This document shows positions 1-64,000 of a stretch of 64,000 bases of DNA, in pieces. The stretch lies in NCBI RefSeq assembly GCF_009914755.1, contig NC_060929.1; one strand, written 5' to 3'. The stretch comes from the human T2T-CHM13v2.0 reference genome, Homo sapiens. Position numbers and translations under genes: made by a program. The notes below the pieces were generated by a model. It was not told the DNA's origin. It did no database searches and worked only from the letters and a program-made list of their open reading frames with translations. Within the stretch, counting starts at the first letter, position 1; each line of letters opens with the position of its first letter.

Positions 1-1056
1 GAGGCAAGAAAAACTTACAAGGGAGGTTGAGGCTGGCTTCATGCCTAAATGAATTAAAGCCAGGTGGCCACTCTCTCATTTATATATTCATTCCTTCACT
101 CATTTATTCAGCTTACTTTTATTGAGCACCTCTTACATGACTGAAACTGTGTAAGTAGTGGTGATATTATGTCAAATTAGACATAGTTCTTCTTATGTCG
201 ATGGTTCTTGCTGTGTCTCCCTGAATAGTTCCTTTGCCAGAGATATCCTCAACTAGCTGTCACAGTGCACAAGTACCTTGGCTGGGTGAAACAATGGTAG
301 CTACCAGGTATTGAGAGTTAGCTATGTGCCAGATACGGTGCTAGGCTCTTCCCATGTGCTGTCTTGTTAAACCCTCAAACCAAAGTGCTGGCATTACAGG
401 TGTGAGCCACCATGCCCGGCCAATGCGATACTGTCGTGAAAAGTATTTTCTTTTGGTAAAGGCATTAGGTAGCTTCATGTCCTTAGGTAAAATGCATATT
501 TATCTGTGCATGGACGGTCATCAAAGTGTTATTTACAGTGTAGAAAAATCCTAAAATAGCCAAAATATATTGAAGTAAATTATAGCACAATATACTTGAA
601 GAATATTTAATGAATTGGGAAAATGCCGTGGTTAAAATGCCACTTCATAAAATGGTGATATTGATCTGTTTGATACTAATTTTATAAAACACTCAAATTT
701 GGCTGGGCACGGTGGCTGTAATCCCATCACTTTGGGGGGGCCAAGGCGGACAGATACTTGAGGTCAGGAGTTTGAGACCAGCCTGGCCAACATGGCAAAA
801 CCTGGTCTCTATTAAAAATACAAAGATTAGCTGGGCAGGTGGTGGGCACCTGTAAGCCCAGCTACTCGGGAGGCTGAGCAGGAGGATCACTTGAACCTGG
901 GAGGTAGAGGTTGAAGTGAGCCGAGATTTTGCCACTGTACTCCATTCTGGTTACCAGAGTGAGACTCCATCTCCATCTCAAAAAATAAAACAAGGCCGGG
1001 CGCGGTGGCTCATGCCTGTAATTCCAGCACTTTGGGAGGCCGAGGTGGGAGGATCA

Positions 1057-1251
<195 letters not shown>

Positions 1252-1606
1252 CTACAGAGTAAGACTCTGTCTCAAATAAAAAAAAAAAAAACTTCCCTCC
1301 ACATTCATAAATATAGAAAAAGGGATGAAAGCAAGTCATTAAAATGTTAAGTTTTTATTATTGGGCAGTTTTTGTTAGGTTTTGGGAGAGTCTTATTTTC
1401 TTTGAGCTTTTAAAGATTTCCCTATTTTCTACCTTAAAAAAACACTTTCCCCCCCTCACATTTTAGGACAATTTTCAAACATACAGAACATTTGAAAGAA
1501 TTTTACAGCAAGGCGAGGTGCTGTGGCTCACGCCTGTAATCCTAGCACTTTGGGAGGCCAAGGTGGGCGGATTACCTGAAATCAGGCGTTCAAGACCAGC
1601 TGGCTA

Positions 1607-1814
<208 letters not shown>

Positions 1815-2124
1815 TTACAGCAAATACCCATATACCTACTACGTAGATTATACAATTAACATTCTATGACACTTGCTTTATTACCTGTCTATCCATTCCT
1901 CTCTTTCTCCATCTTATTTTTTGATGTATTTCAGAGTAGGTTGTAGACATCATGTAGTTTTCCCTAAATACTTCATCATGCACGTTGTTAAAATTCAATA
2001 TTGGTTTACTTTCTTTCTTTTGAGGTAAGATTTACTTATGATGAAACACACAAATTTTATGGGCCATTTCATGGGTTCTGACAAATGCATTCACCTGTGC
2101 AATCCAAGCTCCTTTTCTTCACTT

Positions 2125-2206
2125 CCCCTTCCCTTTCCCTCCCCTCCCCTCCTCTCCTCTCCCCTCCCCTCCCCTCCCCTCCCTTCTCTTCTCCTCTCCT
2201 CTCCTC
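2125..2206. repeat. (CCCCT/CTCCT)n polypyrimidine simple repeat
   Basis: Directly visible. Confidence 0.9.
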
Positions 2207-3216
2207 TCAGCGTGGGGCTAACCCATAGGCAGTGTGCCAAGAGTAGCTATGTCCTAATTGTTTTCAGCATAGATTAGTTTTTCCTATTATAGAACTTCAT
2301 GTAAACTTCAGTGTGTAGTTTTTCTGTAAGGCTTCTTTTACTCAACGTAATGTTTCTGAGATTTGCCCATGCTGTTGTGTGTACAAATTATTTGGTCCTT
2401 TCTATTGCCGAAGGTGGTAAGAATGTACCACTGTTTGTATTCCCTTTCTCCTATTGATGGACACCTGAGCTATTTCCAGTTTTTGGCTTTATAACAAAGC
2501 TGTTAATTATCAATAGTCTTATACATGTCTTTTTGTGGATGTATGTTTTTATTTCTCTTGGATAAATATCTAGCAGTGGCATTTCTGGAATTTCTAGCAT
2601 AGGGGTATGTTAAGTTTTGTGAGAGACTGCCAAACCTTTTCCGAAGTGGTTGTACCCTTTTATACTGTCACCAATGAGGTAAGCAAATTCCAGTTGCTCC
2701 ACATCCACACTAATCCCTGATGGTGTCAGTCTTTTTAAAAAAAATGTAGCTTTCTCATGGGTATGTAGTGGCACCTCATTGTGAATCATGTATTATTTTT
2801 ATAATCAGAACAAAAAGCTTTATAAAAAATAAAACAAATGATGCCAAGGAAAAGAAAGACAGGACTGGAAGTAAATGAAATAGGATTAATGGTTCACTTC
2901 TCTTGAATTTCTTTTTTGTTCTACTTTGCTTGTTTCCAAATTGTCCAAACTAAACTTGTATGTCTTTTATGTAGAAGAAAACATATTTGTTTATTTAAAA
3001 ACGTACCCACAATAGTTAATACATTATTCCGATATAATTCAGTGACATTTTAGTGGCTGGTGACTTTAATGTGACAACTTAAAAAGTGGTGGGTTTTGGG
3101 CTGGGTGTGGTGGCTTATGCCTGTAATCCCAGCACTTTGGGAGGCCGAGACGGGCAGATCACCTGAGGTCGGGAGTTCGAGACCAGCCTGACCAACATGG
3201 AGAAACCCCATCTCTA

Positions 3217-3378
<162 letters not shown>

Positions 3379-3380
3379 TC

Positions 3381-3411
<31 letters not shown>

Positions 3412-4069
3412 GTGGGTTTTGAGCCTGGGCTGTATTTAGGCCTTACTGGTAAATAGTCTATGAGATTGAGCGAACCACTTTCTTTGGGCTTTGGTTTCTT
3501 CCTTTTTTTGTATAAATGGATTGGAATAGATACCAAGTCCTTTATCAGTTATAATGAAAACGTATGCAAAACAGTAAGCTCTTGAGAAAAAAAGAAATAG
3601 GGCAACTAAGCTTTGGTTGGGAACAAAGGCTCACTGCCTAGGGGTTTCAAGCTGAGTAAAAGAGTCATTTGCTGTGGAGCCCATGGATGAGGTCTAGGGC
3701 CACAGGAGACTGTGGGGTGTAGTGCGGAGAATGTGAGCTTCAGTCAGATGGTCCTGGGTTCAAATCCAGACAAAACCTTCTTCTCGCTCTTCGATCTTGG
3801 ACAAGCGGTTTAATCTCTTTGAGTCTCAGTTTCTGCATCTGCTAATTGAAGATAACAGCACCCTTATGTATGCTCTTGACTTGTGTGTGTGTGTGTGTAT
3901 TTGAAATCAGAAAATGTTTACAGGTATTATCATTTATAGAAGTCCTCCAGACAGTATTTTCTCCAGGAATGTAGTAAGCAAGTGAGAGAGGGACTTGAAG
4001 TAGTGGGGAATAAAAAGGGACCAGAGGGAAATTTAGAAATACGAATTATGGGCCGGGCACAGTGGCTCA

Positions 4070-4332
<263 letters not shown>

Positions 4333-4650
4333 CTAGAGATTATCTAGTGAAAACCCTCATTTTGCAGAGGAAAATAATATAAGGTTTAGGATTGATTACC
4401 CATGGAGATGGTGGTAGGGCTGATGTGGGGACCAAGGTTTTAAATTTTCCAATCATACTATAAGGCTTCAGTTAATTCACACTTTGACCCTGGCCTGGTG
4501 TCAATCAGAGGAAGTGAAATTTTTCCTTGCACATCCCACTAGGACCACTCGGCTTGGGGATTTTTAAATGCTGTAATCAGCAAGTGAACAGACACAAGCT
4601 GTCTAGGAGACTTGTCAGTGGGAGATTTAATACTTCTCTTCAATTCTTCA

Positions 4651-5116
<466 letters not shown>

Positions 5117-6075
5117 TCACTGGAATGTACAGGCTGCCCACTAAGGAATTTTCTGTGTATTAATTTCATCCATGAGGAGTTTCCTGCATTGTCCTGGGTT
5201 GCAGACTGAGACTTACTTTGATAACTATAAGATTTTCTCACTCTCAAAAGATAATGAATATCCCTGCCATATTAATTCACCCTAATCAATTTCTTTCAAG
5301 GTTGTTTACCACTAGTAGGGTGGCATTAACTTTTCTGCTTAATTTTAGAAAGAAAGATTTCTTTTCACAAAGCTAAAAATAAAGAGCTTAGACTCTCTCC
5401 TTTCAATCCCTCGTTTTTTTGGTCTGTAGAAGAATTTCAGCAATCTCTTCGGTGATTTTACTGTCTGAGGGAAAGAAAAGAAATGAAAGGAAAAATCATG
5501 CTCCAGCTTGAATTTTCTTTTGCTCCTGAGGTGAACCACTGTAAGAAGTCTTCTGGCCCGGTGTGGTGGTTCACGCCTGTAATCCCAGCACTTTGAAGGC
5601 TGAAGCAGGTGGATCACTTGAGGTCAGGAGTTTGAGACCAGTTTGGCCAACATGGTGAAACCCCATCTCTACTGAAAATACAAAAGTTAGCCAGGCATGG
5701 TGGCTCACACCTGTAATCCCAGCTCTTCTGGAGGCTGAGGCAGGAGGATTGCTTGAACCCAGGAAGTGGAGGTTGCAGTTAGCTGAGATTGTGTCATTGT
5801 ACTCCAGCCTGGATGATGAAGTGAGACTGTCTCAAAAACAAAACAAAACAAAAAAAGAAATAAGTCTTGTGTCCCTGCACACCACACACCTGCCCAGACT
5901 TTGCAAAGAATGCTCATGAGTCAGTAGGAAGTAAGAATATTGAACTATGCAGGGGAAGGCTATTTTCACAGGAGGATTTTAACTTGGACTCATTCACCTC
6001 TTATGAGTAAACCTCTTAGGAAACCTCTAAATTTTCCAGGATGTTTGATCGTAGAGAAGAGTAAAAGGACTCTAG

Positions 6076-6393
<318 letters not shown>

Positions 6394-7949
6394 TAATTTT
6401 TTGTATTTTTAGTAGAGATGGGGTTTCACTATGTTGGCCAGGCTGGTCTTGAACTCCTGAGCTCAGGCGATCCACATGGCTCAGCCTCCCAAAGTTGCTG
6501 GGATTACAGGCGTGAGCCATCACACCCAGCTCCCATCTTTATATATCCCTTAGGACCAGGGTAAGCTTCACACTGGAAGGAACAATTTCTACCAAGCTCC
6601 TTCAACTGAAGGCATAGAAAACACAGAAGAAACATTGATGCATTCTTGTGCTTTCCAACACAAATTTATTTCATAGAGTCTTTGCTACTATAAAGAAATT
6701 CTTTGAAGGCAAAACGTAAGAGAGCTTTGTTCATAGAAAGTCTTTTCTTCCCTTTGCTAAAGGCTCCTTGTTCTTTTGCTATCTCCACTCCCTGTTTGGA
6801 CTGCTTTGTTTATATGACAAAGTCAATATTGTACTCCACTTACTGACACTCATTATGGTAGGGAAGATTGAGTTGTAACTGGTGGCCCCAAAGGCAATGT
6901 GGCAGAATAGAAACTCCCAGAACTTGGTCTGATGCAATCAATTCAGGTTCTGGTTTTGCTAATGACTCCTCAGACCTCAGCATCATCAACCATATCTAAG
7001 AAAAAGATTACATTTCATAATGCACATAAGACATTTAACACATGGCCGGTCATAGAGTTAGTTCCCAGTAAATTCTAGCTGTAGTGCACATGAAAGTTTG
7101 TTTTACGAAATGTTTTATTCCTTAATAGGTGTGTGTGGTAGGGGAACTGGACTCTCGTAGGAACATGAGAGAGATGGTTGCTGAAAGTGGGGGAGGATGT
7201 AGGAAAAACAGTAGAATTTTGAAGACAAATATTGGCTGGTTCTTTTTCTGAGGGCTGACTGCTTAGCTGTGGTCACTGTGTGATGTGATAGAAAGGTAGT
7301 GGACTTTGAGGAAGACAGATTTGGGCTCTAGTTTCTATTCCGTTGATTTCAGTTGTGCAACTTTGTGTAAGCTTCTTAATTATATCTCTCTAACAAGCTT
7401 GTTGTGAAGATCAAATGAGATAATGTAGAAACAGATTTAGTAGAGGGACCTAAGTTTCCTGTGCCCTTCTCAGTCTCCCACACCTGATATTGTGAGAGTT
7501 TGACTGGAACACTGGAAAGGACTCCATTCCCCGTGTGAAACCAACCCCTACAGAAGCAATTAAGGCAGCGTGAAGCGTGAAGAAGTTGGCAGAAGCCTAA
7601 GAAACCATAGAGGTGCCATATTTGGTGTTGCTAACATTCCTCACAATTGGATTATTCTATTCACAGATTATTACCAATATTAAATAAATCCCATTGAAGA
7701 GAATGGCTGTAATTGGTTCCTAGTTGTTGCTTTGGGATAAAAGTTGACCCATCTATTCTGAGAATGGCCTATTTGAGGCAGTATCTACAATTTGCCCAAA
7801 GAAACTGATATATTAGTGAAAATTCACTCTATATCTTGGTTGTAGAGTCTGTGGAAAGCCCACTCAAGCAATCTGGCAGGTTTTTGTTTATGAACCCATG
7901 GGGTATTTTGGTACCATGTGAATACCAATTGCATGCACAGGTGTGCACA

Positions 7950-7954
<5 letters not shown>

Positions 7955-7990
<36 letters not shown>
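7955..7990. repeat. (TG)n microsatellite
   Basis: Directly visible. Confidence 0.95.
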
Positions 7991-7992
<2 letters not shown>

Positions 7993-8539
7993 CGGGGGGA
8001 GACAGGGAGAGAGTGTGTGTGAGTTTGAGTTTAAAATCATGATGCACCTGGGCGCAGTGGTTCTCACCTGTAATCCCAGCACTCTGGGAGGCCGAGGCAA
8101 GAGGACCACTTGAGCCCAGGAGTTCAAGACCAGCTTGAACAACAAAATGAGACTCCTGTCTCTACAAAAAATTAAAGAATTGGCCGGGCCCAGTGGTGTG
8201 TGCCTGTGGTACCAGCTACATGGGGAGGCTGAGGGAGGAGGATCACTTGAGCCCAGGAGGTCAAGGCTGCAGTGAGCCATGATCACACCACTACATTCTA
8301 GCCTGGGCAACAGAGCAAGACTTCATAGGAAGTAGTATAGCTTCTATCTTTATTTATTTATTTATTTATTTATTTGATTATTATTATTTTTAAGACAGAG
8401 TCTTGCTCTGGTGCCCAGGGTGGAGTTCAGTATCATGCTAAGGGCTCCTGCAGCCTTGAGCCCCTCGGCTCAAGTGATCCTCCCAAATTGGCCTCCCAAG
8501 TAGCTGAGACTATAGCTACATCCCACCATGCCTGGCTGA

Positions 8540-8677
<138 letters not shown>

Positions 8678-8796
8678 TGAATTATTTAACAGGTGTTAAC
8701 TGGGTACTGATGATGAGCCAGGTACTGCACTGGGATGATGTTAAACAGATCAGATGGCCTTGTCCTCTCTGATCTTACAGATTTTTCCCTTCTTAT

Positions 8797-9623
<827 letters not shown>

Positions 9624-10756
9624 CTTGCCTTTTTGCTTCAGCAGTTTTAAGTTGCAGACCTTTTATATTGTGAGTTTCCAGTGGTTGGTTCAGCAAACAG
9701 GAAATGGGAAGTTTTTCCAGATGACAGAATTGTGTTTGCTCCAGAAGCTCTGCCTGTTTTATGTCATTGGGCCTGTGCCTGGACTTTCAATGGATTGTAG
9801 GATGTATTTAATTCATCTGTTTTCTCACCTCCTGGCACCATGCTGGGTGCACTAAATGTCTAGCACTTAATCTAGGAGATGTACACTTGGCTCAGGCCCT
9901 TTTTGCAAACAAGGCAACTTTCATGGGAAGTGGCTTTTCTATTACTTAGCAAATTTAAATATGTGTAACTACTTTCTCCCTAGTAAAAATGGTTGCTACA
10001 AAGTGCTGGTGCTGTATTCACATGTGCCATGTATACATCAATTTTTCTTAGATCCAGAAAAATGGTACAAATGTTGTATGCAGGAATCTTTCTTAGATTA
10101 GGAAGAAAATCTGACAATTCTAAACTCTCAATATTTACCTATTCTTGTGCTTGTCTGAAACAGTAATTCTTATCATTTTTGTTGGAAAATTTCCTCTAAA
10201 GAATAGAGAATGCTGTTTCCTAATGTTTTGGACTTAATTTTGTGGCCTCTGTCTCTTATCTGCTGGGGAGAGAGAGGTCAAGACTGAGTGGGTAAAGGAG
10301 GAAATAGCTACCAGTCTTTGGAACAAAAATCTTGAGCATGAGAAAGGGAGATCCATATTCTCTGCCTTCTTGACCTAAGGCCAGAGAAAAACAGTTTCTT
10401 CCATTCATCTGATGTTTAGAGATCCTCATAAAAGTGAATCTCTTGGCCAGGCACAGTGGTTCATGCCTACAATCCCAGCACTTTGGGAGACTGAGGTGGG
10501 CGGATCACTTGAGCCCAGGAGTTTGAGATCAGCTTGGCCAACATGGTGAACAACCCCTCCCATCCCCCACTATCTCTGCTAAAAATGCAAAAATTAGCCA
10601 GGTGTAGTGGTGCATGCCTGTAATCTCAGCTACTCGGGAGGCAAAGGTTGCAGCAAGCTGAGATTGTGCCACTGCCCTCTAGCCTGGGCAACAGAGTAAG
10701 ACTCTGTCTCAAAAGAAAAAAAACGTGAGTCTCTCTCTCTTTTTTTTTTTTATTGA

Positions 10757-10939
<183 letters not shown>

Positions 10940-13347
10940 TAGCCAGGATGGTCTCGATCTCCTGACCTTGTGATCCGCCCGCCTTGGCCTCCCAAAGTGC
11001 TGGGATTACAGGCATGAGCCACCGTGCCCAGCCTGAATCTCTCTTTTTAAAAGGTGCTAGCTGAACATGTTGATTTCATGCTATTTTTGAAATCTAAGGA
11101 ATAGAAAGTTGAACCTTTTGAAATGGCTTACATGGCCCTTCGGGAACTGGCTGGCTCTTTTCCCTACCTGTCCAGCCTTATCTCTCATTATTCTGCCTCT
11201 TAGTCTTCCAGCCATACTGAATTTTTTCTGTTTCTGTAAAATTCTGAGTATCTCAAGCATCTTAGCCCATACCTGACTCAGCCTGAACCATACTTTCTTT
11301 TCTCCTTTGTCCCCCTCAGCTTTACCTTCTGACTCCTACACGAACTTCAGCTTAGAGGTCACATCCTTGGGCTAGTTCTCTGTGATACAGCACACTGAAC
11401 TGTCCCCCTGCAACTCAGCTCTTACAAACTCTATGCCTGGTGCCCTCTTGCTGTCTTTCTCCGCTGCTAGACTCTAAGCACCAGGAGAGCATTGCACAGA
11501 GGCCCGTGTCTTTTTTGTTCATTGCTTTCCCCATCATGGCTGGCACTTCCTTCTAACAGACTGGCACTTTGCCCATAGGCCAAATTTACCTCAGTCAGCC
11601 TTTTATACACCACCATTTGTTTTAATTGCACAGTTGTACATGACTGAGCAAACGGCGGACGGGTACCTGTAATCAAACAGTCCGGAGATTTTAAGCACTT
11701 TCGTTCATTCTTGGAGCAGTTACTGAGCTTTGGCAATGGGTAATTTAAATTCTGGACAATGAATTTTCAAGCCGCTTCAATGGCTACATTTTGAGAACAG
11801 CAGAAAAAACCTGACCCTTTGATAATTAGACTGAATCAGTTTTCATAATTCTACTTTATGTACTAGAATGGTTAGCAAACTTCATTACCAGCAGCCTGAT
11901 AAGAAAGCTTTTAGCTTCTAATATAGATCTTGTGAGTAATTTCAATTTGCAACCCAACTAAAGCCACTTTGCATGGCAGTGTTTCTTAGACAAGATGATC
12001 TTATAGTTTCATCATTATAAATAATTTCAAAGTAGGCGCAGGAAAAAGCATACAATTAGCATCTTGTCTATGTATGTTTGATCCAGAGAAAGGACAGCTG
12101 ACTGTTGGAGTTGAAAGCAGCCACCATAAACCCCTACAACCTAGCAGCTTGCATTTGCTGAAATTGTAAATTGATATCTTTTCTTTTGCTCTGTATATCT
12201 GGAACATTGCCAGAACCCAAACAATGCTTAGCAATTAAGGAAAACTTATCTTTAAGAAATTTCCAGAACAGACATGTGACTTATTATCTGACAAGGGCTC
12301 AAAGCATCCTGGGCTTCTCCCTTTTCTAACACTCATAAATTACTTGTCAATGTCTCTTTAACCCACGGTTAAAGCCCGGAAGCTCCATCAGGACGGAGAT
12401 CATGTCTGTCTTTGCCACTGAATCCCCAGCACACAAAGGAGGCACTTCATAAATATTTGTTGGATGGATAGCTGAATGACACGGATGAATGAAATTCCAA
12501 AGTGATATATTGGTATATATGCATTTTTATCTTTGGCAGCTCAACCTAACTCTGTTCTGAGTTAAAACTCTATTGCTTATTTGGAAAATTGCTTTGCATC
12601 GGCTTCAGTTACTATGGATACATAATAAACCACCCCAAAACTTATGGCCTAAGACTCAACAACATTTTTTTTTTCCCTCACAGATATGCAGTTTGAACTG
12701 GGTTTGGTGGAGAAAGCTCATTTCTGCTCTTCTTTGTGTTGGCCGGGGTAGGTAGGAGGCTGGAGAGTAGAAATATTTGGATGCTGCTCCTAGCCTAGGC
12801 TCGGAGCCTTGAATGGCCAGGGACTGGATCAAGCAGGGATCCTCAGACATCTTTCTCGAGCTTTATGTGATGTCGCTAAGTAATCTCTCCTGAATGGTGG
12901 CTTCAGGGTAATCAAACTGCTTACGTGATGGCTCAGGGCTCCAGAGGTGTGTGTACTAAGGACAGAGAAAAAGCCACATGGAATTTGCATTTCATTTTCT
13001 TTTTCTTTTTGAGACAGAGTCTTGCTTTGCCGCCCAGGCTGAAGTGCAGTGGCGCAATCTTGGCTCACTGCAACCTCCACCTCCCAGGTTCAAGCAGTTC
13101 TCCCTGCCTCAGCCTCCTGAGTAGCCAGCATTACAGGTTCCTGCCACTATGCCTGGCTAATTTTTGCATCTTTAGTAGAGATGGAGTTTCGCCATGTTGG
13201 CCAGGCTGGTCTCAAACTCCTGAACTCAAATGATCCGCCCACCTCGGCCTCCCAAAGTGCTGGGATTACCAGCGTGAGCCACCGTGCCCGGCCCTTTTTT
13301 TTTTTTTTTTTTTTTGAGACAAGGTCTCACTCTATTGCCCAAGCTGA

Positions 13348-13494
<147 letters not shown>

Positions 13495-13870
13495 TAGGCT
13501 GGTCTTGAACTCTTGGACTCAAGCAATCCCCTTGCCTCAACCTCCCAAAGTGCTGGGATTACAAGCATGAGCCACCATGCCTGGCCTGTATTACTTTTGG
13601 TGATAAGCCTCATAAGTTGCACAACATCCTTCCATTGCCTTCTATCTCTTTGAAGAAGTCATTGTGGCCAGCCCATAATCAAGGGGAGGTTGAATTGGAC
13701 TCCACCTTTTGTGGGAGCAATGTCAATGAATTTGCAAATATGTTTTAGAACCTTCACTCACCCGATCACTGTTCTGGAAATTTGAAATAACCTGTGATCA
13801 AAATCAATAAAGTTGCGACTTGAATCCTTATTCTGAATGAGACAGGAACTACTGCAGAGAAGAAAACCTA

Positions 13871-13949
13871 TTAGGTTGGTGCAAAAGTAATTGCAGTTTT
13901 TGCCATTACTTTTAAAGGCACAAAACCCAATTACTTTTGCATCAACCTA
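13871..13949. mobile_element. MADE1 (Hsmar1-derived MITE), palindromic, miR-548-like hairpin
   Basis: TTAGGTTGGTGCAAAAGTAATTG...CAATTACTTTTGCATCAACCTA inverted termini, about 80 bp, flanked by TA (13869-13870, 13950-13951). Confidence 0.93.
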
Positions 13950-14348
13950 TAGAATATCATTGTCACTTCTTACATACAGGGATGAAGATGAGGGTTTGAG
14001 AGAGGATCCTTCTCACAGCAACATAAAGCAAAGCATTACAAGTCCTCAAAAGGGTGGAATTTTGAGCTGCATTTCTGTTCTTTGAATGGGTGCAAGTGGG
14101 AATCTTGCGAAAGGGAAGAGACGTAACAGATGATGTCAATATGGACATGAGTCGATACACGATTTGCTTGTATTTCAAGCTTGTGCCCTCATTGCTTCTT
14201 CACTCTGTTCTGGCTTGTCCCCTCTGAGGCCAGGTTGGTTAGAAACTTGCCACTGATTCTCCAGTTGCTGTTTTTAGACCTTACTTCCCTAGCTCCTCCC
14301 ACAATTGTGTAAAGTATCATTTCTATCATAAATTTAATAAACGTTTTA

Positions 14349-14732
<384 letters not shown>

Positions 14733-14847
14733 TCATATTACTTTATAAAAAATTCTTTTTTTGGCATAATGTAGCTTGAATGGTTGTTTGCTATCTGCAA
14801 TATGAAGCCTCAACTAGGATGGCAGCTATAAGCCATGGGATGATTTA

Positions 14848-15153
<306 letters not shown>

Positions 15154-15204
15154 TCAGTCTGGGCGACAGCAAGACTCTGTCTCAAAATATATATATATAT
15201 ATAT

Positions 15205-15518
15205 ATTTCAGGGCAAAACACTTCAGTTTCTTTCAGGGCCTGCTCTCTGTCATGTGATGCTATACTAGAGTCAGGTTGGAATTGGTGGTATCTTATTACT
15301 ATAAAGAGTCTGTTCTGTCTCAAAATCTCTGTTTTAATGTTAATGCTGGTCAGTGTTCCCTGAATTCCAAAGGGAGGAGAGCATAGTGAGGCATATTCCA
15401 TCCTCCACTTCCATCATGGCCCAAACTGGATTTTCAGGTTTACTTTGGAATACTCTTGGCAAAGGGTGGAGCATCCGTCAGTCAGTTGTGGGGCTTAGAA
15501 TTTTATTTTTGGTTTATA
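15205..15518 (-). mobile_element. ERV1 LTR fragment, MER4 family
   Basis: Minus strand begins TATAAACCAAAAATAAAATTCTAAGCCCC, matching the MER4 5' end as I recall it. Confidence 0.7.
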
Positions 15519-16099
15519 CCTGATTGAATGAGTGAGGCTATATTCCAATGTAACTTTATTTACAAACACAGGCTATGGGCAGAATTGGGCCTGTGGGTCT
15601 TGGTTTGCTGACCAGTGCTCAGAGGCTAGCAGGCATTCTGTAAACGTGGACCTGAGGGAGGAAAAATGCTGTGCAATGGAAACAATGACTTTCTGGAAGA
15701 GCAGAGAGGGTAAATAAAACAAGCAAGTGTGTGAAAGAAATAAGAGCTGACCTGCTTAAAGTCTAATATTATGCAATAGGAAAGATGTCAGAGAAAAAAA
15801 CAGGAGGAAAGAGGAGAAAATGTTAATATCTAAGAAACTGAGATTTAAGTAAAATTATTTGTGATTTTTTTTTCTTTTCTGTGGTGGGAAATGGAAATGT
15901 GTGCTGCAAAAGGTATGATTTGTTTTATGATGGAGGGGTGCAAGCAATATCATGTTTTTACATTATTTTAAAAATAGTAAATCTGGCTCAGGCTTCACTT
16001 GCCAAGGTTGACAAGGTAGATGCAGTCATTTGTGTGTTTCCATGGGCCAGGGAGGCAGGGGTTCCCTCTCATTTCCTAGTTTGGTTTGAGATCGCATGG

Positions 16100-16717
16100 T
16101 ATTGTAGGAGTTATTAAGACATTATTTTAGGCAGATAGAGAGAAAAAGGGGTCCTTGGGAAGTTTTCGTGTTTTAAAGCATCTCTGGAAATTTTCTTGTA
16201 AAGCCCTGGCTCTTCGAGCCAGGCAGGCAACCTTTGATTTGCAAATGCAGGCCATTAGAAACTGGGTCCACCCAAACATGGTGATTTCCCCCCTCTTCTT
16301 GTCCTTGCCCCACATGTAGCTGGCAACATGACCGCCCCCACATATCCCCACGTGTGTAGAACATCATGGCACCCTTCATTTGCGTATTAAAAGGCTAGGG
16401 TGGAAGGGCCAGCTTTTTCGCGGGCGACGTGAATGACCTGCCTACTCAAACCAATCCCCTGAGACCTATGCAAATTAAACACTGCCTCCTCTAGCCTCTG
16501 TATATTTGTGGCAGGTGGGGTTCCCTCTCTTGGCTTTGGAATCCCACTCCCTCTGTCTCTGTACAGGGGAGCTTTTTCCTTCTCCCTTCCTTCTTGCCCC
16601 TTCTTGCCCATTAAACTCTCCGCTCCTTAAAACCACTCCACGTGTGTCCATGTTGTTTTATCTAACTCAAGACAAGACAAGAGCCCTGGTGTTCCTCCAC
16701 TCACGGGAGGCTTATCA
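16100..16717 (+). mobile_element. ERV1 solo LTR (LTR9-like)
   Basis: TATTGTAGGAGTTATTAAG...CTTATCA bounded by 4-bp TSD ATGG (16096-16099, 16718-16721); internal CCAAT, ATGCAAAT and ATTAAA. Subfamily is from recall. Confidence 0.75.
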
Positions 16718-17191
16718 ATGGCTTACGCAGTCTAGAAAAATGGCAAAGGTTTCTGGCACTCAAGGCGAGATGGTCACTATGGTGTCCAGCTCTGCTATGG
16801 GATTGTTGCTAAGGCTTCTGAAGCCACAGCACTTGGGACTCAGGCCTCAGTCACTTCTCCTGGGTGAGGAGGCACCAACTCTCAACCCGAAGCCGGAGGA
16901 ATCTTACCTCAGGTTGCCCTCAAAGCACCAAAGCATCACCCAGCCAGTCCTCACCACTCTGGAACAACATAGCTACTTGCAAAGTAGTTGTTCCTAGACT
17001 GTTTTGCCCAAATCCCTCTGAGCAGCCAGCTGAATATGACCCTATTTAGAAAGGACGTATCTCCACTAAAGGCCTGACCCCTGGGCAAGTCCTTCAGGAT
17101 GCCAAGTCTGATCTGGGGATATAATCAGGGTGTTCTCCTGGCCCCACTGCTGTCAGCTTTCTTTTTTGACCCTGGAACAAATGCCCCTCAG

Positions 17192-17976
17192 TGAGAGACA
17201 GGCCTAGCTGAATTTCCTAGGCTAAGAATCCCTAAGTCTAGCTGGGAAGGTGACCGCTTCCACCTTTAAACATGGGGCTTGCAACTTAGCTCACACTTGA
17301 CCAATCAGATAGTAAGGAGAGCTCACTAAAATGCTAATTAGGCAACAACGGGAGGTAAAGAAATAGCCAATCATCTGTTGCCTGAGAGCACAGCGGAAGG
17401 GACAATGATCAGGATATAAACCCAGGCATTTGAGCCGGCAACGACAACCCCCTTTGGGTCCCCTCCCTTTGTATGGGAGCTCTGTTTTCACTCTTATTTC
17501 ACACTATTAAATCTTGCAACTGCACTCTTCTGGTCCGTGTTTTTTATGGCTTGAGCTGAGCTTTCGCTCGCCATCCACAACTGCTTTTTCCACCGTCATA
17601 GACCCGCCGCTGACTTCCATCCCTCCGGAACCGGCAGGGTGCCTTCTGTGCTCCTGATCCAGCCAGGCGCCCATTGCTGCTCCCGATTGGGCTAACGGCT
17701 TGCCATTGTTCCTGCATGGCTAAGTGCCTGGGTTCATCCTAATCGAGCTGAACAGTAGTCACTGGGTTCCACGGTTCTCTTCTGTGACCCACGGCTTCTA
17801 ATAGAGCTATAACACTCACCGCATGGCCCAAGATTCCATTCCTTGGAATCCGTGAGGCCAAGAACCCCAGGTCAGAGAACACAAGGCTTGCCACCATCTT
17901 GGAAGTGGCCCGCCGCCATTTTGGAAGTGGCCCGCCACCATCTTGGGAACTCTGGGAGCAAGGACCCCCGGTAACA
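17192..17976 (+). mobile_element. HERV-W solo LTR (LTR17), full length
   Basis: TGAGAGACAGG start and CCCCCGGTAACA end, TSD TCAG (17188-17191, 17977-17980), CCAAT boxes, TATAAA at 17415-17420, ATTAAA at 17506-17511. Confidence 0.93.
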
Positions 17977-18149
17977 TCAGGATGGGGCAAATACTATTAA
18001 TTCCTTCCTGATAGACAAGAAGAAATAGGCACAAAAATATCAGTAGATTTTCCTGCTACCGTAAATTCTCAATAAATCTTCATGCTACATATGTAAAATA
18101 CCTTTTGCTATTAAAAGAAACTGATTAGAGGCCTGCGAGTGGTGGCTCA

Positions 18150-18491
<342 letters not shown>

Positions 18492-18689
18492 TTACTGTCT
18501 GTAAAGCATGGATGTCAAAAATACTCAATTTTCTTGATGGAGACTGTTCATAGAAAAATGAGCAGAGAGCAAATGGGTTTTCTTTTCATTTGTTTCAGGA
18601 TAGGAGGAGTTAAACAGGAAATATTGCTCTCTTGCAGATCTGTGAATTTGCTGACTTTTTTTTTCTTTTGAACTTCTAAATATGGTTAG

Positions 18690-19320
<631 letters not shown>

Positions 19321-20222
19321 ATGGGGTTTCACCATGTTGGCTACGCTGGTCTCTAACTCCTGACCTTGTGATCTGCCTACCTCGTCCTCCCAAAGTGCTG
19401 GGATTACAGTGGGGTGAGCCACTGCGCCCGGACTGGGCCAGGTGTTTGTAAAGAAATCAAGATAATGTTTCTAAGTTCTGATGATCTCCTCCAAAATGGG
19501 GGCAGAGAAGATTCAGGAGCTAGGCTGAAGTGGTGGCTCGTGCCTGTAATCCCAACAATTTGGGAGGCTGAGGTGAAAGGATCACTTGAGCCCAGAAGTT
19601 TGAGACCAGCCTGGGCAACATGATATGACCTGGCCTCTATTAAAAATGAAAAATTAGCAAGGTGTGATGGTTGCACCTGTGATCCCAGCTACTCGGGAGG
19701 CTGAGGCAGGAGGACTGCTTGAGCTCAAGAGGTTGAAGCTACAGTGAGTTGTGATTGTACCACTGCACCCTAGCCCAGGTAACAGAGGGAGATCCTGTCT
19801 CAAAAAAATAAAAACAAACAAAACAAAAAGCAATTCCAGGAGCTGCCAAGTTGACACCATAGTTGTGTGATTCCTTGACCTGTCTCTTCCTTAAAATACT
19901 GTTCATAAGGTATAGCCTAGAAGAGCCTGGAAGGTAGGGCCTAACAGAGTGGAGATTACATGACTGGACCAGACCCCCGCTACAATCTGCATGTTCTGCA
20001 AAGGTGGGGATGCAAAATAGGATTGTGTTTAAGAGCATAGGTGAAAGGGGAAGTTTCCTTCTAGGTCTTCCCTTTATTAACTGTGTGAACTCTGTGCCAG
20101 AGACTCACTGTCCATAAGCTTCAGGTTCCTGTCCCTAAAATGGAGGTAATGGGAGCATCCTACCTCCTGTGATTGAGTGTAGTGTGGAGCAGTGGTGAAG
20201 CATGGATGTGGAGCTGAACTGA

Positions 20223-20471
<249 letters not shown>

Positions 20472-20643
20472 TGATCTGCCTGCCTGGGCCTCCCAAAGTG
20501 CTGGGATTACAGGCGTGAGCCACTGCACCCAGCCCTACTGCTGGCTTGATTGCTTATGAGTTCTGTGTGAGCTTGATCAAGTTTTTTACCTCTGTAGGCC
20601 CCAGTTTCCCCATACGGAGAATGGAGGTAACAACAAGACCTAG

Positions 20644-20823
<180 letters not shown>

Positions 20824-21380
20824 TAGCTAATTTTTTTTTCTTATTTTTAGTAGAGACGGGGTTTCACCATATTGGCCAGGTTGGTCTCGAACTCCTGACC
20901 TCAAAGGATCCGTCTGCCTCGGCCTCCCAAAGTGCTGGGATTATAGGCGTGAGCCACCGTGCCCAGCCAATAATTTAATAAATTAATAGAGGTAAATGAG
21001 GACAGTGCCAGGGACCTAGTAGAGCTCAGTAAATGTTAGTTCTTCCTGCTGTTATTAGAAGCAGAACAGAAATTGGAGGAACCAATGTCAAAAGGCCTTA
21101 GTAGGCCTCTAGTGATACCCAGCATCCTGGTGAATAGAAAGGAAATGCAAGGTACAAGACAATCTTACAAGGCATGACTTCTTTGCCTGGAAAAGTCCCT
21201 TGAACAGACATCTATACTCCACTTACAGATGGGTGCTGGGAATCTAATCATTAGAGAACAAATTCATCAGTTTAAGACAATATGTCGGCCAGGCACGGTG
21301 GCTCATGCCTGTAATCCCAGCACTTTGGGAGGCCGAGGCGGGCGGATCACGAGGTCAGGAGATCGAGACCATCCTGGCTA

Positions 21381-21689
<309 letters not shown>

Positions 21690-23956
21690 TCACAGTTCTT
21701 TGGATTGACTGGGCAGTTCTGCTTCACATGGTGTGGGTGGGGACTGCAGTCACCTGGGGGGCTCAATTGGATGGGACATTCAAGAGGGCTCACTTACAAG
21801 GCAGACAGTCTGCGCTGGCTGTTGGCTGGGAGCTCAGCTGGAGCTGCCAAACAGGCACTTCTGTTCTCCTCTCCATACCCGATCCATGTGGCTTTGGTTG
21901 CTCACAGCATGTGTCTGGATTCCAAGAGGTAGCTAGCTGCCAGTTCTCTTAAAAGCTGGTCTCAAAAGTCCCAGAATGTCACTTTGGCTGCATTCTATTG
22001 TTCAGCAAGCCACGGGGCCAGCTCAAATGTAAAGAAAGGAAAAATAAGCTCCATCTCTTGATGTGAGGAGCAGTATGTAAGGACAGGAAGGGGCCTCTTT
22101 GGAGACTAGCTACCTGTATTATTTATCTATTGCTGTGTAATAAATTACCCCCAAATGTAGCCAGTTAAAACAATAAAACAATGAACATTTATGATCTCAC
22201 ATGGTTTCTGAGGGTCAGGAATCTGGGAATGGTTAGCCGAGTGGTTCTGATTTCAGAGTCTCTTAAGATGCTGCAGTCAAGCTGTCAGGCAGTGCTGCAG
22301 TTTCTGAAGGAGCTGGAGTATTCGCTTCTAATCTCACTCATGAGGCTGTTGGCAGGAGCTTCAGCTGCTTGCCACATGTTTTTTCTCCATAGGGCTGTTC
22401 ATGACATGGCTTTCCCCAGTGGGAATGGTTACCTAAGAAAAGAGAAAGAGAGGGAGAAAGACAAAGAGAGAGAGACAAAGAGAGGGAGAAAGAGAGACAA
22501 AGCTCTTAAGATGAAAGCCAAAATATTTTTATAACCTAATCTTGGAAGTGATGTATTATCACTTCTGCTATATGCTATTGGTAATACAAATCAAACCAAG
22601 TATAATGTGGGAGGAATCAGATCAAACCAAGTATAACGTGGGAGGGAGCTGCAAAAGCATATAGCTTGGGGATCATTGGAAGTCATTTTAGAGGCCACTT
22701 ACTACACTGCTACACAGTGGTGCTATGCATAAGAAGCTTCCCAGGCTGGGCTTAGTGGCTCACTCTTGTAACTCCAGCACTTTGGGAGGCCAAGGCGGGA
22801 GGATCACTTGAGCTCATGAGTTCACGACCAGCTTGGGCAACGTGGCAAAATCCCCTCCCTACAAAAAATACAAAAATTAGCTGGGTGTTGTGGTTCTAGC
22901 TACTTGGGTGGCTGAGGTAGGAGGATTGCTTGAGCCCAGGAGGTCAAGGCTACAGTGAACCCTGAGCATACAACTGCACTCCAGTCGGGGCAACACAGCA
23001 AGACCCTGTCTCAAAAAAAAAAAAGTGCAGATTTCTTGGCTGAGATTCCAATGTGGACCATACTTTGGGAAACCTTGGCCATACCGAGGCTTTAGTCTTA
23101 TTGACAGTCTGATGCCCAAAGCGCTGCTATTGTTTGCTGTGAGCACACATTTACTTCAGTGAGCAGAAATGGGTTTCTCTTCTACCTCCCAGTAGGTTTT
23201 GATGCCTACTGAGCATGAAGGCTACAGCCCTCTGGATTGTTTCGAGAAGATGCCACTGACAGTATAGATTTGGGGTTTTGGGTTCTTCACATATTTTTGA
23301 TTTTTCCTAAAATGCAAATCCAAGTGACTGATTAGGTTACATGTTCTCAAATGTAAGAGTCCATATCAGTGGCTACCTACAGGCAGGTGCACATCATCAT
23401 ATGCACATATATTCAATGATGTCACTGCCATTGGATTTCATGAACATCCCCAGTAAGACACTAAGTTCTTTCTGGTTTGACTCATCACCGTGAGAAATGC
23501 CTCTAAAATGTATTTTGATTCATCCCTCCCTTCTCACCCTCCCTCTTTCCTTCCCTCCCTTCCTTCCCTTCTTCCCTTTTTTCCAACAAAATACCTGCAT
23601 AGGCGTCACCTTTTGGGCTGTCTGCTTAACTCACAATGATTCTCCCTTCTTTTCTGCTCCCCTTCCCAGTGTTCCCAAGAATTGTGTTTGAACCACATAT
23701 GCCTGGCCACCTGAACATTGCAAATGGGATCACTGTGGACACTCGACTCAGGCTGGGCAATTCCATTTCCTCCCTGGAATTTGGAATTGGGACTGAAGGG
23801 GAGACAACAAGAGATTGATCTTTTAGCATCACTGGACTTGCCCCATGTAGGTGCTAAAATTGTGGTGAAACTCAAGTCTCTCCACCACCACCCTGTTCCT
23901 TTTGTTGTGTTGTCTATAGTTTAAAGAGTAAAGCAGATGTTAGGAAGAATTGGTTA

Positions 23957-24253
<297 letters not shown>

Positions 24254-24443
24254 CTAAAAAGAAAAAAAAAGAAAGAAAGAAGATGGGAGTGTGATCTAGG
24301 TTCCAGATGGCTTCCATGTTTTTTACCAGTCTTTCCCTGAAGCTTGGCTTGGATTCCATGAGATTCCCATATAGGCTTATAATAATATGCCTCCCTCCCT
24401 GTCTTTGAATTTAAGTTAGCTCGCATAGGTCTCTGTTACTTAA

Positions 24444-24809
<366 letters not shown>

Positions 24810-26318
24810 TGATGAGTTTGGGTGCCAGAAGAGAAGACGCTTGCTGAAGCTGCATGTAGAATAGACGCATGCACATAGGGTGATGAGAGTGCTGAGTAGG
24901 GATTTCTACTCCACCTGGGAGTGCTGGCAAAGGTTTTGCAGAGCAGGTGATATTTGAGCTGGGGTTTGAAGGCTTCTAGGAGTTTACTAGAAAAAATAAG
25001 CGTATGAGTCTGTTGTGGCTAGGCTGGTGTGTAAAAGCATGAGAGAGCAATCGTAAAAACCAGAGATATAATTCGATGTCAGAAAAGTCCAGGGTTTCTC
25101 ATTCCATGCTATAAATAATAGGACATATTTTCAAGACAGAAATGAAGATAATCTAAAAGCATAATTTGGAAACGATCGGTCTGGAATACCTCTTCATTAC
25201 AGATTCATTTGCTATGTACTGTGATAGCGCTGACCCTTGTAAATGCATTTGAAATTCAAATGACTCTCACATATACCTTCCATGAGTTTGGCATATACTT
25301 TAGAGGAAGCTATTGGAAACGATCAATAATCTTTCATTCTGGTTGCAATATTTCTGTGGCATGTAAATAGCATTAAAAAAAGACTTCCACCGTCACATTT
25401 GATTCAGGCATATGTAAATTAGAAACAAAAACAATTTGAAGTTAATTTAATGGTAGTGGGAGATTCATTATTTACTGTTCTTTTGCTATACACTGTGTAG
25501 TAAGGTAGATTTCTATATTGTTATTATTTTCCCTCATATTCTCTTTGTCTTTCACAGTCATGGTTTAATGTTATTCCTGGGATCCTGCTCTCTCATTTTC
25601 ATTTTTTCTCTCATTTGCTTTTTTTTTCCTTATATAGTTATGATCATATTTGAAATTTAATTCTTTTCTTCATTTGTTTGTTTTTGCATGCTGTAACTAA
25701 ACATCTCTCATTTTCTTTCACATGGGCATAGTTAGCTGTGAATTATTCATGGATTTGCAACCAGACTACTGGGTCACATGGACCCTCAGTTTTCCACCTT
25801 CTTTTTCCATTTGCTGCTCACTGACATATCCATTGGTAATTACCCAAGGAGGAAAAAGAACTGGAATAGTTAAAAGTTGGTGATTTTTGAGCAAATTTGA
25901 TGAAAGGTTAGTGAGAAAAGGATTTGAAACTCCTGGCTATAAGAAGAAGTTTGATCATCAATGGAGTTGATTTATTTGGGAATACTGACTTTCCTGGATT
26001 AGACTACTAGGTTGTGGAGGGAAAGGCTAACAGGATTCTAAAGACAAACCCAGTTTTGGGTAAAACTTGTTTTTTGCCCATACCTAAAAGAATTTTGGAC
26101 CCTAGGGTTCTTTTCTGAAGTTTTAGCAAGCTGTAAGGAAAAAGTTTTCTTTTAAGAAGATGGGTCTGGCTGGGTGTAGTGGCGCATGCCTGCAGTCCTA
26201 GGTATGTGGGAGGTGGAGGGAAGAAGATTGCTTGAGCCTGGGAGTTCAAGGCTGCAGTGAACTATGATTGTGCCACTGCACTCTAGCCTGGGCAACAGAG
26301 TGTGACCCTGTCTCTAAA

Positions 26319-26428
26319 GGAAGAAGAAGAAAAGAAGAGGGAAGAAGAAGAAGGAAGAAGAAGAAGAAGAGGACGAGGAGGAGGAGAAGGGAGAAGGAGG
26401 AGGAGGAGGAGGAAGAAGAAGAACAACA
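26319..26428. repeat. (GAA)n/(GGA)n purine tract from an Alu-monomer tail
   Basis: Directly visible after the Alu right arm at about 26168-26318. Confidence 0.9.
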
Positions 26429-26879
26429 GCAGTCTAATGAGGAACCCTAGACCACACATCATGGGATAGCTTGCTTCTCATTTGGGAGAGCAGGACAGCC
26501 AGAGTTCCCACTCTCTTTATTGAAAGTTGGAGGTAGGTAGTATGACTTTCAGGTCATGGATGTGTGTCTCCACTTTGCCACACAGCTGGCGTTATCACAT
26601 AGCTAGTGTTGGATCACTAGCTATGTGATAACAACAAAAGCAATACAAATAATAAAAACAATACTGGTGACTTCTTATGCTATTGTTATATGGTAGACAT
26701 TTTACTTATATTTTTATACTTTGTTCTTGCAAAAAGACTTAGGAGATAGGGAGATTATTATGTCTAGTTTCTATATAGGAAACCTGAGTCAGAGAGATTA
26801 GTGTGCCAAGATTACCTGGTGAGTAATGGGCAGAAGGCTAACTATGGAGCCTTTGTTTTTAACTACTATATTATACTTC

Positions 26880-28124
<1,245 letters not shown>

Positions 28125-28636
28125 GCTTTTCTCCCAGCACTCAATTGCCTAGTCTTTCTTTTTACAAAACGAAGACTCATGATTGTTCTGACACCCTGCT
28201 TCTGTTTGAGAGGATCAAATGAGGTTGTGAAGGGGAAAATGTCTTGAAGACTATAAGGTAGCAGAAAAATATAAGCAATTATTAAGATGGACATGCTGGA
28301 AGAAAGAGAGCCAGAGAGAAGGCTTCCTGGAGTGAGAATTAGACTTTGACCTTCAACAAAAGGGCTGCCCTGCATGTGCTGACAGCCCAAGCTGGGAACC
28401 TGGGTCCTTCTTCCACAGCTGTCAGAATGGCAGGGGCAGGGGACAGGCGCCAGGCCTGGGCATCCAGGCGTGAGTGGCAAGGCACTCTTCACTAGAGTCT
28501 CTGGGCAGATTCACTCAGAGCTTGACCTTTTGAATGTAAAACACTTGTCAGGTTGCCAAGTGCCAGCCAGTCAGGGAATGGATTCAGCCAGGAGAATAAT
28601 CTTTCTGTGGCTTTCTCAGGGATGCTTGCCCTCTGA

Positions 28637-28966
<330 letters not shown>

Positions 28967-30363
28967 TAGTAGAGACGGGGTTTCACCATGTTAGCCAGGA
29001 TGGTCTTGATCTTCTGACCTCGTGATCCACCCGCCTCAGCCTCCCAAAGTGCTGGGATTACGGGCGTGAGCCCTGTGCCTGGCGTATTTTTTTTTTTTTT
29101 TTTTTTTTTTTAAGAGACAGGGTCTTGCTCCGTCACCCAGGCTGCAGGACAGTGGCATAACCCTAGCTCACTGCAGCCTTGAGCTCATGGGCTCAAGCAA
29201 TCCACCTGCCTCGGCCTCCCAAAGCATTGGAGTGACAGGCACATACCACTGCACCCAGCCTCTCAATTTTTAAAAACCTTGTCTCTATTTTATAAATGTG
29301 ATGCTTTCTATAATTTGTATTAAAAGACATAGTTATATATGTTTTTCATTGACTATAAAATTTTGTGGTTTATCTGAATAAATATTGTCAAATGATATTC
29401 CTTACCTTTCCCTCCCCGACCCCAATTCTAGAAAAATCTCTCTGGGTAGGACCAGGGGACAAGGAATGCCTGTTCTCTTGGGAGTCATTAATATAAATAC
29501 TGTGGTTATAGAAGTGTCTTAGTTGTTGCATTTGGACAAAAGAGTTCTGTGAAAAATAAAATAGGGGACTGTTCTATAAACTTGTTATTATTATTATTAT
29601 TATTTTATTTTTAGTAGAGCAAGGTCTCACTATGTTGCCCAGACTGGTCTTGAACTCCTGAGCTCAAGCAGTTTGCCTGCCTCCATCTCCCAAAATGTTG
29701 GGATTACAGGTGTGAGCCACTGCCTCTGGCCTATAAACTTGTTATTGATGGAAAGTTTTCCTTTAGGAGCCAAGCCACAGAGGCTAACATAAGTTAGTGA
29801 TTTTCAATTGTACAGCCACTGATTATTACCTAGACTATGAATTCACATCATGGTTGCTTAAAGGTTTACAATTCAATTGTAAAGTGGCTATAAATGCCTC
29901 CCATCTTGGATTACATTCCCTTTTGCCTCCTGACTTTGCTCCTCCTTCTATCAAGTGCTTTGGGAGGCTGAAGTGGGAGGATCAAGTGATGAAGGTGGCC
30001 CACACCTGTAATACCAGCACTCTGGGAGGCTGAGGCAGGCGGATCACTCGAGGCCAGAAGTTCCAGACCAGCCTGGCCAACGTGGTTAAACCCCATTCAT
30101 CTCTACTAAAAATAAAGAAATTAGCTGGATGTGGTGATGCATGCCTGTAGTCCCAGCTACTTAGGAGGCTGAGGTATGAGAATCATTTAGAACCTGGGAG
30201 GCAGAGGTTGCAGTGAGCTGAGATCGCGCCACTGCACTCCAGCCTGGGAAACACAGCAACACTCTGTTTCAAGAGAGAGAGAAAAAAAAAAGATGAAGTT
30301 TAGTTTATTTATCTACTTCTTGAATCTTGAATCTGGGCTTGGACATATGACCTGCTTTGGTCA

Positions 30364-30840
<477 letters not shown>

Positions 30841-31163
30841 CTAGGTTTTGCAGTATTTTATTATATAACAAAGCAAACTGATTTAAATTCTAATTTTAAA
30901 AAATTTTCAACTCAAATTCTTAGTCTACTAGAAGGGTTGGGAAGCTAAGGCCATTGTGCTGGCTCTCTGTTTTTGTAAATAAAATTTCACTGAAACGTGG
31001 TTAATCTCTTATGTATTTTCTTTCACTACTTTTGAACAATGATTGAGTAGTTGCAAGAGAGGTTGTATGGACCTCAAAGACAAAAATATCTGCTATCTGT
31101 CCCTTTAAGAAAAAGTGTGGTTATCCCTACAGAGAATTGTTGGTGCATTTGTAATTGTATAGG

Positions 31164-31194
<31 letters not shown>

Positions 31195-31388
31195 GAGACA
31201 GAGTCTGAGTTCAAGTGATTCTCCCACTCTGGCCTCTCAAATTGCTAGGATTACAGGTGTGAGCCACTGCGCCCAGCCAAAACCTTGCTTATATTTTTTA
31301 TTTAAAAGTTTTGTTTTTGTAATCTCAGCACTTTGGGAGGCCTAGGCGGGCAGATCACGAGGTCAGGAGATTGAGACCATCCTGGCTA

Positions 31389-31811
<423 letters not shown>

Positions 31812-32480
31812 TCATTCCCTTCCATTCCACTCCCTTCATCCCATTTGTCAATTTATCTGACCTTGCACCAATATGATTATATTTCTACAGGTTTTTAATA
31901 ATTATAAAGTATTACTATAGGTAATTACTATAGGCTTACAATACTGAGTTACTAATTACTATAGGTTTATAATACTTAATAAAGTCATAATTACTATAGG
32001 TTTAGTATACTTCCTCATAGTTTGTGTGGCAAGTCCTCTGCCCTGCTCTTCTTTGGAGGATCCTAGTTATTCTTTGTCCTTTCCTCTTCCATATACATTT
32101 TGGAATCATCTTATCAACTTCCATGTAACACCCTGCTGAAGTATTGTATTGAATCTGTAGATAAATTTGGAGAGAATGCATATCTACAATTTTGTCTTTC
32201 TACCCATGGACGTGGTATATTTCTCCTTCTAGTTAGATTTTAATATCCTAATAAAGTTTTATACTTTCCTCTGTAGTTCTGACATATCTTTAGTTTTTTT
32301 TCTATGTAGAAAAAAAGTATTTTCTTAACTATTGTAAATGGATTTTTAAAAAATTATATTTTATAATTGTTTGTTTCTGGTATATGGAAATACAACATAA
32401 AAATATTGATTCTATTGATAAGTTTATCTTATATTTCCCTACCTAGCCCTGGAGTCCACCATTCTCCAAAGAGCCTTGAT

Positions 32481-33345
<865 letters not shown>

Positions 33346-34371
33346 AAAAAAATCCTATAACCAGGCTTCTTTCTAAACTTTAATTCTCATAATTTGTCTA
33401 TTCTATTGAGTTTTCTTTTTAAACAATCATTTAATATACAATTGAGTATGGATTTATTTTTTCTTCCGATTCCTAAAACTCCAATTTCTTTCTTACATCT
33501 ATATTGGCTCAGACCTTCACAATGTGAATAGTAGTGGTATTAGTGCGATCTTGTCCCATTCCTGATTTTAAAAGGAATAATTTTAGCATTTCCCCATTTA
33601 GAATAATGTTTGCTCTAGATTAATTATAGATACTTCTGTTCTTCTTGGTATGTTCTCATCATTCTTTGAGCCCTTCCTTTCTTTCTGAAACAAAAAATGT
33701 TTCAAGTTTATCTTATATTTCCCTACCTAGCCCTGGAATCCACCATTTCTCCAAAGAGCCTTGATTTTCTTAAGTGGAGAATGGTATGTAGGAACCAAGA
33801 TCTGGGCACTAGGAGTACTCACTGATACTGGTATGTCATGCTCCTAGGCCATCTTAGTGGTTTGAATGGACACATACACACATATATATTTCTCTTTATA
33901 TTAAAAACCATGAGTCCACACCAATATCTCCAATTCCAATCCAACATCAGATTTATTTTTGTCCTCCTCTTTTCCATATTTGTAACTTCCTCCAGTGAGA
34001 AACCTGGTTCCCATTATCTTAGATGTGTTCAATTATTTGCCCAGTTCTCCCTGTATGTAATCAAAGTCTTATAGCGTAGGTCAGAAGCACATGAGGGAGA
34101 GAGGAAGGAGAAGGAACAGGGAAGGGAAACAGGAAGGAGGGAAGAGAAGTGTGTGTTTTTTTTTTAAATCTTTATTTTACAGAACCATCTTCCCTCCCCT
34201 ACAAATATGGAAGAAAAAAGATGCAGGGCATGGGACGGGAGAAGTGCCCCAGAAACAGGCCAATTTAATCTCTGCAGCCTGGGGTGGAGTTGAGTGGCTG
34301 GTGGCCAGTTGGCTCTTCCTCTTGTCTCCTACATGGCTCCTGACAGCTTTTTAAACCTTAATCTCCTTCGT

Positions 34372-34847
34372 TGTTAAAGAAAACCAGAGCTGGACAGTAG
34401 TTCAAGTGGTAAAAACAGATTTTGTTCAGTATTATTGCAATAGGGAAAAAGAGCCTTCAGGATAGAATTGGGTTGAATTCCAAATACAGCAGGGGCAAGT
34501 GGGAATTTATAGCCAAGGAACAGGGTAGGCGGGTCAGTGGATGGAAAATTACTAAGAGAAAACATCAGTGATAAGGGAGATTCTGACTCTACTGACCTAA
34601 CCAGGCTTCTTGCTGCAGACAGACCAGGGTGATCAGACATCAGGGGGATGGTGGAGGATGAGAAAACAGGTTAGATACCAGGGGTGATTAGACATGCAGG
34701 ATGGGGGAATTCTATCTAAACCAACTCAGCAGGATTCTGGCTAAAACTGGGCAATGTAGAGATGGACACGGTAGTCCAAAAGTCAGGCCTAGGTGAGAAA
34801 GAGTCCAGGGGAGCCTGAGTAAAGTTTCATCAAGAGGATCTTTGTCA
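34372..34847 (-). mobile_element. ERV1 LTR, MER31-like, inserted in the last codons of the MARK2 pseudogene
   Basis: Minus strand TGACAAAGATCCTCTTGATGAAACTTTACTCAGGCTCC start and CTTTAACA end; KA1 codons continue on both sides. Confidence 0.75.
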
Positions 34848-35355
34848 TGAGTTTGGAGGCAATACTTTTGAAGGCCAGGGAGGTGCCAGGCATGCATTTC
34901 CATTGAACTCTGAGAGACTGCTGTGGGAGTTTTCACACCTCCACCTTCCGCTGCACAAAGCCCTCCTGGCCTGGCACACCATGCATGCACAGCAGCACCA
35001 TTTCTTGCTCAGCTCGCCCTGGCAGCTGTTTGTGTTGAGCACCTTGCCAAATTCCCATGTTATCTCATTGGGCTCCATGGAGCCTGAGATCTTCATACTA
35101 CATATAAAGTGTAGCAAGTATAGGTCGGCCTCTTTAGGTTTGAATATCTCCACTCGGTTTTTTAAGGTTCCTTTTGGCAAACCTGAAACAAAGATGCCTC
35201 TGTATAAACTTGAAGGAGAACTTGCTGTTTGTGGAGAGGGCTCCAGGCTGCATGGGGGACTGGCAGGCACATTGGCTATGCCCCTGGCTTCTGCCCTATC
35301 TCCGGAACCTCTTGAGGATCTGCCTTGCTCCTCTGAATACTCTTAGTGCAGCAAT

Positions 35356-36080
35356 TTTTAAGGACTGAATTGTGTCCCCCATGTCCCCAACATTAATATG
35401 TCAAACCCTAATCCCCAATGTGACTGTATTTGGAGATAAGGCCTTTAAAGAGGTGATTTAAAGTTAAGGCCTTTAAAGTTTAACTTAAAGTTAAGGCCTT
35501 TAAAGTTTTTTTTTTTTTTTTTTTGAGACAGAGTCTCGCTCTATTGCCCAGGCTGGAGTGCAGTGGCACGATCTCGGCTCACTCCGCCTCCCAGGTTCAA
35601 GTGATCCTCCTGCCTCAGCCCCCCTAATAGTTGGAATTACAGGCATGTGCCAACAAGCCCAGCTAATTTTTGTATTTTTAGTAGAGATGGGGTTTCGCCA
35701 TGTTGGCCAGGCTAGTCTTGAACTCCTGGCCTCAGGTGATCCACCTGCCTTGGCCTCCCAGAGTGCTGGGATTACAGGCATGAGCCACCGTGCCCAGCCA
35801 GGCCTTTAAAGTTTAAATGAGGGCATAAGGATGGGGTCCCAATCAAACAGGACTGGCTTCCTTATAAAAAGAGGAAGAGACACCAGGGATGCATGGGCAC
35901 AGAGAAAAGACCATGTGAGGACACAGTGAGAAGACTCTGCAAGACAAGGAGGGTGGCCTCAGAAGAACCTAACCCTGTTGGCACCTTGATCTTGGACTTC
36001 CAGCCTCCAGAACTATGAGAAAATAATTGTTGTTTAAGCTTTCAGTTTGTGGTATTATGGCAGCCCTTGCACACTAATAC
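35356..36080 (+). mobile_element. MaLR LTR (MLT1A/B-like) with a nested Alu (about 35506-35799), inside the MARK2 pseudogene
   Basis: GGACTGAATTGTGTCCCC start, GACTTCCAGCCTCCAGAACTATGAGA, CACTAATACA end; near-TSD GCAAT/ACAAT. Confidence 0.82.
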
Positions 36081-36296
36081 AACAATTAAAGGTGGGAATG
36101 GTAGGCTCCCTGAAACTCATGCTTGGGGCTGGCAGAGATCCTGTGCTGTACCTTGTAGGATGGGAAAGTGTTGGCCAGATCAGCCAAAGGCTGGGGATGC
36201 AAAGGGATGGTGCAGACCTCCAGCTTGGACCTCTTGTAGCCCAAGAGCAGATCGAAAGGCATCACCTCATTGTACCTCTGGCCTGTTGCAAGTCTT

Positions 36297-37919
36297 TTTT
36301 TTTTTTCTCTTGAGCATCCGAAGTCCTTTATTTGAACATAATTGCTGTTTGCCAAATAGAAGACACAGAAAGCAGACAGTGAAAACAGAGCCCAGTGACC
36401 AGAGCCAGCCCCTTGGCTGGGGACCCTCCCCTACTACCTGGTGGACCAGCTGGCAACCTCTGCCCCTCCCCGGACCCTGGGCCTTTGGCATAATGCTGAT
36501 GAGGGGCTGCAGGCAGTGAAGCCCCTTGATTCAAAGCAGAGATTTGAATGGGTGCTGGAGAATGGGACAGTGGAGAGGCCAGGGAGGGCTGGGCAGGCCT
36601 CCCAGCCCGGCCAAGCAGCACAAGTGGAGGAAGCCAGGAGCGGGCAAGATGGCTTCTATCTGTTTTCTGAAAAGGGGCACGTAGGGGCCTGCAAGCAGGT
36701 GGCGATGGCAGCTGGGGCGGGTCACACGCCGACATCCTTCTCATTGCCCGTCTTGGGAACAGCTTCCAGCAGCGGGTCCCCGGGACCCGCCTCCTCTCCC
36801 ACCTTGGCCTGGCTGGCCTTAGAGTTGGGGACCCAGAGGCCAGAGTCAAAGCAGCGCTGCATGTGGTACTTCGCGTTGGTGGGGTCCGTCTTGCTGATGG
36901 CATCTTGCAGCATCTGCACGTCTTTCACATGGAAGCACTTCTGGAGTTCCTCGGGGAGGGACTCGTAGACCTCGATGGGGTCCAGGCCGCCAGGGCCGAG
37001 CTGCTTCTGGCGCTCCTCCTCCTCGTACTCCTTCATGGCCTTCTTGATGGGCAGCTTGGCACGGCCCTGCACATGCTCTTTGAGGGTTTCCAGCTCGTCG
37101 TTGAAGCCCTCCACGTACTGGCGATCGGCTGTCCTAATCTCAGTGAAGAACTGCCGGAAGCAGGCCCGGGGGTCCACCTTCAGGCTCTTGGCCAGCTCCA
37201 GGATAAACTGCATGACGATTGTCTGGGGGACCACCTGCTCCATGAGTGCACATTTCTCCACCACCTCTAGATCAATGCACCAGATGACCAAGTAATTGGC
37301 TGTCTCCTCGCACACCAGGTGGACGTTGTCCGACAGGTACTCTTGGCTGTCATCCCAGTGGCGAGCATGCCAAAGTGCTTGGTCTGTTTCTCGCACTTTT
37401 CCACGAAGGTCTTGTGTTTCTGCTCCCTCACCTCCTCTGAGTCCTCCTCCGTCTTCTCCGGCTTGGTGTTGACCATGCTCTTGCTGAAGCCATCTTTGCT
37501 AAGCGTGTCCACGTTCCAGGGCATGCTCTTCTCCTTCTTGTGCATCTCCTCCAGCTTCTGCTCCCAGCTCCGATCCTCACGCAGCTGCTGCGCCTCGGCC
37601 TGCAGCTGCTCCAGCTCTGCCTTGCCGCCCTCAGCCACCTTCAGCTCCTTCAGTTTCCTCTGGCACTTGGCCACCTTGTGCTTGCGCTTGTGGCAGCCCC
37701 TGTCCAGTTCCTCTTCTCCTTCTGGGACTGCTCCATGCGCTCCCCCTGGGCCTGGTGCTGCCAGTGGAAGAGGCTGGCCGTGTAGATGTTGGCATGCGTC
37801 TCGTCTTCATCATCAGACACCTCTATGTGGTTCCACATGCTGTAGTCCACCATCTTGCCTTGGCGGCCCAGCCCGCTCTGGCTTGGGTGGCAGCGGCAGC
37901 AGCGCTGGAGACTCCCAAG
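36297..37919 (-). pseudogene. CDC37: CDC37 (HSP90 kinase co-chaperone) processed pseudogene with 5' UTR, frameshifted CDS, 3' UTR and poly(A)
   Basis: ATG at 37853 gives [20 protein letters not shown]; then KSMPWNVDTLSKDGFSKSMVN; then WDDSQEYLSDNVHLVCEETANYLVIWCIDLE...GPGGLDPIEVYESLPEELQKCF...EKDVGV* (stop 36722). Intronless, two frameshifts (about 37715 and about 37363). AATAAA at 36327-36332, A tail to 36306, TSD GCAAGTCTT (36288-36296, 37920-37928). Confidence 0.97.
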
Positions 37920-38329
37920 GCAAGTCTTAAATCTCTTCATGTGTGGAACCTACTGACACCATCAACTCTGTCTGTTGCCAGGTGAGGGGGAAGGTCCTTG
38001 TAGTCATAAAATGGCTCCACACAGGGTTTAGTTCATCTTTATGAGGGATATGGAATACATTTATCCATGGAGCATTCATTATTTGCTCCAAAGTGTCTCT
38101 CTTGCTGGAATTGAGAATGAGAAATTTCTTAAGCAGGTTTTCACCTTCCATGAACAAGTAGAAGTGAATGTGATACATTCTACTCTGTACTTCATCCTAC
38201 AGCTCCTTGAAATTCTGTCCATCAAAGGCAGGGATCCATTGACCAGTGTATAGAAGCTGACTCCTGAGATCCATGGTGGGTCCATCATACTTTTGACCAT
38301 GAAGAGTTCCAGGGCAGCAAAAGGGATAA

Positions 38330-39128
<799 letters not shown>

Positions 39129-39292
39129 TGAACTCCTTACGAGAACTGCCCGTCTTGGCCTCCCAAAGTGCTGGGATCACAGGTGTGAGCCACTGTGCCC
39201 AACCATCTGCTTTTGAATCTCTATGGACAACAAACTTCTGGTGACAGTAATGTACAGCAGACACTATCTGGCGGAATTTGACTTGGTCATTT

Positions 39293-39813
39293 TGTTACCA
39301 AGCAAAAGGGGCTCACTGCCCAATGCGCTACAAGCCAATGCAATGACTCCAGGTTTTGAGGAAAAGCAAAGCTTTTTATTACAGGTTGACCAATAAGGAG
39401 ATAGGAGTCCAGCTCAAATCTGTCTGCTTGTGCTGGCTTTAAGGCAATATTATTAGAAAAGGTTTGGGGGTGAATTCTGAGATTAGCAGGTGGTTGGTGG
39501 AAGGAAAGGGGAGGTCTGGGAAGTCCTCCAGCATACGCAGCTATCTCTTCATGCTTCCTCGTGGGTCGCATGTGCAAATTTGGGAGGAGTTAGTATGAAA
39601 CATCTGGTGGAGATCCAGACTGCGATGTAAGCAACCTTGTTTTACACAGATTCCATTTGGCCATATTGGTTCCAACCAATTTCAGTCAATTTTTAAATCT
39701 CATAAGCAGAAGGAATTTCAGCAATTCAGCAAGTTATTTCTTATCTGCCATCCTGTAAACTCAAGAATTTCTGTTAGTCACTGGTTTCTTGAACTCTTTG
39801 GGGCACAGTTTCA
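39293..39813 (-). mobile_element. ERV1-class solo LTR inside the MARK2 kinase-domain remnant
   Basis: TGAAAC...TGGTAACA termini on the minus strand; codons MKEKE and ..KFRQ rejoin when it is removed. Subfamily not assigned. Confidence 0.75.
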
Positions 39814-40431
39814 CTCTTTTTCTTTCATACTTCCATGAGGCAGGAGGACTCTTCTCCAGCGGTGTAGTCCGTGACAAGGAATCTTGTTCTCAGTCTCAAC
39901 CCCTTCAAATAATTTCACCATGATGGGATGATTCTAAGCCTTCATGCTTTTTACTTCGCAGGATTGTCTCTGGAAGCTAGAGGAATTCTGTTGAGTCTGG
40001 TCAATGATCCCCCATGGCTACATATTTCCCAGTAAGGATGTGCCAGGCCAACTTTGACAGGCAAAGGTACCCTTGATGATGGTGTTGAGGAGCTGGTGTT
40101 TGCTAACATGGGTGTTCTCAGCCGAGATGGACAAGAGGCCCTGCCATACATTGGACTTACTGCTGGGCTTGAAGGCAGAGTGCCCCATGGTCAGCTGAAA
40201 ACTGAGAAAAGCTAGAGAGAAGCTTGGTCTAGATCATGTCAAAAGAAAAATCACTCCCAAAGACCACCTGACCAACTGATCTTTATAATGGGATCAAAAC
40301 ACAATGCTAAACTAAAAATAAACAAAAATCAAATACTAACAAAAATTTTTTTAAATGAGGAAAGGAAGGGCTGGGTGCCATGGCTCACGCTTGTAATCCC
40401 AGCACTTTGGGAGGTCAATGTGGGCAGATCA

Positions 40432-40844
<413 letters not shown>

Positions 40845-40847
40845 TTA

Positions 40848-41095
40848 TAAAAAAAAAAAAAAAAAGAAAGAAAAAAAGAAAGAAAAAAGTGAGAAAAAGA
40901 AAAAAGGATAAGGAAAAAGAAAACAATGAGAAAAATAAAAGTAAAGAAGACCAAGAAAAAGGGAAAAATGAGAAAACTAAAAAAAGAGAAAGAATACAAA
41001 TGGGAAAATGAGAAAAAGAATAAAAAAAGAGAGAGAGCGAAAGTTAATAACAAATGAAAAAGACAGAAAGCCTACAATGCCAAAAAGAAAACAAG
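40848..41095. repeat. A/GA-rich low-complexity tract (polypyrimidine on minus strand)
   Basis: Directly visible, about 250 bp. Confidence 0.9.
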
Positions 41096-41177
41096 TAAAT
41101 TTTGGGCAAAATCCCTTAGGTCATTGAAAACCAGCCTCCTGAGCTAGAAAGCCCGGAAACCTAAGCCCAACCAGGGA

Positions 41178-41225
41178 CTTATATACGTGCCTGGAATTCT
41201 AGAACAGTGGCTTCCTAGGACGTCA
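41178..41225 (-). promoter_or_regulatory. Candidate relic promoter: TATA box plus CRE-like site facing the MARK2 copy
   Basis: Minus strand TATATAAG (41178-41185) with TGACGTCC (7/8 CRE, 41218-41225) about 35 bp upstream. Motif evidence only. Confidence 0.35.
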
Positions 41226-41263
41226 TAGCAAGAAAGGGACCTATCATGGCTGATGATAATCCA

Positions 41264-41397
41264 CAGTGGTTTCCTCATTTTTTGGTCTCAAGAAAGCCTT
41301 ACTGTTAAAAAAATTTTGAGAACCCTAAATAGCAACAGCTTTTCCTTTATGTAGGTTATAGATATTGCTATTTGCCTTATTAGAAATTAAAACCGAT
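41264..41397 (+). mobile_element. hAT DNA transposon end (Charlie1-like)
   Basis: CAGTGGTTTCCTCATTTTTTGGTCTCAAG...TATTAGAAATTAAAAC resembles the Charlie1 5' terminus as I recall it. Confidence 0.6.
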
Positions 41398-41656
41398 ACG
41401 ATGCTTCAGTGGCTTTTTCATTTCTAGCTCGAAAAGCTTTTGGCTTATTATGTTTTTAAATGTCCAAATATGTGGCGATTTTTAATTTATCTTTTTATTA
41501 GTTTTTAAATTTTATTCATATTTTAGTTTGTATCTATAATAAAAGGACCCTGTGTAAACAAAAATAACTAAAATATCATTCTAAAAACAATAATTCCTCA
41601 ATATTAACATCTTTTCAGTGTTAAAAATTTTAATTGTCCCACATATTTTGAATTAA

Positions 41657-41972
<316 letters not shown>

Positions 41973-42377
41973 TGAAATTTTTTGTTTTTCAGATTGTCTA
42001 TTCGAATCAGGAACCAAATAAGGTCCATATATTGTGATTGATTATGTCCTTTAAAAGGCTTTAAAAATCTATCAGTTTTCACTCTAATCTCCTTTATAAT
42101 CTATCTTTGAGAAATCCAGATTGTCAGCATCCTCCTCTTTGCAGTTTGCTGATTGTATTCGTGGTATAGATTAACCAGTTTCTCTGTATTTTCTGTACAT
42201 TGATGGTTGAATCTTGAGGTTTGATCAGATTTAGATGTGAATTTATTTTGGTAAGACTTCTTCACAGGTGGTGTTCTGCTCTTTTATTAGGAGCCACATG
42301 ATGTCTGATGAGCTCTCTTCTTGTGATGTTAGCAGACTTTCATTCTAATTTCCTAGATCTATTAAATCATGATCGGT

Positions 42378-44187
<1,810 letters not shown>

Positions 44188-46963
44188 TTAATTATTGGCT
44201 GGAATACTTTAACAAAGAGAAATGTGTCATCTATTGTTATAAACTTCTAACTCACTTGGGATGAGAGATGACTTTATGATTCCTGTTCTTGCAATAAAAG
44301 GTATTTTGAAAGATTCCAAATTAAGCCAAAGAAATAAATCGCTAAGAGAGGAATTTTGGCATCAGAAACATCACTTTAAATGTTTGAGGTCCTGAGAATA
44401 TTTGAGGTCTTGTTATGGCTGAAATAATATAAAGTAAATAATCTACAGTGCTACCCACAGCCCTCAACAATGTGCCCAACCCGCAATACACATTCAGTAC
44501 ATATTAGCCATTATTAACATCATATAATCTAACCATCGCATTTTAGATGTGGAAAATTGGGGGTTATTCATTTGTTTGTTCATTCAACAAATGTTTACTG
44601 AGCCCTTATTAAACTCTCTGAGGAGGCACAGTTCTAGGGGCTGGGGAAACCACAAAACCAAGTCTCTGAGTTTGTTGTGCTTTGTTGTGGGTTGTGGGAA
44701 ATCTAAGAGGGTGATAAATGATATGAAGGAAATAAACAGGGTGATGTGTTAGTCCTACTGGGTGGGGCATTACTTTAGGTGGGGCGCTAACATTGGGAGA
44801 AAGGAGCCCGATAGGTAGAGGTGTAGAAAGAGGACTTTCCACGCAGGGGATACTGCAAGTGCAAAGGCTCCGAGGTGGGAATAAGCTGGACATGTTCCAG
44901 GAGCAGAAAGGCAATCAGTGCGGTTGAGTCTGAATGAGCAGGCAGAAGGGTGGTAGAAGGTCCATGTAGAGAGACAGGTGGAAGCAGAGATGAGAATCCT
45001 GTTTTTCTGGTGGCTTCTGTGTTGGTACATTTTGTATATAACTTTGTACGATTCGGGGGCCCACTTTGTACGATTTGCAGCTACAAAATACAGTGTTTTC
45101 AAAATCACTTTCCTCATCCTGCCTGTTTAGACCTGTGCCTTTTGAGAGCCAGTTCTGAAGCAGACAGCAGTTCCGTGCTGCACCCAGGTTTTCTTTCTGG
45201 CGGCTTGCAGCTCCTGGTGTTTTCAGGGACCGCTGGTGAGAGCTGCTGATTTGGAGTTGAAGAGCCAGCCCCAGGGCCGTTCCATGTCGTGCTCTGCCCT
45301 GACCTCTGGTGGAATCGGCCTGTTAAGACATAGACCAAGTGGGAATGTGGAAGTCCTTGCCTCCTTCTTCCATTTGGCTGGGAGTATGCGATGTATTATG
45401 AAGGCCTCCAGCACCTCAGGTCCTCTTCAGATTTTCAGGACCTTTGGAGGGACAGGATTTCAGACACTGCCATGGGATGGCCCAATGACTTTTGACCATC
45501 CAACACCTCTTGGCCTCAGGGATTGGCTCAGAAAGGGCACATGACCCAGTCTGGGCAAGTCAGGTCTTCCCTAAGCATTGGTACAGGGACCTTAGGAGAC
45601 AGAACATCTTTTTACCTGGGATTTGGAGTTATAATGTCCTTTTATACTTGGACTGCCAGTCTCCATCTCTTTGGCCACACGAAGGGAGGCTTCCTGAGAA
45701 TTTAAATCAATACTGAGGAGGAAGGTGGGGTCTGGAGATGTGATGGGAACCATCATTTAAGCTCCTGCTTCGGTTTGGGCTTAGACTGAGCCAATAAATA
45801 ACTTTTTCTCTTAAGCTGGTTTCAGTTAGGTTTCTGTTGCTTGCAACTGGAAATCTCCTAATTGCTATGTCAATCAGTGCTAGCCATCACTATTAGTAGT
45901 GGTACTGATCAAAAGTAAGTTTGAGGTAGATACACAATGGCACTCTATGGCAGAATCCACATTTGTCACTATATAGTGATCTGTTTTTCTGTTTCTAAAT
46001 GTTGGTCTCTCTCATTCCATAAAGGCAGAAACCATATTTGTTTTGCTCATCAGTCTAGCTCACTGTCTAGTTGAGTAAGTCTTCAATAAATACTTGTGGA
46101 ATGAATAAATAGTTGCATGGCAATGTTTACTGATGTGAGAAGGTAACTTACATTCTCTAATACTATTGTAGCCATCTAGGGGAATGTGCTTATTCTTTAG
46201 CTAGTCATGCTGAAGGGTTTATGGGCAAAGTTGGATGATATCTGCCGCAACTTAGTTGGTTCAGGAAAAAAAAGTATTATCTGTATGTGTATATCAATGA
46301 CACAACCACAATGTGAAAGTTTAAGAGCTTTTAGCACTCACTACAACCCCATGCACCCATCACTCAGATTCAATAATGATCTGATGAGCCATCTTGTTTC
46401 ATTTCTACTCCTACTACCTTCCTGTCTCTATAGACTTATTTTGGAATTATTTACTTTGAAGTAATTTCAAGCTTGCAAAAAAATTGCAAGTATAGTTTGG
46501 AGAATACCCAAATACTCTTTGTTTAAATTCACTATTTTTAAAAATCTTATCATGCTCCCTCATGTGCAATGTTTGTGTATATATATCTGTATGTGTTTAC
46601 AGATATATGTGCATGTAGACATAAAATCGTTAATTTTTGGACCATCTGACAGTAGGCTGCATGGCTAAGGCCTCTTTACTTCATGTATATGTATATGTGT
46701 GTTAAGAGACAGAGTACAAATACAGCAAAATGTTAACCATTATTGAAATTAAGTGGTGGCTATAGAGGTATTCATTGTACTATTCTTTCAATTTCTATGT
46801 ATTTAAAAATTATCAAAATAAAAAATAGGAAAAGAAAAAATATTACCATTGTCTTGATGTGCAGTCGTGATCACCCTGCTTTTAAGAAATTTCCAATCAT
46901 GGCTGGGCATGGTGGCTCACGCCTGTAATCTCAGCACTTCGGGAGGCCAAGGCGGGCAGATCA

Positions 46964-47218
<255 letters not shown>

Positions 47219-47995
47219 CTATAATTCGGGGAAATTACGGAAAAACTATTTGCATTATAAAGAAATGTTCATGTTCTGGGAAAAATATCTCCTCAAGTCT
47301 TCTTCAAATAATAGCAATTAAAATGATCCAATGAAGGCATACAGTTCAGCTGTAGAGGAAATGAAATTAGCCCAAGAGAACAAATCTTTTCTTTCCCTTC
47401 TCCCTTCCTTTCTTCCTTCATCTTTCCCTAGTTTGCTAAAATTTTTTAAAAAGCTCTTGTTTTCAGATTATAAAGTCATGGTAAAAAAAAGTTCAGACAA
47501 TAATGAAAGGGGTAAAGAAGACATTAAAATTATCCACGACGTTACATTCTAAAAATAATAGTGAAAACAGCACAAAACACTGTTCTAAACACATTCATAC
47601 TTTACTAATACCCCAAGGAAGTAGTTTCTACTATCATTCATATTTTACAGGTGGGGAAGTTGAGGCACAAAGGGGTTGAGTAAATTTCCTAAGATGAAAG
47701 TCCAGCTCCACCTAAGATTTGTAAGAGCTTGAATTCGAACTCAGGCAATCTGACTCTAAAACCTGTGCTCTTCACCACTATCCGACCCCACCTTGCTGAG
47801 AAAAAGGCACTTCGAACCCTTTGGTAAATATTCTTTTGTACAGATGTGCACTCTTGCTCACATACACACAAGTGCACACATATACAATCACGCACGTGAT
47901 CATATGCATATACCCAGACATGTGCACATACATGTCACAAACACACATATGAGCACATCCACATTTTACAAAACAATCATTTTATTTATGGCAGT

Positions 47996-48373
47996 TGACA
48001 TGGTTAGGCTTTGTGTCCCTACCGAAATCTCATCTTGAATTGTAATCCCCATAATCTCCACCTGTCAAGGTTGGGAGCAGGTGGAGGTAATTGAATCTTG
48101 GGGGCGGTTCCCCTATGCTGTTCTCGTGATAGTGAGTGAGTTCTTAGGAGATCTGATGGTTTTATAAGCGTCTGGCGTTTCCCCTGCTTGCATTCACTCT
48201 GTCCTGCCGCCCAGTGAGGAAGGTTCCAGCTTCTCCTTTGCCCTCCGCCATGACTGTAAGTTTCCCGAGGCTTCCCCAGCAATGTGGAACTGTGAGTCAA
48301 TCAAACCTTCTTCCTTTATAAATTACCCGGTCTCAGATATTTCGTCATGGCAGTGTGAGAACAGACTAATACA
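47996..48373 (+). mobile_element. THE1/MST MaLR solo LTR
   Basis: TGACATGGTTAGGCTTTGTGTCCCTACCGAAATCTCATCTTGAATTGTAATCCCC start and CAGACTAATACA end. Confidence 0.88.
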
Positions 48374-48906
48374 GTGCTTCATGACTCATGTTTTACATAC
48401 AAAAGTAGGCAGGAGAGTTTAACGAACCCCTGTTTTGAGTGAAACAATCAACTTTACTGTCTCCAGCACCTGAGAGGCCCAGAAAGGAGAGGACCAGCAA
48501 GGGGACTACTGACTTGGGTTCCTTTGTGGCGGCCTTGCTATCCAGGCTCAGATTGCAGGCACGGCTTCCATGATGCAACCACAGTGTGAGTGTTTAGTTT
48601 TTAGCACTCACTACAACCACATGTGCCAGTCACTCAGATTCAATAATAATTTGATGACTCATCTTGTTTCATCTCTACTTCCAGTACTTTTTCCTCTCTA
48701 TAGATTTTTTGGAATTATTTACTTTGAAATAGCTTCATACTTGCAGGAGTATTACTAGTATAGAAAATACCCAGCTGGGCCGGGTGTGGTGGCTCACGCC
48801 TGTAATTCCAGCACTTTGGGAGGCCGAAACCGGAAGGCGGAGGTTGCAGTGATCTGAGGTTGTGCCACTGCACTCTAGCCTGGGCAATGAGAGCAAAACT
48901 CTGTCT

Positions 48907-48940
<34 letters not shown>

Positions 48941-49015
48941 AAGAAAATACCCAGCTGGGCGTGGTGGCTCACACGTGTAATCCCAGCACTTTGGGAGGCC
49001 TAGGCGGGTGGATCA

Positions 49016-49267
<252 letters not shown>

Positions 49268-51721
49268 TCACTAATTTTTAACCTCTTGCCATATATGCTT
49301 TATAATTCTCTCTCTCTGATTTGCTCTATATATGTATATATATATCTGTATGTGTATATACTTGTGTGTATATGTGTATATATATATATAAAATCATTAA
49401 TTTTTGGGTCATCTGACAGTAGGCTGCGTGGCTAAGGCAGCTTTACTTCATACTTCAATGTTCGTTTCCTGAGAACAAAGATATTTTCTTACATAGCCGT
49501 AGTAACTAAATGGAGGAAAGTTAATTGATAGCAATACTTAACATCTATGGTCCGTATTCCAGTTTTGTCAATTGTCCCAATAATGTCCCTTATAATATTT
49601 TTTTAACGCCTAGTCCAGGATCTAGTCCAAGATCATGCATAACATTTGGCTGTCATGTCTTGTTGGTCTCCTTTCATTGGAACTGTTCTTTAGCCTTTCT
49701 TTGCCTTTGATGACATTGACATTTTGGAAGAATAAAGGCTATTTATCTTACAGAATGTTCTTCAACTTGGGTTTATCTTAAGTTTTCTCTTGGCTATGTT
49801 CAGGTTAGGTCTTCCTGGCCAGAATGCTACTGGTCCAGGACGTTGTGTCTGTCCCCAGAAATCACATCTGTGGGTACACAATGTCCATTGATGATGGTAA
49901 TTTTCATCACTGGGTCAAGGTATTGTCCAGTTTCCCTGTGGTATGACATGCTTTTAAACATTTAATAACATATGCTATTTTTTTAAAGCAAGAAAAGCAA
50001 GACCTACAGCATTATTTTTCGTTATGGTGGTATTGCTACCACCATTATCACCATCATCACATCACCATCATGCAAGACTTCTATGTTGGGTGCTGTGTAC
50101 CTGCTTTACCTGCTTTACTACAAAATCACAACTGCTCTGTGAATAAGAGGAACATGTGGCTGAGTGTGATTAAGTAACTTGCCAAAGGCTGAATAGAGCT
50201 CAAACCTGGCTGGCTGGCTGTGATTGTTTTTTATGCAGTTCTCTAACTTTATATGTTTTGCTTTTTTCTCAGTGTTAACTTTTTATAAACAATGCTGCGA
50301 TGAATATCCCAGAAAACATGTGTTTATGAGTTGTCAAAATCCCAGCCCTTAGGCCTCTAGACTCCATCTCTTCCTGAAATATTAATGAGATAGATATTCT
50401 TAGGTAAACAGAAATATATATGCTCGGCAGTAGGTCATCTTATAAAGCCACGCTGGCTGAGAATTGGAAGGGAGTCATCAGGTTGATCATTCTATCCTGG
50501 GCAAGAAACTTCTCTACCGATGACTTAACAACAGAAATAGTTACCATAGTAATAACACCCCTCGAATACCTCCCTATATGTGAAGCACTTTTCCTTTGTG
50601 ATTTTATTAATCTTTACAATAACTCTGTGAGGTAGATATTATCACCCCACATTCAGATGACAGGAAACACCTGGTGGCATCCCTGACAGATCGACGTAGT
50701 CACTGCTACCAAGTATCTATGAATGGAGAACTCTCCGCTTTGCAAAGTAGACCGAACCACTTATTCATCACTTTAATTGCTTGCTTCTGTAAGTAAGAAT
50801 TCACTTAAAATCGTTATAAAATTCATGGAATTTACTAACTCATTTTTGCATGAGAGAGCTTGCAATGTTTCAATACTAACAATGGACACGGCTGCCATAT
50901 GTTGAGCATTTCTAAGAGGCCAGCATTTTTTCTTGGTGCAATTTTTGCTGGTATAACATCATTTCTGCACAATGACCTTGTTGGGGGTGCTATTATTATC
51001 TCCATCTTATATATGATGTGACTGAGGCCTGTCACTATTAAGTAGAGAGGCCAAGATAGTCCCATGTCACTGCAGGTACTTACCTGGTGACTTTAGAAAC
51101 TGACCTCCCTAGAAAGGTGCCCAAGGGGCTGGGCGCAGTGGCTCATGCCTGTAATCCCAGCACTTTGAGAGACTGAGGTGAGAGGATCACCTGAGGTCAG
51201 GAGTTTGAGACCAGTCTAGCCAACATGGTGAAATCCCATCTCTACTAAAAATATGAAAAATTAGCCAGGCGTAGTGGGGGGCACCTGTAATCCCACCTGC
51301 CCAGGAGGCTGAGGCAGGAGAGTCACTGGAACCAGGAGGCAGAGACTGCAGTGAGCTGAGATCGTGCCACTGCACTCAAGCCTGGGTGACAGAGCAAGGC
51401 TCTGTCTCAAAAAAAAAAAAAAAAAAAAAAGAAAGATGCCCAAGGACAGAAGGTCAGTGAGGACACTATAGAAAATGATCAACTCAGAAAGACAGAAAGC
51501 AGCTGGCCAAGTTCCTTTCCAAAGGTTTTCAGAGTTTCATAGTGTGTATGTGTGGGTTGGAACAAGCAAAATTTAGATTAAAATCTAGCAAACATTAAGG
51601 ATCATATAAACAAATGTATCTATTGGCATCTATTGATGTTATAGAGGCTTACTGTTAAAACCTAACAGTGGAAACTTTGCTGTGTGCAAGTTTACTTTGG
51701 AATTTATTCTACATACACCTC

Positions 51722-52493
<772 letters not shown>

Positions 52494-54455
52494 TCAAGAT
52501 TGGCAGCTTATTCAATTGTACAGACAAGACATTTTGGTTGTGTCTGTTCCCTTTGAGGTTTTCAAGCTTCAGTGTGTATAAGGGATTTATATGTAGAACT
52601 GTATGTATGTATTCTCTAGGTGGTTTCGAGGCATTTTTTGTTGTTCATTTTGGCTGTATACAATTTTCTTTCTTTTTTATTTTTTTAATTGAGAAAGTCT
52701 TGCTCTTTCACCAGGAATACAGTGGCACTATCCCAGCTCACTGCAGCTTCTGCCTCCCGGGTTCAAGTGATTCTCCTGCCTCAGCCTCCTGAGTAGCTGG
52801 GATTGCAGGCATGCACCACCAGGTCTGGCTAATTTTTGTACTTTTAGTAGAGATGGGGTTTCACCATATTGGCCAGGGTGGTCTCCAACTCTTGACCTCA
52901 AGTGATCTGTCTGCTTTGGCCTCCCAAAGTGCAGGGCTTATAGGTATGAGCCACTGTGCCCGGCCAATTTTCTTATTTAATCATTTAGAACATAACCCCT
53001 AATTTTCTTTGTATCGTGTTCTCTTTACTTTCTGTTCTGTGGACAGTTTTTCTTGGAATATTTTGCCTAGAGGCCTTGTCAACTTGTTCTTCTTTGACTA
53101 TGTTACAGTAGATTTGTGTCTCTCTTTACATGTGGCACCGTTGGGACTGTTATCTCCCTTTTCCCAGGCATGGACTCTACTTCTGTCAATGAAATCTAAC
53201 TTTGCTTTTTTTGTTGTCGTTAAAGCAGCCACACAGTTATTTAACTGAAACCCCCACATCCTTTTTTAAAAAAGTGTATAGTTCTTAAACCAGGTTTACC
53301 TTATTCAATACCTTTGTTAAAACCTAAATATAGGATGTCTCATTGCTCCTGTTAAATTCTACTTTGTTTTCGCTCCATCTCTGACTCTTTTTTTCTCCTC
53401 CATCTTGTTGAAATAGTCTTGCTCCTGTGAGGGCAATTTCATACTATGTATATGATCTCCAAGTATCATAAGTAATTTTGACTTTTAAAAATGTTCATTA
53501 AGGGCTGGGTGTTGTGGCTTAGGCTGTAATCCTGACACCGTGGGAGGCCAAGGCAGCAGGATTAGTTGAGTCCAGGAATTTGAGACCAGCCTGGGCAACA
53601 TGGCAAGACCTCATTTCTACAAAAAAAATGTAAAAATTAGCTGGGCTTGGAGGCATGCATCTGTAGTTCCAGCTAATCTGGAGGCTGCATTCTTAAATAT
53701 GTGGAAGTTCCTCTCATCCTCCAAGTTCATAATTCACAAATGCCCCCAAGTGCAACATTTTTTGGCCTTCTCACAGCCATCACTGACTGACCTTATAAGC
53801 TTTTTGCGAAAATCTGGTTGGTGAGCACTGAATGCTTTTGAAGTTCTGTTCATAATCTGGAAGTACATACTTCCCCTTAGTTATTAAATAACCAAAAAAA
53901 TTCACATTTAATAGGCGTTTTAATAGGAGATAGCCCACATCGATCCCATTAAACAGACCTGTTGGGCTCGTTTGTCATTAACTGGCACCCACATCAGACA
54001 GAGTGGGTCTCAAGGGGAGAAATGGAGGAAGTCGTCTTTCTTGCTGGTCCCTACACCAGCCGGGGTCCAACACTTTAGTCCCTAAGCAGCCTCTGAAAAG
54101 GGACCCTGTGGATATGCAGATGATAATTTTACATGGTCAATGTTGGTTTTTCCTCACATCAGTAGCTATCCACAGCAGTTCTCTGGGGACCTTTTCAAAA
54201 GCCAGTTTGAACATTTGTTCCTTAAAACACAGATTTTTATTAATAATGAGAACACGTTAAAATTGCCAAGTTGTTGATGGGAAAGCCCTCAGCAGCCTTT
54301 TAATAAACTCAAGTGAGTATAATATACATCTACAAAATAGAATTAGAGCTTTAAATTTTTAAAAATTGATTTTAGATGTAAGAATTCAGTCTCATTGACA
54401 TGTAAAAATAAAAAAGCATGCAAAATGTTCAAAGTATTCTCTTTCAAAGTATCTT

Positions 54456-54836
54456 AAATGTGGCACATATACACCATGGAATACTATGCAGCCATAAAAA
54501 ATGATGAGTTCATGTCCTTTGTAGGGACATGGATGAAATTGGAAACCATCATTCTCAGTAAACTATCGCAAGAACAAAAAACCAAACACCGCATATTCTC
54601 ACTCATAGGTGGGAATTGAACAATGAGATCACATGGACACAGGAAGGGGAATATCACACTCTGGGGACTGTGGTGGGGTGGGGGGAGGGGAGAGGGATAG
54701 CATTGGGAGATATACCTAATGCTAGATGACGAGTTAGTGGGTGCAGCACACCAGCATGGCACATGTATACATATGTAACTAACCTGCACAATGTGCACAT
54801 GTACCCTAAAACTTAAAGTATAATTAAAAAAAAAAA
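54456..54836 (+). mobile_element. Young 5'-truncated L1 (L1PA2-like 3' end)
   Basis: Close to the L1HS/L1PA2 3' end, but with GATGACGAGTTAG (GAG, not the Ta ACA) and ACTTAAAGTATAAT; poly(A) at 54826-54836. Confidence 0.9.
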
Positions 54837-54904
54837 GAAATTTTTCTCCCAAGACAAAAAAAAAAATTTTTTTTTAAAAAACAAATGTTTTAAATATGCA
54901 TGTC

Positions 54905-57040
<2,136 letters not shown>

Positions 57041-57421
57041 TTTGTATTCTACAATTACTATGCCAAGAGTTGAAGGGTCAAAGGAAAAAGTGTGATATAG
57101 AAAGCTACTTCAGGAAGCTATCCAATAGAAAAACTTCTGTGTAATCATAGTATACACTTAAAAGATGTCCATCAAGACCTTTCATGTAATGGTAGAAAAT
57201 TAGAACCCTTGGTATGCAACAAGATGAGAAAATTAGCATCCTAATGTCTTTTTGAAGGGGGATCATTAAATATGTTTGGTAGATTCATACAATGTGATAG
57301 TAGAATGTCATTAAATCAGGTGTAGAGAGGAGAGAGAGTGAACAGGGAGCGGGGCTTTTGTCTGTTGGTCTCCCTGGACTGAAGAGAGGGAGAATAGAAG
57401 CCCAAGACTAAGATTCTCAAA

Positions 57422-57628
57422 ATGGTTTATTACCCAGAACTCTTTGTCTGGGTCAGTCAAGAACCATTTCCAAACAAGGACATGGAGGGAAGGCTTCCTA
57501 AGGGAAGACTTCCTGTCCCAAAGGAAGTGAACCGCAAGAAGAACGATGAGACAAACGCTGCCTCCCTGACTCCACTGGGCAGCAGTGAACTCCGCTCCCC
57601 AAGAATCAGTTACCTCCACTTTTTTTAA
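57422..57628 (+). CDS. NREP: Intact 68-aa P311/NREP ORF within the retrocopy (expression unknown)
   Basis: MVYYPELFVWVSQEPFPNKDMEGRLPKGRLPVPKEVNRKKNDETNAASLTPLGSSELRSPRISYLHFF matches human P311 as I recall it; strong Kozak context AAAATGG. Confidence 0.85.
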   Translation: MVYYPELFVWVSQEPFPNKDMEGRLPKGRLPVPKEVNRKKNDETNAASLTPLGSSELRSPRISYLHFF

Positions 57629-58169
57629 TCGTAACACCTCCATTTGTATTACATATGGTGTATGGGTATTGATGAGGTCATGGTATCATATATGGGATTT
57701 TTTTCTGTGTAAATCATCAAGTATAAGAAGAAACTATGGGACTCTGAGCCTTGCTTTAGAGAATTTACAGTGGACAAATAGGTGTCATCAAACCAGTTTT
57801 TAATCATTCTGACTCAAGTGAAAACGCTCAGAATTTCACACTGTGAATCCACGTTTACAACCCTTACAGGTGGGCCTTCAGGCCTGGTTCGCTACAACAA
57901 TGTCTTCCACAACTCAAACTCCCACCGCGCTCACACAACCGGTCCACTCCTGCCTTTTCACTCACACAGCTCCCGACTGCTTCTTGCAGAGGCTGAGAGT
58001 CCCCCCCCCACCTTTTTTTTCATTTAGATGTAACAAACCTAGTAGTTTATGTTCATCAATTGTCTGTATATCTCTATATTTTATCCATGTACTCTTTTGA
58101 TGTATAGAAGTAGTTTGAAACTCATTGTTTCCTTGTGGTAAGTGACCGAGATGCTGCCACAGGACCTGA

Positions 58170-58189
58170 GACACTGATGAATGGTGCTA
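58170..58189 (+). promoter_or_regulatory. miR-29b extensively complementary (TDMD trigger) site in the NREP 3' UTR copy
   Basis: GACACTGATGAATGGTGCTA pairs with miR-29b-3p UAGCACCAUUUGAAAUCAGUGUU at nt 1-11 (one G:U), leaves a 3-nt miRNA bulge, and pairs nt 15-23 (one G:U). Confidence 0.9.
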
Positions 58190-59241
58190 TTTTGGACTTT
58201 CAACATGCTCCTTGGCGAGGTAGCTCTGATGGAGTTATTTTTTATTTCCATGTTCTAAGAAGGTGTTGGTACTCTGTTTCCCTGAATGTTGTTCTCTAGA
58301 CTGGATTGACTTGTTTTCCTTGTGTCTTCAGTGTGGCTTTCTTCCTCAGTGTTGTAGGTTGAGCGAATGCTACCAGAGTGTGAGAGACCATTGTCTCGTT
58401 GGCTGGCGCTCACGGACATGCAGTCACGGTAGCGGGAGCAATCACAAAACTGTAATTTACTTACCAAATCTCTTCCTTTCCGTAGCCTCGCCTGCCTGAC
58501 TTAGAGAAAGAAAAGCAATAATTTTACAGGCATTTTGAGGTGTCTCTTTGGGTTCTTTCTGTTTGAAAGGATATTTGTCGAAAAAAAGAGCAAAACCGTT
58601 TTAAATAAACTCCCCCTGGAAAAAAACCCAAAACACTGGCATCTGAGTAGGAATATGAAAATGACACCTTTTCCAAATATTAAATTGGAAAACAAGGTCT
58701 ACAAAATCATGATACTTTTTTAAAAGGCAGAGCATTCTTTTTTCGGCAATTTTGATAAGCAAGGTGTAGATTTACATTTTTGTCCTTGCTCCCAACGAAA
58801 TGGATAAACAAAAATAAATTACCATCTACTCATGGAATGTTGTTGTGTTAGCCAGTCTGAAAGCCCACCTTAATTTTTATATAACTGTCTTTAGCTCTTC
58901 TTTTGACAGGGCAGGCCTTGTTCTGAACTGTTTCGCTTCTGACTGTTAAACACCGATGACGCATGCACTGCACTTCTTCGTTTTCTTCTTGCTCCCCCAT
59001 TGGCCTGAGTTTCTTGTGCATTACTCCTCTCCCTCCTTCGTTAGAATAGGTATATCAGCTGTGTAAATAGAGCAAGAAAACAGTATTCTGCATCTGTGGC
59101 ATTTATGTAGAGTTGCAGTTGTGTACTGCTGAAAATGCAGGCTTTTGTAACAGTGTGATCTTTACTGATGCACTCATGACAAGTACCCAATGTATTTTAG
59201 CTATTTTAGTAGTATTTGTTCAATAAATACGCAAGCTGTAA

Positions 59242-59323
<82 letters not shown>

Positions 59324-59616
59324 ATGTCATTAAAAGAAAAGAGGTAGATCTTCAAGAAGACCTTGAGAAAAAACATGCTCTAATGTGAAGAACACATGCT
59401 TCTGAACAATCTCTCTTTCATCGTTGTGTCTCAAGCTTCTGCTGAGATATTCATCTATCCAGTTTATCACTCTCCTTGTGATGACTTTTCCTGAGCTGTT
59501 TGTATTAATTTTGTCCCTAAAAGACGTTTTGTCAATAGTGCTGTTTGCTAAATATGTCCAGTTCTCACTCTTCTGGGTGCACGGTAGGATTTGGCCCTGT
59601 TATTATTACATGAAGC

Positions 59617-60178
59617 TAATACAGAAAGGCTGGGCTCCTGGCTAAACCCCACCCTCAAGCCTGGCACCTCAGCGCTAAGTGAAAACAGCTGACCCTGATA
59701 CAGAGGGGCTGGGCTCCAGGCTAAACTCCACCTTCAAGCCTGGAACCTCAGCCCTAAGTGAAGACAGCTGACTCCATTTTTCCACCCAAATGATTGCCTG
59801 TTTGGTCTGCTACACCCCTATTCTGTGCACATAAAAAGACTTCAGCTGGCAGAGTAACAAAAAGAGGCTGATGCAAGTGATCAGGATACATGCTGCTGAG
59901 CATTGAAGACTATGGATAGACGTGGCTAACTTCAGACAGTGCAGCTTCAGGTAAAGATCACCTTCTTCCCACAGCATCTCCTTTCTAATTCCCCATCCCG
60001 CTGAGAATCACTTTTATTGCCCAGTAAAATCCTCCGCATACACTGCCCTTCAAAGAGTTCATGTGACCTGATTCTTCCTGGAAACCGAATAAGAACTCGG
60101 CTGTCAAAAAGGGCAGGTGCAGGAGGCTGTCACCCTGACCCTTCACTGAGCTGTTAACACTTAGCCATCCATGGACTA
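59617..60178 (+). mobile_element. ERV1 LTR (LTR27/LTR1-like), 3'-truncated, with a tandemly duplicated 79-bp head
   Basis: TGATACAGAGGGGCTGGGCTCCAGGCTAAAC start is present twice (59617, 59696); AGTAAA-type signal near 60024. Confidence 0.7.
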
Positions 60179-61589
60179 AACATTTAGTTGCTGGTGACAC
60201 CCTCAAGAGCTCTTCCTCTCTGCAAAGTAAGTGGCAATGTTCAAGATGGCAGCTACTCCATCAGCTTGGGTCTCTGAGGGATTACAAGGAACAGAGTTCT
60301 ACCACCCACTCATGATGTACATGTAACATGGGTATGAAATACGCTTTTGTTGTTTTAAGCCACTGAAATTTTGGTATTATATTGCAACATAACAGCCTAT
60401 TCTGACTGACAATGTCTATGGTACATTCCATTATGATGTCCATTTATTCCTTTTTTTTTACGAAATCTTCCTCTATTGCCCAGCCTGGAGTACAGTGGTA
60501 TGATCTTGGCTCACAGCAACCTCCACCTCCCGGGTTCAAGTGATTCTCTTGCCTCAGTCTCCCGAGTAGCTGGGATTACAGGCGCCCACCACCATGCCTG
60601 GCTAATTTTTGTATTTTTAATAGAGGCGTCATTTCACCATGTTGGCCAGGCCAGTCTCAAACTCCTAACCTCAGGTGATCTGCCCACCTTGGCCTCTCAA
60701 AGTGTTGGGATTACAGGCATGAACCACCGCACCCGGGCCCATTTATTCCTTTTGCAAGGCCTGTTCAGATTTGCTGGCTCCCTTTATTGGTCTCTTAATT
60801 TCTATGTCTCTTTTGAAGGCATGAGAAAATTCATCTGTCCTTTCATACTACCCTTTATGCCTTCTATAGTCTATAGCTCACATGCATTGGTAGCATGCAA
60901 AATACTGCAAAACTACTGTCTCCCAGGATTCCAAGCATAAAGTAGGGCATAGATGTTATTTATTCCCAAATTCCCAGACTTATCTGGTGTGTATGTGTCT
61001 CTATAATTTCTTCACTTTTGGACTACAGTGGGAGGGACTGAATGCAGTGTTGCTTCCCAGAGATGGGGAATCTAAGGCCTATAAAATTCAAGTGCCTCCC
61101 CCAAGTTATACATCAATAAGTTATGGAACTGGGACTCAAACTCTTCGAAAGCTTCCATATTTCTTGCATCCCTTCAAACTCTTTGCCCTGCCCCAGCACA
61201 GAGAAGTTTTTCTCCTCTCTTTGTGTCAATGAAAAGGTAGCCAAGCAATACACCCCTCCCCAAACACTTGTTTATGTCAGGATCTTTGCTTTTGGAAGGT
61301 TAAAGCTGAACTTTATTTCTCATAGTGTTTCTTCTGTGACCATCCTTCCCTTCAAGAGTAAAGGTTAAGGTCTTGTTTGAACAGAAGAGTAAAAAAGGGG
61401 AAAACATCAACCTTCTGATACAGAGAAACAGAAATAAAATGAAACAGTCCACTGATTAATTCTTCAACATTTTATCTTGCCATAAAATGGACAAATAAAA
61501 TGATTCGTCCTGCTTGGCTGGGTCTTGGCTCTCTTCCTATCTCATTGGTTGTTCCTTCTCAACCTCTTCCAGTCATTCCTCTCCACAAC

Positions 61590-62694
61590 CTCTTCTTGGA
61601 GGGCCTCAGGCTATCTTTGGCTCTCTTATCAATCTCTACTTCTGCTCTAGGGATTCTTGTTCAATCTCATGGCCTTAAAGTACCTTCATATGCCATCAAC
61701 TCCCAAGTTTATATCTCCTGCTCAGGACCTCACCTCTGAAGTCTTCTATTTGGCATCCTCATCTGGCTGTCTAATAGACCTCTCAAACCCAATGTGTACA
61801 AAACAAACTGTTGATCTTCCTCCCATAAACTTGCTACACTTACATATTCCCCAATGTTTCAGTTGCTTAGCTGTAAACATTGGTATCATTCTCGATTTCT
61901 TTCTTTATGCCATACCCTACATTCAAAACATCAACAAATCTTGATGACACTATCTTAAAAACCTATCCAGAATCTGACTACTTCTCACCCCTTCCACTTC
62001 AACCTCCCTGGTCCAAGCTGTTGTCATTTCTTGCTTACGTTATTGCAAAAATCTACCAATTGATCTCTCTGCTTCCAGTCTTGCTTACCCCGAAGAGCCT
62101 ATTCTCAAACAGCAGCTAGAGTTGTCCTGTTGAAACATATAAGTTAGATTGTGTCACATTTCTGCTCAAAATTCCCCATTGATATCCCATCTGACTCAGT
62201 AGAAGCTCAAGTTTTTACAACAGCTTACACGGCCTTACCTAATCCACACTCCTGTTTCCTGGCTGACCTTCTTTCCTTCTCCTCTTCTGTTCTATCATTC
62301 TGCTGTAGACACACAAGCTTCCTCTCTGTTCCTCAAAATGCCAGTCACACCTGGAATGCTCTTCTCTCAGAAATCTGCAAGGCTTACTCCTTCTTTTCTG
62401 CTAAGTCTTTGCTGAAATGAGACCTACCTTGAACTTTCCACTTAAAATTGCAAACCCTTCCCGATTGCCTTCATTACTCCTATCTGTTATTTTCCATAGC
62501 ACTCATCACCATCTAACATACCACATGATTCATTATTATATTTATTGTTTACTATTGGTCTCCCCAGAGTAGAATGTAAGCTCCATGAAAACAGATAATT
62601 TTGTCTTTTTTGTTCATTGTTGTTTCCATAGCACCTAGAATCCTGCCTACACATAGAAGATGGTCAATAATGATTGTAGGGTGATAAATGAATC
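61590..62694 (+). mobile_element. L2 LINE relic
   Basis: Typical L2 3' motifs AGAATGTAAGCTCCATGA, ATAGCACCTAGAA, TCAATAA...AATGAAT. Confidence 0.75.
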
Positions 62695-63161
62695 AAAATT
62701 ATCTAGGCTTGTTCTTCCCTGATACTTTTACTATTATTATTAAAATATTTTCCTTTTTTTTTTTTTTTTTAAATTGAGACAGAGTCTCACTCTGTCATCC
62801 AGGCTGGAATGCAGTAGTGTGATCTTGGCTCTCTGCCTCCCAGGTTCAAGTGAGTCTCCAGCCTCAGACTCTAGAGTAGCTGGAATTATAGGCATCTGCC
62901 ACCACACCTGGCTGATTTTTGTATTTTTAGTAGAAATGGAGTTTTGCCATGTTGGCTAGGCTGGTCTCGAACTCCTGGCTTCAAGCGATCCACCCACTTC
63001 AGCCTCTCAAAGTGCTGGGATTACAGGCATGAGCCACTGCACCCGGCCAGCCTTCCTTCTTTTCTTAATGTTCTCCGCTGGGTTCATTCTATCTGAACTC
63101 TATTAGAACTGGTCTTCCATCCTTAGGAGACTTCTGTTTTCTCATATCCCAATGAGCTAGA

Positions 63162-63318
63162 GCTGTGCTTCTCAAACTTCAATGTACCCACATATTACCC
63201 GCATGTTTGTTAAAACGCAAATTCTGATTCGGTAGGTCTGGGTGAGGCCCGAAATTCTGCATTTCTAACAAGTGACACCATCACTGCTGCTCTGTGGGCC
63301 ACACTTTGAGTAGCAAGG
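63162..63318. mobile_element. MER5A hAT MITE
   Basis: GCTGTGCTTCTCAAACTT...TCTGCATTTCTAACAAG...CACACTTTGAGTAGCAAGG. Confidence 0.8.
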
Positions 63319-64000
63319 AGGAGTCTGTTTAAAATCTGTCTTAGCACTTTTCCTGCTGTTTTCTGGAAGCCTGGCTTGAATAGGGAGGGCTCTCGCCACC
63401 AGCCATATCCATTGCATTAAACGTTGGTATAATTCTCTATTGTCTTTTCCCTCCAATTTTATATTTGACTTATGTTTTTGGTTCTTCTCCCTGTTGCTTC
63501 TCTGGCTGTCAGGAGCTGGGGTTGTGCCACTGAAAAAGGGTTGCACGTGTAATTCATTATGATAATGAAATCTTTCATCATTGTGCAATTAAGAATGGGC
63601 ATGTCTGGTTTTTACTCTGGGACAACAGCATGGAAGGAACTATTTAAATTAGTGAAAAAATATTAACAGTGAAAAATATAAGTAACACAGGGTTGCTGGT
63701 GAGCAAAATCCCATTGTGTGTGGCACATGTGTGTCTGTGCATGTTATGCCTGACAATGACAAATGTAGCAATTGTTCCCAGTGTTGATTTGCTGGCTGTC
63801 ACCCATGCTGATTTCTGTCTGCTAGTGAGGTGGGTGTGGAAGGAGGAGTAATGAGAACCATTATGCTCTTCAAAGATCCCTTTCTCTATAGTGCTGAGAA
63901 AGGTCTTGGAGGCCTGGCAGGGATAGTAGATAAACATAGTAGCTAGGGACCTTGAGTTGATCATCAAAGCTCCCATTAGTGCAAGGGGTGGAACTTTCCT

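What the first reader, a model, noticed from the sequence alone, without database searches (positions are those of the whole stretch)
58170..58189. Retrocopy carries an intact miR-29b degradation (TDMD) trigger
Seen: GACACTGATGAATGGTGCTA forms an 11-bp seed-side helix, a 3-nt bulge and a 9-bp 3' helix with miR-29b-3p. Known: this conserved NREP 3' UTR site (zebrafish libra lncRNA orthologue) directs miR-29b degradation, TDMD depends on ZSWIM8, and miR-29 represses collagens and DNMT3A/B. Inference: because the trigger acts as RNA, sense transcription through this insert could lower miR-29b in tissues where NREP is silent. That would make it a retrotransposed, possibly allele-specific miRNA-decay module. 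This is the strongest lead in the window, but it depends entirely on transcription, which the sequence cannot show.
Basis: partly seen in the sequence, partly recalled or inferred. Interest (0 to 1): 0.85.

Follow-up and report, generated by a model that had tools for sequence, protein, structure and literature searches.

The report
Young NREP retrocopy with passenger miR-29b site
This is a very recent, promoterless, reverse-transcribed copy of the NREP messenger RNA that still carries the parent gene's miR-29b degradation site only because it has had no time to mutate, and nothing in the sequence suggests that it acts.

Summary
The 20-mer lies at 58170-58189 (+). It pairs with miR-29b-3p as described: nt 1-11 paired, nt 12-14 bulged, nt 15-23 paired, -26.9 kcal/mol.

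The site sits in a textbook L1-mediated processed retrocopy of NREP (57316-59246):
- three introns removed exactly
- a 74-A tail
- a 14-nt target-site duplication
- 1931 of 1931 bases identical to the spliced parent on the same chromosome

Zero differences bound its age at about 1.6-1.9 Myr (95%). It is therefore human-specific and probably the non-reference NREP retrocopy already listed in a long-read survey that included CHM13.

"Intact" is the null expectation for such a young copy, not a sign of function. Two older retrocopies (chr7, chr8) keep the same 20-mer, so the genome holds four copies of the site.

The copy starts inside exon 1 and carries none of the parental CpG-island promoter. 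It lies in CpG-poor intergenic DNA with no annotated transcript. In human cells, silencing the NREP promoter matched ZSWIM8 loss for miR-29b, which leaves little room for retrocopy-derived trigger.

Verdict: an ordinary young processed pseudogene with a passenger site. The allele-specific miRNA-decay idea is untested and unlikely (about 4-5%).

The parts
57302..57315 (+). 5' copy of the target-site duplication, AGAATGTCATTAAA
   Evidence: An exact 14-nt direct repeat abuts both ends of the insert (sequence).
57316..59246 (+). Body of the NREP processed retrocopy (1931 nt), made of four parental exon pieces. With GT-AG junctions the pieces are 57316-57363, 57364-57424, 57425-57502 and 57503-59246.
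   Evidence: Every base is covered by exact matches to C5:112267521..112239636 (minus strand). The last exon is 100% identical with no gaps. The parental introns have canonical GT...AG ends.
57422..57628 (+). Intact 68-codon NREP (P311) reading frame plus its stop codon
   Evidence: Translation. The DNA is identical to the parent.
58170..58189 (+). miR-29b-3p site with TDMD-type pairing, 541 nt downstream of the stop codon
   Evidence: The 20-mer is identical in the parent and in the chr7 and chr8 copies.
59222..59227 (+). Parental AATAAA polyadenylation signal
   Evidence: It lies about 20 nt before the end of the match to the parent.
59247..59320 (+). Untemplated pure poly(A) tail, 74 A
   Evidence: The run of A spans 59245-59321 (77 nt). 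The first two A are parental (the match ends at 59246). The last A belongs to the target-site duplication.
59321..59334 (+). 3' copy of the target-site duplication, AGAATGTCATTAAA

Best explanation
A spliced, polyadenylated NREP mRNA was reverse-transcribed and inserted by the LINE-1 machinery into intergenic DNA on chr5 within roughly the last 2 million years. The insertion is probably still a presence/absence polymorphism in humans. The copy holds the whole transcribed unit from within exon 1 to the poly(A) site, so it includes the open reading frame and the 3'-UTR miR-29b degradation site. These are passengers: they are intact because no mutation has yet hit the copy, not because anything keeps them. 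The copy has no promoter of its own and no evident neighbouring one. It is most likely silent or transcribed only at background level, and it has no measurable effect on miR-29b.

Shown: the anatomy, the identity to the parent, the pairing, and the absence of carried promoter sequence. Inferred: the polymorphism, the lack of adequate transcription, and the lack of effect.
For: - Retrocopy anatomy: three introns are removed exactly at canonical GT-AG junctions. All 1931 of 1931 bases match the parent's exons.
- Insertion hallmarks: AATAAA followed by a 74-A pure tail, flanked by an exact 14-nt target-site duplication.
- Youth: zero differences give a 95% upper age of 1.55-1.94 Myr at 0.5-0.4e-9 substitutions per site per year (rates recalled). 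P(0 differences | 6.5 Myr) is 3.5e-6 to 4.4e-5.
- Undecayed CpG: CpG o/e within the insert is 0.43-0.49, against 0.05-0.33 in the flanking 500-nt windows listed.
- Likely polymorphic: NREP is one of 38 parent genes with retrocopies inserted relative to GRCh38 in a long-read survey (passages and section 5). Its panel included CHM13.
- No promoter carried: the insert begins at C5:112267521. The chr7 copy starts 58 nt further upstream. The chr8 copy carries an upstream exon from a CpG island (GC 0.70, CpG o/e 0.92 at -1000..-500). None of this is in the young copy.
- Flanks: no CpG island. An Alu inside an old repeat is followed by about 270 nt of unique DNA upstream. No Rfam family is found. The hub table lists no transcript over it.
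- Dose:
  - miR-29b TDMD was seen in NREP-high human lines. NREP promoter CRISPRi equalled ZSWIM8 knock-down ('most, if not all') (passages).
  - An ectopic Serpine1 trigger needed at least about 1000 copies per cell.
  - Predicted sites that failed validation were mostly in lowly expressed RNAs.
Against: No expression data could be consulted, so silence is inferred and not shown.

[quoted passage not shown] Sense transcripts averaged about 2 FPKM (passages). Some transcription of this copy is therefore quite possible.

The copy is a complete trigger with all of its conserved flanking context, its own polyadenylation signal, and the site in untranslated sequence. If it were transcribed strongly it should work.

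The human cell-line result bears on the chr7 and chr8 copies only. Whether those lines carry this insertion is unknown.

I could not tie the published non-reference NREP retrocopy to this locus, because its table of coordinates was not readable.
Confidence: 0.85

Rival explanations
1. One reading: the insertion is transcribed in sense from a nearby or cryptic promoter, in tissues where NREP is off. It then acts as an extra, allele-specific, ZSWIM8-dependent trigger that lowers miR-29b-3p in carriers.
For: - The site, its pairing and the whole conserved context are identical to a validated trigger.
- The site lies 541 nt beyond the stop codon, and a polyadenylation signal is present.
- New retrocopies in mice are often transcribed at low level, mostly in sense.
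Against: - No promoter is carried, no CpG island is nearby, and no transcript is annotated (hub table).
- Typical retrocopy expression of about 2 FPKM is far below the 'very high' NREP levels at which miR-29b TDMD was seen. It is also below the roughly 1000 copies per cell needed for an ectopic trigger.
- Two older copies with the same 20-mer exist. Even so, NREP promoter silencing already accounts for most or all ZSWIM8-dependent miR-29b decay.
Confidence: 0.05
2. The copy is a nascent retrogene. Its intact 68-codon frame is translated into a second source of NREP/P311 protein.
For: The frame, the 5' UTR (106 nt upstream of the ATG) and the 3' UTR are all identical to the parent.
Against: It faces the same lack of a promoter and of transcript evidence. 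An intact frame is expected at zero divergence. Of the older copies, chr7 keeps the frame with 3 amino-acid changes and chr8 is frameshifted after residue 8. This gives no consistent sign of coding constraint.
Confidence: 0.03
3. The insert is an assembly or cDNA-contamination artefact and not a real genomic insertion.
For: It is 100% identical to a spliced mRNA and has a long pure A tail.
Against: An exact 14-nt target-site duplication abuts both ends inside otherwise continuous chromosomal sequence. This is the signature of target-primed reverse transcription, not of contamination. An NREP retrocopy absent from GRCh38 was also called independently from long-read assemblies.
Confidence: 0.01

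Closest known systems
The miR-29b TDMD site in the NREP 3' UTR (zebrafish libra orthologue)
   Same: The 20-mer is identical, and so is the whole 1744-nt last exon around it. The pairing is as published: extensive 5' and 3' complementarity with a central 3-nt mismatch, specific for miR-29b over 29a and 29c (passages; computed).
   Different: The parental site is transcribed from a CpG-island or proximal promoter at high level in neurons and mesenchymal cells (passages). This copy has neither promoter nor any transcript evidence. I did not see the primary paper (Bitetti et al. 2018). It is known here only through reviews and reference lists.
Polymorphic processed pseudogenes of humans (GRIPs, retroCNVs)
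   Same: It shows intron loss, a poly(A) tail, a target-site duplication and near-zero divergence. NREP is named as a parent gene with a retrocopy inserted relative to GRCh38.
   Different: Expressed examples are mostly those inserted into introns of host genes, where they form chimeric transcripts (passages). This one is intergenic.
Older NREP retrocopies at C7:23617065-23618979 and C8:54090011-54091875
   Same: Both are intronless NREP copies with an unchanged miR-29b 20-mer.
   Different: They have 56 substitutions in 1912 aligned nt and 46 in 1867. They derive from transcripts with longer or alternative 5' ends. The chr8 reading frame is broken.
Pseudogene transcripts as miRNA decoys (PTENP1 type)
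   Same: A pseudogene inherits the parent's 3'-UTR miRNA sites and could act as RNA.
   Different: That model is stoichiometric sponging by an expressed pseudogene. Here the site would destroy the miRNA, and expression is not shown. I know the PTENP1 work from recall and saw it only as a reference-list entry.

Membership tests
L1-mediated processed pseudogene (retrocopy) | Introns removed precisely at the parental splice junctions | tested here: met
   Four exact exon pieces cover 1931 of 1931 nt. The parental introns begin with GT and end with AG.
L1-mediated processed pseudogene (retrocopy) | Poly(A) tail at the mRNA cleavage site, downstream of the polyadenylation signal | tested here: met
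   AATAAA lies at 59222-59227 and 74 untemplated A at 59247-59320.
L1-mediated processed pseudogene (retrocopy) | Target-site duplication flanking the insert | tested here: met
   The 14-nt AGAATGTCATTAAA lies at 57302-57315 and at 59321-59334.
L1-mediated processed pseudogene (retrocopy) | Insertion at an L1 endonuclease-like site (consensus TTTT/AA, recalled) | tested here: inconclusive
   Read, the bottom strand at the nick reads TTCT/AC, which is 4 of 6 consensus positions. The boundary is ambiguous by one A.
Polymorphic retrocopy (GRIP / retroCNV) | Present in some human genomes and absent from others at the same site | not testable with these tools
   Only one human genome is held. Indirect support: zero divergence, and NREP listed among retrocopies inserted relative to GRCh38 with CHM13 in the panel. 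The coordinates table was not readable.
TDMD trigger RNA | Seed pairing plus extensive 3' pairing with a central bulge or mismatch | tested here: met
   nt 1-11 and nt 15-23 are paired and nt 12-14 are unpaired, at -26.9 kcal/mol.
TDMD trigger RNA | Site in untranslated sequence within its conserved flanking context | tested here: met
   The site lies 541 nt after the stop codon. The flanks are identical to the parent. The importance of context comes from the review passage.
TDMD trigger RNA | Transcribed at a physiological level sufficient to lower the miRNA | not testable with these tools
   No expression data are available. No promoter is carried, no CpG island is nearby and no transcript is annotated (hub table).
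TDMD trigger RNA | miRNA rises on loss of the site or RNA, and the effect depends on ZSWIM8 | not testable with these tools
   This is shown only for the parental NREP transcript (passages).

The most novel reading that the evidence does not exclude
Humans may carry a natural presence/absence polymorphism of a complete, sequence-identical second copy of a validated TDMD trigger. Suppose the copy is transcribed at an adequate level in some setting where NREP is off, such as germ line, early embryo or hypomethylated tumours. Carriers would then show a lower miR-29b-3p to miR-29a/c ratio and de-repressed miR-29 targets. That would be the first retrocopy-borne TDMD trigger and the first germline structural variant known to act through miRNA decay.
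Probability: 0.04. Interest if true: 0.7.

Novelty: already known. Interest (0 to 1): 0.2.

Why it matters
As biology it is most likely inert. Two practical points follow.

1. The insert is identical to spliced NREP mRNA over 1931 nt, and two further copies share the 20-mer. Short-read RNA-seq, CLIP/CLASH chimeras, qPCR amplicons and guides or oligonucleotides aimed at the NREP miR-29b site cannot tell the copies apart. One CLASH pipeline discards pseudogenes outright. The mouse study notes that zero-divergence retrocopies cannot be quantified. Editing the NREP site in human cells will also hit chr7, chr8 and, in carriers, this locus.

2. If the insertion is polymorphic, it offers a cheap natural test of whether a promoterless trigger copy has any effect on miR-29b.

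Tried and rejected
- The journal version of the long-read retrocopy survey is not held.
I therefore could not see the insertion coordinates and carrier list of the published NREP retrocopy, or the gene lists of the 2013 retroCNV study.
- Literature searches that gave little:
  - 'NREP' + 'processed pseudogene' + 'polymorphic' found 0 papers.
  - 'C5orf13' + 'retrotransposition' found 1 unrelated paper.
  - 'NREP' + 'retrocopy' found 1 paper, which I used.
  - 'TDMD' + 'pseudogene' + 'trigger' found 20 papers, of which 15 were listed. I opened two, and neither describes a retrocopy-borne trigger.
- Rfam found no family in 56000-60500.
- Duplex energy proved a poor chance control, and the loose architecture criterion is not very rare (7 of 300). 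The exact 20-mer and its inheritance from the parent are what count.
- I tested whether the older copies conserve the site region more than the rest.
  - chr7 shows no depletion (P 0.31-0.37).
  - chr8 has 1 substitution against 5.4 expected within ±100 nt, and 4 against 10.3 within ±200 nt (P 0.027 and 0.022).
  - These are six uncorrected tests. They are also confounded, because divergence is measured against a parent that is itself most conserved there. I rejected this as evidence of selection.
One term set found nothing in the review.

Full report
**1. The observation**

The 20-mer GACACTGATGAATGGTGCTA is at window 58170-58189 on the + strand. It occurs once, and it appeared in none of 100 dinucleotide-preserving shuffles.

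To avoid using a remembered miRNA sequence, I located the four mir-29 hairpins of this same genome with Rfam RF00074. I then cut the 3' arms out of those loci. The arm lengths are recalled from miRBase.

miR-29c gives -20.9 and miR-29a gives -18.6, each with a shorter 3' helix. Two of the 20 pairs are G:U wobbles.

Looser chance controls are less impressive. A seed 7-mer with 8 or more contiguous 3' pairs arose in 7 of 300 simulated windows. The lowest energy among 100 simulated windows equalled the site's own scan value of -26.3. Chance is beside the point, however, because the site is inherited.

**2. What the surrounding sequence is**

A search of the window's own genome with 57316-59246 found the parental NREP gene on the same chromosome. 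Walking along the insert, every one of its 1931 bases is covered by four exact matches. These are consecutive parental exon pieces running from C5:112267521 to C5:112239636 on the minus strand. The last exon shows no mismatch or gap.

The three parental introns have canonical GT...AG ends and are removed exactly. Other features:
- The parental AATAAA sits at 59222-59227.
- The match ends at 59246 and is followed by 74 untemplated A.
- An exact 14-nt direct repeat, AGAATGTCATTAAA, abuts both ends, at 57302-57315 and 59321-59334.
- The 68-codon NREP frame is intact, and the site lies 541 nt beyond its stop codon.

This is a textbook product of LINE-1 target-primed reverse transcription. The nick site reads TTCT/AC, a loose fit to the recalled TTTT/AA consensus.

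**3. Age and polymorphism**

There are zero differences in 1931 nt. At recalled human rates of 0.4-0.5e-9 per site per year on both lineages, the 95% upper bound on age is 1.55-1.94 Myr. The probability of zero differences after 6.5 Myr is 3.5e-6 to 4.4e-5. The pure 74-A tail and the undecayed CpG content of the insert agree with this. CpG o/e is 0.43-0.49 inside the insert, against 0.05-0.33 in the flanking windows.

A long-read survey lists NREP among 38 parent genes with retrocopies inserted relative to GRCh38 (preprint passages and section 5). CHM13 was in its assembly panel. Identity with that published insertion is therefore likely but not shown.

**4. The copy is not unique in carrying the site**

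The genome holds exactly four places that match the 20-mer with at most one mismatch, and all four are exact. They are the parent, this copy, and retrocopies at C7:23617904 and C8:54090800. The reversed control pattern found none.

| Copy | Substitutions / aligned nt | Reading frame | 5' end |
|---|---|---|---|
| chr7 | 56 / 1912 | intact, 3 amino-acid changes | 58 nt further upstream than the young copy |
| chr8 | 46 / 1867 | frameshifted after residue 8 | carries an upstream alternative exon |

A fourth, fragmentary copy on chr4 lacks the region of the site.

Retention of the 20-mer in the two old copies is not significant. The expected probability is roughly 0.55 and 0.61 from their substitution rates. 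The mild dearth of changes around the site in chr8 (P about 0.02 before correction for six tests) is confounded by the parent's own conservation there.

**5. Can it be transcribed?**

The insert starts at C5:112267521. The chr7 copy begins 58 nt further upstream. The chr8 copy carries an upstream exon (C5:112268065-112267929) spliced in 4 nt inside the young copy's start. That exon lies in a CpG island, with GC 0.70 and CpG o/e 0.92 at -1000 to -500. The young copy therefore holds only transcribed sequence and none of either parental promoter.

Its surroundings offer nothing obvious:
- The flanks are CpG-poor.
- Upstream lies an Alu (about 56590-56910) inside an old repeat that is 77-79% identical to its relatives, followed by about 270 nt of unique DNA.
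- Rfam finds nothing.
- The hub table lists no transcript over the insert, and the nearest listed enhancers are more than 35 kb away.

Against a flat 'silent' verdict, 55 of 59 measurable polymorphic retrocopies in house mice were expressed somewhere. They were mostly in sense and averaged about 2 FPKM (passages). I put the chance of detectable sense RNA somewhere at perhaps one in three.

**6. Would that be enough?**

The literature seen says that dose matters.
- In human breast lines, ZSWIM8-dependent stabilisation of miR-29b-3p tracked 'very high' NREP expression. CRISPRi of NREP raised miR-29b-3p about as much as ZSWIM8 knock-down, 'most, if not all' of the effect (passages).
- Promoter-directed CRISPRi should not silence unlinked retrocopies. 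This is my inference. If so, the chr7 and chr8 copies contribute little there. Whether those lines carry the young copy is unknown.
- An ectopic Serpine1 trigger needed at least about 1000 copies per cell.
- Predicted sites that failed validation were mainly in lowly expressed RNAs.

**7. Comparison with what is known**

The Nrep/libra site is a perfectly conserved 20-nt element with a central 3-nt mismatch. It is specific for miR-29b and ZSWIM8-dependent, and miR-29b targets include collagens. DNMT3A/B as targets rests on recall.

The element is a member of the processed-pseudogene class: four features were tested and met, and one was inconclusive. It has the sequence features of a TDMD trigger but none of the functional ones, which cannot be tested here. 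I found no paper describing a retrocopy-borne TDMD trigger in the searches.

**8. Verdict**

The feature is an annotated, very young, probably polymorphic NREP processed pseudogene whose miR-29b site is a passenger. The allele-specific miRNA-decay idea remains a cheap hypothesis to test in population data, with odds of about 4-5%. The practical consequence is ambiguity of reads, primers and guides between NREP and its three site-bearing copies.

Noticed in passing
L003 (G000:C7:23615565-23620479), match at locus 1501-3434: An older NREP retrocopy on chr7 has 56 substitutions in 1912 aligned nt. Its miR-29b 20-mer is unchanged and its 68-codon frame is still open, with three amino-acid changes (V9L, R38Y, P51L). 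Its 5' end reaches 58 nt further upstream in parental exon 1 than the young copy, and an Alu lies directly upstream.
   Followed up: partly
L004 (G000:C8:54088511-54093375), match at locus about 1355-3379: An older NREP retrocopy on chr8 derives from a different isoform. A 137-nt CpG-rich upstream exon (parent C5:112268065-112267929) is spliced 4 nt inside the young copy's start. It has its own target-site duplication (TTAAAGCATGATT). The miR-29b 20-mer is unchanged, and the reading frame is shifted after residue 8.
   Followed up: partly
L005-L007 (G000:C4:37772477-37777588): A fragmentary NREP retrocopy on chr4 is 80-94% identical to the young copy. It lacks the equivalent of window 57492-58236, which includes the miR-29b site. 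It is also interrupted by about 870 nt of other sequence near the equivalent of window 58950.
   Followed up: no
window 56300-57046: An Alu (about 56590-56910, 88-93% identical to many genomic copies) sits inside an older repeat that is 77-79% identical to its relatives. The 270 nt between that repeat and the retrocopy have no other match in the genome search.
   Followed up: partly
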